Source: Oceanispirochaeta sp. (GTDB lineage Bacteria; Spirochaetota; Spirochaetia; DSM-2461). Taken from it: a stretch of 64,000 nucleotides of DNA. Under the pieces are notes generated by a model, which was not told the DNA's origin, searched no databases, and was given only the letters and a program-made list of their open reading frames with translations. The stretch covers positions 224,001-288,000 of the forward strand of contig CAXXOA010000001.1 of NCBI GenBank assembly GCA_963666275.2, read 5' to 3'. This document shows, piece by piece, positions 1-64,000 of this stretch (positions within the stretch are counted from its first letter, which is position 1; each line of letters starts with the position of its first letter). A program made the translations under genes and the position numbers.

Positions 1-32
1 AATGATCCACAATAAAAGGGAGATAGGAACCA

Positions 33-1382
33 ATGGATATTGAAAAAATGATTGCCAATGCGAGAACTGCCCAGGCTCAGCTGGAAACATACAGCCAGGA
101 GGAACTGGATCTGCTGGTAAAAAGGATTGCCAAGGTTGTTTTTGATAATGCGGAAGTCTTTGCAAAGATGGCTGTAGAGGAATCGGGAATGGGCACCTAT
201 GAATCCAAGGTGCTTAAGAAAAAGGGCAAATCGAGAATCCTCTGGCATAGTCTGAAAGGAAAAAAGTCGGTGGGTGTTTTATCGGATGATCCAGAAACAG
301 GGATTATCGAGATTGCAAAACCGGTGGGGATAATCGGTGCTATTCAGCCCTGTACCAATCCTATTGTAACTCCCATGGCCAATGCCATGAATGCTGTGAA
401 ATGCGGCAATGCCATCATTATTGCTCCCCATCCCCGGACTGTTAACTGCACTCAGGTCTATGTGGACATGATCTATAAAGCCTGGGAAGGTCTGAAATAT
501 CCGGAAAATATCATACAGTGTTTTGTTCCCCGTAATGTTGAGGAAACCCAGACCCTGATGAAAGCGGTCGATGTTATTGTTGCCACAGGTGGACCGGGAA
601 TGGTGAAAGCTGCCTATTCCAGCGGTAAACCTTCATTCGGAGTGGGACCTGGAAATGTACAGTGCATTCTGGATCGGGACATCTCAATTCCCGAGGCGGT
701 GGAAAAAATTATTACAGGCCGTACTTTTGACAACGGCATTATCTGCTCGGGAGAGCAGACTATTATCTATCCCGGGGAATTAAAAGATTCACTTTATGAG
801 GAACTGGGCAAGGCGAACTGCATAATCCTTACAGAGCAGGCAGATATCACAAAGCTGGAAAGGGTTCTGTTTGCTGATGGGCATATCCATAAGGATGCTG
901 TTGGAAAAAGCCCGGTCTATCTGGCAGAGAAAGCGGGAATTTCCGTAGATCCCGCCACGAAAATTCTCATGATCCCTGTGGATAAGGAAAATACATCCAG
1001 CCTGTTCCGGAAAGAGAAGATGTTTCCGGTCATTGCTCTTTTCGAATACGACGATTTTCAGGAGGCAGTTGATACAGCGGTTTACAATCTGAATATAGAA
1101 GGAAAAGGCCATTCGGTTTCCATTCATTCCCATAACCCGGAAAATATAACTCTTTTTGGAAAACAGGCTCCGGTGAGCAGAGTCGTGGTAAATGCCGTCG
1201 CGGCAACTACGGCCGGTGGAGCTTTTACCAACGGACTGAATCCCACCAGTACTCTCGGATGCGGCTCCTGGGGAAATAACAGCATTTCGGAAAACTTTTA
1301 TTACAAACACTGCATGAACGTCACAAGGATTGCCAGACCCATCGACGGGAATATCCCGTCAGATGATGAACTCTGGTCTTAA
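33..1382 (+). CDS. CoA-acylating aldehyde dehydrogenase (succinyl-CoA reductase / SauS-like family)
   Basis: 449 aa; PCTNP, ATGGPGMVKAAYSSGKP, catalytic FDNGIICSGEQ, EKMFPV and LGCGSWGNNSISEN motifs of the acylating ALDH family; SD-like GGGAG upstream. Confidence 0.85.
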   Translation: MDIEKMIANARTAQAQLETYSQEELDLLVKRIAKVVFDNAEVFAKMAVEESGMGTYESKVLKKKGKSRILWHSLKGKKSVGVLSDDPETGIIEIAKPVGIIGAIQPCTNPIVTPMANAMNAVKCGNAIIIAPHPRTVNCTQVYVDMIYKAWEGLKYPENIIQCFVPRNVEETQTLMKAVDVIVATGGPGMVKAAYSSGKPSFGVGPGNVQCILDRDISIPEAVEKIITGRTFDNGIICSGEQTIIYPGELKDSLYEELGKANCIILTEQADITKLERVLFADGHIHKDAVGKSPVYLAEKAGISVDPATKILMIPVDKENTSSLFRKEKMFPVIALFEYDDFQEAVDTAVYNLNIEGKGHSVSIHSHNPENITLFGKQAPVSRVVVNAVAATTAGGAFTNGLNPTSTLGCGSWGNNSISENFYYKHCMNVTRIARPIDGNIPSDDELWS

Positions 1383-1391
1383 GGAGTTTCT

Positions 1392-2549
1392 ATGAATTTG
1401 ATGGAATACAAAGCTCAGGAGCTTTTTGGAAGATTCGGTCTTCCCGCCAATAGGGGAGTCCTGGTTCAATCAGTGGAAGAGCTGGCAAAGACCATGAACA
1501 GCCTGACTTACCCCCTTGTTCTGAAGGCCCAGGTGGAGACGGGAGGCCGGGGAAAGGCAGGCGGTGTCAGGATTGTAAAAAACAAGGACAAACTGCTTGA
1601 AGAAGCGGATGCCATTCTGAATCTCAATATAAACGGCTTTGATGTAAAAAAGCTTTATGTTGTGGAAGCTCTGAATTTTCAGAGGGAAATGTATGTCAGT
1701 ATCATTTTCGACCGGGCCGAGAAGGTGCCTCTTCTGATCTTCTGCGGAAACGGCGGGGTGGATATCAATGAGATCGCCGAAGAGCACCCGGAAGATATTA
1801 TCCGCTATCACCTGATGCCGGGCATGGGAATCCGGGGATACATGACCGATTATATTCTGGATAAAAGCGGTATGAGCCGCAATTTGAAGGAGTCTCTTCA
1901 GGATATTCTGGAAAAACTCTACGCGCTCTTTCTGGAAAAAAATGCCCTCCTTGTGGAAGTGAATCCTCTGGTTCTGACAGATAAGGGTGAACTTGTGCTT
2001 CTGGACGGAAAAATCACGGTCGATGACAACGCCCTTTTCAGGCATGAAGATCTCCTGGCGTATCGGGACGAAATGGAGGACAATCCTCTGATCCTCGATG
2101 CACGGGCTAACAGGTTCCTTTATATACCCATTGAAGACGCTGGTACGATCGGTGTCATCAGTAATGGTTCAGGTATGATTATGTCCAGTATCGATCTGAT
2201 CAGCCGGAAGAATCTGACTGTGAAGTGCGCCCTTGATCTTGGCGGCGGCGCCACGGCGGAAAGGATCAAGGAAGCCGTCAGGATTGTATTAAGCAACCCC
2301 GATGTGAAACTTCTTTTTATCAATATTTTCGGCGGCATAACCAGATGTGATGAAATCGCCAGGGGAGTCAAACTGGCATATGCGGAGGCCGACTATACGA
2401 TCCCCCTCGTTCTGCGTCTGGAAGGGACCAACAAGGAAGCCGGCCTTGAGATTATAGAATCTCTCCCTGTCAGTTTTCAACTTTCTGACGATCTGGTAGA
2501 CGGCGTAGAGAAAATTGTGGAAATAAGCGCAGTGGGGGAACAGCTATGA
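1392..2549 (+). CDS. sucC: ADP-forming acyl-CoA ligase beta subunit (succinyl-CoA synthetase beta family, divergent)
   Basis: [12 protein letters not shown] start, [18 protein letters not shown]-grasp, [44 protein letters not shown]. Confidence 0.85.
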
Positions 2550-3421
2550 GTGTACTGGTAGATGAAAAAACGCGTCTGATCGTTCAGGGCATCACAGGAA
2601 GGGAAGGCCGTTTCCATACGGAGCAGATGCTGGAATACGGAGTTGCTGTTGTTGCGGGCGTGACCCCCGGCAAAGGCGGTACTTCCGTTGAGGGAGTACC
2701 TGTCTACAATACGGTCCGGGAAGCTATGGAACAGCATGATGCCAATGCCGTGGTGGTGTTTGTTCCTCCGAAGGCAATGAAAACGGCGGCGCAGGAGTCT
2801 ATAGAAACGGGCGTCCCTCTTGTTATTACCATTGCAGAGGGTGTTCCTGTTCTGGATATGTATTATCTGTCCCATCTGGCTAAGCAGAGGGGGGTAAGGC
2901 TCATCGGGCCGAACTCTTTCGGGATTATTTCTCCGGGAAAATCCAAAGCGGGATTTATGTCCCATCGGATCTTTTCTCCCGGCAGAGTGGGGATCCTTTC
3001 CAGAAGCGCCACCAATGCATATGAAACCGTATTCAGGATGACCAATAACGGTATAGGTCAGTCCACGGTTATCGGTGTCGGCGGGGATATGATCCCGGGG
3101 AGTACTTTTTCTGATCTTCTGCCTCTGCTTGAGGAGGATGACCAGACCGACCTTATTGTCATTATCGGTGAGATCGGCGGCAGTGAGGAAGAAAAGGCCG
3201 CAGAGTATATCAAATCTCATGTAACCAAGCCGGTGGTGGCTCTTATAGCCGGAAAAAATGCCCCGAAAGGGAGAAGTATGGGACATGCGGGAGCTATCGT
3301 TTCTCCCAATGGAGAAGGAAGCGCCGAAATGAAAGAGGCGAAACTGACAGAGGCAGGAGTCAGGATCGCAGAAAGTACGACGCATATTACGGATCTTGTG
3401 AAAGAGATCCTGGCCGGCTGA
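2546..3421 (+). CDS. sucD: ADP-forming acyl-CoA ligase alpha subunit (succinyl-CoA synthetase alpha family, divergent)
   Basis: [22 protein letters not shown] and phospho-His motif MGHAGA; ATGA overlap with the beta gene. Confidence 0.85.
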
Positions 3422-3460
3422 ATAAGCCGGTATTGAACACAGTAAATTAAGGAAGGTTCC

Positions 3461-4708
3461 ATGACGATTGATATCCCTTACAAAAAAACGGTTTTACCCA
3501 TAACTCTCCCGGATAGTATTGATTTTCAATGTCTGGAGCCTTCCTTTTTTCCTCTCGAGACCAGCCTTGAGCAGATGATCGAAGATTCTCTTGAATCTCC
3601 TGTTTCCAGCGTTCCGTTCAGGGAATTCCTGAGAGGTTCGGGAGACCTACTGGTCATAGTCAATGACGGAACCAGACCGACTCCGACAAGGCTTATACTT
3701 GAAGAGATTGCGGATGATCTGGAAAAGTATGGTGCACAGTTCATTATCGCCACGGGAGTGCACAGAGCTCCTACGGATCAGGAGTTCCGGTATATCTTTG
3801 GTAATACCTATGAGCGGTTCCGGGAAAGGATCCTTGTTCATGATGCCAGAAAAACAGAAGATCTGGAGTATTATGGCGAATCAAAGCAGGGAACACCGAT
3901 TTATCTCAATAAACATTGCGGTCTTTCCGGAAAAATCCTGGTAATAGGATCGGTGGAACCCCACTATTTTGCGGGATATACAGGAGGGAGGAAAGGTTTT
4001 TTCCCGGGGATAGCCGGTTTCGAAACCATCGAAGCCAATCACAAACTCGCCCTTGATCCCTCTGCAAAAACCCTGAAACTGAAAGGGAATCCCGTCCATG
4101 AGGATATGATGGACTGCCTGAAATGCCTTGAAGGCAAAGAGGTTTTCGGCATTATGACAGTGCTGGATAAATTCCATCAGATATATGCAGTCTCATCAGG
4201 TGACCTGATAGAGTCCTTTTACGGGGCAATAGATAAGGCAGATGAAATTTTTGTTACTCCTGTAGAGAAAAAAGCGGATATTGTGATTTCCTGTGCAAAG
4301 TACCCTATGGATGTGGATCTTTATCAGTCTCAGAAAGCAATCGATAACGGGAAACTGGCATTGAAGGAGGGAGGGATCCTCTATGTGGTATCCTCATGCA
4401 ATGACGGTTTGGGAGAGAAAGCTTTCTCCCGTCTTCTCAGCTCTTCTGATTCTCCTCAGGGAGTTTTGGAGCATATCGAAAAGGAGTATCGTCTCGGGTA
4501 TCACAAAGCTGCCAAAATGGCTGAAGTGTTCACCTGGGCGGATGTCCGCCTGTATTCCGATTTGGATGATCAGACAGTCCGGGATCTGTTTATGACTCCC
4601 CTGGAAGATCTTCAGAGGGATATTCTGAAATCCATAGAAGACTCAGGTGAAAATGTTTCAGTTATTTTCATTCCTGACGGATGCGTGACTGTTCCATACA
4701 GCAATTAG
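3461..4708 (+). CDS. larA: LarA-family nickel-pincer-dependent 2-hydroxy acid racemase/epimerase
   Basis: NDGTRPTP, ATGVHR, VEPHYFAGYTGGRK, IEANH and DLYQSQKA match the conserved LarA active-site segments. Confidence 0.8.
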   Translation: MTIDIPYKKTVLPITLPDSIDFQCLEPSFFPLETSLEQMIEDSLESPVSSVPFREFLRGSGDLLVIVNDGTRPTPTRLILEEIADDLEKYGAQFIIATGVHRAPTDQEFRYIFGNTYERFRERILVHDARKTEDLEYYGESKQGTPIYLNKHCGLSGKILVIGSVEPHYFAGYTGGRKGFFPGIAGFETIEANHKLALDPSAKTLKLKGNPVHEDMMDCLKCLEGKEVFGIMTVLDKFHQIYAVSSGDLIESFYGAIDKADEIFVTPVEKKADIVISCAKYPMDVDLYQSQKAIDNGKLALKEGGILYVVSSCNDGLGEKAFSRLLSSSDSPQGVLEHIEKEYRLGYHKAAKMAEVFTWADVRLYSDLDDQTVRDLFMTPLEDLQRDILKSIEDSGENVSVIFIPDGCVTVPYSN

Positions 4709-4743
4709 GGTTTTCCTGTTATCCTTGCAGCGGCAGGGAATCC

Positions 4744-4926
4744 CTAAAACGGCCCGAACCCGATCCCCACAGCTCCCATCAGAAACAGCAGGGACAGCCC
4801 CGCTATGCCCACCTGTATCTTCCAGGTCCTCCAGAGGCACTATGATGGGCATAACAAGAAAGGCTTTGGCTGAGACGCTGCTTATAAAGATATTCAGTGC
4901 TGGAGTCAGAAAGTATATGTAGAAAG
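4744..4926 (-). pseudogene. Decayed, internally deleted copy of the 3' end of a yfcC-family gene
   Basis: Minus strand gives FYIYFLTPALNIFISSVSAKAFLVMPIIVPL then, after a frame-shifting deletion, TWKIQVGIAGLSLLFLMGAVGIGFGPF*; these align with about 9010-9105 and 8780-8865 of the intact gene (FYIYLLTLALNFFISSASAKAFLVMPIIAPL ... TWKMQVGIAGLSLLFLMGAVAIGFGPY*). Confidence 0.9.
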
Positions 4927-5036
4927 AACCGGTTGAGATCGAAGATTGCGGGACCTGTCAATTCATTCCATAATTCCGGAGGGGTTTGGGATATGTTGGG
5001 AAAGATTGTAATATTCTCACAATTGGGACTACTCAT
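4927..5036 (-). pseudogene. Possible N-terminal fragment of a GNAT/FemAB-like gene fused to the yfcC remnant
   Basis: MSSPNCENITIFPNISQTPPELWNELTGPAIFDLNRFF resembles the I-x-x-I-P-x-x-x-W-N-x-L start of GNAT-like proteins; resemblance only. Confidence 0.3.
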
Positions 5037-5237
5037 AATTGATTTTAAGGTAAACGAGAGATCCTTATAGGTGGTTAGGATAAAGAAATCTATTTTTTTA
5101 ACCAGATGAGCAGTGTGAGGTTGTATAGATGAGTACTGATCGCCCAAAGTTCTTCTAAAAGATGAAACGACATAAATATCAGAGCTGGCTTATTATAAAC
5201 CAGCCCGATTAGGGTGTAATGTCTGGTTGAGCAAGAA

Positions 5238-6179
5238 TCACCGGCTTATGGTCTGCTCCAGAGCATCAATCGAAGTCCTTATTCCCGCTTCCACACTCAT
5301 TGTCAGGTCTTCCATCTCCAGAGAGATAATGCCATTGTACCCGGTCATCCGGACCACTGAAAAGAACTCTTTCCACCACTGAAGATCCTGTCCGCATCCG
5401 ACGGCAACATAGTTCCAGGTCCGGTTCAGCGTATCAGTAACAGGCTTGTATTCCATCAGACCGTTTACATCACAAAGTCCCCGTTCAATCCGGGCATCTT
5501 TTCCGTGTATATGGTAGATCGCTTCTCCTGTCGCTCTTGCAGCGGCGATGGGATCGGCTCCCATGGCTATCAGATGTGAGGGGTCCAGGTTCATTCCGAT
5601 AAGCGGGCCAACGGCATTCCGTAGTTTCATCAGTGTTTCGGTATTATAAACCAGCTGGCAGGGAAATTCCTCCAGAGCAATTTGTTCCACCCCGTGTTTT
5701 TCCGCATGTTTAACAAAATCTTTCCACCAGGGGATAGCAATATCTTCCCACTGGTAGCGGACCGTTTCTACCATATAATCCGGCCAGGATACGGTAGAGG
5801 TGATCCAGTTGGGGGTTGCATCTCCCGGTGCTCCGCCAGGAAGACCGGACATCATTACAATTTTTTTTACCCCGAGTCTGCCGGCCAGCTCAACGGTCTG
5901 ATAGGAAGTCGCTGTATGCTCTTCTCCTATTTTACCCGGAGCCAGAGGGTTGCCCGAGCAGTTCAGGGCGGCAATTTCCATACCCCGTTTGTCCAGTTCC
6001 TGCCGGAATGCCTTAAGTTTATTTTCATCCTTCAGCAGTTCTGTGGTTTTTACATGAGGGCAGGCCGCCCAGCCGCCCGCTGTCATTTCCACATAGTTCA
6101 GTCCATAGCTTTTTACTTTATCCAGCATTTCCGGAAATGAAAGATCTCCCAGAACATCGGTACATAAAGACAGTTCCAT
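5238..6179 (-). CDS. Sugar phosphate isomerase/epimerase family TIM barrel (xylose-isomerase-like; keto-sugar hydratase/eliminase-like)
   Basis: Metal motifs IALEEFP, NLDPSH, HIHGKD, SLEMED; close paralog of 29316-30257. Confidence 0.85.
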   Translation of the reverse strand: MELSLCTDVLGDLSFPEMLDKVKSYGLNYVEMTAGGWAACPHVKTTELLKDENKLKAFRQELDKRGMEIAALNCSGNPLAPGKIGEEHTATSYQTVELAGRLGVKKIVMMSGLPGGAPGDATPNWITSTVSWPDYMVETVRYQWEDIAIPWWKDFVKHAEKHGVEQIALEEFPCQLVYNTETLMKLRNAVGPLIGMNLDPSHLIAMGADPIAAARATGEAIYHIHGKDARIERGLCDVNGLMEYKPVTDTLNRTWNYVAVGCGQDLQWWKEFFSVVRMTGYNGIISLEMEDLTMSVEAGIRTSIDALEQTISR

Positions 6180-6261
6180 TCTTCTCTCCCTTACTTAGCA
6201 TTTTTTTACTTTTTATCAGCCCTGTCTCCTCCCGTTCCCACCGGTCCCGGGAGGGGCTCAA

Positions 6262-7422
6262 TTACTCAAAATCCACCCAGGCGCTGTCCGCATCAGCTGA
6301 CCTGACACAGTTCTCCACCCACTTGATTCCTTCTATACCATCATCAATCCCCGGATAGATCAGATTGTTCAGGGTTACTTCATCGGCCCGTTTTTTTGCA
6401 TCTATGGCAATGGCAAACTTCAGATAGATATTGGCCCAGGATTCCAGGAGTCCTTCTGCATGGAGGGCTCCCAGACGTTCATCCGCATTGCACTGGTCGT
6501 ACAGATAGGGCATGGCGCGGATCATGGTCTGTACAGGTTTACCCTGCTCCTCAAGTATCAGTTCATTGGGCTGGTTATCCCGCCATTCAATGCTGGCTTT
6601 GGAGCCCACAATTCTGATCCGGTGTCCATTCATGCATCCCGCATTCACAGCAGATGTCCATAAACGTCCTACTGCTCCATTATCATATTTCATCATCACA
6701 TACGCGTTATCTTCCAGAGGGGCCCTGTTTGCAATAAAACTCTGTCTGTCGCACATGAGTTTTTTTATTTTTATATGAGGGCAGATCAGATGAGACATAT
6801 AGTAAGTATGAGTCGAGAGATCGCCGATCACAAAGGTAGGTCCCGAGACTTCCGGGTTCATACGCCATATTTTCCCGTTGTCTTCATTAAAAAAACCGTG
6901 GGTGTACTGGAGTTCCACCATCCTAACTTCTCCGATATCACCGTTCAGAACCATCTGACGCATCTGGAGCATCAGGGGATGACCGCTGAATCCGTAGGTA
7001 ACACCGATAATCAGACCCTTTTTGCTGGCCAGTTCTTTTGCGGCATAGCCCTCTTCTCTTTTAAAAAACAGCGGTTTTTCACAGATAACATGAATTCCCG
7101 CTTCAAGAGCGGCCATTGTAATTTCAAAATGGGTGCTGTTAGGAGTGGCTATGGATACCACTTCAATACCGTCTTCCCGTTCCGACTCCCGGGCAAACAT
7201 GGTTTTATAGTCAGGGTAGCATCGTTGAGGATCAACTCCCAGGTTTGTACCGAAATCCCTGCCTCTTTCAGCATCTATATCGAAAGCACCGGCAACAAGA
7301 CTATAGGCAGTATTATCCTTGAGAGCACCTGATCTGTGCTTGTATCCCACTGCACCTGTCCTGCCTCCTCCTACCATTCCCCATCTGAGGGGTGTGTTTA
7401 TTTTCCTTTCACCATTCAACAT
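6262..7422 (-). CDS. Gfo/Idh/MocA family NAD(P)-dependent oxidoreductase
   Basis: GMVGGG Rossmann start, ATPNSTH, HVICEKP, GDLSTH; SD AGGAG upstream. Confidence 0.9.
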   Translation of the reverse strand: MLNGERKINTPLRWGMVGGGRTGAVGYKHRSGALKDNTAYSLVAGAFDIDAERGRDFGTNLGVDPQRCYPDYKTMFARESEREDGIEVVSIATPNSTHFEITMAALEAGIHVICEKPLFFKREEGYAAKELASKKGLIIGVTYGFSGHPLMLQMRQMVLNGDIGEVRMVELQYTHGFFNEDNGKIWRMNPEVSGPTFVIGDLSTHTYYMSHLICPHIKIKKLMCDRQSFIANRAPLEDNAYVMMKYDNGAVGRLWTSAVNAGCMNGHRIRIVGSKASIEWRDNQPNELILEEQGKPVQTMIRAMPYLYDQCNADERLGALHAEGLLESWANIYLKFAIAIDAKKRADEVTLNNLIYPGIDDGIEGIKWVENCVRSADADSAWVDFE

Positions 7423-7542
7423 ATTGATTCTCCTTGATCTGAATAATCCTTGATAACTGGTATCTCTTGTAGCATCTGAATAAAGGATAGACCTGTCTTT
7501 TAGTTAATTGAATGCTCTTCCTTGCTGTGTTTTATATTGATC

Positions 7543-7571
7543 TTGCTCTCAATGTCAGGCCGTTTTATACT
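7543..7571 (+). promoter_or_regulatory. sigma70-type promoter of araC, likely giving a leaderless mRNA
   Basis: TTGCTC-17 nt-TATACT with 6 nt between the -10 box and the ATG at 7578; no SD. Confidence 0.55.
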
Positions 7572-7577
7572 TGAGTT

Positions 7578-8417
7578 ATGATTAGTAAAGAGCCGGGTGT
7601 CATGCCGGGATCCCATTACTTTTTTCTCACTGCAGCGGACACAGTAAGAGAGTTTTATTATTACCTGGTCTGGTGCGGGCATTATTTCTGTAAAAGAGGG
7701 TATTCCATTAAAAGGGAATTCTTCCCGCATCTCCTTCTGGCCTATGTACAGAAAGGGATAATGAAACTGGTTTACCAGGAGGAATCCTATCAGGCAGAAG
7801 AGGGCACTGTTATGCTTATAGACTGTCAGCTTCCTCATCACTATTATTCCACCCCCGGACTGGAGTTCTCCTATTTCCATTTTGACGGAGCCAACTCCCA
7901 TGAGTTCTGCAGGCATCTGATCAGTGAAAACGGATCGCCCGTATTCAGAACATCTGCCAATACGGGGATTGGGATCAGTGTGAATGAAACTGTTGAGAGA
8001 CTCATAGAAAAAGAGGAGATACCTTCAGCGGAAACATCCCGCATTATCTATGAAATTTTGATGCGCATAGCCCAGGGCAATGAAAGCCCGGAGGAGCACT
8101 CCCATTTAGTGAATACTGCTGTCAAATTCATAAATGAGAACGTCCAGGCCAATCTGACTCTGGATGAGATAGCAGAAAAGGTGAATCTCAGCGCCTATTA
8201 TTTTTCCAGGCTTTTTAAAAAACACACAGGCTTTTCTCCTCTGGATTATGCATTGAAATGTAAAATGGACAGAGCTATATTTTTCCTGAAAACCTCAGAC
8301 CTTTCTGTTGGAGAGATCGCCTACCGTTTGGGGTACAGCTCGGAAGCGGCTTTCGGGAACGCTTTTAAAAGAAAAGTGGGGCTGCCGCCGGGAAGATTCA
8401 GGAAAATGACAATTTAA
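7578..8417 (+). CDS. AraC family transcriptional regulator
   Basis: N-terminal cupin-like domain and C-terminal double HTH (LSAYYFSRLFKKHTGFSP ... EIAYRLGYSSEAAFGNAFKRKVGLPPGRFR); divergent from the oxidoreductase operon. Confidence 0.95.
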   Translation: MISKEPGVMPGSHYFFLTAADTVREFYYYLVWCGHYFCKRGYSIKREFFPHLLLAYVQKGIMKLVYQEESYQAEEGTVMLIDCQLPHHYYSTPGLEFSYFHFDGANSHEFCRHLISENGSPVFRTSANTGIGISVNETVERLIEKEEIPSAETSRIIYEILMRIAQGNESPEEHSHLVNTAVKFINENVQANLTLDEIAEKVNLSAYYFSRLFKKHTGFSPLDYALKCKMDRAIFFLKTSDLSVGEIAYRLGYSSEAAFGNAFKRKVGLPPGRFRKMTI

Positions 8418-8779
8418 GAACTCAGGATAGTTGTAAATCTCTCCAATATCCCGGAAAGAGCTCAAAATAGAGCCTATCCATATTGATTTCTTCAAATCGC
8501 TGGAGAAATAGGTACTATTCAAATTGGAATAGGCATTTTAAATATCCCCGAATATTGAGTATCGTATGGGAAAGCATTGCCGGGATATTCATGTACGACA
8601 ACTACCTGGGGCAAGAGAAATACAATCCTGAGAATTGTGGAAGATCAAAATTTCAGAAAGTGAGATTATTCTTTTGTTTTTCCCCCAATATTTTTGACGG
8701 GACCTTTTTGAAGGATCTTAAAAAATCTTGACGTGTGAGATTTTCATTGGTCTGTAGACTGCCTGTCAGTAGCATCTCA

Positions 8780-10279
8780 CTAATAAGGTCCGAACCCGAT
8801 CGCCACAGCCCCCATCAGAAACAGCAGGGACAGCCCCGCTATGCCCACCTGCATCTTCCAGGTCCACTTCATCCACTGGGGATAGCTCACCACGGTAAAG
8901 CTCAGCCCGATCAGAAGCAGTGCATTGGTGGGGAAGATCATATTGCTGAATCCGTCTCCCAGGTCGAAGGCCAGGACGGCGGTCTGCCGGGTCAGGCCCA
9001 CAAGATCCGCCAGGGGGGCTATGATGGGCATCACAAGAAAGGCCTTGGCGGAAGCGCTGCTTATGAAGAAGTTCAGGGCCAGAGTCAGAAGGTAGATGTA
9101 GAAAGCCGCAATATAGGGATTGGTCCCTTTGATTGCTTCAGAGGCATAAAAGAGGATGGTATCCATCACCTTGCCCCTGGTCATAATATGGGGAACGCTC
9201 ATGGCCATCAGGATCAGCAGGATTCCGGGGAACATATTAGCCGCTCCTGAGCCTAGGACTTTCAGAAGCTCCTTCCAGGAGTAACCGATGATACGCCCCG
9301 CACCGGCTCCGCCGATGAGAAAGAGCAGGGCTACCGCCGGGAACGCCGCGTCCGAGGGGAGGGCTGGAATGAGCCCTGCCAGGATCATAAAGACGATGGC
9401 CACTCCCAGGCAGGAGCCGAACCATAGGGCGGCTTTGCTCTTCCGGGGATCAGCCGTTCCGGCGCTGTCTATCAGGTTATCCTCCTGAAACCGGCTGCGG
9501 ATTTTTTCATCCGCCTCAAACACCGGAGAGAGGGTAGGATCCTTTTCTATTTTCCGGGCATATTTTTTCACTGCCAGAAAGGAAAAGAGGTAGATCACCA
9601 TAAAAAAAAGGATCCGGAACCAGGTGCCTGAAAAGAGGGGCAGATCCGACAGTTTCTGGGCCACCGCAATGGTAAAAGGGTTGGTCACAGCTGCGGCGAA
9701 ACCGAAGCTCAGGGCCAGCAGGCTCATGCCCAGGCCTGTGAGGGAGTCCCATCCCAGAGCCAGAGACAGGGGAACAATGATCACAATCAGGGGGACCAGC
9801 CCCTCATAAACCCCCACAAAGGCGGCCAGAAACATCATGACAAACATAATCACCCCCAGGAGCCTGTATTTATTCTTTTTAAACCGGGCGGCTGTGACTG
9901 TCAGGAGCTCCTGCATGACGCCCCCTTTTTCAAGGACCGAAAAGGATCCTCCCAGAAAAATCATAAACAGGGAAAGAACCAGAACCATCAGCCAGTTGTC
10001 TCCCCATATTACTTCTACAGGAGCGCTGAACCATCGCCAGGCGGGATAGCCCGAGTCCTGTATATATTCAAACGAATTGGCAACCACTGCCATCCGTCCT
10101 TCCGTAAAGGTGCGTTCGTAGGCTCCTGCGGGGATCCATATGGTGAGGAAACCTGAAAAGATTATAAGGAGAAAGAGGATGGAAAAAGCTGTCAGAAAGG
10201 GTTTTACACCGATCTTCAGCATGGAGTTGTTTTCTTCTTTCTCTATGGCTGGCTGTTTAAGAATTTCTTCGCTCTGCAT
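8780..10279 (-). CDS. YfcC family membrane transporter (C4-dicarboxylate anaerobic carrier / basic amino acid antiporter-like)
   Basis: Polytopic membrane protein with IPAGAYER, NPFTIAVAQKLSDLPLFSG, FFISSASAKA, RQTAVLAFDLGDGFSNMIFPT motifs. Confidence 0.85.
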   Translation of the reverse strand: MQSEEILKQPAIEKEENNSMLKIGVKPFLTAFSILFLLIIFSGFLTIWIPAGAYERTFTEGRMAVVANSFEYIQDSGYPAWRWFSAPVEVIWGDNWLMVLVLSLFMIFLGGSFSVLEKGGVMQELLTVTAARFKKNKYRLLGVIMFVMMFLAAFVGVYEGLVPLIVIIVPLSLALGWDSLTGLGMSLLALSFGFAAAVTNPFTIAVAQKLSDLPLFSGTWFRILFFMVIYLFSFLAVKKYARKIEKDPTLSPVFEADEKIRSRFQEDNLIDSAGTADPRKSKAALWFGSCLGVAIVFMILAGLIPALPSDAAFPAVALLFLIGGAGAGRIIGYSWKELLKVLGSGAANMFPGILLILMAMSVPHIMTRGKVMDTILFYASEAIKGTNPYIAAFYIYLLTLALNFFISSASAKAFLVMPIIAPLADLVGLTRQTAVLAFDLGDGFSNMIFPTNALLLIGLSFTVVSYPQWMKWTWKMQVGIAGLSLLFLMGAVAIGFGPY

Positions 10280-10303
10280 GGGGGCTCCTTGTCTGTGTTC
10301 TGT

Positions 10304-11785
10304 TTATAGCCGGGAGAATAATCGGCAGTAGAAATCCAGACCGCGGTCCAGATTTTTGAGGGATACTCGTTCGTTGATCCCATGTATGGTTTTCAGATCC
10401 TGCGGTGTCAGCTCCAGAGGGGTGAAACGCAGGATCTGGTCCGACAGGTCTCTATAGTACTTGGAATCGGTCGAGCCGTTCACCAGAAAGGGAACTGCCA
10501 CTGCTTCGGGATGGGACTCCTCCAGGACCTCCCTGAGCAGAGTGAAACCCGTTCCCGAAGGATTGGTCGCCTCTATGGGGTCATTGGAGGGCCAGTTTCC
10601 GGCGTCTTCGACTTTCAGGGATCTGTCCCGTAGAGTCCGTTTATGCCGTTTGTGCATGCGGGAGATCGAATCTCCCGGCAGGATCCGGTGATTCACCATA
10701 CAGGCCGCTTCGCCGGGAAGGATATTCTCCTGCTCGCCGCTGTTGAAGACGGTGACAGCCTGGGTTGTCCGGATAAGACTGTCGGTGGTCGGGTTTCGGG
10801 AGAAGACAAAGCGGATCAGGGGCGCGCTGATCCAGAGGTTGGCAAAGAGAAAACCCAGAGCGGGGTTTACCCAGGGAACAAATCGCTCCAGCATATTCCT
10901 CATAACCGGTACCAGACGGGAGGGGAAAAGTTTCCGCTCCAGCCGGACAATCCCCCGGGAGAGCCGTCCGATGGCCGTGCCTTTCTTTACGGGCATCGAG
11001 GAGTGGCCGCTTGTGCCGGGGCTTGATATCTTAAAGGTGACAAAGCCCTTTTCTGCCATCCCGATCAGAGCGGCAGGTTTTCCTTTCAGAAAAGCGAGCT
11101 GATCTCTGGCGATAATGCCCCCTTCGTCCATAATAAACTCAAACTTCAGGTTCCGGGAGGTCAGCTCCTTTGACAGGACGCCGGCACCTTCCAGCCCGGC
11201 AATCTCCTCATCTCCTCCAAAGGCGAACCAGATATCCCTTTCGGGCTGAAAGTTCTGCTCCAGCAGTGCTTCGGCGGTTTCCATCAGTAGGGCAAGCTGT
11301 ACCTTTATGTCCAGAGTTCCCCGGCCCCAGAGTTCTTCCTCTTCGATCTCTCCGCTGAAAGGTGGCTTCAGCCAGACTTCCTCCCCGTTCTCCTCGGCGG
11401 GAACCACATCGTAATGGGCCAGAAAGAGTACAGGCTTCAGGGAGGGATCCGAACCCTTCCAGTGATAGAGCAGGGCGAAGTCGCTGAGTTTCTCCACAGC
11501 CATATTTTTATGTACCACAGGGAAAAGTGTTTCCAGCTCTTTCTGAAACTCCCTGAACGAGGAAAGATCCCTTTTGGTCCTGTCGGTCCAGGATACTGTG
11601 GGAATCCTGATGAGCCGGGCCAGTTTTCCGGGAAACTCTTTCCTCTCCTCTTCTGGAATGGTCTGAACCTGTTCTGTATCCCTGATCTGCTCAAATTCCC
11701 CTCCGGGAGAGTACTTTCTCCGGATAAAGTGGTAGCGTGTGATCAGTATCAGCAAAAAGAGGATAAAGAGGGGGAATAGAGCCAT
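10304..11785 (-). CDS. M20/M25/M40 family metallopeptidase with N-terminal membrane anchor (PM20D1/carboxypeptidase S-like)
   Basis: LAHYDVVP, WGRGTLDIK, GGDEE, MDEGG, GHSSMP, GSTDS, IHGINER. Confidence 0.9.
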   Translation of the reverse strand: MALFPLFILFLLILITRYHFIRRKYSPGGEFEQIRDTEQVQTIPEEERKEFPGKLARLIRIPTVSWTDRTKRDLSSFREFQKELETLFPVVHKNMAVEKLSDFALLYHWKGSDPSLKPVLFLAHYDVVPAEENGEEVWLKPPFSGEIEEEELWGRGTLDIKVQLALLMETAEALLEQNFQPERDIWFAFGGDEEIAGLEGAGVLSKELTSRNLKFEFIMDEGGIIARDQLAFLKGKPAALIGMAEKGFVTFKISSPGTSGHSSMPVKKGTAIGRLSRGIVRLERKLFPSRLVPVMRNMLERFVPWVNPALGFLFANLWISAPLIRFVFSRNPTTDSLIRTTQAVTVFNSGEQENILPGEAACMVNHRILPGDSISRMHKRHKRTLRDRSLKVEDAGNWPSNDPIEATNPSGTGFTLLREVLEESHPEAVAVPFLVNGSTDSKYYRDLSDQILRFTPLELTPQDLKTIHGINERVSLKNLDRGLDFYCRLFSRL

Positions 11786-11879
11786 TTATGAAGTCTCCCG
11801 ATTGTGTTAACCTTAAGGGTAAAGTATCTATGGATGTAAGGGCACCGTCAAGAAAAACCGGAAAGCCCTGTAGGATTTT

Positions 11880-12989
11880 ATGACAGACGAACAATTACAC
11901 AAACTGGACCACTATCTTCAGGAACTGGAGCTTCCCTTCAGATCCTCTGTGGTGATCGCTCTCATTCGAGACGCCCTGGCCGGAACAGGTGATCCTCCGG
12001 ATATAATCTCCCGGAGAATCTATCAGATCGCCGGTGTTATCCTTCCCGGGGAGGAAGCGCCCCTTCTTTTCGAACAGCTTATTTTCGATCTCTACAAGGA
12101 TGTGGAAAAAGGGTTCGATAAGGATGAAGACAGTACGTTTTCACCTATGAGAAGCCGTATACTGGACCTGCTAGATAAATGGATGCAGCTTTCCGACTTC
12201 CTCTATGAGGAAGAGCAGAACCAGCTCAGCGGAAGGGATGAGATTCAGCTTGAAATGAATGAACTTCTCAAATTCCTCCACTCCCTGCTGGACCGCCTGA
12301 ATGATCCCGAACATGAAACTCCCGATTCGGCCAAGGAACTGAGCTTTCTGCTGGACCAGAGCGAAGAGGTTTTTACCCGCTTTATGCACCAGGTGGAAGA
12401 GCTTCTCAATCCCCATACCTCGGTAACCCCCGTGGAGGACGGTTCTGAAAAAATCCTTCATCTGCGGGTGGAACTCAAAGATGCGGGACATCCTGTGTGG
12501 CGGGAGTTTACTGTATCGGGTTTACTGCCCCTTTCCCGGTTTCATCTGGTTCTGCAGAAAGTCATGGGATGGTGGGACCTGTACGATCACAGCTTTGAGC
12601 AGGGAGGTTCCTTCTGGGGGACCTCGGCGGAAGACGATGACTCTGTTATCTATCAGGACGAAGAGGAGTGTCCGGTTCAGTCTCTTCTGACCGAAGAGGA
12701 TGATATGCTCCACTACTGCTATGACCTTCCCGAGGGATGGCATCATGTCGTTCTGGTTCAGGATGCTCTGGACGCGAGTGCCGGGGCTGCTCCCCGCTGC
12801 CTCAAGGGCCGGGGAGCCTGTCCTCCCGAAGACTGCGGCGGTCCCGAAGGGTTCCGTATGCTCCTGGCTTCTCTGAAACCGGATGCCCCGGCGGACCTGA
12901 AAGAGGACTTTGCCTGGGTGGGAGATTACGATCCCGATGAATTTGATGCGGATGCAGTCAATGAGGAGCTGGGGAATCTGATCCTTTAG
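11880..12989 (+). CDS. Protein with C-terminal plasmid pRiA4b ORF-3-like domain and an acidic helical N-terminal region
   Basis: PVWREFTV, FHLVLQKVMGW...H..SF, YCYDLPEGWHH, GRGACPPEDCGGPEGF motifs. Confidence 0.8.
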   Translation: MTDEQLHKLDHYLQELELPFRSSVVIALIRDALAGTGDPPDIISRRIYQIAGVILPGEEAPLLFEQLIFDLYKDVEKGFDKDEDSTFSPMRSRILDLLDKWMQLSDFLYEEEQNQLSGRDEIQLEMNELLKFLHSLLDRLNDPEHETPDSAKELSFLLDQSEEVFTRFMHQVEELLNPHTSVTPVEDGSEKILHLRVELKDAGHPVWREFTVSGLLPLSRFHLVLQKVMGWWDLYDHSFEQGGSFWGTSAEDDDSVIYQDEEECPVQSLLTEEDDMLHYCYDLPEGWHHVVLVQDALDASAGAAPRCLKGRGACPPEDCGGPEGFRMLLASLKPDAPADLKEDFAWVGDYDPDEFDADAVNEELGNLIL

Positions 12990-13002
12990 GGTGTTGAAAT
13001 CA

Positions 13003-13029
13003 ACTCTCCGGAACTTTTTTCCGGAGAGT
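13003..13029. terminator. Inverted repeat between convergent genes (probable terminator)
   Basis: ACTCTCCGGAA / TTCCGGAGAGT perfect 11-bp stem. Confidence 0.6.
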
Positions 13030-13056
13030 GATTGTCATTTTCAGAAAAAAAGAGGA

Positions 13057-14343
13057 TCAGCCTGTTACCTCCCGGGCCAGTTTCACCCATTTTTTTACAT
13101 TTTCCGAATTGTTTCCGATTGTATGGTTGTCTTTCATAATAATCTCAACGCAATTCCTGTCTTTTGCCACAGCGAATTTTTCCTCTAATTCTTTCCGGGC
13201 TGTTTCCACATCCATTTCATGGGTTGCCAGAGGGGAAGGTGTCGGTTTCAGTGAGAATATATAGTCTTTTTTCAGAGCATCGCTCATTTTTTCGACATCT
13301 GCCCAATGCGATACAGAAACTCTTCTGAGGTTTTTGCTCTGTTTAACAGTTTCAATCCGAGATTCCAGGCCTTCACAGCATCCGTAACACCCCAGTCCGA
13401 ACTTTTCAAGAATCTCTTTCTGATAGGGCCAGATGAATTCGGCAAACATATCGGGAGATACTCCTACTGTAATCTGGCTTTCCGTGAGGCCCCACATTTC
13501 ACTGAGCATTGACGGTTCTCTGCCGGGCAGCTGATCTGTATATCCCAGTCCGCCGGATCCTACAAAGGTATAATTGTTATTGGGGTAGTAGAGATTTTGT
13601 TTTTCAAGAAATTCCATTCTCTCTATTGTTCCCTGCTGAAGCTTTTGCATCAGGGCATGGACACCATCGGGATCGTCATAGAAATCCATCATCATTTTAT
13701 CCATGCCCCGTAGCTGGGAAAATTCATCCGTCAGGCCCACCGACCAGTACCATACTGTCCTGTTCTGAACAGTAAGAATACCGTCGAAAATGGACTGGGC
13801 CAGGTCCATAACCTTTTGTGATGTGTCTTTGTCTACAACGATCTCCTGAGGCAGAATTGATTCAATCTCTTCATATGAGTCCATGACCGAATCAATATGG
13901 TAGGCACCGCCGTCAAGCTGTGTGGTAAAGGCATGGCTTTTCTCTTCTTTCCCTTTGATCCGCCAGGGCATTTCCCTGTATACATGAGCTATGTCAATTA
14001 CAGGCTCAATCACATAATCATCTCCCATTTCCCTGCCCCAGAAAATCTGTTTCTTCATGGACAGTTCCCAGTGCCTTGCCAGGTCATTGGTACATTTCAG
14101 GTCAGTTTCCGGAATAATTTCATGCCACCCGTTTTCGGGATCACAAAAAATCATGGGTCTTTCTCCTTCCAGGTTGTTGTGTTTGACCCAGAGCCGCTTT
14201 TTCTCTGCCATTTCGGGAGACTCTCCCATTTCCCGAACCTCCTTTGCCAGCGACTGGAGCTGCTTTTTATCATCCCCGGAAATCCTAAGGTCGGAATAAT
14301 CTGTATCCGTTGAGTCCACCCTTACATTCAAGTGTTTATACAT
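13057..14343 (-). CDS. Uroporphyrinogen decarboxylase / methyltransferase (UroD/MetE-like TIM barrel) family protein
   Basis: LRGMDKMMMDFYDDPDGVHALM, VSPDMFAEFIWPYQKEI, YGCCE motifs; cotranscribed with lacI. Confidence 0.65.
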   Translation of the reverse strand: MYKHLNVRVDSTDTDYSDLRISGDDKKQLQSLAKEVREMGESPEMAEKKRLWVKHNNLEGERPMIFCDPENGWHEIIPETDLKCTNDLARHWELSMKKQIFWGREMGDDYVIEPVIDIAHVYREMPWRIKGKEEKSHAFTTQLDGGAYHIDSVMDSYEEIESILPQEIVVDKDTSQKVMDLAQSIFDGILTVQNRTVWYWSVGLTDEFSQLRGMDKMMMDFYDDPDGVHALMQKLQQGTIERMEFLEKQNLYYPNNNYTFVGSGGLGYTDQLPGREPSMLSEMWGLTESQITVGVSPDMFAEFIWPYQKEILEKFGLGCYGCCEGLESRIETVKQSKNLRRVSVSHWADVEKMSDALKKDYIFSLKPTPSPLATHEMDVETARKELEEKFAVAKDRNCVEIIMKDNHTIGNNSENVKKWVKLAREVTG

Positions 14344-14358
14344 ACTCTCTCTCCTTTT

Positions 14359-15396
14359 TCAAATTTTTGAACCGCAGCTTTCCCGGATAATCAGGGAAGG
14401 CTGTAACTTTAAGTCCTTTGGTTTCAGAAAACTTTTGGAATGGATTTTTTCAATGAGATGCTGACAGGCCAATTCGGTCATTTTTGCCAAAGGCTGATGG
14501 ACAGATGTGAGATGGGGTTTGAAGTAGGTGCAGAACTGAATGTCATCAAAACCGACAAGAGCCATATCCTGAGGCACTCCGATGCCTAATTCATTAAGAG
14601 CCTCTTTTGCCCCCAGAGCGATCATATCGTTCTGAGCAAAAATGGCAGAAATCTCTTTCAGGCCCTTTTTATGGTTCATAACAGCATGGTAGCCCGATTC
14701 AAAATAGCTGGTGCCGCCTTGAAAAATCAGCTTGTCATTTCTCTCAATTCCGAAATGGTTCAATGCGGTCCGATAGCCTTCGGTTCTTAACTCATACTCC
14801 TTTCCCTCATAGTTTTTAACCGTTATGGTGGCAATCTTTTTGTGACCGAGTTTCAATAAATGTTCCGTTGCCATATACCCCCCCGCCAGGTGGTCTGTAT
14901 AAAATTTATCCGCCTCGGCAAAATCCGGATCATCCAGGAAATGGTGCAGAAACACATAGGGAAGCTTTGTGGATTTCAGAAATAGTTTTGCTTCCCGGGG
15001 CAGAGTGGGCCGGGCAATAAGAAGTCCATCGACTTTTTTGCCAATGATGAGTTTTTTTATATTGCTCACATTGGAAAATCTGTTATTGGCAAAAGCAACG
15101 ATCAGATCCAGGCCGGCTTTTTCCATGCTTTTCTGAAGCTGGCCATGGAAGGCTCCAAAATAAAGGTTGGCATTAAAATCCATAAAGTCTTCCGGATATA
15201 TGATACCGACAGTATTGCTCCGGTTTGTGATAAGGCTCCTGGCGTTGGCATTGAATTCAAAACCCTGTTCTTCTGCAATCTTCCAAATCCGATTTCTTGT
15301 CGCTTCTGAGATTAGAGGGCTGTTGTTGAGGCTACGCGAAACTGTAGACTGACTGACCCCTGCCAGAAGGGCAAGGTCTTTTGTCGTTATTGACAA
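14359..15396 (-). CDS. LacI family transcriptional regulator
   Basis: TKDLALLAGVSQSTVSRSLN HTH, NANARSL hinge, VGFDDI, LTSVHQP, LIIRESCG; TTG start with GGAGAG upstream. Confidence 0.95.
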   Translation of the reverse strand: MSITTKDLALLAGVSQSTVSRSLNNSPLISEATRNRIWKIAEEQGFEFNANARSLITNRSNTVGIIYPEDFMDFNANLYFGAFHGQLQKSMEKAGLDLIVAFANNRFSNVSNIKKLIIGKKVDGLLIARPTLPREAKLFLKSTKLPYVFLHHFLDDPDFAEADKFYTDHLAGGYMATEHLLKLGHKKIATITVKNYEGKEYELRTEGYRTALNHFGIERNDKLIFQGGTSYFESGYHAVMNHKKGLKEISAIFAQNDMIALGAKEALNELGIGVPQDMALVGFDDIQFCTYFKPHLTSVHQPLAKMTELACQHLIEKIHSKSFLKPKDLKLQPSLIIRESCGSKI

Positions 15397-15420
15397 TATC
15401 TCTCTCCGGAATGGAAAAAA

Positions 15421-15448
15421 TTGTTAATGCAATCGTATGCATTAGCAA
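15421..15448. promoter_or_regulatory. LacI-type palindromic operator upstream of lacI
   Basis: TTGTTAATGCA-ATCGTA-TGCATTAGCAA (11-bp arms, 1 mismatch, central CG); related site ATGCAACCGTATGT at 15611-15624. Confidence 0.6.
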
Positions 15449-15625
15449 TTATACAAGCTGATGGTTTAATCGTAAAGTTTTTTCTGCATTTCAGAAAAAA
15501 TGGACCTGAACCTTCTTCTTTCCCTTTTTTTCAGAAGGAGAGAGTCCAAAACTGAGAATTTTCTTTTACGTTGAGTAAGATTTTGAGACTATTGATACAC
15601 TATTGGGTTTATGCAACCGTATGTT

Positions 15626-16102
15626 TTAAGAGGGCTGCTGCATTTGTCTGATCGATTCTACAATACAGGCGTGATCCTCCAGATCATCTGGTAGGCCGGA
15701 AACGCAAATGGATCCGATCATCCCCGTGCCTTCCAGGAGAAGGGGAAAACCGCCTCCGAAAGTGGCATAATCCTGAGGGTTCAGCAGTCTTTCTTTCAGG
15801 GTCTGTCCGAAAACGGCAAGCCAGGACCGGAAGCGGAGGGAGGACATTCCCATGAGTTCCACGCTGTTCCTCTTTCTCTCCAGCCAGTACTCGCTGTCAG
15901 CCATTGAACCGTCTGTAAAATGCCGGAATACTACCAGTCCGTTAATAGTTATTTCCACAGCAATGGGATCGCTGAATTTTTTGGAATAGTCCAGTATGGT
16001 CAGACCCAGTGAAAGAGCATCAGCCCTTGAGAAACTTTGGAATGTCAGATTCTTCTCCTCCTGGCCCAGCCTTTCAAATTCCTGTCTGTCTGATTTACTC
16101 AT
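15626..16102 (-). CDS. GlcG/HbpS-like heme-binding family protein (UPF0303-like)
   Basis: FSRADALSLG, WLERKRNSV, GGGFPL, GSICVSGLP..EDH motifs. Confidence 0.8.
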   Translation of the reverse strand: MSKSDRQEFERLGQEEKNLTFQSFSRADALSLGLTILDYSKKFSDPIAVEITINGLVVFRHFTDGSMADSEYWLERKRNSVELMGMSSLRFRSWLAVFGQTLKERLLNPQDYATFGGGFPLLLEGTGMIGSICVSGLPDDLEDHACIVESIRQMQQPS

Positions 16103-16122
16103 ATCCTGTCTCCTTTAGAATT

Positions 16123-17094
16123 TTATCTGTCTTTCAGTATGCGGTATACCTTATAGTTGTAGTGAATTATATCCGGTTCCACCAGATCTCCGACAAACTG
16201 TTCCAGAATCATGGAAGATTCTCTTTTTCTGTTCCGGGAATTCCGGGAATAGGGAACAATGACGAAGTCATAAAGATCCAGTGTTCCGTAGGATTCCATA
16301 TTCTGGATATGGGTGGATATAAACTCATGCTTGGTCAGGATCAGGACTTTCTGTCCTTTTGTCAGTTTCAGAATATCTTTTTTCTGGGCATTCTCTTTCG
16401 GAGAATCTACATAGAGTTTTCTATCCGCAATATAGGTGGCCGCCTGAATGATATAGTCAAATGTCTCTGCCAGATAGTGATCTCTGCCTGTGGCTATGAG
16501 AATATTGTTTACAGGATCAACCCATTCGTGACGGGTGAACAGTTCAAGTCCTTCCAGATGGGGAAGCTCTTCCATCAGATAATTGAGGACTCCCAGGTTG
16601 TGGGTATAAATCTCGAACCTCAGCCCATGATCCCTGATTCCAGTCACCAGAGATCTGGCAACATAATATACTTCCGTTCCCGCTCCCAGCAGAACCTTTA
16701 ATGGCCTGGAGGGCGTATTTTCTTTTTCATTGAGTATTTTGTCGAGGACGGCATTAGCGATTTTAAGTTTCTGGGTGATGTATAAAAGCTGTTTCTGTTT
16801 AAAACTATCCAGTTTATCCTGGAGGGTAATGGAGAAGTCCTCCGAATCGCTGCCGGGTTTTATTTTCCGGAAAAGGGGTGCTCCCAGTTCGTCTTCATAA
16901 CTCCGCAGCTGATTGTATATATGCTGGTTGCTGGTATAGGAAATAGCATATTTCTCATTGAGAAAGGAACGGATTTCTTCCAGGGGTACGATTATATGGT
17001 TTATAGATACTGCATCACTGAGCTCAAATTTCTGAGAAAAGTAGAGAAATACCTCAGTCACAAGATCCTTCATTCTGAGTCTCTGCTTAGCCAT
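16123..17094 (-). CDS. Divergent DeoR-like regulator (DeoR C-terminal sensor-like domain, atypical N-terminus)
   Basis: KLKIANAV...VLLGAGTEVYYVARSL...IYTHNLGVL resembles the DeoRC pattern; divergent from iolG. Confidence 0.5.
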   Translation of the reverse strand: MAKQRLRMKDLVTEVFLYFSQKFELSDAVSINHIIVPLEEIRSFLNEKYAISYTSNQHIYNQLRSYEDELGAPLFRKIKPGSDSEDFSITLQDKLDSFKQKQLLYITQKLKIANAVLDKILNEKENTPSRPLKVLLGAGTEVYYVARSLVTGIRDHGLRFEIYTHNLGVLNYLMEELPHLEGLELFTRHEWVDPVNNILIATGRDHYLAETFDYIIQAATYIADRKLYVDSPKENAQKKDILKLTKGQKVLILTKHEFISTHIQNMESYGTLDLYDFVIVPYSRNSRNRKRESSMILEQFVGDLVEPDIIHYNYKVYRILKDR

Positions 17095-17256
17095 TGCCTA
17101 CCCCGCGATTTTTTTATCTTAATATGCTGTTTCAGCCTAATATCCTATTTTCAGGCTAAAATCATTTTCTACTATCTTAAGTGGGAGAGCAAAAAAAATC
17201 GACAACTTTCAGTGCGGGTGATACTGTTTTTTCAGAAATCAGAAAAGGAGGCTGTT

Positions 17257-18276
17257 ATGTCACAACCCTTAAATGTCGGTGTCATCGGAACAGGCCGTAT
17301 CGGGGCGTTCCATGTGGAAACTCTGACAAAAAGAATTGATGGAGTGAATGTCAAAGCTGTCTGCGATGCCTATCTTCCCGCTGCGGAAGAGTGTGCAAAG
17401 AAGTTTAATGTTCCTCTGGCATCATCGAAAATTGAAGATATTATTGATGACCCAGAAATAGAAGCGGTCATTATTTGTTCCAGTACAGATACTCATGCGG
17501 ATTATATTCAGGCTGCCGCAAAAGCGGGAAAGCATATTTTCTGCGAAAAGCCAATAGACCTGGATCTGGACAAAATCGATAAAACTCTGGCGGTAGTAAA
17601 AGAGTGCGGTGTGAAATTGCAGGTTGGATTCAACCGCAGGTTTGATCCCAATTTTGCCCGGGTCCGGGAAGGTATCGAGAAAGGGGAAATCGGAGACCTT
17701 CACTTTCTCAGAGTGGCCAGCCGGGATCCCGCTCCACCCCCCGCAGAGTATGTTGCCAGGTCCGGCGGTCTGTTCAGAGATATGACCATTCACGATTTTG
17801 ATATGGTCCGTTTTATTTCGGGCAGCGAAGTTGAAGAGGTCTATGCTTCCGGAGCAGTCCTTGTGGATCCTGCAATCGGTGAAGCTGGTGATATTGATAC
17901 AGCTGTGATCAACCTTAAGTTTGCCAATGGTGCCCTGGGTATCATAGATAACAGCCGGAAAGCCGTATACGGCTATGATCAGAGGATTGAAGCCTTCGGT
18001 TCGGGGGGAATGCTGGAAGCAAAAAACGTTGACTCCAACACTGTTGTCCTCAGCAGCGACAAAGCCATTCAGACAGATCTGATTCCTCTGTTCTTTGTGG
18101 AACGGTATACAACAGCCTATGTGAATGAGTTTAAAGCATTTGTTACAGCCATAGCCGAAGACAAACCTGTTCCTGTCACTGGAAACGATGGAAGGATGCC
18201 TGTTATCATCGCCCTGGCAGCCATGAAATCTCTGAAGGAGAACAGGCCCGTCAAGCTGTCCGAGGTTGCCGGATGA
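17257..18276 (+). CDS. iolG: myo-Inositol 2-dehydrogenase (Gfo/Idh/MocA)
   Basis: True start ATG at 17257 after SD AAGGAGG (the ORF track start at 16921 is too early); GTGRIG, CEKP, GFNRRFD, SRDP, DMTIHDFD, YGYDQRIE. Confidence 0.88.
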   Translation: MSQPLNVGVIGTGRIGAFHVETLTKRIDGVNVKAVCDAYLPAAEECAKKFNVPLASSKIEDIIDDPEIEAVIICSSTDTHADYIQAAAKAGKHIFCEKPIDLDLDKIDKTLAVVKECGVKLQVGFNRRFDPNFARVREGIEKGEIGDLHFLRVASRDPAPPPAEYVARSGGLFRDMTIHDFDMVRFISGSEVEEVYASGAVLVDPAIGEAGDIDTAVINLKFANGALGIIDNSRKAVYGYDQRIEAFGSGGMLEAKNVDSNTVVLSSDKAIQTDLIPLFFVERYTTAYVNEFKAFVTAIAEDKPVPVTGNDGRMPVIIALAAMKSLKENRPVKLSEVAG

Positions 18277-19055
18277 AAACGACAGCCTGTATAGAAACTC
18301 TGTATACAGAGCTTCCCTGGGAAGAAAGGTTTCTGGCGGCAAAAAAAGACGGATTCGACTATGTGGAGTTCTGGAGCTGGACTGATAAGGACATTGATCA
18401 GATCAAAGAGCTTGCGGAAAAGGCGGGGATCGGTATCAGTGGTTACAATGGCGATGCTGATTACTCCCTGGTTGATCCTTCCCATAAAGAAAAATACCTT
18501 GAATTTCTGAGGCAGTCTCTGGAGACAGCTGTAAAGTTGGGTGCTCTGAGTGTTACCATTCACTCCAATGCTCTTGGCGATGGAGGTATTGTTGTGGATC
18601 ACTACACCGAACTTTCCCATACAGTGAAAATCTGCTCCATGTATGACATGCTGAAAGAGGTTGCTGTTATGGCCGAAAAGTTTGGGGTCAACTGCAATCT
18701 GGAAGGTCTGAATATAACAACAGATCATGTGGGCAACTTTCTGGAAAACACCCGTATGGCCGCGGAAATGGTTCGACTGATAGGTTCTCCCAGGTTGAAA
18801 ATCCTTTATGATGTGTATCATATGCAGCTCAATGAGGGGAAAATCTGTGATACCATTACTGAGTTTGTGGATACTTTCGGGCATGTGCATATTGCCGATG
18901 CTCCCGGACGCCATGAACCAGGTACAGGAGAGATCAATTATCCCAATGTGATAAAACACCTGAAAAAAGCAGGCTATGACGGTACAGTGGGTTCTGAACT
19001 CTTTCCTGCAAAAGATACTCCTACTGCTGTGAAAGCCATAATGGGAATCTTCTGA
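18273..19055 (+). CDS. Hydroxypyruvate isomerase-like TIM barrel (keto-sugar isomerase/epimerase)
   Basis: GFDYVEFW, LEGLN, LYDVYHMQLNEG, HVHIADAPGRHEPGTGEINY; ATGA overlap with iolG. Confidence 0.85.
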   Translation: MKTTACIETLYTELPWEERFLAAKKDGFDYVEFWSWTDKDIDQIKELAEKAGIGISGYNGDADYSLVDPSHKEKYLEFLRQSLETAVKLGALSVTIHSNALGDGGIVVDHYTELSHTVKICSMYDMLKEVAVMAEKFGVNCNLEGLNITTDHVGNFLENTRMAAEMVRLIGSPRLKILYDVYHMQLNEGKICDTITEFVDTFGHVHIADAPGRHEPGTGEINYPNVIKHLKKAGYDGTVGSELFPAKDTPTAVKAIMGIF

Positions 19056-19060
19056 AGGTT

Positions 19061-19095
19061 TAACCGGCCGGTAGATACTGCCGTCCGGCCGGTTA
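19061..19095. terminator. Stem-loop after the iolG-hyi operon
   Basis: TAACCGGCCGG ... CCGGCCGGTTA perfect 11-bp arms. Confidence 0.55.
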
Positions 19096-19203
19096 TCATG
19101 AAATTTAAATCTTTTCCCGGCTGTCAATAGAATTTATTAATCTTACAGGGAAAAATAAAAGTAAATATTATAGAAAGTTATTGTGGAATCTTCTTCGGTT
19201 AGG

Positions 19204-19251
19204 GGAAGTATGTAAACTTATTTGACTAACTCCTGGGCCGAATGATATACT
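19204..19251 (+). promoter_or_regulatory. Promoter of ROK regulator 1 with candidate operator abutting -35
   Basis: GGAAGT-ATGTAA-ACTTAT then TTGACT-18 nt-(TGA)TATACT. Confidence 0.45.
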
Positions 19252-19271
19252 CCTGAAAACAGGAGTTAGGT

Positions 19272-20507
19272 ATGAAAGCAAAAACCAATGGTCACAATCA
19301 GTCTTCCGTGCGGATCAGTAATCGTTCTCTGGTGCTGGATTTGCTGCGGAAGAACGATGCCATGACTGTCAGTCAGATTTCTAAAGAGGTCAGGTTAAGC
19401 AAAACAACCATATGGAAGATCATTGACTATTTTCTCTCCCTGAATCTTGTTACCCTCATTGGAAAAGCGGAAGCTTCGGATGAAGGGGGAAAAAAGCCGG
19501 AACTGTACAGATTTAATGAAAACTGCGGGTATGTCATAACAGCCAGTTTTCTGGGAGATGCCATTCATCTTGCCCTGACTGATGCCCGGGCAAGCATCTT
19601 TTATAAAGAGATAGTCCATATTACAAACGATGAAAAGCTCGAAAATATCATTATAATCATTTCGGATTTTATACGGAAATGGCAAGAACCGGGCTCCCTG
19701 GTAAAAAAAGAAGCAAAACTTGTCGGGATTGCCATAGCGGCTTCCGGTGTTGTAGACCCTGAATCCGGAATGAGTATCACGGCGTCCCGGTTCAACTCCT
19801 GGAGAACCTTCTCGCCCATTCAGAAAATGATTGAGGAAAAGGTGGAACTTCAAGCGCCTTTTTATATAGACAACTACAATAGATTCCACATTTATGCTGA
19901 AAAAAGTATCGGTCAGGTTAAGGATAAGGACAATATCATCCTTGTGAACCTTAATGCCGACGGAGTGGGCGGGGCTATTATCGCCGACAGCAAGTTGAAG
20001 AGGGGGCCCCGTTTTCTGACAGGGGAGCTGGGGCATATGTGCCTGAATCCGGAAGATACAGAGATCTGCCACTGTGGAGGCAGGGGGTGTTTTGAGCAGC
20101 TTGTTTCCATTCCCCGGTTTCTGAATACCGCCAGGAAGGAAATCTCCGAACATCCAGAGACCGGTTTATCTGAAAAAGGTCTGACCCTGAAAAGAATTTT
20201 CCAGGCGTCTAATGAGGGCGATACCCTGGCTCAGGATCTTCTTGATTCAATTTTAAAATGGTTTTCCATTGCTCTGTACAATGCCAATCTTGTGTTCAAT
20301 GCGGAGACAATTATTATATCCGGCGATTACAGGGTGGCAGGAGACTATTTCTACTCCAGGCTGTCAGATCTTGTTGAAAATAGAGGTTTTTTAAAAATCG
20401 CTAAAAATTTTGACATCAGATACTCCGTCTTTGATGAGGAAGGTTCTCTCCGAGGGGGAGCATGTTATGCCCTCAATGACTATTTTGCAAAAAATTCTGA
20501 CTACTGA
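19272..20507 (+). CDS. ROK family transcriptional regulator (NagC/XylR-like)
   Basis: N-terminal HTH (LSKTTIWKII), GGKKP, GELGHM and Zn motif CHCGGRGCFE. Confidence 0.92.
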   Translation: MKAKTNGHNQSSVRISNRSLVLDLLRKNDAMTVSQISKEVRLSKTTIWKIIDYFLSLNLVTLIGKAEASDEGGKKPELYRFNENCGYVITASFLGDAIHLALTDARASIFYKEIVHITNDEKLENIIIIISDFIRKWQEPGSLVKKEAKLVGIAIAASGVVDPESGMSITASRFNSWRTFSPIQKMIEEKVELQAPFYIDNYNRFHIYAEKSIGQVKDKDNIILVNLNADGVGGAIIADSKLKRGPRFLTGELGHMCLNPEDTEICHCGGRGCFEQLVSIPRFLNTARKEISEHPETGLSEKGLTLKRIFQASNEGDTLAQDLLDSILKWFSIALYNANLVFNAETIIISGDYRVAGDYFYSRLSDLVENRGFLKIAKNFDIRYSVFDEEGSLRGGACYALNDYFAKNSDY

Positions 20508-20651
20508 CTTTTCTTAAATGGAATTGCGTTGTTTGTTTCTTAAGTGAATATAGTGTCAGTTTTGTCTGGCAATATTGAAAAAAAGCACTTTAAGATGTAA
20601 AAAATAAACCCATATTGGATAATAATATATCTATATAACCCAGCAAGTAAA

Positions 20652-20697
20652 CTTAGTTAATAAATTAACTTGACATACCGGGGGAGGGTGCTATAAT
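20652..20697 (+). promoter_or_regulatory. Consensus sigma70 promoter of the sugar ABC operon with upstream operator
   Basis: CTTAGT-TAATAA-ATTAAC then TTGACA (20670)-16 nt-TATAAT (20692) with extended -10 TG. Confidence 0.7.
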
Positions 20698-20779
20698 TGA
20701 ATTTATCAAACGGTTTGAGATGAGCAAATCATCAGACAAACTGACTTAAACCAGCAGCATTCATAAATAGGAGGATTCA

Positions 20780-21712
20780 ATGAAGAAAGCGGTATTGGTA
20801 ATTTTAATGGTTCTTATGGTAATAGGAGGGATTTTTGCCGAAGGACAAAAAGATGACGGTAAGATAACAATAGGTTATACTTTTCATAGTGCACAGGATG
20901 TATTTCAGAATCAGCTGAAAGAAGAGTTTGTGAAAGCAGCAGAAGCTAAAGGCTGGGAAGTGAAAGTAATCGATCCACTTCTGGACATTGAAAAACAGGT
21001 TGCCGCAGTAGAGACTTTTATTTCTCTTGGCGTAGATGCCATCGGAATTAGTCCTCTGGACTCTCAAGGCTGTATTCCTGCGGTTAAGATGGCCAATGAC
21101 GCGGGAATCCCCATTGTTTCTGTTAATGCCAGAATAGATCCTTCTGCGGGAGAATTTGTCTATGTCGGTTCTGACAACTATGATGCCGGTAAAATGGAAG
21201 GAGAATATATAGCTTCAATTCTTCCCCAGGGAGCCAATGTTATCTATCTCCAGGGAACACCCGGAATGGACCATTCTATAAAAAGACGGCAGGCTATTAT
21301 GGATACTGTTATCGATGCAAGACCTGATGTGACATTGCTTGCGGACCAGACAGCCAACTATGACAGAGCGGAAGGTATGATGGTTATGGAAGACCTGATT
21401 CAGGCTTTCCCCCAGTTTGGAGAAGGGGATGCTTTAATCACAGCAAATGACCAGATGTCTCTGGGAGGGCTGGAGGCTCTGAAAGGTGCAGGAATCTCAG
21501 GTGTGATTATCGGAGGTATTGATGGAACTGACGAAGCCAAACAGAATGTTAAAAACGGTACTTTTGCTATTACTGTTCTTCAGGACAAAGCCGGACAGGC
21601 TCAGACTTCCATTGATACAATCGAAAAGATTCTAAATGGTGAAACAGTAGATGGTGATGTAATGGTTCCCTTCGTTCCTATTACAAAAGAAAACATTGAC
21701 GAGTTCATGTAA
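20780..21712 (+). CDS. Sugar ABC transporter substrate-binding protein (RbsB/inositol-binding type)
   Basis: Signal peptide ending FAEGQK; YVGSDNYDAG, ANDQMSLG, GIDG, TVLQD; SD AGGAGG. Confidence 0.92.
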   Translation: MKKAVLVILMVLMVIGGIFAEGQKDDGKITIGYTFHSAQDVFQNQLKEEFVKAAEAKGWEVKVIDPLLDIEKQVAAVETFISLGVDAIGISPLDSQGCIPAVKMANDAGIPIVSVNARIDPSAGEFVYVGSDNYDAGKMEGEYIASILPQGANVIYLQGTPGMDHSIKRRQAIMDTVIDARPDVTLLADQTANYDRAEGMMVMEDLIQAFPQFGEGDALITANDQMSLGGLEALKGAGISGVIIGGIDGTDEAKQNVKNGTFAITVLQDKAGQAQTSIDTIEKILNGETVDGDVMVPFVPITKENIDEFM

Positions 21713-21734
21713 TCATTTCTTTTAAGTAATTTTT

Positions 21735-21764
21735 ATCGACTGGAGCGTGTGCGCTCCGGTCGAT
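21735..21764 (+). other. Intercistronic stem-loop after the binding-protein gene
   Basis: ATCGACTGGAGCG-TGTG-CGCTCCGGTCGAT 13-bp stem without a U-tract; typical position for an mRNA-stabilising hairpin. Confidence 0.55.
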
Positions 21765-21803
21765 TCGCCCAAAACCCCTTGTATTTTAAAAAAGGAGGAC
21801 ACC

Positions 21804-23315
21804 ATGAGCAGTAATAGTGAGTTTTTGCTTGAAATGCGGAATATAGTGAAAACTTTTCCCGGTGTGAAAGCTGTCGATAATGTCACTCTGCGCGTTCGTC
21901 CGGGTACTGTTCACGCCCTTGTCGGAGAGAATGGAGCGGGGAAGTCGACCATGATGAAGATTCTGGCTGGAGAACACAGCCCGAATGCCGGTGAAATATG
22001 GTTTGACGGAGAAAAAGTCGAAATCAAAACAACTCAGGATGCATTTGATGTGGGAGTCTCCACAGTCTATCAGGAGCTCAACCTGGTAAATGAAATGACA
22101 ATTGCCGAGAATATGTTTCTCGGAAGGGAGCCCAGGCAGAAGAATAAACTGTTTGTTGATTCCCATTATATAAACAGCGAAACAGCAAAATATCTGGAAG
22201 GTATAGGACTCGGGAGTTTTACTCCCAAAACAAAACTGAATAAACTGAGCGTGTCCCAGCAGCAGATGGTGGAAATTGCCAAAGGAATCCATAGAGGGTC
22301 CAGTCTGATTGTTCTGGATGAACCTACTTCTGCCATTACAGATGCCGAGGTAGCCACGCTGTTTAAATTGATTAACGAACTGAAAGCAAAAGGGATTACC
22401 TTTATATATATCTCTCATAAGCTGGATGAGATTTTTGAAATCACCGATGAGGTAACCGTTATGCGTGATGGACAGTATGTAGATACTGTTGCAACAAGTG
22501 ATCTTACAGAAAAATCTCTGGTTTCCCTAATGGTTGGTCGGGAGCTCACGCATCTTTTTCCCAAGACAGAAGTTGAAATCGGTGATGTGGTCTTTGAGGC
22601 TAAAAACCTGACACGGAAAGGGGCTTTCGAGAATGTCTCTTTTCAGATCCGTCAGGGAGAAATTGTAGGTCTTTCCGGTCTGATGGGTGCAGGGCGAACG
22701 GAAGTGGCTCGGGCCATTTTCGGACTGGATCCTCTGGATGGGGGAGAGATGTTTCTTGACGGGCTTCCCTATGAAGTGAAAAAGCCGATTGATGCTATCC
22801 GTCATGGGATTGCCTATGTTCCGGAAGATCGAAAGGAAGTTGGACTGTGTCTGGGGCGCCCTATACTTGAAAACATTTCCCTGGCAAGTCTGGAGATGTT
22901 TACAAATAAAGGATTTCTGGATCTCAAGTACGAAAGACAGGAGGCTGAGGAGATATCGAAACAGCTTCAGACAAAGACTCATAGTCTTGATGTCAATGTA
23001 AATACCCTATCCGGTGGAAATCAGCAGAAAGTTGTTCTCAGTAAATGGCTGATCAGGCCTCTGAAGGTCCTCATTCTGGATGAACCGACCAGGGGGATCG
23101 ATGTGGGAGCCAAGTCAGAGATCCATAAGCTTATGTGTAAGTTTGCAGCCAAAGGTATGGCGGTGATTATGATCTCTTCGGAGTTGCCGGAAATTCTCGG
23201 AATGAGCGACAGAATTCTGGTTATGCATGAAGGTGAGTTTAAAGGAGAACTGAGCCGTGAAGAAGCGACTCAGGAAAGTGTCATGACTTTGGCAACAGGA
23301 GGAAAAAATGAGTAA
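21804..23315 (+). CDS. Sugar ABC transporter ATP-binding protein (RbsA/MglA type)
   Basis: GENGAGKST, LDEPT twice, LSGGNQQK; ATG at 21804 after AAGGAGG. Confidence 0.95.
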   Translation: MSSNSEFLLEMRNIVKTFPGVKAVDNVTLRVRPGTVHALVGENGAGKSTMMKILAGEHSPNAGEIWFDGEKVEIKTTQDAFDVGVSTVYQELNLVNEMTIAENMFLGREPRQKNKLFVDSHYINSETAKYLEGIGLGSFTPKTKLNKLSVSQQQMVEIAKGIHRGSSLIVLDEPTSAITDAEVATLFKLINELKAKGITFIYISHKLDEIFEITDEVTVMRDGQYVDTVATSDLTEKSLVSLMVGRELTHLFPKTEVEIGDVVFEAKNLTRKGAFENVSFQIRQGEIVGLSGLMGAGRTEVARAIFGLDPLDGGEMFLDGLPYEVKKPIDAIRHGIAYVPEDRKEVGLCLGRPILENISLASLEMFTNKGFLDLKYERQEAEEISKQLQTKTHSLDVNVNTLSGGNQQKVVLSKWLIRPLKVLILDEPTRGIDVGAKSEIHKLMCKFAAKGMAVIMISSELPEILGMSDRILVMHEGEFKGELSREEATQESVMTLATGGKNE

Positions 23316-24276
23316 TGAAGCTGCTCTTTCTAGAAAATTTGATGCAAAAGCTTTTTTAGCTAAATACGGGTTTCTTGTGATTCTTGCGGTAATGGTTATC
23401 GCTTCCACAATTTTGAGCCCTGCTTTTCTGACAGGACGGAACATTATGAATGTTCTGAGGCAGATGTCCATTATTACGATTATCGGTTTTGGTGTAACAA
23501 TGATTATCATCAGCGGTGGTATTGACCTGTCTTCCGGTTCCGTTGTAGCTCTTACCGGTGTGCTTGCTACCAGTATGTATGTTGCAACAGGGAGCATCCT
23601 GCTGGGGCTGCTGACCGGTTTGGTCGCTGGTGCTGCAGTGGGTTTTTTTAACGGATTTTTTATTACCTATTTTGATCTTCCACCGTTTATTGTTACGCTG
23701 GCCATGATGACCGGCGCCCGTGGGCTCGCTCTTCTTTATACTGGAGGTTATCCGATTATCAATATCGGCGACTTCACAGTTTTCGGCCAGGGCTATACCT
23801 TTGGTATTCCCAATCCGATCCTGATTATGCTTCTGGTTATGTTTATCCTGCTGGTTCTTGTGAAAAGGACCCGTTATGGACGGTATATCTATGCGATTGG
23901 TGGGAATGAAACAGCCGCTATGGCTTCCGGTGTTAATGTTAAAGGGATTAAGATCATGACTTATACCCTGGCAAGTTCTCTGGTGGGACTTTCAGGAGTG
24001 CTTCTTATGTCCCGTATCAATTCCGGTCAGCCCGCTGCAGGACTTATGTTTGAGCTGGATGCCATTACCTGTGCGGTTATCGGTGGTACCTCCCTTTCTG
24101 GAGGTGTGGGAACTATCGCGGGGACTCTTGTTGGTGGTCTGATAGTCGGAATCCTTCAGAATATTCTGAATCTGACCAATGTTTCCCCCTACTGGCAGCA
24201 GATTCTTAAAGGTGTTGTTATTATGATTGCCGTGATTATGGATATCAAAACCAAAAGTGTTAAAACTTCAAACTAG
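23308..24276 (+). CDS. Sugar ABC transporter permease (RbsC type)
   Basis: GGIDLSSGS, PPFIVTL, GRYIYAIGGNE, ELDAITCAVIGGTSLSGG. Confidence 0.95.
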   Translation: MSNEAALSRKFDAKAFLAKYGFLVILAVMVIASTILSPAFLTGRNIMNVLRQMSIITIIGFGVTMIIISGGIDLSSGSVVALTGVLATSMYVATGSILLGLLTGLVAGAAVGFFNGFFITYFDLPPFIVTLAMMTGARGLALLYTGGYPIINIGDFTVFGQGYTFGIPNPILIMLLVMFILLVLVKRTRYGRYIYAIGGNETAAMASGVNVKGIKIMTYTLASSLVGLSGVLLMSRINSGQPAAGLMFELDAITCAVIGGTSLSGGVGTIAGTLVGGLIVGILQNILNLTNVSPYWQQILKGVVIMIAVIMDIKTKSVKTSN

Positions 24277-24304
24277 TTTTTTATTAGGATTTATACTATT
24301 TCCG

Positions 24305-24332
24305 AAAAAGGTCCCTCCGGGGGCCTTTCTTT
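24305..24332. terminator. Probable bidirectional rho-independent terminator
   Basis: AAAAAGGTCCC-TCCG-GGGGCCTTTCTTT. Confidence 0.6.
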
Positions 24333-24881
24333 AGTTATAAGCCGATAGAAAAGGTTTTATCCGGTATCTGAAGAGTTTTGGTACAGGAACTGAGATTTCT
24401 GTTTGCAGAGGAGTCTCTTCGTGAAAAACCAGGTTCTCTTTGTTTTCGATATAGAGATCTTTTAAATAGAGGAGTTGCAGCCGGCTGGTATAGGTCCTAT
24501 ATGTAGACTTGTTTGATACGATTAGTATATCCATTATGTTTTTCTTGCTGATATTCTGGGCTGATATTCTGGCTTTACTGGAAAATGTTGCGAAAGCAGA
24601 CTTCGGTATTTGCAGTGCCTGAAGGTGGTTCTTTTTATATGGGACGGGGCTGGGTCAAACAGAAGGAAAGGTCGTTTTGTAATGCCGGGAATCAGTGGGC
24701 GGGGTATGTTTCTTTTGTTTGATGGTAAAGTTCTACAAGAGTACTATCAATTGGTTTTTTAATATCAGAGAGGGGAAGGGGGGGGAAGACCCCTGAACCG
24801 GTTTGCGAGCAGTTCAGGGGGAGGTGATGGGGGTGTTTAGTCCCGGAGGAAAACCTGAAGACTACACAACCCATGCATTTG

Positions 24882-26120
24882 TCAGTATGTAAGAGAGTTG
24901 ACGACCTCATACATGGCGGTGATGTTTTCAGGCGGAATTCCTGGCAGCATGTTGTGGATGGTTGTAAACACGAAACCGCCGTCTTTCATGAATATTTCAC
25001 AATTTTTTTTCACTTCATCTCTTACTGCCTGTTCATCTCCGAAGGCCAGGAGGTTCTGTGTGTCTACTCCGCCTCCCCAGAAAACCAGATCTTTACCGAA
25101 CTCATCTTTCAGCTGCTGAGGATCCATATGGTCGCATTGGGTCTGAACTGGATTGAGGATATCCAGGCCGGCATCAATCAGATGAGGAATCATGTCTTTG
25201 ATAGAGCCGCAGCTGTGGATAAAAGTCTTAAGATTGGAGTTTTTGTGGACATAGTCAAAAACAGCTTTGTGATAGGGGAAGATAAGTTCTTTGTACATAT
25301 CGGGTGAGATGAGTGGAGCCGATTGCATGCCCAGATCGTCTGACATTATCAGTACATCCGCGAACCCGTCGACGGCTTTCAGATATTTGTCCAGTTTTTC
25401 GTAATGCCTTTCCAGCATTGTATCGAAGAGTTTTTTCACTTCTTCAGGTTCGGCAAACATTTTCATAAAGAATTCATCATTCCGGTAGAGCCACTGTCCC
25501 GGCTCAAAAACGATATTGCTGTAATTGGCTGTGATGCAGTAATCAGTCGTTTCATACAGGTTCTTTGCTGCTTCATTGACTCTCTTGTAGAAATCGGGCT
25601 TATCCGCAAGGTGAAACATGGGATCCGGCAGGGAGAGCCAGCTTACCTTTTTCATTGCTTCTTCAAGGTCTTCAAAACTCTCTTTGGATTGGCCGTAGTA
25701 TGGGTAGATCTGCTGGTCAAAGTAAAAAGCCCCTTCGACCATGGATGTCAGAATCTCTCCCTCTTTATCCTTTACCACCCATTCAGTTCCCTTTTTTTCT
25801 AGTGTCATCCACCCGGGAAACTTGGCTTTAGACCCATCGGGGAGTGTCCAGTCCTGCCAGTCCGATTTTTCTGTTCCGAAGGTTCTTGCCAGATCAACAA
25901 CGTCTACCTTGAACCTGTCCAGATACCACTGTTCCGGCTGAGCCAGCTGTTGATTAACATCGTAAATCTTTGTTACGCCCTCTGTGATTCCTAGGTACTT
26001 TTTTAAGTCATTGTACAACATGGCGCTGACTCCGGATGAGTGCATGCCTCCGCAGTCAACAGCAATTTTATCTGCTTCCCTGTGATTTAAGACGGCTCTG
26101 ACCCGTTCTCTACTTGTCAT
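24882..26120 (-). CDS. Uroporphyrinogen decarboxylase / MtaA-CmuA-like methyltransferase family protein
   Basis: MTSRERV start, SDDLGMQSAPLISPDMY, HSCGS, LNPVQ, FWGGGVDTQ, GGFVFTTIHN. Confidence 0.85.
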   Translation of the reverse strand: MTSRERVRAVLNHREADKIAVDCGGMHSSGVSAMLYNDLKKYLGITEGVTKIYDVNQQLAQPEQWYLDRFKVDVVDLARTFGTEKSDWQDWTLPDGSKAKFPGWMTLEKKGTEWVVKDKEGEILTSMVEGAFYFDQQIYPYYGQSKESFEDLEEAMKKVSWLSLPDPMFHLADKPDFYKRVNEAAKNLYETTDYCITANYSNIVFEPGQWLYRNDEFFMKMFAEPEEVKKLFDTMLERHYEKLDKYLKAVDGFADVLIMSDDLGMQSAPLISPDMYKELIFPYHKAVFDYVHKNSNLKTFIHSCGSIKDMIPHLIDAGLDILNPVQTQCDHMDPQQLKDEFGKDLVFWGGGVDTQNLLAFGDEQAVRDEVKKNCEIFMKDGGFVFTTIHNMLPGIPPENITAMYEVVNSLTY

Positions 26121-26367
26121 CCTTTTTGTCTCCTTTGAAAAAACAGTATCAACTGTGTGATTATTTAGGATCTATAAAAATAATAGCATTGTATGTTTTA
26201 TAAGTCAATAAAGTTTACAAAATGGTAATAAATTGTGGTTGTATCTAATTAAAGTGTTTTAATGTAATGTAATAAAGCTTGTCAATAAAGTGATTGTAAG
26301 TTATTATAATAAGGTAATTATTCCTTGAATATTTTAAATGTAATTATAGTTTAAAAAGGAGACATCT

Positions 26368-27612
26368 TTGTCTTATAATGCCGGGCACAAACAGTCGTCT
26401 ATTAGAAAGCACAACCGTCAGAAGGTTCTGGATATTATCCGAGCCTGTGAGGTTAGGACTGTCCCGCAGCTGTCAAAAGAGATGCATTTGAGTAAAACAA
26501 CAGTTATGAAGATTGTTGAGCATCTTCAGGCAGAGGGGGTGGTGATCAGTGCCGGGAAAGATCCGTCTGTAGAGGAGCGGGGAAAGCCGCCTGAGTTGTA
26601 CAGGTTTAACAGTTCCTGTGGTTATGTCATAAGCATTACGATTTTCGGCACCTTTATTCTAGCGGGGTTGTATGATGCGGGAGGTCGTATTTTCTATAAG
26701 GAAAAAATCACTTTTCCACCTAATGAGTCTCTGGATACTGTTGTCGAGCTGATTGCCGGTTTTATCGACACCTGGCAGGATCCTCAGGATTCGCACAACC
26801 CTAAACTGGAGACTCTGCTTGGTATTGTGCTGGCTTCAACGGGGGTTACTGATTGTGAAAACGGGGTATGTTTTACTGCCTCTCTTTTTAACTCATGGCC
26901 GACAAATGCCCCCATTAAGAAAATGATCTCTGACAGGGTGAATCTGAAAGGGACCTTTTATATAGATAATTACAACAGGTATTTTGCTTTTGCGGAGAAA
27001 CATTTTGGCGGGTTTGAAGAGTATGAGAATCTTGTGGATATTGTAGCCAATGATGACGGGCTGGGGAGCGGTGTTATCGTGGGGGGTGAAATTCTCAGGG
27101 GGGATATGTATCTTGCCGGAGAGATCGGGCATATGGTTCTTGATCCTTATTTCGATAGGGTCTGCGGCTGCGGCGGCAGGGGGTGCTTTCATCAGTTGAT
27201 CAATACCCGGCGGGTTTTAGATTGTGTTATAGAGTACAAGGATTTTTATCCGGATTCTCTTTTGTTTTCTTCCGTTTCAGGAGATTTGTCGATAGAGAAG
27301 GTTTTTAGTTGTGCTGATAGAGGAGATCTCCTTTCCAGGAAGGCTTTGGGTGAGGTCTTGAAGTGGTTCTCTCTGGGAATTCAGAACATAAGTCTTATGT
27401 TCAACCCCGGCGTCATTGTTATTTCAGGAATCTACAGGAATGCGGGAGACTATTTTCTTGAGGAACTTCGCCGGCAGGTGGAGCAGGTAAGTCTGGCACG
27501 AATGAAGAAAGACGTGAATATCCACTACTCCCTATTGGATGAAGAGGCTCCTTTGAGAGGAGCGGCCTGTTATGTTATTGAAGACTATTTTTCCCGTAAG
27601 CGGGATTATTAA
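26368..27612 (+). CDS. ROK family transcriptional regulator
   Basis: LSKTTVMKIV HTH, GEIGHM, CGCGGRGCF; TTG start after AAGGAG; paralog of 19272-20507. Confidence 0.92.
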   Translation: MSYNAGHKQSSIRKHNRQKVLDIIRACEVRTVPQLSKEMHLSKTTVMKIVEHLQAEGVVISAGKDPSVEERGKPPELYRFNSSCGYVISITIFGTFILAGLYDAGGRIFYKEKITFPPNESLDTVVELIAGFIDTWQDPQDSHNPKLETLLGIVLASTGVTDCENGVCFTASLFNSWPTNAPIKKMISDRVNLKGTFYIDNYNRYFAFAEKHFGGFEEYENLVDIVANDDGLGSGVIVGGEILRGDMYLAGEIGHMVLDPYFDRVCGCGGRGCFHQLINTRRVLDCVIEYKDFYPDSLLFSSVSGDLSIEKVFSCADRGDLLSRKALGEVLKWFSLGIQNISLMFNPGVIVISGIYRNAGDYFLEELRRQVEQVSLARMKKDVNIHYSLLDEEAPLRGAACYVIEDYFSRKRDY

Positions 27613-27686
27613 TAAGCCGGAAATGTGTTTTTTCATGTGAAAAATTTTAAACACAGGAATCTGATTTTCATATAAAGGAGAAAGTT

Positions 27687-27971
27687 ATGTATAAATTTCT
27701 GATTACAATTACGCTTCAGCCGGGAAGTCTGGGGAAGATTCTGGAGAAAGTCCCGCTGGTGCAGGAGAAAACCAGGGCGGAAGAGGGGTGTATTTCTTAT
27801 GATTTTTTTACCTGTACAGATGATGCTGACAAGCTCGTTTTTATTGAATGCTTTAAGAGCAGGGAAGCTCATGAATGGCATGTGAAGCAGGATTATACTC
27901 AGGAATTTATTCAGTTCCATGAGCAGTTTCATGAAAGTCTGGTTTTTGAAACTGTAAATATCGAAAGTTAG
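27687..27971 (+). CDS. ABM-domain protein (putative quinol monooxygenase / LsrG-like)
   Basis: 94 aa with TRAEEGCISYD, FIECFKSREAHEWH; SD AAGGAG. Confidence 0.85.
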   Translation: MYKFLITITLQPGSLGKILEKVPLVQEKTRAEEGCISYDFFTCTDDADKLVFIECFKSREAHEWHVKQDYTQEFIQFHEQFHESLVFETVNIES

Positions 27972-28114
27972 TTTATGATCTAAACAATGTTCATGTTTTA
28001 AGTTTGATTAAAGAGCTTAAAGATCTTTATATTGTCAGTTGTTTAAAATTATGTAAAACTATAATATATAATAAAATATAATTTATTGTCATTTTGAATT
28101 GCCTATTGTTTTTA

Positions 28115-28161
28115 TCTAGTAAGAAAACTTAGTTGACATACCGAATTCAAAGTGATACAAT
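28115..28161 (+). promoter_or_regulatory. Promoter of the iolG-TIM-iolH operon with upstream operator
   Basis: TCTAGT-AAGAAA-ACTTAG then TTGACA (28133)-17 nt-TACAAT (28156) with extended -10 TG. Confidence 0.65.
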
Positions 28162-28266
28162 TTTTACAATGATCAAGTAAGAAATAACCTGTAAAAAAGA
28201 ATAATGTCATCCGGTGAGGTTCGTCCGGCCGGAGTTTTTCAGGGGATAATTTAAAGAAGGAGAGGC

Positions 28267-29286
28267 ATGATGGATAAAGAGTTAAGAGTCGGGCTTATCG
28301 GTACCGGTGCTATTGGAAGGACTCATATAGAAAGGATCAACGGGAAACTGCAGGGAGCGAAAGTTGTAGCCGCTGCGGATGTTAATACCGATTTCGGAAG
28401 AAAGGTTGCCGGGGAATATAGCCTGATGTCTTTTGATTCTCCCGAAGATCTGATCACATCTCCCGATGTGGACGCCGTGGTCATCTGTACTTCCGACGAA
28501 CATCATGAGCCTTTGACAGTCTCAGCCGTAAAAGCGGGAAAATTCGTGTTTTGTGAAAAACCGCTGGCTCCTACTGCGGAAGGGGCCAGACGAGTTGTGG
28601 ATGCCGAAGTTGCCGGAGGCAGAAAGCTGGTTCAGGTAGGATTCATGAGGCGCTATGACCCGGGATATGTTCAGCTGAAAGAGATGATTGACAGCGGGAA
28701 GATCGGAGAGGCCCTGATGCTTCACTGTGCACACAGGAATCCTGAAATACCCGGTAGTCTCGGTTGGGATGATTCCATGGCTGTGGAAAACTCTATGATC
28801 CATGAGATAGATGTTCTCAGGTGGCTGCTCGGGGAAGATTATGCCACAGCGGAAGTGGTATTTTCTAAAAAATCAAAAAATGCAGGTGAAGGCTACCAGG
28901 ACCCGCAGATCATGATTCTTACAACGAAATCCGGTGTCCGGATAGATGTGGAATCATTTGTGAACTGCAGATATGCCTATGATATTCAGTGTGAAGTGGT
29001 GTGTGAAGAAGGGGTAATACGTCTTCCTGAGCCGAATAATGCCCCTGTTCGTATGAATGCTTCTATTGTGAGTCCCATTTGTGAAAGCTGGTCTCAAAGG
29101 TTTGTCGATGCCTATAACCTGGAGTTTCAAGCCTGGATCAATGCTTCAAAGGCCGGTGTTGTTGACGGTCCGACTGCCTGGGACGGTTATGTCGCTGCTA
29201 TAACAGCAACGGCAGCCTCCAAAGCCCGGGTAGTACAGAAGCGGGTAGGTATTGAAATGGACGAGACTCCGGAATTCTATAAATAA
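28267..29286 (+). CDS. iolG: Inositol 2-dehydrogenase (Bacillus IolG-type Gfo/Idh/MocA)
   Basis: GTGAIG, CEKPLA, QVGFMRRYD, HCAHRN, IHEIDVLRWL, YDIQCEVV, GPTAWDGY. Confidence 0.85.
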   Translation: MMDKELRVGLIGTGAIGRTHIERINGKLQGAKVVAAADVNTDFGRKVAGEYSLMSFDSPEDLITSPDVDAVVICTSDEHHEPLTVSAVKAGKFVFCEKPLAPTAEGARRVVDAEVAGGRKLVQVGFMRRYDPGYVQLKEMIDSGKIGEALMLHCAHRNPEIPGSLGWDDSMAVENSMIHEIDVLRWLLGEDYATAEVVFSKKSKNAGEGYQDPQIMILTTKSGVRIDVESFVNCRYAYDIQCEVVCEEGVIRLPEPNNAPVRMNASIVSPICESWSQRFVDAYNLEFQAWINASKAGVVDGPTAWDGYVAAITATAASKARVVQKRVGIEMDETPEFYK

Positions 29287-29315
29287 CAATTCCCAGGAAC
29301 TTTAGGAGGTTTGAA

Positions 29316-30257
29316 ATGGAATTATCTATTTGTACAGATGTTTTCGGGGAGCTTTCTTTCCCGGATATGCTGGATAAAGTTAAAAGCTACGGCGTAAATT
29401 ATGTTGAAATGACTGCAGGAGGATGGTCTTCCTGCCCTCATGTTCGAACCCGGGAACTTCTGGAAGACCAGGAAAAATTGAATGCTTTCAAGGCTGAGCT
29501 TGAAAAACGGGACATGAAAATCGCCGCACTGAACTGTTCGGGAAATCCCTTGGTCAATAATGATATGGGAGAGGCTCATAGTCAAAGCGCCTATATGACG
29601 GCTGAACTGGCGGGAAAACTGGGTGTGCAAAAAATTGTCATGATGTCCGGCCTCCCTGAAGGGGCTCCCGGCGATAAGACTCCCAACTGGATTACATCTA
29701 CTGTTTCCTGGCCGGACTACATGGTGGAAACTGTCCGTTATCAATGGGAGGATGTGGCCTTCCCCTGGTGGAATAAGTTTGTAAAACATGCCGCAGCCCA
29801 TGGGGTGGAGCAGATCGCTCTGGAAGAGTTCCCCTGCCAGCTTGTCTACAACACCGAAACTCTTTTTCGCTTGCGGGATGAAGTGGGTTCCATGATTGGA
29901 ATGAACCTGGATCCGTCCCATCTTATTGCCATGGGTGCCGACCCTATCGCCGCTGCCAGAGCAACCGGAGATGCTATTTATCATATCCACGGTAAAGATG
30001 CCCGCATTGAGCGCGGGCTCTGCGATGTGAATGGATTGATGGAATACAAGCCTGTAACAGACACCGCTGAAAGGACCTGGAACTATGTGGCTGTGGGATG
30101 CGGCCAGGATCTGCAGTGGTGGAAGGAGTTCTTTTCTGTAGTCAGAATGACTGGTTACAACGGAATTGTCTCTCTGGAAATGGAAGATCTGACTATGAGC
30201 GTGGAAGCGGGAATGGCCACTTCCGTGGATGCCTTGAAACAGACTATTAGCCAATAG
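29316..30257 (+). CDS. Sugar phosphate isomerase/epimerase family TIM barrel
   Basis: Same 313-aa length and motifs as 5238-6179; SD AGGAGG. Confidence 0.88.
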   Translation: MELSICTDVFGELSFPDMLDKVKSYGVNYVEMTAGGWSSCPHVRTRELLEDQEKLNAFKAELEKRDMKIAALNCSGNPLVNNDMGEAHSQSAYMTAELAGKLGVQKIVMMSGLPEGAPGDKTPNWITSTVSWPDYMVETVRYQWEDVAFPWWNKFVKHAAAHGVEQIALEEFPCQLVYNTETLFRLRDEVGSMIGMNLDPSHLIAMGADPIAAARATGDAIYHIHGKDARIERGLCDVNGLMEYKPVTDTAERTWNYVAVGCGQDLQWWKEFFSVVRMTGYNGIVSLEMEDLTMSVEAGMATSVDALKQTISQ

Positions 30258-30276
30258 AAAATCTTAGGAGGATATT

Positions 30277-31170
30277 ATGAAAATTGCATTTGATGTGGAT
30301 ACTCTTGCCAGAGCGATGAATATTACCGATATGGTTCATCAGGTAGCCGACTGGGGATATAAATATATTGAACAGTCCCCCCATCCTCAGATTAATCCGT
30401 TTTACAAACACCCCCTTTTTTTCAGAGAGGTGGAAGCGGAGTATAAAAAAGCCCTGAATAAAACGGGAGTCGAACTCTCTTCGTTTATTGTTGTTTACAG
30501 ATGGTCCGGTCCGACGGAGGTGCAGAGACAGCATGCTGTAGCCAACTGGAAGAGGATTCTGGAAATTGCCGATTCCATGGGAGTCCGGGTTATTAATACG
30601 GAACTGTCGGGAGATCCCAATCAGCAGGAAATCTGCAATGGTATGTGGTTTCGGTCGATGGAAGAACTTCTTCCTCTGTTTGAAAAGTATGATATCAGAG
30701 TGGAGATTCAGTCTCATCCCTACGATTTCTGTGAATTGAATAATGAAACATGTGATATGGTGAAATCCTTCCGTTCCGATTATGTGAAGTATGTGTATTC
30801 GGCATCGCACGGCTTTTTTTATGATGAAGGAGACGGTGACGTCAGGAAGATGCTCAAATATGCCGGAGACGATCTCTCCCATGTGCTATTGGCAGATACC
30901 TATAATCAGACAGCAAAAGCCGGTGCCGGTTTAAGGTATATTGTGAATCCTCCCGGTGTAGATGCCACTATCCATCAGCACACACCCATGGGGTATGGCG
31001 ATGTGGACTTCGATGGGATTTTTGAAACTCTCAGAGGAATGGACTTCGCCAACAGAAAATTCAAAGTAGGAGGGGATTCTATTATCTGTGTTTCCTATTT
31101 CGGTTATCCAGAATTGATGGCAAAAGAAGCTCCGGCTGCCAGAGAGAGGATTGAGAAGGAACTTCTGTAG
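30277..31170 (+). CDS. iolH: IolH-like TIM barrel protein
   Basis: MKIAFD, GYKYIEQSPH, RWSGP, INTELSG, HPYDFCE, RYIVNPPG, HQH. Confidence 0.75.
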   Translation: MKIAFDVDTLARAMNITDMVHQVADWGYKYIEQSPHPQINPFYKHPLFFREVEAEYKKALNKTGVELSSFIVVYRWSGPTEVQRQHAVANWKRILEIADSMGVRVINTELSGDPNQQEICNGMWFRSMEELLPLFEKYDIRVEIQSHPYDFCELNNETCDMVKSFRSDYVKYVYSASHGFFYDEGDGDVRKMLKYAGDDLSHVLLADTYNQTAKAGAGLRYIVNPPGVDATIHQHTPMGYGDVDFDGIFETLRGMDFANRKFKVGGDSIICVSYFGYPELMAKEAPAARERIEKELL

Positions 31171-31229
31171 CACTTGCGTATTTATGAAATGATTTAACTC
31201 CTCTTGCCTAAATTATTTCTATCCGATTT

Positions 31230-31264
31230 CAGGTCAGGATCCATGGATTCTGACCTGTTTTTTT
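31230..31264 (+). terminator. Rho-independent terminator
   Basis: CAGGTCAGGATCC-AT-GGATTCTGACCTG followed by T7. Confidence 0.8.
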
Positions 31265-31502
31265 ATCCTCCCCTTTTTTTTCACAGGTCCTGGGTGCTAT
31301 TGCTGTATCAGTCAATAGTGTGTCATACAGGAAATATGATTGTTACGTTTAAGTAGGTTTTGATTTATTGCTCTGAGAAAATTGCCAAAAGTCTCTTATA
31401 AAATTCCTTTGAAAAGTAATATGGAAGAGTTTCAGATCTGAAGGTTCGGATCCTGACGAAAAAAGGATTGTCTTTTTCCCTTCTATCTCCGATGCTTATG
31501 CT

Positions 31503-33701
31503 ATGTTTCTTTCACGTTCGGACAAACAGAAAGGGCAGAAAAACTATCTGACCTATACCTTCATAAATGGGCTTGGTTACAGCTTTATGGCTGAAACTAT
31601 TATATATCTGATGGCGATGAATTTCGGGGCCGGGAACATGGCTCTGGGGTATATCTCCTCCGCTGTGTATCTGACCGGTGTTGTGATCTTTTTTGTTCCC
31701 CTGTTTTTTCCGGGGGTGAAAATCGTAAACCTGTTTTTTACAGCCTGGATGTTCAGAGGGGTCGTTGGCCTGTTCTATGGATTCACCCCTCTTGTGTCCC
31801 CTCACCTGGCTGTTTTCCTGATTGTACTGATCTATACTCTCTACTGTCTGCTCAGGAATGTGGCCTATCCCCTGAATCCAGTTATTCAGGGCATCATTAC
31901 AAAGCCTTCCGAGAGGGGGCATTTCGCCTCCCGGGTTATGATCTTCCTCTACAGTTCCATGACCCTTTCCCGGTTTATCAGTTTCAGTGTTCTCAGTTCC
32001 TTTGATACACGAGAACTGGATGGAATCCTGGTTCTGATCGCGCTGGGGATTGTCCTGAATACCGGTGCTTCCGTGGCCGTTAAACGGGTCCCTGTGCAGA
32101 ATAGAATTGAGAAGCGGAGTCTCCTGGAAGCTCTGAGGATTTTTACTTTTTACATTAAAAGCCCCCAGCATCTGCTTTTCATTCTTCTCTACTGCGGGGG
32201 GATGTCCCTTATCGTGCTTTTCAACTTTTCCATTCCCTTCCTGAGAAAAGTTTCCGGAGTTCCTTCCAACCTGATTTTTATATTTACAACCATCAATTTT
32301 CTGGGGGTAATAATCTCCAGCCGTCTGATCCGGCCTTTTCTGGACCGGTTCGGCAGTAAACCTCTTCTGACTCTGGTGAATCTTGTTATTTTTCTCCTCT
32401 CTCTCCTGTGGATTCCCGGGGACGGAGGTCTGGCGCTCTGGATCTACTTTCTGATGGGGTTTGTATCCATGTTTTTTATAGGTATGATCCGTCTCCTTGT
32501 GGAGAGGCTGGTTGTGAATACAATCCCCGAGGACGACCGGATCGGGTTTTCTTCGGCCATAGCGGTTGTCTTCTCTCTGGTTTCTCTTCTTGTGGGACTG
32601 AGTGGAGGAGCTCTGGCGGATGTGGCAGCTCTGCCGTCGGTGAAGGTTCCCCACGAATACTCTCTGACTTTCGGCCTGATGGGTCTTCTGGCACTTTTAA
32701 ACTTTACCCTTTCCCTTTTTCTCAAGGAGAGGGGGAGTCTGACGGCCAATCAGTTCCTGACGGTTCTGGCCAATCCAAAGAATCTGAAAACCATCCATAA
32801 TATCGACCTTCTCAAAAGGGTGAACAACCATGTCAGGAAGGAAGCGATCATGATTGAGCTGGAGTCGGACCAGAGCCATCTCGCCACGGAAGAGATCCGG
32901 AAACGCCTTCATCTTTCCACCTTCCGGGATAAGGAGATGGTCCTGCGCTCCCTGTTCTCCCATCCCCGCCCCGAATTGGAGGAGGAACTGATCCGGGAGG
33001 CCCTGGATCCCTTCTCCTGGTGGCGCCAGTCTGCCATTTTTGCCCTGGGGGCGTACCCTTCCCTTCAGTCTCAGAAGGCATTGCGGAAGATCATGAAGGA
33101 AAAATATCCCTATCTGCGCTCAGTGGCGGCCAAGTCCATGGCCCGGATAGGAGATTTTTCCTGCCATGAACAGATACTGGAGGCTCTGGGCACCCAGGGG
33201 CTGGACGTGAGGACCTATCTGAATATGATGATAGCTCTGTCTCTGATAGAGCGGGACGGACAGTACTGGAAGACCATTTTTCAGATGGCTTCCTGGAAGA
33301 GCAGTCACAGATTTATTCAGAGTCTGATGATTATAGGTTCCACCAGACAGAACTTTCAGCCCCCTCTGGCGGAACTCTATTACGAATTGAATCTTTCCGA
33401 GAAGGGGGGATTCGATTCTCTTCTGGAGGAGCTGGCGGATCTGAAAATGCCCGAAGAGGAATTTGACGGGATACTCAAAGACATCCGGGAGAAAAATTTC
33501 CTCTCCCTCTGGGGGTGGTGCCGCAGCCGATGCAAGATGTTCTCGCTTCTTGAGCCCTATGAGTGTCTGAGAAAGAGCATTGTGGATTACAGGAAGCGCT
33601 CTCTGAATCCCTCTCTGGTTCTGGCGGGGCTCTATTTTACCATGCAGCTTGAGCTCATCCATGAGAAGCACCTGAAGTCGTTAAAACATATGCCCGAATA
33701 G
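31503..33701 (+). CDS. MFS-like transporter fused to a C-terminal HEAT-repeat domain
   Basis: About 12 hydrophobic segments in the first ~410 aa with PSERG and DRFGSKP loops; then WRQSAIFALG and YLRSVAAKSMARIGD HEAT-like units. Confidence 0.7.
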   Translation: MFLSRSDKQKGQKNYLTYTFINGLGYSFMAETIIYLMAMNFGAGNMALGYISSAVYLTGVVIFFVPLFFPGVKIVNLFFTAWMFRGVVGLFYGFTPLVSPHLAVFLIVLIYTLYCLLRNVAYPLNPVIQGIITKPSERGHFASRVMIFLYSSMTLSRFISFSVLSSFDTRELDGILVLIALGIVLNTGASVAVKRVPVQNRIEKRSLLEALRIFTFYIKSPQHLLFILLYCGGMSLIVLFNFSIPFLRKVSGVPSNLIFIFTTINFLGVIISSRLIRPFLDRFGSKPLLTLVNLVIFLLSLLWIPGDGGLALWIYFLMGFVSMFFIGMIRLLVERLVVNTIPEDDRIGFSSAIAVVFSLVSLLVGLSGGALADVAALPSVKVPHEYSLTFGLMGLLALLNFTLSLFLKERGSLTANQFLTVLANPKNLKTIHNIDLLKRVNNHVRKEAIMIELESDQSHLATEEIRKRLHLSTFRDKEMVLRSLFSHPRPELEEELIREALDPFSWWRQSAIFALGAYPSLQSQKALRKIMKEKYPYLRSVAAKSMARIGDFSCHEQILEALGTQGLDVRTYLNMMIALSLIERDGQYWKTIFQMASWKSSHRFIQSLMIIGSTRQNFQPPLAELYYELNLSEKGGFDSLLEELADLKMPEEEFDGILKDIREKNFLSLWGWCRSRCKMFSLLEPYECLRKSIVDYRKRSLNPSLVLAGLYFTMQLELIHEKHLKSLKHMPE

Positions 33702-33738
33702 ATGGGGGAACCCTACCTGGTAGGAGTTCCCTTCCTAT

Positions 33739-34557
33739 TTATTCAAACAGATGGATTCTGCTTTCTATAATTCCTTTTTTGAGTTCTTCCAGGGGGAGGT
33801 TCTGAATCTTTGAGGAAAAAGGCTCATAGGAGAAAATAGCCTCGCATCCCAGTTTCAGGAGTTCTGTAACCTGGGCTTTATTGTCCATGATATCATTTCT
33901 GTCCACAAGGACACGGTCCTCATCTGTAATTTCTTCTTTAGACTTACCCGGATATACTCCAGATACATGTACAAGACCTGTATGTTCGGGAAAAAACTCT
34001 TTTTCATTACTCAGATAGTGATGGAATGTGTCGTGGGTCACTTTGTAGAGATCTTCCAGATCGGTAGCTATAATCGCATCTACAGCCTGCTTTTTGTACC
34101 TCACACTGCAGATTTCAAATCCCAGAGGTTCAATAAGGCCTGTTGTTCCGGTTTCTCTGAAAAGGGGAGCATAGGTTTTAAGAGAGTCTTCCAGATCTTT
34201 TTTCTGATCTTCCGGGGATCTGTCATCATCCGGATCATTGACAGGGCAAAGTACAATAACTTTACATTCTATACTGAGAGCTTCTTTTATAAGATCCTGA
34301 AGCTCTTTTTTCTTTTCCGGAAACAGCTTGGGGTCATTAAATCTCTGAAGAGCATTGATAGTCAGGATGCTGATTCCCTTTTCCTTCGCTTTTGCCCTGA
34401 TTTCCTCGGCAGACTGTCCTCCTTTGATGGTAGGATCCTTGAGATCGTTCCGCAGTTCAATGCCCCCGAACCCTGTATCTGCTGCAAATTCTATAAAGTC
34501 TGTTACAGATATGGCAGGGCTGGCAATCCTGTTTACAGATAGTTTTTCTGGTTTCAC
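33739..34557 (-). CDS. iolI: IolI-like inosose isomerase (TIM barrel)
   Basis: GIELRNDL, TINALQRFN, LCPVND, GLIEPLGF, DTFHH, VHVSGV, SYEPFS; GTG start after AAGGAGG. Confidence 0.7.
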   Translation of the reverse strand: MKPEKLSVNRIASPAISVTDFIEFAADTGFGGIELRNDLKDPTIKGGQSAEEIRAKAKEKGISILTINALQRFNDPKLFPEKKKELQDLIKEALSIECKVIVLCPVNDPDDDRSPEDQKKDLEDSLKTYAPLFRETGTTGLIEPLGFEICSVRYKKQAVDAIIATDLEDLYKVTHDTFHHYLSNEKEFFPEHTGLVHVSGVYPGKSKEEITDEDRVLVDRNDIMDNKAQVTELLKLGCEAIFSYEPFSSKIQNLPLEELKKGIIESRIHLFE

Positions 34558-34587
34558 GGTGGTTTATCCTCCTTTATTTTCTGTTCT

Positions 34588-34633
34588 ATTGTAGCATAGT
34601 CAGTAGGTATGTCAACTTAATTGAAATACTTAG
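34588..34633 (-). promoter_or_regulatory. Promoter of the iolI-like gene with upstream operator
   Basis: Minus strand: CTAAGT-ATTTCA-ATTAAG then TTGACA-16 nt-(TGC)TACAAT. Confidence 0.65.
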
Positions 34634-34677
34634 TTTTCAAACTGATTAAGCATTGTCATAGTTTGTAAGATGAAGGA

Positions 34678-35907
34678 TTAATCCATCAGAAAATACTTGT
34701 CTATTCCGTAGGCCGCGGCGCCGGTGAGAGTATTGATGGAGTCTTCGCTTTTAAAGCGTATTTCCGTTGTTCTTTCCGCAAGCCGGGGAAGGGCTATCTC
34801 CCCTATGTTTTCCAGAAGTTTCTGTTCGAAGAAGCGGCTGCCGCAGGCGTAATCGCCTTCTATCAGAATCATGTCGGGATCAAAAAACATGATCACCTGG
34901 GAGATCGATAGAGCCAGCCACTGGGCCGCCTCGTCTGTGAGGGCCATCCCCAGGGGGTCCTTCCTGTCGGCGGCTTTCAGTATAGTACAGATGCCTATAT
35001 TGTCGGGTGAGAGATCTTTCAGGGAAGAGCCGGGAAACTCCGGAGCCCTCTGGATCAGATTCTGTTTCAGCCGGTCAAGGCTGATCTGCTGTTCCAGGCA
35101 TCCTCTGCTCCCGCAGGCGCAGGTCTCCCTGTCCTGCCTGTTGACCCTGATATGACCGATTTCACCGGAAAGATAGTGCTTACCCAGGTAGATCTCACCG
35201 TTCATGATGACTCCCGAACTGATGCCGTGCCAGCCCGCATCGATAAGTACCACCGTATCGTGACCCCTGGCTGTTCCCAGCCGGCTCTCGCCGAACACTT
35301 TGTATCTGGTCCAGGAATCGATATGGATGGGGCAGGGGAGTTCCAGTTTTTCCTGAAGGATCTCCCTGAGGTTGGTAAATGTTCCCCAGGAGGGGAAGTG
35401 GGTGGACTGGATGCAGATTCCCGATTCAGGATTCACATTGCCGTGGATTCCCACAAGGCAGGACAGTATCTTTTCACTTGATGGATCAATCTGATCCTGC
35501 CTTTCCAGAATCCGCTTCATTTTGTCGGCGATCCCGGGAAAAGGATCGTTCAGAGCCATAGGCTCGCTGTCGCTGTAAATGGTGCGGTATTTCAGATCTG
35601 TAATACAGAAGTCGATGGAATTGTATTTTACATGGAAGGCCAGGAGGAAATTCCTCCGGGAATTGAAACGGAAAATGGCCGGCCTTTTACCGCCCTCTTC
35701 TGTGGAATCCCCCTTGCCTGCGTCAATAATAACCTCTTTTTCAAGGAGTTCCTCATTGATCTTCATGACAGTCGTCCGGCTGAGTTTTATGATTTTTGCA
35801 ATCTCTGAAACTGACAGGATCTCCTTTTCTCTGTAGAGATCCGTGATGATCTGGATGTTACGGGACCGGATGTTTTTAGGCTTTCTTCCCAGGGTAGGAC
35901 TGTTCAT
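34678..35907 (-). CDS. ROK family transcriptional regulator
   Basis: LSRTTVMKI, EEGGKRP, GEIGHI, CACGSRGCLE; start placed at MNSPTLGRK (35907) by alignment with the two paralogs. Confidence 0.9.
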   Translation of the reverse strand: MNSPTLGRKPKNIRSRNIQIITDLYREKEILSVSEIAKIIKLSRTTVMKINEELLEKEVIIDAGKGDSTEEGGKRPAIFRFNSRRNFLLAFHVKYNSIDFCITDLKYRTIYSDSEPMALNDPFPGIADKMKRILERQDQIDPSSEKILSCLVGIHGNVNPESGICIQSTHFPSWGTFTNLREILQEKLELPCPIHIDSWTRYKVFGESRLGTARGHDTVVLIDAGWHGISSGVIMNGEIYLGKHYLSGEIGHIRVNRQDRETCACGSRGCLEQQISLDRLKQNLIQRAPEFPGSSLKDLSPDNIGICTILKAADRKDPLGMALTDEAAQWLALSISQVIMFFDPDMILIEGDYACGSRFFEQKLLENIGEIALPRLAERTTEIRFKSEDSINTLTGAAAYGIDKYFLMD

Positions 35908-36087
35908 CGTTTCATCATAAAGGCAAAGGATTTTTTGCGTCAAGTTAAATGTGAAACAATGTAACGTAACATAGAAACGAAATATTGTTGACAAACTGAA
36001 AAGGCAGGCCTAGAATGACTGACAGGAAAGGCTTTTTCCGGTCTTTCCTCCCTGAAAAATGAGAATAGAATTAAGAGAGGATTTTAT

Positions 36088-37104
36088 ATGTCTGAGAAAG
36101 TTGTCATCGGCATAGTGGGAGCGGGAAGAATCGCCCATGTTCATGCCAAGAGTCTCTTCTTTCACATTCCCGATGCGGAAGTGAAAATGATTGCCGACCC
36201 CTACCTGTCTCCCCAGGCGGAAGAGTGGGCTGCCAAGTTCGGTATTAAAAATACAAGTAAAGACTACAAAGATATTATTAATGACCCTGAAATCGATGCT
36301 GTTCTTGTCTGTTCTTCTACAGATACACATGCTCAGATCACTCAGGAAGCCGCCAAAGCGGGAAAGCATGTTTTCTGCGAAAAACCGATAGATCATGATG
36401 TCAAACAGATCAAGGAAACCCTTGAGATTGTTAAAAAGGCGGGCGTTCAGCTTCAGGTCGGGTTCAACCGCCGGTTTGACCACAACTTCAAAGCTCTGAG
36501 GGATGCGGTTGTAAGCAAGAAAATCGGAGATCTCCATATGGTGAAGGTCACCTCCCGGGATCCCGGTGCTCCCCCCATCGAGTATGTGAAAGTTTCCGGC
36601 GGTATGTTCATGGATATGACTATCCACGACTTTGACATGGTTCGCTTCCTTACGGGCAGCGAAGTCAAGAATGTCTATGCTTCCGCCGCTGTACTGGTAG
36701 ACAAGAAAATCGGGGAAGCCGGTGATATCGATACTGCCGTGATTACCATGGAAATGGAAAACGGAACCATCGCTGTGATCGACAACTCACGGGAAGCTGT
36801 CTACGGTTATGACCAGAGAGCCGAGGTCTTCGGTTCCAAAGGGGCAGTTGCCACCGGCAATGATACCCTTAATACGGCTGTGTTCAGCTCTGCCGACGGT
36901 GTTACAGCAGAAAAACCCCTCTTCTTTTTCCTGGAGCGGTATGAACAGGCTTTTGCCGATGAGATGAAAGCTTTTGTAGACGCTATCAATAAGGGAGAGG
37001 AAACTCCTGTTACCGGTATGGATGGTCTGAGACCTGTGCTGATTGCCGAAGCGGCCAATAGATCTCTGAAATCAGGAAAGAAAGAACCTGTAGAATCTGT
37101 CTGA
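36088..37104 (+). CDS. iolG: myo-Inositol 2-dehydrogenase
   Basis: GAGRIA, CEKP, GFNRRFD, SRDP, DMTIHDFD, YGYDQRAE; SD GAGG; paralog of 17257-18276. Confidence 0.88.
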   Translation: MSEKVVIGIVGAGRIAHVHAKSLFFHIPDAEVKMIADPYLSPQAEEWAAKFGIKNTSKDYKDIINDPEIDAVLVCSSTDTHAQITQEAAKAGKHVFCEKPIDHDVKQIKETLEIVKKAGVQLQVGFNRRFDHNFKALRDAVVSKKIGDLHMVKVTSRDPGAPPIEYVKVSGGMFMDMTIHDFDMVRFLTGSEVKNVYASAAVLVDKKIGEAGDIDTAVITMEMENGTIAVIDNSREAVYGYDQRAEVFGSKGAVATGNDTLNTAVFSSADGVTAEKPLFFFLERYEQAFADEMKAFVDAINKGEETPVTGMDGLRPVLIAEAANRSLKSGKKEPVESV

Positions 37105-37285
37105 AAAACAGGGACTCGTTAGAAAGGGGGAAGAGGATGCAGAACTGCTGTGTTCTCTCCTCCTCTTTTTTTAAAAAGTAATGAAAAAGCGATTTTTTTC
37201 TTACCAGATATTATACTATAGGGTCTATGAACAGCTTTTTTCGACAGTTCCTGACCGGCAGGTTTTCCCGGTGCGGTAATCTCTC

Positions 37286-39307
37286 ATGGTAATATTCAGG
37301 ACTTTCCGTTCCAGAATCCTGTTTATTGTTCTGGGGAGTTTTCTGATCTTTTCACTGTTCTTATCCATTTCAAGCGTCTCTTTCAATTATACCCAGATCA
37401 AAATCGAATCAGAAGAAAAACTTATGAACATGGTCAGGCATCAGACTCTCCTGATTGATGAGATGTTCATACAGAGAAAGACCTCGGGGAATTTTCTGCA
37501 GAACTATATAAGTGATACGGTTGATCCCGACAGAATGCAGAAAGACAGAGGCTATTATCTTTCCTACAAGGAAGAGCTGGAACCGATTATTAATGCCCTG
37601 GCCGAAGAAAATAAGGATGCCTGGTTTTTCTTTAATCCCGACCTGAACGGAGAAGCCCATGATATCTGGTTTGCAGCAGATGAGTCGGGGAAGATGTTCC
37701 GTCTGCCAGAGAAAGATCTGGAATTCTATTCGGTAAGGGAGAACAGGGAGTGGTTTTTTGACGCCAGGGATCAGCGGAAAAATCTCTGGTTCAATCCCTA
37801 TCTCTCCCAAACTGAGGAGTTCACAGGAGAATACTGGATCACTTACTCCTGTCCTGTTTATGTGGATGATATTTTTATAGGGGTCGGGGGGCATGATATC
37901 TATTTCAGCGATCTTGTCAAATCTCTGGAACAGATAAGCATCTACGGAACCGGGTACGCCATTCTTCTCAACGATCATCATGATTTTCTGATTCATCCCA
38001 CCCTAACTCAGGATGTTTCCGCCAGTACCTACAAAGACGGTACCTACAGATGGATGAGTGACAGGATGGATATGGAAGCCACAGGCATTCTGGAGTATGT
38101 CTGGGAAGGGGGGGAGAATAAGTTAATGGCTTATTCCCGTCTCTCCAACAACTGGATTCTTGCGGTCACAGCCAATAAACGTATCATTTACGAACCATTA
38201 TACAGGCAGATCTACAGACTGCTGTTTATGCTTCTTGTCTTTATGGGCTTTTTTATTGTCCTCATATACAGACTGACGTCTCACCTGGCTTCAGGACTGG
38301 AGCATCTGATCTCTGCCATTGCCCAGACAGGGGCCGGCCAGTATGAACTCCCCATACCGGAGGAGTTCTATACCGATGCTACCGAGGTGGGAATCCTGGC
38401 CCGGACAGTGGAAGCCATGAGGCAGAGGCAGAACCGGTCTTTCAATGAGATACAGAAATACAATGAAGAGCTGGAAAGTATGGTCCTGGAAAGGACGGAT
38501 GAGCTGGAGGAAAAAAAGAGGCATCTTGAGGATTCTCTGGAAGCATTGCAGGTGGCTCAGAAGAAACTGATAGAGAGTGAACGATTTGAAGCATCCAATC
38601 ATATCCTGATGGAACTGGCTCACAGACTGAATACCCCTCTGGGAAATGCCAAACTAACATCTTCGATTATTCAGGACAGAGTCGCTGAACTTATACAGAT
38701 GGAACCGCAGAAGCGCTGTTCCTGGGTCGAGGAAAATAAAAATCTCCTTGAAGAGACTCTGGGGCATATACGTCATTCGATAGAACAGTCCATAAAAATC
38801 ATCCAGGGGCTTCAGGAAGTCACAAAAGAGGCAGAACAGAAATCCGAAGAGATCCTCAGTCTGAAACAGTTCCTGAACTTCACCTTTTCACACTACAGGA
38901 TTGCCCATGATGATGAGATTCCTGAATTCTCACTTGATTGCCCCGAGGATATAACGCTCCATACAAATCCGGATATCTTATTGAAGGTCATGAAAAATCT
39001 CTACACCTATTCACAGGAAGAGAGCATGAAAGGCAGTGATATAAAAGAGATAAATATCTTTGTGCGGGTTAAAGGCAGTACTGTGTTTCTGGAATACCAT
39101 GACTCCTCTTCCCTGGAATATTCAGACATGAATGAGCATGTTTTTGAACCCTACTCTTACAGGTCTTTCAAATCAGATGAGAAAGGGATCGAAATGCATC
39201 TTGTCTATTTTCTTGTGAGAAGTGTTCTTTCCGGAGAAATTACCTGCCTTGAAAATGCAGAAGGGAAACCCTATTTTCTGATAGAGCTTCCCTCTGCTTC
39301 ATTCTGA
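37286..39307 (+). CDS. Cache/HAMP membrane sensor, histidine-kinase-like with degenerate ATPase domain
   Basis: Two TM segments around a dCache-like region (WFNPY, ITYSCPVY), HAMP (TEVGILA), H-box LAHRLNTPLG; N/G1/G2 boxes eroded. Confidence 0.75.
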   Translation: MVIFRTFRSRILFIVLGSFLIFSLFLSISSVSFNYTQIKIESEEKLMNMVRHQTLLIDEMFIQRKTSGNFLQNYISDTVDPDRMQKDRGYYLSYKEELEPIINALAEENKDAWFFFNPDLNGEAHDIWFAADESGKMFRLPEKDLEFYSVRENREWFFDARDQRKNLWFNPYLSQTEEFTGEYWITYSCPVYVDDIFIGVGGHDIYFSDLVKSLEQISIYGTGYAILLNDHHDFLIHPTLTQDVSASTYKDGTYRWMSDRMDMEATGILEYVWEGGENKLMAYSRLSNNWILAVTANKRIIYEPLYRQIYRLLFMLLVFMGFFIVLIYRLTSHLASGLEHLISAIAQTGAGQYELPIPEEFYTDATEVGILARTVEAMRQRQNRSFNEIQKYNEELESMVLERTDELEEKKRHLEDSLEALQVAQKKLIESERFEASNHILMELAHRLNTPLGNAKLTSSIIQDRVAELIQMEPQKRCSWVEENKNLLEETLGHIRHSIEQSIKIIQGLQEVTKEAEQKSEEILSLKQFLNFTFSHYRIAHDDEIPEFSLDCPEDITLHTNPDILLKVMKNLYTYSQEESMKGSDIKEINIFVRVKGSTVFLEYHDSSSLEYSDMNEHVFEPYSYRSFKSDEKGIEMHLVYFLVRSVLSGEITCLENAEGKPYFLIELPSASF

Positions 39308-39313
39308 TTAAAC

Positions 39314-41662
39314 TCAGGAAAAAACGATCTTTTCCACTTCCTTGAAGGTTTCCACGGGGTGGAAGGTAATTCCCGATTTGACATTTTCGGGGATCTCATC
39401 CAGATCCCGGGCATTCTGCCTGGGAATGATTATATCTTTAATTTTGTTCCTCCGGGCGGCGATGGTCTTCTCTTTAAGACCGCCGATGGGAAGGACTTTT
39501 CCCGTCAGGGAAAGCTCTCCGGTCATGGCAAGGTTCTTTTTGATGGTCTTTCCCCGGATGAGGGAGAGCATTGCCGTGGCCATGGTAATTCCTGCGGAGG
39601 GACCGTCCTTGGGAGTGGCCCCTTCGGGAATGTGGAGATGGATCGTATTCTTTTCAAAGAAGTCCTGCTTGATGCCGAACTTTCCTGCAATCTGCTTCAC
39701 GTGGGAGTAGGCAATGCTGGCGGACTCTTTCATGACATCTCCCATCTGACCGGTCAGCTGGAGACCGCCCTTTCCAGGCATTTTAATCGCTTCGATGATC
39801 AGGGTATCTCCGCCCATGCTGGTCCAGGCCAGTCCTATACTGGTTCCGGGAACCGATGCCCTTTTGATCTCATCTTCCGGAAAGAAGGGCTTTTTCAGAA
39901 ATTCCTCCAGATTCTCTTTGGTAATCCTTATGGGAAATTCCTCCTGGCCGCTGACAATTTTCCTTGCCACTTTCCTGTTGATTTTATCGATCGCTTTTTC
40001 AAAGGTCCTCACGCCTGCTTCCCGGGCATAACCGTCCACAATGCTCCGCAGAGCCGTTTTGTTGAACATGAGCTGTCCCTTTTCGATCCCGTGCTTTTTC
40101 ATGGACTTGGGAATCAGGTATTTCCTGGCAATCTCAATCTTTTCGTCAGTGATGTAACCTGAAAGCCGTATGATCTCCATCCTGTCCAGAAGGGGACGGG
40201 GTATGGTATCCAGTGTATTGGCTGTGGCAATAAACAGGATATGGGAGAGATCATAGGGCAGATCCAGATAGTGATCCCTGAAAGAGACATTCTGTTCCGG
40301 ATCCAGTACTTCCAGAAGGGCTGAAGAGGGGTCTCCCTGGTAGGACTGACCCAGTTTGTCGATCTCATCAATCATAAAGACAGGGCCTTTGGTTTTGACA
40401 ATTTTCAGTCCCTGAATGATTTTTCCCGGCATGGCACCCACATAGGTCCGTCGGTGACCTTTTATTTCCGCTTCGTCCCGCATTCCCCCTACGGAGAAAC
40501 GGAAGAACTCTCTGTTCAGGGCATGGGCAATGGATTTTCCAATCGATGTTTTACCAACTCCCGGAGGGCCTACCAGACAGACGATGGATCCTTTGTTATC
40601 CTCTTTCAGTTTCCGAACCGACAGGTATTCTAGGATTCTCTCTTTCACATCCTCCAGGCCGTAATGGTCCCGGTTGAGGATTTTCTCACCCTTGGCAATG
40701 TCTATCTTTTCGGGGACCGGATCGTCCCAGGGAAGGTTGACGATTGTATCCAGGTAGTTTCTTGTTACAATGTATTCAGAGGAAGAGGGATCCATCAGGG
40801 CAAACTTTTCAAGTTCCCTGTCGACCTGTTCCTTGGCTTCTCCCTGGAAGTCCAGTTTTTCGACCATTTCCTTGAACTTGAGATATTCGCTGGATTTGGA
40901 ATCCATCGGTTCTCCCAGTTCTTTTTTGATGGCTTTGATCTCTTCCCTGAGAAAGTACTCTCTCTGGCTTTTCTCGATCTTTTCATTGATCTGATTGGCG
41001 ATCTTCTTCTGTATTCTCAGCAGATCCTGCTCTTTCTTGATGTAGACAAGGACCTGCTCCATTCTGGCCCGCACATCCAGCTGTTCCAGAACCTTCTGCT
41101 GCTGCTCCCTGTCGATGTTGAGGATCGATGTGATGAAGTCGGCGATTTTTCCGGGATTGTCTATGTTGACCATGTTAAGACGCATCTCTTCAGAAAAAAG
41201 AGGATTATCCTCTGAGATCTGTTTCATCTCGGATATCAGAGATCTTGTCATGGCCTTCAGTTCGTCTTTCTGTTCGTCAATGACAATATCATCCAGATAT
41301 TCCACGGCGCCGATTATGGGGGCTTCGCTTGTGAAGAATTTCCGGATCTTGAAACGCTTCACTGTGGAAATGAAGATATTGACTCCTCCGTCGGGGAGGT
41401 TGATCTTTTTGACTATTTTTGCCGCTGTCCCGATCTTGTAGATATCATCCGGACCTGTCGCCTCGTCGCTGTCTTCCTTGAGGAGGACAAGACCTATGAC
41501 TTTATCATTTTCCATGGCCTGGTTCACTATCTGAATATCATCATTGGAAGTGATCATAATAGGAGTGAAAATCCCAGGAAATATGGGTTTCCCCAGAAGG
41601 GGGACAATAAAGAGTTTATCAGGTAAAGCCTGTTCTGCTACGATTATTTCTCCATCTGCCAT
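39314..41662 (-). CDS. lon: ATP-dependent Lon protease
   Basis: GPPGVGKTS, DEIDK, HIPEGATPKDGPSAG (catalytic Ser), IGGLKEK. Confidence 0.98.
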   Translation of the reverse strand: MADGEIIVAEQALPDKLFIVPLLGKPIFPGIFTPIMITSNDDIQIVNQAMENDKVIGLVLLKEDSDEATGPDDIYKIGTAAKIVKKINLPDGGVNIFISTVKRFKIRKFFTSEAPIIGAVEYLDDIVIDEQKDELKAMTRSLISEMKQISEDNPLFSEEMRLNMVNIDNPGKIADFITSILNIDREQQQKVLEQLDVRARMEQVLVYIKKEQDLLRIQKKIANQINEKIEKSQREYFLREEIKAIKKELGEPMDSKSSEYLKFKEMVEKLDFQGEAKEQVDRELEKFALMDPSSSEYIVTRNYLDTIVNLPWDDPVPEKIDIAKGEKILNRDHYGLEDVKERILEYLSVRKLKEDNKGSIVCLVGPPGVGKTSIGKSIAHALNREFFRFSVGGMRDEAEIKGHRRTYVGAMPGKIIQGLKIVKTKGPVFMIDEIDKLGQSYQGDPSSALLEVLDPEQNVSFRDHYLDLPYDLSHILFIATANTLDTIPRPLLDRMEIIRLSGYITDEKIEIARKYLIPKSMKKHGIEKGQLMFNKTALRSIVDGYAREAGVRTFEKAIDKINRKVARKIVSGQEEFPIRITKENLEEFLKKPFFPEDEIKRASVPGTSIGLAWTSMGGDTLIIEAIKMPGKGGLQLTGQMGDVMKESASIAYSHVKQIAGKFGIKQDFFEKNTIHLHIPEGATPKDGPSAGITMATAMLSLIRGKTIKKNLAMTGELSLTGKVLPIGGLKEKTIAARRNKIKDIIIPRQNARDLDEIPENVKSGITFHPVETFKEVEKIVFS

Positions 41663-41838
41663 GTATATCTCCTGTGGTGTGTCTGTTTGTTCTTTATCAA
41701 ACCGTCCGGTTATCTGACCGGAAGGCTATTAATACTTAGAATTTATTATTTCCGATCCTTAAAGGCAAGTTAATTCTGGAACTTGGATCAAATTGAGTTG
41801 GCCCGGCTGCTGTGTTGAGGTATGATGGGCTTTACCTG

Positions 41839-42570
41839 ATGAATCGGCTTATCAAAGACAGCTACATACCCCTGGGGGCCCGTCCGCTGGGGGATAATCA
41901 TAAAAGCGTCCAGATCCTGACCTCCCGGAACGGCCTTCTCTATGCGGCAGCCTTCGGTGCAGGGGGGAAACAGAGCCGTTTGCGTGCCCTTATCCAGCCC
42001 TTCTCTCTGTGCGAAGGGGAGCTCTATTTTGATCCTGTGAAAAATCTCTGGCGACTGAAAGACGGAAACTGTCTGGAGATGCGTGACTCCTTCCATGAAA
42101 ACCTGAGTAAGTACTACGCCGCTCTTTTCTGGAGTGAACTTATACGCAAAACCGACGGGGGAGCCGGATCACACGATTTCTTCCAGCTGACCCGGACCTT
42201 TCTGCAGACCCTGGAACGGACGGATCACCCGAATGCTCCCACCATCCTTGTCACCGGGATCTGGCATTTTCTGGATCTGGAGGGAATCCGTCCTGATCTC
42301 AATAACTGCTCCCGCTGCGGCAGAACAGCTCCTGTAAACAAGGCTGTCTGTTACGATACAGAAGGCCATGTGGTCTGCTCCTCCTGCCGACTGGGACATC
42401 TTCCTGTGCTTTCTGCCGGGGGAAGGTCCTACCTGAATGGAGAGAGAGAGTTCCCCTCTCTCCGGTTTGACAGGGAGACCCTCCTGGATTATCTCCTCTC
42501 TATCCTGGTTTCCTCTTCGGGATTCCGCTTTGATCAGGCCGGTATCGATATCATTCTGGGGGCGTCCTGA
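41839..42570 (+). CDS. recO: DNA repair protein RecO
   Basis: OB-fold start with ILTSRNG and SRLRALIQPF; Zn finger CSRC...CSSC; start ATG at 41839 (TTG at 41812 is an alternative). Confidence 0.85.
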   Translation: MNRLIKDSYIPLGARPLGDNHKSVQILTSRNGLLYAAAFGAGGKQSRLRALIQPFSLCEGELYFDPVKNLWRLKDGNCLEMRDSFHENLSKYYAALFWSELIRKTDGGAGSHDFFQLTRTFLQTLERTDHPNAPTILVTGIWHFLDLEGIRPDLNNCSRCGRTAPVNKAVCYDTEGHVVCSSCRLGHLPVLSAGGRSYLNGEREFPSLRFDRETLLDYLLSILVSSSGFRFDQAGIDIILGAS

Positions 42571-42756
42571 AAGAGAATAGGGGCATATGGCTCTGTTTCT
42601 CTATCCGTCTGTCTCCAGTATTATAGGAAAATACCTTCTTTTTTTTAAAAAAATACTCCTTTTTTTTATTGATGGATTTCTATCAAACCAGTATGATTTA
42701 GTTCGTGGTTTAATAGAGGTTAACAATTTAATAAGACAAGTAAAAAGGACGGATTC

Positions 42757-44856
42757 ATGAAAGAGGACAAATCGGCAGTGCATTTCAGGGACACTCTCAC
42801 TTTTTCATTCATTAAATATTTTCTGATCTTTCAGATAATCATTTTTGCCGCTCTGGGACTACTCATGAGAAAAGTAGCCAATGAGATGGTGTTCCGAAGT
42901 CAGGAACAGCAGATGATGATCATTGCGGATTCTCTGGAAGACACTGTCAGCGGAACCATCAGAGGCATGGCCAATCTCGTGTATTCCTATGCGCAGAACA
43001 CCGCATTCCGGGATGGACTGACCGGGGGGGATCTCTTTCAGTCTGACAGCCTGATCAAGCTCATTGAAGAGCAGGATATGTATATTGATTCTGTATTTCT
43101 GGCAGATAAAGAGGGGATCATAAGAGCTTCCAATCAGTTCAATATCCTGCGGGTGGATATTTCCGAACGGGACTACTTTCAGGCCGTTACAGCCGGCAGG
43201 GAACAGAAATTCGTGGAAAAGACCGCGATCATATCAAAAGCCTCGGGAGAACCTGTCATTGTCATCGCCGCCCCCATAATGAACAGGACTGAAGTTGTCG
43301 GAATGCTGGGGATCTCTATTGATCTGGGCAGTTTCGGGCGCATTGTGGTGGCCAACAAACAGATCGGCCAGACAGGTTATGCCTATGTGATTGATCATAG
43401 TGATCATGTTATCGTCCACCCGGATCCGGAGCTTATCTTATATGATGCGGGGCAATGGGATTTTATCACCCAGGCGAAATCGGAAGGGAGCAGTCATCTG
43501 TATATGCCCTACACTTTCGAAGGAGAATCGAAGCAGGCTGCCTTTGCCCGGCTGGATGGACTGGACTGGATGGTGGTTGTAACCATTCCGGATAGGGAGG
43601 TGGCCGCCCTTGCTGCCAGACTGACGGAGATACTGGTCCTGGCGATTCTGGTGACAAGCCTTCTGATTGCAGGATTCCTCTTCTTTCTGATTAAATTTAA
43701 GGTCACCGACAGGCTGAAAAACCTGGAACAGCTCATGGGACTGGCCGCTCAGGGAAGCCTGAGCGACCGGGGGATTGAGAAAGGGAAGGATGAATTGTCT
43801 TCCATCATCAGAAGTTACAATACCATGATCGAAGCTCTGAGCGGTTTCTGTTCGAATATCCATCAGCAGCTCCATGTTATGGAAGAGGGCGGAAGCGATC
43901 TGGCCGCCAATATGGAGGAGACCGCAGCCGCAGTGGAGTAGATTCAGGCCAATGTGGGCAGTTCGATGAGCCAGTTCCGTACTCAGGAAGAGAGTGTGGA
44001 TGCCACGGTTTCGGCTGTGGAGCATATGACTGCCAATATTGAAGCTCTGGATCAGAACATAGGCCGGCAGAGCAGCAGCATCGTGGATTCTTCTTCGGCT
44101 GTAGAGGAGCTGATCGCCCAGATTCAGGCGATCTCAAGTTCTGCGGAGGATGCTCAGGGCTGTATGAATGATCTTGTGACCTCATCTGAAAGCGGTCGGT
44201 CCAATCTCCAGTCCGTTTCAGCTATGGTCACAACCATTTCGGACAAATCGAAGGAGCTGGAAGATGCCAACGCTCTGATTTCTGGAATTGCCGCCAGAAC
44301 CAATCTTCTGGCTATGAATGCCGCCATTGAAGCGGCTCATGCAGGAGATGCCGGACGGGGATTCGCCGTCGTGGCCGATGAAATCCGGAAACTGGCGGAG
44401 CAGTCCACAGGCCAGTCCACCCAGGTAAAACAATCCATAGGTGAAATCAAAGCCTTTATTCAGGATGTGGTCCGGGGATCGGAAGTCTCGGACAGATCTT
44501 TCGAAGAGATACGCAGCCATATCAGCAGGATGGAGGGGATTACCCGTGAAATCCGCTCCTCCATGGCTGAGCAGGCTTCAGGAAGCAGTCTGATCCTGGG
44601 AACCCTTGAGGATATGCGGGAGAACTCCTCTCTGGTTCAGGCTGGCTCTGAGAAGATGACCCGGGACAACCGGGTGATACTGGATGCCGTGGGCAGGCTC
44701 AAAGAGGTGAACCGGAATCTGAATCTGGCCATGCGTGAGATCACAGGGGGGATCGAAGAGATCAACCAGTCTGTATTGAACATTACAGGGCTTTCGGAAC
44801 GTAACAGGGAAAGCATTGAAGGGGTGCGCGATGACGCTTCCCGGTATACAATCTAG
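42757..44856 (+). pseudogene. Methyl-accepting chemotaxis protein (dCache-HAMP-MA) interrupted by a single in-frame TAG at 43939-43941
   Basis: Frame reads ...[21 protein letters not shown]... and continues without a shift to [38 protein letters not shown]. Confidence 0.85.
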
Positions 44857-44859
44857 GGT

Positions 44860-45408
44860 ATGAAAAGACTTTTTCTGGCCCTGCCTCTCTCTCCGGAGGG
44901 AGCCCGTGCTCTCTGGCATGCCTGGGAGCCTCTCCGTTTCAGCCGCATCCGATGGGTCCCTGCTGAACAGTTTCATATTACCCTTGTCTTTCTGGGAGAG
45001 ACAGAGGAGCGGGAGATTCCTGTGATTGTGGAAAGTATGGAAAAGACGGGAGCGTCCTTTTCATCCTTTCCTGTTCTGACCGGAGGGCCCGGCGCCTTCC
45101 CCGGGAAGAAGGGCCCCCGGGTCCTCTTCGAATCCTTTCGGGAAGGCGGAGACCGGATCGCTGAGATCCAGAAGGATCTATCAGGACGGCTTTCTCCCTT
45201 TTTTACTCTGGAAAAGAGGAAATTCCATCCCCATATAACCACCGCCAGGATCAGGCCCGGCACAGGACTACCTTCCGGATTTATTCCCCACGGGGGGACT
45301 TCTCCTGTCAGGGATACACTGAACCGGATTGTCCTGTTCGAATCGGTCCTCTCTTCCCGGGGGGCGGAGTATTACCCCCTGCATGAAACACCCCTGAACA
45401 GGAGTTGA
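44860..45408 (+). CDS. thpR: RNA 2',3'-cyclic phosphodiesterase (2H family)
   Basis: RLFLAL start, HITLVFLG and FHPHITTAR 2H motifs. Confidence 0.9.
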   Translation: MKRLFLALPLSPEGARALWHAWEPLRFSRIRWVPAEQFHITLVFLGETEEREIPVIVESMEKTGASFSSFPVLTGGPGAFPGKKGPRVLFESFREGGDRIAEIQKDLSGRLSPFFTLEKRKFHPHITTARIRPGTGLPSGFIPHGGTSPVRDTLNRIVLFESVLSSRGAEYYPLHETPLNRS

Positions 45409-45486
45409 GGACTGACCTGTTCCTGCGAAAATGGACAGGGACTCTGACTGTTGTATAATAGGGATTGAGAGGAACAGGAGGCGCTC

Positions 45487-46791
45487 ATGCGGGCAGCAGA
45501 TTTGATTATGAAAAAACGGGACGGACAGGTCCTGAGTTACGGGGAGCTCCGGTTTTTTATCGAAGGGTATGTTGCAGGTGAAATACCCGACTATCAGGCC
45601 GCTTCCTGGCTGATGGCTGTCTATTTCAAAGGCATGTCTGCGGAGGAAACAGGAAATCTGACCAAACTGATGATGCACTCCGGAAAGGTTCTTGATCTGT
45701 CTTCTCTCAAAGGCCCGCTTGTGGATAAACACTCCACCGGAGGGGTGGGGGATAAAACCTCTCTGATACTGGCCCCTGTCGCCGCAGCCTGCGGAGTACA
45801 GGTTCCCATGATGAGCGGGAGAGCCCTGGGGCATACAGGGGGGACCCTTGATAAGCTGGAATCCCTGAAAGGGTACAATGTCACTTTCACCGAACCGGAG
45901 ATCCTCAGGATCCTCAGGGAAACAGGGTACATTGTCATGGGACAGACCGAGCACATTGTGCCGGCAGACAGAAAAATGTACGCCCTGAGGGATGTGACTG
46001 CCACAGTGGAGTCCATACCCCTGATCACCGCCAGTATCCTGAGCAAAAAACTGGCCGAAGGGGCGGACTCCCTGGTGTTTGATGTGAAATGCGGTTCCGG
46101 GGCTTTTATGAAAAATGAAGAGGCCGCCCTGGAACTGGCGGATTCTCTTGTGAATACAGGAAAAGCCATGGGCCGGAAGATCATAGCTCTTATCACAGCC
46201 ATGGACGAACCCCTGGGAAATATGGTCGGCAATTTCCTGGAAGTGGAAGAGGCCTGGGAGTGCCTGCAGGGCCGCGGGCCTGAGGATCTTATGGAGGTGT
46301 CAATGGCTCTGGCCGCCCGGATGCTGATGGCCGCAGGAGTCTGTACAAATCCTGAAAAAGCACTTTTCCTTTGCCGGGAAAAAATTGATAATGGGGAAGC
46401 TTCCCGGATCTTTCTGGAGAACCTGAAATCCCAGGGAGGAGATCCCGACTGGTTCCGGGAGAATGCCGGTTCCTGGCGGGCACCTGTGCGGAGAGTTCTC
46501 AAAGCGTCCGCTGCGGGATATATAAGCCGGATTGATGCCTTTCAAACGGGAATGGCCGGGATCAGCCTGGGAGTCGGCCGCAGCAGGGCCGGAGATCCTG
46601 TGGAACCCCATACGGGGATACGGTTTTTTGCCAAAACCGGAGATTTTGTTGAGAAAAATGAAGCGGTCTGTGAAATTTTCGCCTTAAGTAATCAGCAGGC
46701 GGATGAGGCTCTCGGGATTATGGAGAGGGCCGTGAAGACAGACCCTGAAAAACCCGAAGTCATTCCCAGGATCCTTCGGGAAATAACCTAG
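45487..46791 (+). CDS. pdp: Pyrimidine-nucleoside (thymidine) phosphorylase
   Basis: DKHSTGGVGDK, SGRALGHTGGTLDKLES, LRDVTATV, SILSKKLAEG, DVKCGSGAFMK. Confidence 0.95.
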   Translation: MRAADLIMKKRDGQVLSYGELRFFIEGYVAGEIPDYQAASWLMAVYFKGMSAEETGNLTKLMMHSGKVLDLSSLKGPLVDKHSTGGVGDKTSLILAPVAAACGVQVPMMSGRALGHTGGTLDKLESLKGYNVTFTEPEILRILRETGYIVMGQTEHIVPADRKMYALRDVTATVESIPLITASILSKKLAEGADSLVFDVKCGSGAFMKNEEAALELADSLVNTGKAMGRKIIALITAMDEPLGNMVGNFLEVEEAWECLQGRGPEDLMEVSMALAARMLMAAGVCTNPEKALFLCREKIDNGEASRIFLENLKSQGGDPDWFRENAGSWRAPVRRVLKASAAGYISRIDAFQTGMAGISLGVGRSRAGDPVEPHTGIRFFAKTGDFVEKNEAVCEIFALSNQQADEALGIMERAVKTDPEKPEVIPRILREIT

Positions 46792-46792
46792 T

Positions 46793-48895
46793 ATGAAATG
46801 GAATAAAAAAGATATAGATCCCCTGAGGGTCAGGAGTCTGTCGGAAAAGATGCATATCGATCTCCTTCAGGCCTCCATACTGGTCAGGAGAGGGATCAGC
46901 GATGAGGATTTCCTCTATTTTCTGGAAGATGATTTACGGTATCTCCACAACCCTTTTCTGTTCGGTCAGATGAGCGATGCAGTGGACCGGGTTCATGCCG
47001 CCATGGATGAAAATGAAAAGGTCATGATCTACGGCGACAGGGACGTGGACGGAGTGACTTCGACAGTACTGCTCTATGAAACCCTGATGGGTCTGGGGCT
47101 GGACGTGGAGTGGCGGGTTCCTGTGGGGAACGATGTCTACGGACTGAGCGAAGAAGCCGTTGAGGAATTCGCCTCCCGTGACGGGACTCTCCTTTTCTGC
47201 GTGGACTGCGGAATCTCCAACTACAGAGAGATTGAAAAGGCCAACTCCTTGGGAGTGGACACCATCATCCTGGATCATCATATTCCCCGTGAGGGAGATC
47301 TGCCCGATGCCTTTGCCATCATAAACCCCCGGGTCAAGGAGGATACCTATCCTTTCGAAGGTCTGGCGGGATGCGGTGTTGTCTCCAAAATGATATGGGC
47401 TCTCTGTTTCTCTCAGACCGAGCTTTACAATCAGGGCTATGCCTTTCTGAATGTTGATGCGGAAGCCCGGAAGTTTCAGATTTTCAAATATGTGAACCTT
47501 CTGGAGACAGACCGGCGGGAGTACTCTCTTGAAAGTTCCGTACCGCTGGATGAACTTTCAGCCTATCTGTCGGGTTGGCTCCTGTTTACCTATGGTCTGG
47601 CTGATCAGAAAGAGGGATTTTCCCGGATCTTCGGCAAAGCAGCAGATCTTCATATCGCTGATATCTCCCAGGAGATCTGCCGGGACTTTCCCTCTCTTCA
47701 GGGGCGGCACTTCCGGGAGCTGCGGGACAACAGCCGCTATGCCCGTTACGCAGCCGAACCCGATAACGGCCGGGCATTTCTCTATCTCTTTTCAGGTCTT
47801 ATGCTCAAAAGGTACTCCCGGGAGTTTGATCCCTTTACAAAGGCTCTGGATCTGGTTGCTCTGGGGACTCTGGCGGATTTGATGCCTCTGACCGATGAAA
47901 ACCGCATCCTTGTCAGAAAAGGACTGCCCTCCCTGGTCCGTCCGGATCGGCCGGGACTGCGGGAACTGTTTATCCGGCAGAGAATTCTGGGGCGCCCTCT
48001 GGAGACCTCAGATGTTTCCTGGCTGATCTCCCCCTGGATTAATTCAGCCGGAAGGATGGGGAAGGCCGACCGGGCCGTGGAGCTCCTTCTGACCCCCGAT
48101 GATGCCAGACGCTCATCTCTTGCGGATGAGATGCATGAGATCAATGGGGAGAGGAAAAAACTGGGAGATACCCTCTGGGAAGAGGCCGCCGGTGAAGCCC
48201 GGGAGCAGATGGAGAAATTTCATAACAAGCTGATCCTTGTCAGCAGACTTGCGGTTCCCCGGGGATTGACCGGAATCGTGGCCTCCCGGATGGTCAACAG
48301 CTTCCGGATGCCTGCGATCATCCTCTCCAGACAGGATGACGGGACCCTTTCCGGATCCGTGCGTAGCCCCGAGGACTGCCCTGTCCGTCCCATCCTGGAG
48401 AGCATGACAGAGCTCTTCAATGACTTCGGCGGGCACGACTGCGCCGCAGGATTCAGTCTGGATGCCTCAAAGGAGGAGCTTTTCTACAGGAAACTCTCGG
48501 ATTTTACAAAAGACTGGGAGCCCGGAGACCGGGAGGAACCGGTTCCCGATGTGGATGCGGAGATTCCCCATAGCTATCTCAATCCCTCCCTCTGGGAGAT
48601 GACAGCCTCCATGGAGCCTTTCGGAGAAGGATACAGACCTCTGATTTTCTACAGTGCGGGCCTGCTTGTGGAAAAAGCCGATCATATAGGAAAGGATCCC
48701 CAGAATCATCTGAAATTCCTCCTGTCCGCGGGAGAGCATAAATTCCCGGCCCTGTACTGGAATGGAGCAGAGAAATTTCAGGATTTTATGCGGCCTGACA
48801 ATAAGGTAAATATGCTTTATCATATTAAAAGGAATTACTACATGAACAAGGAAACCCTGCAGTTGGTTATCCTTGATATGGAGCCGTCTGAATGA
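46793..48895 (+). CDS. recJ: Single-stranded-DNA-specific exonuclease RecJ
   Basis: GDRDVDG, VDCG, DHH, GTLADLMPL..ENR, INSAGRM, GSVRS, FGGHDCAAG. Confidence 0.95.
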   Translation: MKWNKKDIDPLRVRSLSEKMHIDLLQASILVRRGISDEDFLYFLEDDLRYLHNPFLFGQMSDAVDRVHAAMDENEKVMIYGDRDVDGVTSTVLLYETLMGLGLDVEWRVPVGNDVYGLSEEAVEEFASRDGTLLFCVDCGISNYREIEKANSLGVDTIILDHHIPREGDLPDAFAIINPRVKEDTYPFEGLAGCGVVSKMIWALCFSQTELYNQGYAFLNVDAEARKFQIFKYVNLLETDRREYSLESSVPLDELSAYLSGWLLFTYGLADQKEGFSRIFGKAADLHIADISQEICRDFPSLQGRHFRELRDNSRYARYAAEPDNGRAFLYLFSGLMLKRYSREFDPFTKALDLVALGTLADLMPLTDENRILVRKGLPSLVRPDRPGLRELFIRQRILGRPLETSDVSWLISPWINSAGRMGKADRAVELLLTPDDARRSSLADEMHEINGERKKLGDTLWEEAAGEAREQMEKFHNKLILVSRLAVPRGLTGIVASRMVNSFRMPAIILSRQDDGTLSGSVRSPEDCPVRPILESMTELFNDFGGHDCAAGFSLDASKEELFYRKLSDFTKDWEPGDREEPVPDVDAEIPHSYLNPSLWEMTASMEPFGEGYRPLIFYSAGLLVEKADHIGKDPQNHLKFLLSAGEHKFPALYWNGAEKFQDFMRPDNKVNMLYHIKRNYYMNKETLQLVILDMEPSE

Positions 48896-49845
48896 AAAAA
48901 ATCCTGTTAACCCCCACAATCCTTTTTCTGCTGTCCCTTTTCCCTCTCTGGAGTGTGGATTTCCATATTCCCGATCAGATCCATCCCGGTGAAATCCTGA
49001 CCGTTCTTGTCAGGGAGTGCCGTCCTGACGATTCGGTCCGGTTCATTCTGGTTGATCAGGAGGGAAAGAAGCAGGCCCTTGTGGAGGGGATCCCTTTTAA
49101 AGATACAGATCTGACCGGTGAAAACCGTCTGGGACTGATCGGTATGGACTCCTCTCTGCCAGTGGGAAACTATACCGTCCGGGCGGAAGTGGAAAGCCCC
49201 GTCCGGTCCCTGGAGTTTCATAAACCCCTTCTTGTGAGGACCACAGATTTCCGCAGCGAAGATATTCCTCTCAATCAGGCTATGAGTGATCTCAGGAGCA
49301 GCGATGATCCTGAAAAACTGGCCCAGTCCCGGAAGCTCTGGTCCGTACTGGCGGGAGTGACCCCCGGGGAAGCCTCAGTAAGTCCTCTTATGATCTCTCC
49401 GGTGGAGGACTATATCATGACCTCATGGTTCGGTGACCGCAGGCGTTTTCTCTATTCCGACGGAGGAGTGGGCAGTTCTGTCCATACCGGTGTGGATATG
49501 GCGGCAGATACGGGGACTCCCATCCTGGCCCCCCTGGCGGGGAAGGTTGTGATGGCGGAGTTCCGGATCCTCACGGGGAACAGTGTTGTGCTGGAGCATT
49601 TTCCCGGCATCTATTCTCTCTACTACCATATGGATTCTCTGGATGTGGAAGAGGGGCAGGAGCTGGTTCAGGGGGACAGGATCGGTGATCTGGGATCTAC
49701 CGGACTGGTGACGGGGCCTCATCTCCACTGGGAACTCAGGGTGAATACAATTCCTGTTGATCCCATGAAATATTTGGAGCGGGGACTTATTGACAAAGAT
49801 GAAATTATGAATATGATAGATTCTACTATACAAGAAGGGAGGTGA
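48892..49845 (+). CDS. M23 family metallopeptidase, secreted
   Basis: Signal peptide; HTGVD, YYHM, GSTGLVTGPHLHWE. Confidence 0.92.
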   Translation: MKKILLTPTILFLLSLFPLWSVDFHIPDQIHPGEILTVLVRECRPDDSVRFILVDQEGKKQALVEGIPFKDTDLTGENRLGLIGMDSSLPVGNYTVRAEVESPVRSLEFHKPLLVRTTDFRSEDIPLNQAMSDLRSSDDPEKLAQSRKLWSVLAGVTPGEASVSPLMISPVEDYIMTSWFGDRRRFLYSDGGVGSSVHTGVDMAADTGTPILAPLAGKVVMAEFRILTGNSVVLEHFPGIYSLYYHMDSLDVEEGQELVQGDRIGDLGSTGLVTGPHLHWELRVNTIPVDPMKYLERGLIDKDEIMNMIDSTIQEGR

Positions 49846-49851
49846 TTTCGT

Positions 49852-50055
49852 ATCGCCAACATAAGAGTTAACGACGATGAGCCGCTTGAAAAAGCGATCA
49901 AACGTTTCAAACGTATGGTGGAAAAGGAAGGTATTATCCGGGAATATAAAAAACGGGAATACTATGAAAAACCTTCCACTATCAAAAACCGCAAGAAAAA
50001 AGCGATGGCCCGCAAACAGGCTAAAAAGCTGAGAAAACTGCAGGGTGGAAAATAA
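49852..50055 (+). CDS. rpsU: 30S ribosomal protein bS21 with apparent ATC start codon
   Basis: Reads (I)[66 protein letters not shown], 67 aa; absent from the ORF track; strong SD AAGGGAGGTGA just upstream. Confidence 0.95.
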
Positions 50056-50075
50056 TCGTTGTTTTTGTAAGAGAG

Positions 50076-50100
50076 AAGAGGTCTACGGGCCTCTTTTTTT
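50076..50100 (+). terminator. Rho-independent terminator after rpsU
   Basis: AAGAGGTC-TACG-GGCCTCTT followed by a T-run. Confidence 0.8.
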
Positions 50101-50172
50101 ATTTATAACCTTTTTCCGGATCCGGCGGTATATCCCTTCCAACCCCTATCATAGACAATAGAGACAAATACA

Positions 50173-50206
50173 TTGTTGTCGAGTTTTAAACATAGTATAC
50201 TAAATA
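50173..50206 (+). promoter_or_regulatory. Candidate ect promoter with overlapping MarR/EctR-like pseudopalindrome
   Basis: TTGTTG-17 nt-TATACT; the -10 box sits in the centre of AACATAGT-AT-ACTAAATA (50189-50206). Confidence 0.5.
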
Positions 50207-50357
50207 TTAGAGAACACTAAGGTATAATGGTTAATAGTGCAATTAAAGGTGTTTTAAACGACTAATCTTTGTTTGAGTTGGAAAAATATTGCCAATTCCA
50301 ATTGACATAGATATAAATAATTATTAGGGTACAAATCAAATTAAGAGGAGAACTTTC

Positions 50358-50873
50358 ATGGAATCCGACATTATTATCAGAGAACCCCACAGTACCGACG
50401 GATATGATATCTATCGTCTGATAGCGGAATGTCCTCCCCTGGATACCAATTCGTGCTATGCCAATCTTCTGCAGGCAACGCACTTTTTTCGTACTTCCGC
50501 CATTGCCTGCCGCGGCAGTGATGCCGTGGGATTTGTATCAGGGTATCTCATCCCGGGGCAGAGCGATGTGCTCTTTATCTGGCAGGTGGCGGTTTCAGAA
50601 GATGCCCGGGGTTGTGGACTGGCTGTCAGAATGATCGCGGATATTCTGAACAGGGAGTGGTGCCGGAAGGTCCGCTACCTTCATACAACCATTACAAAAG
50701 CCAATCTTCCGTCCCGGTCTCTTTTCAAAAAAGTAAGCCGTCTTCTGGGGACCGGCCTCAGAGAACAGGATTTCTTCGGCAGCGAGACCCACTTTGCCGG
50801 AAAGAAAGAGTCGGAGTATCTCTTTGTGATCGGTCCTTTTGATCATGATGAAGCTTCCGCCCTGCAGATCTGA
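50358..50873 (+). CDS. ectA: L-2,4-diaminobutyrate acetyltransferase
   Basis: CPPLDTNSCYANLL, GFVSGY, LFIWQVAV, TTITKANLPS. Confidence 0.95.
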   Translation: MESDIIIREPHSTDGYDIYRLIAECPPLDTNSCYANLLQATHFFRTSAIACRGSDAVGFVSGYLIPGQSDVLFIWQVAVSEDARGCGLAVRMIADILNREWCRKVRYLHTTITKANLPSRSLFKKVSRLLGTGLREQDFFGSETHFAGKKESEYLFVIGPFDHDEASALQI

Positions 50874-50896
50874 ATCCTTCGGGGGCCTTTTTTTAA

Positions 50897-52273
<1,377 letters not shown>

Positions 52274-52274
52274 T

Positions 52275-52658
52275 ATGATTCTTACATCACTGGAGAAAGC
52301 CTGCCTGGACGGACAGGAAATTCACTCTCCCGGAGGGGGGTGGAAAAGTGTCAGGATGATACTGAAAGATCAGAACATGGGGTTCTCCTTTCATATCACC
52401 ACCATTTTTAAAAATGCGGATTTTTACATGCACTATCAGAACCATCTGGAATCGGTGTATTGTATTTCCGGACGGGGAGAAATTACCGATCTGGAGACAG
52501 GCAGGGTGCATACTATTGAACCGGGAACCCTGTACGCTCTGGATAAACACGATAAACACCGTCTCCATGCTCTGGAAGAGCTGGAGCTGGCATGTGTTTT
52601 CAATCCTCCCCTGACAGGCCGGGAAGTTCACAACAAGGAAGGATCTTATGATATCTGA
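52275..52658 (+). CDS. ectC: L-ectoine synthase
   Basis: MGFSFHITTI, HYQNHLESVYC, YALDKHDKH, CVFNPPLTGREVH. Confidence 0.96.
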   Translation: MILTSLEKACLDGQEIHSPGGGWKSVRMILKDQNMGFSFHITTIFKNADFYMHYQNHLESVYCISGRGEITDLETGRVHTIEPGTLYALDKHDKHRLHALEELELACVFNPPLTGREVHNKEGSYDI

Positions 52659-54117
52659 CAGTAGAAACAGTCACAGCGTAGAGAAAATCGGCGGAACATC
52701 CATGTCTGATTTCAATGCTGTAAAGAATAATATTATACTCAACGACAAGTTTAAAACTGCCCCATATAACAGGATTTTCGTGGTTTCCGCCTATGCGGGG
52801 ATTACCGATGCCCTTCTGGAGCATAAGAAGAGCGGAGACCCCGGTGTGTACGGTTACTTTGCCCGGAGCGATAATTCCAGAGGCTGGGAAGAAGCGCTGA
52901 AGGGTGTGAATCAGCTTTTTGTGGATATAAATCACCGCCTGTTTCAGGATCCCCTTGAGAGAGAAAAGGCTGACCGGTTTATTCTGGACAGGACAGAAAG
53001 CACCCATGAATGTCTGAGAGAACTGGACAACCTCTGCCGTCATGTTCACTTCAATCTGGGAGATCATCTCAGTACCGTCCGGGAGATGCTTGCCAGTCTG
53101 GGAGAAGCTCACAGTGCCTGGAATACCGCCCGTTTACTCCAGCTCCACGGAGTCAATGCCCGGTTTCTGGATCTGACAGGTTGGGAGGACGAGACTAAAA
53201 CACCTCTGGATGACCGGATCCGCCGGGCCTTTGAGGGGGTTGATCTGGAAACGGAACTACCCATCGCCACAGGATACGCCCACAGTGACAGGGGTCTTAT
53301 GGGGACCTTCAACAGGGGCTACAGCGAAATGACTTTCAGCCGGATTGCGGTCCTGACCGGGGCCGCCGAAGCGGTTATTCATAAAGAGTACCATCTCAGC
53401 AGTGCGGACCCCAAAATCGTGGGGGTGGAAAAATCCGTTCCCATCGGGTTTACCAACTACGATGTGGCGGATCATCTGTCCAATCTGGGAATGGAGGCCA
53501 TTCATCCCAAAGCCGCCAAGGGGCTCAGGAAAAACGGGATCTCCCTGAGGATCAAAAATACCTTTGAACCGGAACATCAGGGAACCCTGATCACGCGGGA
53601 TTACTCCTCCACCCGTCCCATGGTTGAAATCATTGCAGGCCGGCGGGATATCTACGCCTTTGAGATTTTTGATCAGGAAATGATCGGCAAGATCAGCCAG
53701 TACGAAACCCGGGTCCTGAATATCATCGAACAGTACCGGGTCTATCAGGTTTCAAAAACCATTAATGCCAATACGATAACCCACTTTCTCAGCGGCAGCC
53801 TCAAAAATCTGGATCGGATCCGGGTTGCTGTGAATGAAATCCTGCCGGCCAGTGAGATCACCCAGAGAAAAGTCGGCCTTGTCTCCATTATCGGTTCGGA
53901 TATGAAAACACCGGGGATCCTGCTGAAAGCCCTCCAGGCTCTCTATGATAATAAAATCAATATAATGGGAGTTCAGCAGAGTACCAGAGAGGTTGAAATT
54001 CAGCTGATCCTTCAGGAGGAGATGGTTGATCAGGCTATCAGAGCTCTCCATGCTTCCCTGATCGAGGTGCATAATCACGGCAAAGCCATCAATCAGTGTG
54101 ATCACAGAGCCTCCTGA
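52648..54117 (+). CDS. ask: Ectoine-associated aspartate kinase (Ask_ect)
   Basis: HSVEKIGGTSMS, VVSAYAGIT, RGYSE, HKEYHLSSADP, MEAIHP; follows ectC. Confidence 0.93.
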   Translation: MISDSRNSHSVEKIGGTSMSDFNAVKNNIILNDKFKTAPYNRIFVVSAYAGITDALLEHKKSGDPGVYGYFARSDNSRGWEEALKGVNQLFVDINHRLFQDPLEREKADRFILDRTESTHECLRELDNLCRHVHFNLGDHLSTVREMLASLGEAHSAWNTARLLQLHGVNARFLDLTGWEDETKTPLDDRIRRAFEGVDLETELPIATGYAHSDRGLMGTFNRGYSEMTFSRIAVLTGAAEAVIHKEYHLSSADPKIVGVEKSVPIGFTNYDVADHLSNLGMEAIHPKAAKGLRKNGISLRIKNTFEPEHQGTLITRDYSSTRPMVEIIAGRRDIYAFEIFDQEMIGKISQYETRVLNIIEQYRVYQVSKTINANTITHFLSGSLKNLDRIRVAVNEILPASEITQRKVGLVSIIGSDMKTPGILLKALQALYDNKINIMGVQQSTREVEIQLILQEEMVDQAIRALHASLIEVHNHGKAINQCDHRAS

Positions 54118-54188
54118 GATGTAAAAGGCGGTTGGAAAACCGTCACTTCCATCTTTTAAACCCTCCGGGGATGTGGTACAATCCCTGC

Positions 54189-54629
54189 ATGACTCAGGTT
54201 ATTGCAGCAGCCGGGGCAGGTATCAGCCTCCTGGCAGGTTTAACATATTACTTCAGAAAGAAAATCAACCGGCGGAGGGAAGAGAAAAATGATCTGACCC
54301 TTCATCGGAATCTTGAACGGCTTATTGATCAGGATCAGTACGAATACTACCTGATCGATGTGCGTTCGGAAAACGAATACAGGAAAGGGCATATTCCCAC
54401 AGCGGTCAATGTGCCCTACGGTGAACTGGGTTCCTTTCTCCCCACGGATAAACTTTTCTGCAATATCGTGGTCTACGGCAGATCTCCTCTTCAGTCCAGC
54501 AGGGCTTCGGCTATCCTGGAGGAAACCGGATATTTTAATGTAACCAGTTTCGGTCCTTTCTTCCGCTGGCGCGGAAAAGTGGCCCGTCCGGAGAGTCAAA
54601 CCAGGGAATCAGCCGTAAAAAGCAGCTGA
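54189..54629 (+). CDS. Membrane-anchored rhodanese-like domain protein
   Basis: N-terminal hydrophobic segment; LIDVRSENEYRKGHIPTAVNVP; the usual active-site Cys is replaced (VVYGRS). Confidence 0.8.
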   Translation: MTQVIAAAGAGISLLAGLTYYFRKKINRRREEKNDLTLHRNLERLIDQDQYEYYLIDVRSENEYRKGHIPTAVNVPYGELGSFLPTDKLFCNIVVYGRSPLQSSRASAILEETGYFNVTSFGPFFRWRGKVARPESQTRESAVKSS

Positions 54630-54723
54630 AAATCCTGTCCTTCCATTTTATGGCTTAGTATATTAGTGAAAGAACCTCAGATAATCTTTTGTGTTAGATT
54701 ATTTTCCCACCAAGGAGAGACTA

Positions 54724-57702
54724 GTGTCTGAAAAATTTGAATATCCCGATACATTCCGTCTGATTTCAACAGACGAACTTGAAGAATACAGAGGCAGGGG
54801 CTACCTGTTTGAACATATTGCCACAGGCTGTCAGATCTACCATGTGCATAATGATGACCAGGAGAACCTTTTCTCCTTCAATTTCAGGACTCCTCCGGAG
54901 GACAGCAGCGGGGTGGCTCATATCCTGGAGCATTCAGTGCTCTGCGGATCAAGGAATTTTCCCGTTAAGGACCCCTTTGTTTCCATGATGAAGGGGAGTG
55001 TGAATACATTTCTCAATGCCATGACCTATCCGGATAAAACCCTCTACCCCTCAGCCAGTGTCCTGGAAAAAGACTATTTCAACCTGATGCATGTGTACGG
55101 GGACGCTGTCTTTTTCCCTCTTCTGAAAAAAGAGGTTTTCCGGCAGGAGGGGCATCGTCTGGAACGGGATGACGAGGGCAATCTCCAGAGGGTGGGGATC
55201 GTCTATAACGAGATGAAGGGCAACTACTCCTCACAGGAGAGCATTGCCGCCGAATGGTCCATCCGGTCTCTTTTTCCCGATACCCCTTACGGCGTCGATT
55301 CGGGCGGGGATCCCGAGTTCATCCCCTCACTGACCTATGAAAAATTTCTGGAGTTTCATAAAACCTACTATCATCCCTCGAACTGCCGGATTTTCCTTTA
55401 TGGAGATATCTCCTCTCAGAAAAATCTCTCTTTCCTGGAGGAACACTTCCTTTCTGAATTTACCCGCAGAGAGGTGGATTCGGCGGTTCCGCTTCAGCCG
55501 GATTGGGACGCTCCTGTGGAGATGGAAGCTTCCTGGCCCAGCGGGGAGGACGACAAGTCCGGCGGGATGACCACACTTCTTCTGAACTGGAAAACAATCG
55601 GTCCCGAAGATCCTGTCCGCAGCCTGAGTCTGTCCATTCTGACGGAGATGCTGATGGGCAACAGCGGGGCTCCCCTTCAGAAGGCTCTTCTGGAATCGGA
55701 TCTTGGTGATGATGTCTCCCATGTGAGCGGTATCGATTTTGATCTGAATCAGGCTGCCTTTACCATAGGCATGAGAGGTTCGGATCCGGATAAAAAAGAG
55801 GCCTTCAGAGAACTGGTTTACCGAGTTCTCCGGGAGCTGGCGGACAAGGGATTTCCCGAAGATCTGAAAGAGAGCTGCCTGCGGCTGGTGGAATTCCGCG
55901 CCCGGGAGGTAAAGGGGGGCGGACCCTTCGGTATGCGCCTTCTGAAGAAGGCCCTGAAAGGATGGAACTACGATCATCCCCCTGTGCTGACTATGGAATT
56001 TGCGCCGCATATGGAAACAGTCCGGAAGCTGGCCCGGCAGAAAGGATACTTCGAAGGCCTGCTGAAAGAGCTGATCCTTGACAATCCCCACTGTTCTCTG
56101 GTGGTTGTCAAACCCGATTCCACACTGACCAGAAAGCAGAAAGAGGCCCTGAAACAAGAGCTTGAAGCTCTGGACAGGGCCATGGGAGCGGAAGACAGGG
56201 AGCTTCTTGACAGGGAGAATCAGGCTCTGAGAGTTTTTCAGGAATCGGGAGACACCCCCGAAGCCAGGGAGACCATTCCCTCTCTGGATATCAGTGATAT
56301 CCCCCGGGAGGTGGAAACCATTCCCTGTTCTGTGGAAGAAACCCCTGAAATGACCATTTACAGACAGGAGGTTTTTACCAACGGTATCCTCTATGCGGAC
56401 ATGGCTTTCGACCTGTCCGGACTGGATGAGGCCTATATGCCCTACCTTCCGCTCTTCTGCAAAGCCCTGACCCAGACGGGACTGCCCGGTATCTCCTATG
56501 ATGTGATAACCCGGGAGCTTGCCATGAAAACAGGCGGGTTCGGCGCTTCGGTAGAAGCATCTCACAAGGTGGATTCCTCCCGGGATGATCAGCCGGAAAG
56601 GTATTTTTATGTCCGCCTCAAAATGCTTGAAAATCAGCGTAACGAAGCTCTGGAACTGGCGGGTAAACTGCTTCTCCAGGCGGATTTTGACAATACGGAA
56701 CGTCTCGAGCAGCTCCTGAAAGAGAGCCTGAATGATATGAAAGCCTCGCTGGTTCCCGGCGGGCACTCCTATGTGTCCCTGAGAGCCAACAGCCGCCGTT
56801 CCCGGGCTTCTGCTCTGGATGATCTGTGGTTCGGCATTACCCAGGTGGAATTCCTCTCCCAGTTGAATCAGGCGGATAAAAAGGCTCTGCTTCCGGCTGT
56901 CTCCCGGGTTCTGAAGGGAATCCGTTCCCATGTCATCACTGCCGGAGGAGTCTCTCTGAGTCTGACAATGGATGAAAAATCCATGCCTCTCCACAGCAGC
57001 AGGATTGCGGGGTTCTGGAAAGATCTTCTGCCCGCCTCCGCGGGGGATGTTCCCTTCCCCTCCGGGGATCTGCCGGTTTCTCCGCTGCCTCCCGCTCCCG
57101 AGGAAGGGAGCTTCCAGGAGGGCCTCTCCATCCCCGCTTCCATCGGTTTTGTCGCCGCATCCCTGAAGGGCACCGCCCTGGGAACTCCTGAACATGCCGG
57201 TCAGATCCTGCTGAGTCATCTGATGAAAATCGGTCCACTCTGGGAGAAAATCCGGATGAAGGGAGGCGCCTATGGAGCCTTTTCCTCCCTTTCGGGGCTG
57301 GAAAAGACCTTTACCTTTGCCACCTACAGGGATCCTCATATTGAGGAAACCCTGAAAGCCTTCAGAGAGAGCCTGGAGGAATTCCTTGCTTTTGATGACA
57401 GGGTCGAGCTGGACAAGTCGCTGATTACCGTGATCGGTCGGGAGATGCGGCCCCTTTCTCCCTCGGAAAAAGGGATGATCTCACTGAAACGGCATCTTTA
57501 CGGGATCAGTGATGAGCTGCGGCAGAGGAAACGGGAGCAGCTGATGGCAATGACTCCCCGGGAAATTCAGAAGGCCTCCCGATCACTTCTGGATCTCTGG
57601 GAGAACGCTGTGATCGAGGTTATGGCTCATCCGGATCGTCTTGATTCGGCTGCAGAGCAGTGGCCCGGTTTAAAAGACCGCCGGATCGAGCTGCCCCAGT
57701 AA
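54724..57702 (+). CDS. M16C family peptidase (insulinase / presequence protease-like)
   Basis: Inverted zincin HILEH, FLNAMTYPDKTLYP, VYNEMKG, IRMKGGAYG, YRDP; GTG start after AAGGAG. Confidence 0.93.
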   Translation: MSEKFEYPDTFRLISTDELEEYRGRGYLFEHIATGCQIYHVHNDDQENLFSFNFRTPPEDSSGVAHILEHSVLCGSRNFPVKDPFVSMMKGSVNTFLNAMTYPDKTLYPSASVLEKDYFNLMHVYGDAVFFPLLKKEVFRQEGHRLERDDEGNLQRVGIVYNEMKGNYSSQESIAAEWSIRSLFPDTPYGVDSGGDPEFIPSLTYEKFLEFHKTYYHPSNCRIFLYGDISSQKNLSFLEEHFLSEFTRREVDSAVPLQPDWDAPVEMEASWPSGEDDKSGGMTTLLLNWKTIGPEDPVRSLSLSILTEMLMGNSGAPLQKALLESDLGDDVSHVSGIDFDLNQAAFTIGMRGSDPDKKEAFRELVYRVLRELADKGFPEDLKESCLRLVEFRAREVKGGGPFGMRLLKKALKGWNYDHPPVLTMEFAPHMETVRKLARQKGYFEGLLKELILDNPHCSLVVVKPDSTLTRKQKEALKQELEALDRAMGAEDRELLDRENQALRVFQESGDTPEARETIPSLDISDIPREVETIPCSVEETPEMTIYRQEVFTNGILYADMAFDLSGLDEAYMPYLPLFCKALTQTGLPGISYDVITRELAMKTGGFGASVEASHKVDSSRDDQPERYFYVRLKMLENQRNEALELAGKLLLQADFDNTERLEQLLKESLNDMKASLVPGGHSYVSLRANSRRSRASALDDLWFGITQVEFLSQLNQADKKALLPAVSRVLKGIRSHVITAGGVSLSLTMDEKSMPLHSSRIAGFWKDLLPASAGDVPFPSGDLPVSPLPPAPEEGSFQEGLSIPASIGFVAASLKGTALGTPEHAGQILLSHLMKIGPLWEKIRMKGGAYGAFSSLSGLEKTFTFATYRDPHIEETLKAFRESLEEFLAFDDRVELDKSLITVIGREMRPLSPSEKGMISLKRHLYGISDELRQRKREQLMAMTPREIQKASRSLLDLWENAVIEVMAHPDRLDSAAEQWPGLKDRRIELPQ

Positions 57703-58909
57703 TTCTGCTTTTGAGTATAAGAGGAAGCAGAACGGCCTGAAATCCCAGGACAGGAAGGAATATGAGGAATGTTCTCAGATTATCCTGTCTGAGGGAGGGC
57801 AGGAAATTCACCGCGGAAGTGAAAAGCAGGACCCCCAGCTGGATCTGCCAGAACCGGATCATCACTTTTTTGCGTTTCTGCTGATCCGCCCGGGGGTAGA
57901 GGAATATAAAAAGCAGATAAAGAGGATGGATCAGGAAGGCATTGATATTCTCATGGGCTACCAGATGGTTGGAGAAGAAGGCCAGGAAGTAGAGAAGACA
58001 TCCCGCCAGTCCCAGCGCCAGAAACAGCGTTTTCAGTACAAACCGGCTGAATCGTCTTAGATGGCGGGTGGAGGTAAGGGATCCGGTTTGCAGGAGCAGC
58101 AGGACAAATCCTGCAATCAGGCCGAGCAGAAGGGCCTGATTGCTGTTGGTCGGGGCTCTTTCCGGTATGGACTGGCGGCCTTCCGCCTTTATTCGGTATT
58201 CCGTATTCAGTACAAGGGGCTGTGTCCCTTCCGGGGTACTTATCTGCAGATAGGAGACCTGTTTCATCAGTTCATCCGGCAGGAACATGGTATCCCACTC
58301 GGTAATATCCCTGTCTATGCTCCGGCCCTGGAGAAAAGAAAGGAGCCAGTCTCCCCAGAAACTGTGGCTGCTGTAGCGGCGGAAGCTCTCTCTGAAACTG
58401 GTCACCCCTGAGATCTCTGTGGCTTCCCGGAGCTGCCCGTCTACGGCTTCATCTATGAGATCCCGGATTCTGGTGGAACAGTTGTCCAGATAGTGATGAT
58501 AGAGGTAGGTGTTGTTCCCCGGCTGAACCTTCCACTGCAGATACTCTGCCATAGCGGCAATCTTTTCATCACTCAGATTCAGGGTCTGAATCGTCACATC
58601 CCTGTTCTCCCGGACGATATAGTTCATATAGGCTCTGGCTGATACCCCTACGGAAGAGTATACAAGCCGTCCCATGGCAAAGTTGCGGTAGAAATGGTCC
58701 GCTTCAAATGAGAAATTTCCGAAATCATAGAAAACCGCCCGGCCGGTTTGAGTATTTTCCAGGATCAGCCCCGTATGGCCGAACCAGACGTACAGGGGAT
58801 CTCCCGGACCGACCGTAACAAGGGAACAGTTCCAGATCTTTTCCTCTGAAGAACCAAAGGCTGGAAAGAGAAGTAAAATCATAAAGAGAGCCAACAGCAG
58901 TTTTTTCAC
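57620..58909 (-). CDS. DUF4105 / Lnb-like (lipoprotein N-acyltransferase-like) membrane protein
   Basis: Signal peptide, GPGDPLYVWFGH, YDFGNF, YLYHHYLDNCSTRIRD, FLPDEL and C-terminal TM helices. Confidence 0.8.
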   Translation of the reverse strand: MKKLLLALFMILLLFPAFGSSEEKIWNCSLVTVGPGDPLYVWFGHTGLILENTQTGRAVFYDFGNFSFEADHFYRNFAMGRLVYSSVGVSARAYMNYIVRENRDVTIQTLNLSDEKIAAMAEYLQWKVQPGNNTYLYHHYLDNCSTRIRDLIDEAVDGQLREATEISGVTSFRESFRRYSSHSFWGDWLLSFLQGRSIDRDITEWDTMFLPDELMKQVSYLQISTPEGTQPLVLNTEYRIKAEGRQSIPERAPTNSNQALLLGLIAGFVLLLLQTGSLTSTRHLRRFSRFVLKTLFLALGLAGCLLYFLAFFSNHLVAHENINAFLIHPLYLLFIFLYPRADQQKRKKVMIRFWQIQLGVLLFTSAVNFLPSLRQDNLRTFLIFLPVLGFQAVLLPLILKSRITGAARSGGLLNRATALQPNQDDPDEP

Positions 58910-59063
58910 CGGAAAAAGTACCTCCAGGTATCAAATCGGAAAAGTTTCAGGATAATATTAATTGATGAGGGTTAATTTTTCTACCCTATTGATTTTTTCT
59001 ATTTATCTCTGGTAAAGATTTATGTTAGAATAAGCCTCAATAAAAAGGCATAAGGAGCAATTT

Positions 59064-59249
59064 ATGGCTGAAAAAGAAACCCTGGTAGTATCTTCCAAGG
59101 TTAAGAATTACATCAAAACCACTGGAGATCTGAAATGTTCTGCTAAAGTTATTGATGTTCTTTCTGACAAGATCCGCGAAATGTGTGACGCTGCTGTCGA
59201 AAATGCAAAGAATGATAAAAGGAAAACCGTACAGGAAAAGGATTTCTAA
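59064..59249 (+). CDS. Bacterial histone-fold protein (short alpha3 type, Leptospira HLp / face-to-face-like)
   Basis: 61 aa MAEKETLVVSSKVKNYIK...LSDKIREMCDAAVENAKNDKRKTVQEKDF with the RKTVxxxD histone-fold signature; SD AAGGAG; own terminator. Confidence 0.85.
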   Translation: MAEKETLVVSSKVKNYIKTTGDLKCSAKVIDVLSDKIREMCDAAVENAKNDKRKTVQEKDF

Positions 59250-59278
59250 TTTGCATTAGAAGCTGTAAAAAATGTATC

Positions 59279-59312
59279 AGGCCGCCCTTGTTGTAAAGGG
59301 TGGCTTTTTTTT
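59279..59312 (+). terminator. Rho-independent terminator after the histone gene
   Basis: AGGCCGCCCTT ... AAGGGTGGCTT followed by a T-run. Confidence 0.8.
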
Positions 59313-59761
59313 GCCCTGATTATTACAGCTTCGGGAGATATGAGCGCGATTGCCTCTCCATATATTAAAATTGTAATTCATCTTTTTCTAGTTCAATTCT
59401 ACATCATCCTAATAAATCATTTATTTCTTACCTTTGAAGTACTGTTGTATTTCTGCAAGTTAATTTTTTTATGAATAGGAATCAAACATACAATGAGAAA
59501 TACAGAATCCCCTCTTCCAGAATGGAACATTGGGATTATTCCTCTCCGGCAGCCTACTTTATAACCATATGCACTAATAACCGTTCCCATTTTATGGGGC
59601 AGGTCTGCAAGAGGAAAATGCAATTGTCTGAGATCGGAAAAATGGCCTATAACAATTGGAAGAATATACCTCAACAGTTTCCCGTTATTGTACTCGATGA
59701 ATTTATCATAATGCCGGATCATATCCATGGTATAATCCGCATCCCCCACCCAAAAAACAGG

Positions 59762-59878
59762 AATGGTAAAACCTCTGGTGATGGTAAAACACAGGGTGAT
59801 GGTAATAAACAGGGTGATGGTAATAAACAGGGTGATGGTAATAAACAGGGTGATGGTAATAAACAGGGTGATGGTAAA
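59762..59878 (+). repeat. In-frame 18-bp tandem repeat (GATGGTAATAAACAGGGT) encoding DGNKQG
   Basis: Four identical units (59798-59869), two degenerate units before them and a half unit after. Confidence 0.95.
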
Positions 59879-59901
59879 GACGCGATTAATCGCGTCTCTA
59901 C
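59874..59901. repeat. GTAG-family REP palindrome inside the RAYT CDS
   Basis: GTAAAGACGCGATTAATCGCGTCTCTAC; 28-bp palindrome with one mismatch. Confidence 0.85.
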
Positions 59902-60206
59902 GGTGGATCAAACCAATACGGATGCAACCTGTCTCTCTGTAACGGCAATTATAAAACCTGTGGATGGACATATCGCTAATACCGGAACTGGTGGTGTAAC
60001 CGGTTCGTATAATCCAATGATAAATCAGAATATTTCCAGGATTATCAGATGGTACAAGGGCAGGACTACATTTGAATGCCGAAAAATCAATAAAAACTTC
60101 GGCTGGCAGGAACGCTATTATGACCACATAGTCAGATCAGATATATCCCTATACAGGATCAGGCAGTATATCAGAAACAACCCGGCAAAATGGCTATCAT
60201 AATCAA

Positions 60207-60252
60207 TATATCCGGGTAGGGACGCGAATAATCGCGTCTCTATCCGGATATA
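60207..60252. repeat. Second REP palindrome with extended arms just after the RAYT stop
   Basis: TATATCCGG-GTAGGGACGCGAATAATCGCGTCTCTAT-CCGGATATA. Confidence 0.85.
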
Positions 60253-60404
60253 ATCAACGACATAACCACGGATATTTTCTATATATCCAATGGTTTTATG
60301 GATATAACAACCCCTTCCTAAGGTATGACCTTTCAGCTCTTTACTGGACAAATAGAATCACCCGCCGGATAATTTAATCAAAAGTTTATTTCAGGGGTAA
60401 TCAG

Positions 60405-62543
60405 ATGAGTCAATCCATACAGAGATCTGTCAGAAGAAAAGATGCCGTTGACAAGGCATCAGGAAGAATGAACTATCTGGCCGATCAGTTCCCTGTTTCC
60501 CCTTTGTATGGGCGGTTTTATTATTCTACCGTCGCCAGGGGACGGATAAAAAAGGTAAGCCTTCCGGATATTCCCGAAGGATACAGCATTTTCGGTGCAA
60601 AGGATGTGCCTGGTGAAAATGCCATTAATATGATTAAAAAGGATTGGCCTGTTTTTGCAGATACTGAAGTCCGCTATATCGGTCAGATCATTTTTATGAT
60701 CGTAGGACCTGAAAAGGACAGGATTCTGGAACTCCGGGATGCTATCCGGGTTGAGTATGAAGAATTGACTCCCTGCTATACCCTGGAGGATTCTGAAAAC
60801 CTTCTGGGCGGGGCTCAGCATGAAGACAATAATGTTTTTACCGAATACAGGATCAGTTACGGAAATACGGAAGATGTTTTTTCCCGGGCTCACAGGGTTC
60901 TGGATAATCAGTACTATACGGGGTATCAGGAGCATGTCTACCTGGAGCCCCAGAGCCTGTTCGCCCACTGGGAGGATAACTCGGTGGTCGTTCATGCTTC
61001 CGCCCAGTGTCCCTACTATATCCGGCACAGCATGACAAGCGCTCTGGGACTGGATGAGGAACAGGTCAGGATTATCCAGACTCCTACAGGAGGCGCCTTC
61101 GGAGGAAAAGAACACTTCCCCGACGTTCTCGCCTGCCCCCTGGGGGTGGCTGTGTATCATCTGAAACAGCCTGTTCTTGTGGTTCTGGACAGAAAGGAAG
61201 ACCTGGCCTATTCGGTAAAAAGGCATCCCAGTATCACCCATATCAGGACCGCTCTGGACAGGGACGGGAATATCCTGGCCCATGATATTGATCTGAAACT
61301 GGACGGCGGCGCTTTTGAAAGCTGCAGTATGGTTGTGCTGCAGCGGGCTGTTTTTTCGGTTCCCAATGTGTACAACATCCCCCATGTGAGAATCCGGGGA
61401 AGAGCATTCTGTACCAATAAGCCCGCCTCCGATGCTTTCAGAGGATTCGGGGCACCTCAGGCTATCTTTGCCATGGAGTCCCATATGAACTATCTGGCTG
61501 CGGAACTGGGAAAGGATCCTCTCTCTTTCAGACAGGAGTATCTTCTGAAACAGGGGGATCCCACCGTCACAGAGGGGCGGATCCATGAAAACGTCATGCT
61601 TCCTGAAATGACGGAAAGAGTCATGGCAATGTCCGGTTACAGAGAAAAATACGAAGCCTACAAGAGCGAGCCCTATAAGGGAATCGGTCTGTCCTATTTT
61701 ACCCACGGATGCGGATTTACAGGAAGCGGTGAACGGGATCTTATCAAGGCCCGGGTAAAGCTTGTTAAAACAGCGGATGACAGAATAGAAGTTTCAGGGT
61801 CCAACGTTGAGATGGGACAGGGCTTGATTACCACGTTCTGCAAGATCGCTGCCGAAGCGGCGGGAGTGGAACTGGACAGGGTGGAATACATGACTCCCGA
61901 TACGGCTCTGGTACCTGATTCGGGGCCTACTGTGGCATCCCGGTCCATTGCCGTGGTGGGATATCTTATCAAAAAAGCCGCGGAAGAGCTTAAAAGGAAC
62001 TGGAAATCCGGAGAAGAACAGACTGTCTATCAGGATTATACTCCCCCCTCCAATCAGGTTCCCTGGGACGGGGTGGCTCTCAAGGGAGACGCCTATCCGG
62101 CCTACAGCTGGGGAGTCAATGTGATTGAAGTCGAGGTGGATCCCCTGACATTCGAAATAGAAACCACCGGGATATGGGGTGTCTACGATGTGGGTGTTCC
62201 CATAGACAGGAAGATTGTGGAAGGCCAGATAGAAGGCGGTATGATTCAGGCCCTGGGTTATGCCAACCTGGAGAAGCTGGAAGTCAAAGACGGCCGGTTC
62301 CGGCAGGCCACCCTGGCGGACTATATTATTCCCACCAGTATGGATTTTCCGTCCATGGAAAGCGATATCCAGGAGAATCCCTACGAATATGGTCCTTTCG
62401 GAGCAAAAGGGGCGGGAGAGATGGTCTTTGACGGGGCCGCCCCGGCCTATACGGCGGCAGTGTCTCAGGCTGTGGATAGAGTGATTGATGAAATACCGGT
62501 TCTGCCGGAAACCCTTATGGAGTTGACAGATGAAGGAAGGTAA
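60405..62543 (+). CDS. Xanthine dehydrogenase family molybdopterin-binding subunit
   Basis: QEHVYLEP, GGAFGGKE, AFRGFGAPQ, VEMGQG, SGPTVASR, GQIEGG, GAKGAGE. Confidence 0.93.
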   Translation: MSQSIQRSVRRKDAVDKASGRMNYLADQFPVSPLYGRFYYSTVARGRIKKVSLPDIPEGYSIFGAKDVPGENAINMIKKDWPVFADTEVRYIGQIIFMIVGPEKDRILELRDAIRVEYEELTPCYTLEDSENLLGGAQHEDNNVFTEYRISYGNTEDVFSRAHRVLDNQYYTGYQEHVYLEPQSLFAHWEDNSVVVHASAQCPYYIRHSMTSALGLDEEQVRIIQTPTGGAFGGKEHFPDVLACPLGVAVYHLKQPVLVVLDRKEDLAYSVKRHPSITHIRTALDRDGNILAHDIDLKLDGGAFESCSMVVLQRAVFSVPNVYNIPHVRIRGRAFCTNKPASDAFRGFGAPQAIFAMESHMNYLAAELGKDPLSFRQEYLLKQGDPTVTEGRIHENVMLPEMTERVMAMSGYREKYEAYKSEPYKGIGLSYFTHGCGFTGSGERDLIKARVKLVKTADDRIEVSGSNVEMGQGLITTFCKIAAEAAGVELDRVEYMTPDTALVPDSGPTVASRSIAVVGYLIKKAAEELKRNWKSGEEQTVYQDYTPPSNQVPWDGVALKGDAYPAYSWGVNVIEVEVDPLTFEIETTGIWGVYDVGVPIDRKIVEGQIEGGMIQALGYANLEKLEVKDGRFRQATLADYIIPTSMDFPSMESDIQENPYEYGPFGAKGAGEMVFDGAAPAYTAAVSQAVDRVIDEIPVLPETLMELTDEGR

Positions 62544-63009
62544 TATTGTTTTCCGGTTGAACGGGAAAGAGACTGTGTATGACGGGTCTCCTTTGAAAAG
62601 ACTGCTGGATGTTCTCCGGGAGGACTTTGAGATGACCGGAGCCAAAGAGGGCTGCGGAGAAGGGGAGTGCGGCGCCTGCAGTGTCCTTCTGGACGGAAAG
62701 CTTGTGAACAGCTGTCTTGTTCCCATGGGACAGCTTCCCGGCCGTGAGGTTACCACGATTGAAAGCCTGAGAGAGACCGATCAGGGGAAATGCATCATCG
62801 ATGCCTTTGCCGATGCCGGGGCGGTACAGTGCGGATTCTGTACTCCCGGAATGGTCATGGCCTCCCAGGTGATCCTTCTTGAAAATCCTGATCCTGATGA
62901 ACAGGAGATCCGGAAGGGCCTGTCGGGAAATCTCTGCCGCTGTACAGGTTACGATATGATTGTCGAGGCCGTCAGAATGGCTTCGGAAAGGGGGAAGGGG
63001 TTATGGTAG
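62530..63009 (+). CDS. Xanthine dehydrogenase family 2x[2Fe-2S] subunit
   Basis: KEGCGEGECGAC, NSC, QCGFCTPG, GNLCRCTGY. Confidence 0.95.
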   Translation: MKEGNIVFRLNGKETVYDGSPLKRLLDVLREDFEMTGAKEGCGEGECGACSVLLDGKLVNSCLVPMGQLPGREVTTIESLRETDQGKCIIDAFADAGAVQCGFCTPGMVMASQVILLENPDPDEQEIRKGLSGNLCRCTGYDMIVEAVRMASERGKGLW

Positions 63010-63866
63010 GCTTTTATTATCCCGAAACCCTCTCGGAAGCTCTGGATCTCCGCAGAGATACCCGGGTTCTTCCCCTGGCGGGAGGAACGGATCTGATGGT
63101 CCGCTATGAAAACTGGAGCAGTCTTCCTCCCCGGTTTCCGGGACATATTATGGGGATTTCCCAGCTGAAAGAGCTGAAATATCTGCGGAAAGAAGACTCT
63201 TTTCTGGCCATCGGTGCCGGAATGACTCTGGGGGAGATTCTGAAGGATCCACTTGTCCCGGATCTTCTTAAATCCGCAGTGAACGAGATCGCCGCCCCGG
63301 CCATACGGAACCTGGCGACCCTGGCCGGCAATATTGCCAACTCTTCTCCGGCGGCGGATTCCCTGCCTCCTCTGGTAGTGGCCGACAGCTCGGTAAGGTT
63401 GGTCTCCTCTATGGGAACAAGGGTGGTAAAACTGAGTGAGTTTATCACTGGTCCAGGAAAGAATGTCCTTGCAGTTGATGAGCTGATCGATGCGGTTCTG
63501 ATTCCGCTGGAATTCATTGAAAAGGAAAAAGAGGGGCGCGGCTTCTACCGTAAAGTCGGTACAAGAAAAGCAAACGCCCTTTCCAAACTCTCCTACAGCG
63601 GCTGGGCAAAGGTTTCGGGAGATCATCTGGATGAGATTCGCCTCTGTGCGGGAGGTGTCGCTCCTGTGGTGGTCCGTCTGCCACTGGCGGAGTCGTCCAT
63701 GGCAGGACATTCCCTGAAGGAACTGAGTGAACTGTGGCAGTCCGTGCGGGGAGCCTATGAGAGCAGAATCACTCCCATCGATGATCAGAGGTCAACAGCG
63801 GCCTATAGAAAGCGGACTGCTCTGAAACTGCTGGATCATATGATCGATCAGCTCTCCTCTTCGTAA
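63003..63866 (+). CDS. Xanthine dehydrogenase family FAD-binding subunit
   Basis: LAGGTDL, IRNLATLAGNIANSSPAAD, PIDDQRSTAAYR. Confidence 0.93.
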   Translation: MVGFYYPETLSEALDLRRDTRVLPLAGGTDLMVRYENWSSLPPRFPGHIMGISQLKELKYLRKEDSFLAIGAGMTLGEILKDPLVPDLLKSAVNEIAAPAIRNLATLAGNIANSSPAADSLPPLVVADSSVRLVSSMGTRVVKLSEFITGPGKNVLAVDELIDAVLIPLEFIEKEKEGRGFYRKVGTRKANALSKLSYSGWAKVSGDHLDEIRLCAGGVAPVVVRLPLAESSMAGHSLKELSELWQSVRGAYESRITPIDDQRSTAAYRKRTALKLLDHMIDQLSSS

Positions 63867-64000
63867 GCCAGAGCCTGGGCCAGCTGGTCCGGGCAGGAGG
63901 TTTCCTTTCCATAACAGCGGATTCCCGAGAATCTGCTTATAACTTCCTGACGGTTCATACCGGTTACAAGTGTTTTTATGCCAATAAGATTTCCAGGGCA
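63848..64000 (-). CDS. TSCPD-domain (TIGR03905-like) protein, 5' part outside the window
   Basis: Minus strand reads CPGNLIGIKTLVTGMNRQEVISRFSGIRCYGKETSCPDQLAQALAYEEES*; not in the ORF track. Confidence 0.85.
   Translation of the reverse strand, partial: CPGNLIGIKTLVTGMNRQEVISRFSGIRCYGKETSCPDQLAQALAYEEES

Follow-up and report, generated by a model that had tools for sequence, protein, structure and literature searches.

Known bacterial histones and the histone gene of the window

Histones are rare in bacteria and are reported from 1.86% of 18,343 genomes (PMC10627809). Histone HBb (Bd0055) of Bdellovibrio bacteriovorus (PDB 8FVX, 8CMP, 9EZZ and 9F0E) typifies the 'bacterial dimer' alpha3 histones. 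It is described as an abundant and essential protein that is dimeric in solution, binds DNA non-specifically and bends it (PMC11390915, PMC11317129). The mode of binding is disputed between two HBb papers, which propose DNA bending and end-on coating, respectively. HLp of Leptospira perolatii (PDB 9QT0–9QT2) and LA_2458 of L. interrogans represent the face-to-face histones. Residues R49 and N53 of HLp build a tetramer, which is reported to wrap about 60 bp of DNA (Hu 2025; PMC12701072). According to Schwab 2024, Arg48 and Asn52 (HMM positions, equivalent to R49 and N53 of HLp) are conserved in face-to-face histones, whose RxT motif is free of lysine; bacterial dimers, a subfamily defined by clustering, lack Arg48/Asn52 and carry RKT (PMC11390915).

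The window, i.e., the whole 64,000-nucleotide stretch of Oceanispirochaeta sp. DNA analysed here, contains a gene for an alpha3-truncated histone of the HBb/Bd0055 'bacterial dimer' type at positions 59064–59249 of the forward strand. The open reading frame runs from ATG to TAA and encodes 61 amino acids; all segments quoted in the earlier note are present in its translation. The histone has a single match in this genome, with no paralogue. A genome scan with patterns derived from the window's own histone gave 95 confirmed stretches, from which 80 loci were kept; together with the window's own locus, the set comprises 81 loci and 76 distinct proteins. The stand-alone layout, with its own Shine–Dalgarno sequence, start and stop, is the same across these loci, so no domain of the ZZ, Rab or phage histone kind is added. 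All 125 candidates of a protein search with the histone were homologues. In comparisons with 11 close relatives, pN/pS was 0.012–0.156 (pS 0.40–0.88, pN 0.007–0.095). The low ratios and the homology of all candidates argue against a chance reading frame, and such values indicate strong purifying selection on the gene.

The signals around the gene bore out the earlier description of a strong Shine–Dalgarno sequence, an AT-rich upstream region and a terminator of its own. The Shine–Dalgarno sequence AAGGAG (59052–59057, forward strand) lies 6 nt 5′ of the ATG and is invariant in seven of seven close relatives; 79 of the 81 loci have an AGGA/GGAG-type motif no more than 20 nt from the start. The 154-nt intergenic gap (58910–59063) has a GC-content of 30.5%, compared with 47.8% for the window. 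It harbors a predicted sigma70-type extended −10 element, TG-n-TAGAAT (59023–59031, forward strand), in which TG (59023–59024) and TAGAAT (59026–59031) are invariant in all seven aligned close relatives. The pattern TGnTAnnnT was found 15–90 nt upstream in 29/81 loci, versus 7.9 ± 2.7 in shuffles. A simple consensus promoter scan of the histone region gave no sites, hence the promoter is proposed from comparison with relatives. The intrinsic terminator (59279–59312, forward strand) consists of a GC-rich 11-pair stem (59279–59306) and a T run to 59312. The consensus hairpin of seven close relatives has 12 pairs, three of them with two-sided compensatory changes, and terminator-like sites lie within 100 nt past the stop in 31 of 78 loci, compared with 5 of 297 control windows.

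The upstream neighbor, a putative Lnb-like lipoprotein N-acyltransferase gene (57620–58909, reverse strand), matches Pfam Lnb_N and 5TMH_Lnb; its NCBIfam NF051878 score of 189.9 bits is below the cut-off of 550. As this gene runs in the opposite direction and the next forward-strand gene starts 222 nt past the histone stop, beyond the terminator, the transcript is soundly predicted to be monocistronic, as had been supposed. A homologue of the Lnb-like gene is the divergent upstream neighbor in 17/81 loci. No conserved operon was found among the 81 loci, the commonest neighbor families occurring in 17, 14, 12 and 12 of them. RNA data containing the histone stretch are not listed. Two contig sets of one sample span it with no listed difference; the sample may be the source of this genome, so they do not count as independent support.

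Several other features of the window were noted. The reading frame at 59471–60202 (forward strand) resembles a REP-associated tyrosine transposase, with a match to Pfam Y1_Tnp and an NF047646 score of 46.7 bits, below the cut-off of 80. Its neighbors are the histone terminator on one side and a molybdopterin oxidoreductase gene on the other. In loci L002 and L003, the first reading frame of at least 80 aa after the histone is that of the oxidoreductase, so the transposase-like frame seems to have been inserted. Three other matches to its N-terminal 95 aa exist in the genome, and its middle contains an in-frame 18-bp tandem repeat (59777–59878; 5.7 copies, 96% matches) encoding a GDG-containing hexapeptide repeat. 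A 23-bp near-palindrome lies within the same frame (59877–59899), with a second copy near 60215, just past its stop. The near-palindrome occurs in the genome at 16 places with up to two mismatches and at 23 with up to three, some of them clustered, and at none in 20 shuffled controls; we take it to be of a REP family. Elsewhere in the window, a putative aminotransferase gene, a short cupin-like frame and an aspartokinase-like frame stand in a row (50912–54117, forward strand), an arrangement reminiscent of an ectoine synthesis cluster.

Histone fold, subfamily and cysteines

The earlier note had called the protein a stand-alone, short-alpha3 bacterial histone of a non-Leptospira spirochaete and suggested profile and structure searches, which agree with that description. 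Pfam PF00808 matches the 61-aa protein with 23.2 bits, above the cut-off of 21.4. At E 0.001 the same profile matches 43 of 52 aligned members; under-detection of the homologues by Pfam was considered and set aside, since most are detectable. A phmmer search against solved structures returned Bdellovibrio HBb as the best match (E 1.6 × 10−11, gap-free over residues 5–60), followed by Leptospira HLp (E 4.4 × 10−9) and then HTkC (E 0.002). The AlphaFold2 model (pLDDT 83.7, pTM 0.59) contains helices at residues 8–21 and 27–50 and a single three-residue turn at 58–60. Alpha3 is thus modelled as three helical residues in a chain that ends at residue 61, within the 3–4 residues that characterize alpha3-truncated histones. 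Alpha2 is also shortened, in line with the four to five residues by which alpha3-truncated histones fall short of nucleosomal ones in this helix: 51 residues align to 55 of the archaeal histone 9QV5 and 50 to 54 positions of NF043032, and the alignment with HBb is gap-free. By sequence and model, the protein is classed as an alpha3-truncated histone.

Foldseek ranked HBb structures in all of the first five places (TM 0.75–0.79, rmsd 1.7–2.6), followed by HLp and HTkC. The top match was 8FVX (TM 0.79, rmsd 1.7), with 54% identity; HLp shares 40–41%. In VIA-align, HLp (Z 7.1) and HBb (Z 6.9, rmsd 1.9, 57 aligned residues) were tied, at Z values below 8, which are weak alone. As the structural aligner ties the two, the subtype call rests on the sequence. 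The archaeal HMfA/HMfB-type histones share the histone fold and the RKT...D residues with the window histone. Unlike these nucleosomal histones, it scores only 26.8 bits with NF043032 (cut-off 50), is about four residues shorter within the aligned part, has an alpha3 of one turn (three residues) instead of ten residues and contains no histidine.

Dimer and tetramer prediction had also been suggested. A prediction with four copies reached a complex score of 0.83, compared with 0.00 for the best of three controls, with contact agreement between runs of at least 87% and a partner pLDDT of at least 85. The predicted contacts, alpha1–alpha2′ and L1–L2′, are those of a histone dimer. Of 30 solved pairs, 20 attain the mark for this score, as does 1 of 23 single chains. 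With its four copies and custom alignment the job departed from the calibration, and a solved HBb dimer already exists, so the result indicates likeness to a histone dimer, not binding. Confident contacts were listed between two copies only; the residues not named are merely uncertain and hence give no evidence against a tetramer.

Residues diagnostic of the subfamilies point to the HBb type. R53, K54, T55 and D60 are each present in all 81 loci, forming the RxTxxxxD motif (RD clamp), and the auxiliary clamp aspartate of HBb (D49) is kept as D51. Ten DNA-contact residues are named for HBb (PMC11317129); in the phmmer alignment, seven are identical here, and S, K and K take the places of T8, N22 and R57, respectively. 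The alpha1 lysines K12 and K14 are invariant among the 52 aligned proteins, and K18 is present in at least 90% of them. With respect to clustering, the nearest solved sequence in pairwise comparison is HBb, both by E-value and by identity. Apart from the gap-free alignment and the clamp with its extra aspartate, the two proteins have in common an alpha1 S-K motif, the short alpha2, the one-turn alpha3, a cysteine in alpha2 and the lack of the face-to-face Arg/Asn pair. Unlike HBb, the window histone has Lys at the positions of Asn22 and Arg57, Ser at that of Thr8 and an additional cysteine in L1 (C25 for T23), and it comes from another phylum. The absence of the tetramer Arg and Asn, together with RKTxxxxD and the equivalents of the HBb DNA-contact residues, assigns the window histone, on sequence grounds, to the HBb-type 'bacterial dimer' histones and not to the Leptospira type.

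The best-surviving alternative is that the protein behaves like HLp or HTkC, as a toroidal, face-to-face homotetramer wrapping about 60 bp of DNA. Its N-terminus closely resembles that of HLp, a likeness that misled the earlier note into taking the protein as most like the Leptospira type; HLp is also the second-best solved match, the monomer folds are tied in VIA-align, and face-to-face histones are reported within the phylum Spirochaetota (PMC11390915). HLp shares with it the phylum, the truncated fold and the RD clamp as well. However, HBb is closer by both E-value and identity, and the equivalents of HLp R49 and N53 are N47 and D51, a difference by which the Leptospira-type assignment was rejected. 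Across the 81 loci, Arg is found at the first tetramer position in one and Asn at the second in none, and the L2 lysine, absent from face-to-face histones, is present in every locus. A tetramer of the HLp kind is accordingly considered very unlikely.

The HBb-type histone of the window contains two cysteines, which had been suggested, speculatively, to allow redox control. In the corresponding alternative, a disulfide or another modification of Cys25, flanked by K24 and S26 (both DNA-contact residues), and of Cys41 would tune DNA binding in a thiol-regulated Spirochaetia histone. Cys25 is kept in 75 of the 81 loci and Cys41 in 77, and no locus lacks both. Position 25 is Thr in three loci labelled non-spirochaete, in HBb and in HLp, so Cys25 looks clade-specific. 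The value of 75/81 is, however, inflated by search patterns derived from the window's own histone, and in alignment A1 Cys25 is kept in only 70–90%. Each cysteine is lost singly, Cys25 to Thr (four loci) or Val (two) and Cys41 to Leu (three) or Val (one); HBb has the Cys41 equivalent without Cys25; and in the predicted dimer Cys41 touches V13, Y16, I17 and L33 of the partner chain. As the replacements are hydrophobic or small residues, a packing role seems more likely than a redox pair. The reducing cytoplasm disfavours disulfides in any case, and thiol regulation is judged very unlikely.

Distribution and descent

The earlier note had also suggested a survey of Spirochaetia, and the gene proved to be a constant feature of one part of the class. 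It was found in every genome of the genus (10/10) and of the family (28/28), but in only 81 of the 401 sampled for the class. With this query it was not found in the other 320, including those of the large families f13 (0/49) and f24 (0/37); spirochaetes therefore do not generally need the histone. The nearest named records belong to a Spirochaetaceae bacterium (98%) and Oceanispirochaeta sp. (97%), with neighboring genes in common with the window, and NCBI places Oceanispirochaeta in Spirochaetia. Named carriers of the gene are Thiospirochaeta perfilievii and Entomospira nematocerorum.

In 14 genomes, histone distance correlated with ribosomal-protein distance (Spearman 0.80, permutation p 0.0002; kin are not independent), which fits mostly vertical inheritance. 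Of the 17 genomes in family f16, G209 alone carries the gene. Its histone lies at a distance of 0.16 from the present family, versus 0.29 for ribosomal proteins; a transfer is possible in this case. Genome G151 has two histone matches. None of 249 pattern matches in viral contigs was confirmed as a histone. A profile search of cluster representatives returned 1285 unnamed matches, many of them longer or with two folds. The best profile matches (P0121–P0144, six of them Pfam-scanned) are mostly proteins of 98–274 aa with two matched histone folds, i.e., a tandem HBb-like arrangement.

Part of this distribution is already in print. Spirochaetia is a class that Schwab 2024 gives as one of the main hosts of bacterial dimers (PMC11390915), and no spirochaete name was matched in the three searchable files of its supplement. 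Hu 2024 names Spirochaetia and reports the DNA-contact residues as conserved in Spirochaetota homologues (PMC11317129). Table S1 of Hocher 2023 holds at least nine singlets labelled Spirochaeta, Spirochaetaceae or Spirochaetae, found by homology search only; the passages of that paper covered here do not discuss the clade (PMC10627809). The same table includes OQY32390.1 of Spirochaetaceae bacterium 4572_59, a 61-aa protein identical to the window histone at 60 of 61 positions (K49 to T). The family, its distribution at class level and a near-identical orthologue have thus been published, and the novelty suggested earlier for its role in this lineage was overstated. No experimental study of a Spirochaetia histone was found in the literature covered, which is mostly openly accessible.

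Abundance, relation to HU/IHF and proposed role

The histone gene has a codon score of 0.102, practically equal to the median of ribosomal proteins (0.103). Of 3331 random gene windows, 58 score at least as high, as do 23 of 3331 whole genes. The GC3 of the histone and of ribosomal proteins is 0.356, against a background of 0.516; low GC3 alone can mimic the codon signal, hence the score is an expression proxy partly confounded by GC3. Among 14 carriers, the histone score exceeded that of the best HU/IHF gene in ten, with a reversal in genome G002 (HU/IHF gene 1.21, histone 0.36). The signal was clear, with z above 3 (3.2–4.4), in only five of 14 histone-bearing genomes, all with strong codon bias. 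Purifying selection, the conserved extended −10 element and the ribosomal-protein-like codons together suggest that the histone is probably abundant. The protein had been described as Lys-rich; it does contain 11 Lys among 61 residues (and 2 Arg), but these are offset by 11 acidic residues, for a net charge of only +2 and a pI of 8.6.

The genome has four HU/IHF-family matches, and an HU/IHF-family gene is present in all 26 genomes tested (13 with the histone and 13 without). In this it differs from HLp-bearing Leptospira species, which are reported to lack HU (PMC12701072). Replacement of HU by the histone was at first suggested by the background scores of the four HU/IHF reading frames and was rejected, as these frames proved to be fusions or to extend too far. 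When only the matched domain was scored (0 = background, about 1 = ribosomal proteins), the best HU/IHF gene of this genome reached 0.40 and the histone 1.06. The best HU/IHF score had a median of about 0.58 among the 14 genomes bearing the histone and of 0.62 among the 13 lacking it (31 domains, with weaker and fused matches left out), so HU/IHF codon scores do not differ between the two groups. Strong canonical HU matches (E ≤ 10−29) occur in none of the 81 histone-bearing and in 24 of the 320 other genomes. No replacement can be read from these counts, since the 24 fall in six families and 296 of the 320 histone-lacking genomes are also without such a match. The histone coexists with HU/IHF-family genes and there is no sign that it replaces them. 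There is about an even chance that it is the main chromatin protein of this spirochaete family, more abundant than the HU/IHF-family protein.

Two of the four HU/IHF matches are fusions. A 426-aa frame (G000:C1:131207-132755, reverse strand) combines an HU domain at its N-terminus with an apparent membrane segment and adjoins a short HU gene; a 287-aa frame (G000:C2:120378-121241, reverse strand) carries a C-terminal HU/IHF domain. Several relatives also have long open frames of this kind.

A narrower job, as a gene-specific regulator or partner subunit with a histone fold, would suit the four HU/IHF matches, the low net charge and the lack of the histone in most sampled members of the class, but it is highly improbable given the absence of an extra domain, of a paralogue for a heterodimer and of a conserved operon or target neighbor past family-level synteny, the ribosomal-protein-like codons and conservation, and the genome-wide binding without sequence preference reported for HBb (PMC11317129).

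The most probable reading overall, held with good confidence, is that of a housekeeping gene on the chromosome, passed on vertically and encoding a DNA-bending nucleoid histone of the HBb type. To the gene, fold match, residue equivalences, conservation and distribution established here directly, this reading adds a presumed dimer state, DNA binding, bending and abundance, carried over from HBb. The gene would be transcribed alone from the sigma70-type promoter and translated efficiently. Two chains are predicted to form a head-to-tail homodimer via crossed alpha2 helices. By analogy with HBb, the dimer would bind the DNA backbone without sequence preference, through the N-terminal alpha1 patch S10-S11-K12-x-K14...K18 and the paired L1/L2 loops (K24, S26, K54, T55 and K59), with L2 held by the R53–D60 clamp and D51. 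As an abundant nucleoid protein, it would then bend and compact the chromosome beside the HU/IHF-family proteins. The dispute over bending and coating by HBb carries the same doubt over to the window histone. Histone-based chromatin in this organism, as proposed earlier, is plausible by this analogy. A joint reading, in which the histone is the main chromatin protein above HU/IHF and chromosome compaction is tuned by in vivo modification of Cys25, a residue that HBb and HLp lack, is highly improbable; if true, it would represent a chemically switched bacterial histone.

Bench work on bacterial histones has so far mainly concerned Bdellovibrio and Leptospira. The family studied here would be a further lineage in which an HBb-type histone acts as a core gene (28/28 family genomes sampled), and a single phylum would hold two different histone subfamilies. 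This significance is not tied to the window's own copy, given what is already in print. With the named carriers, both the dispute over bending and coating and the division of labour with HU/IHF may be tested in a second HBb-type system.
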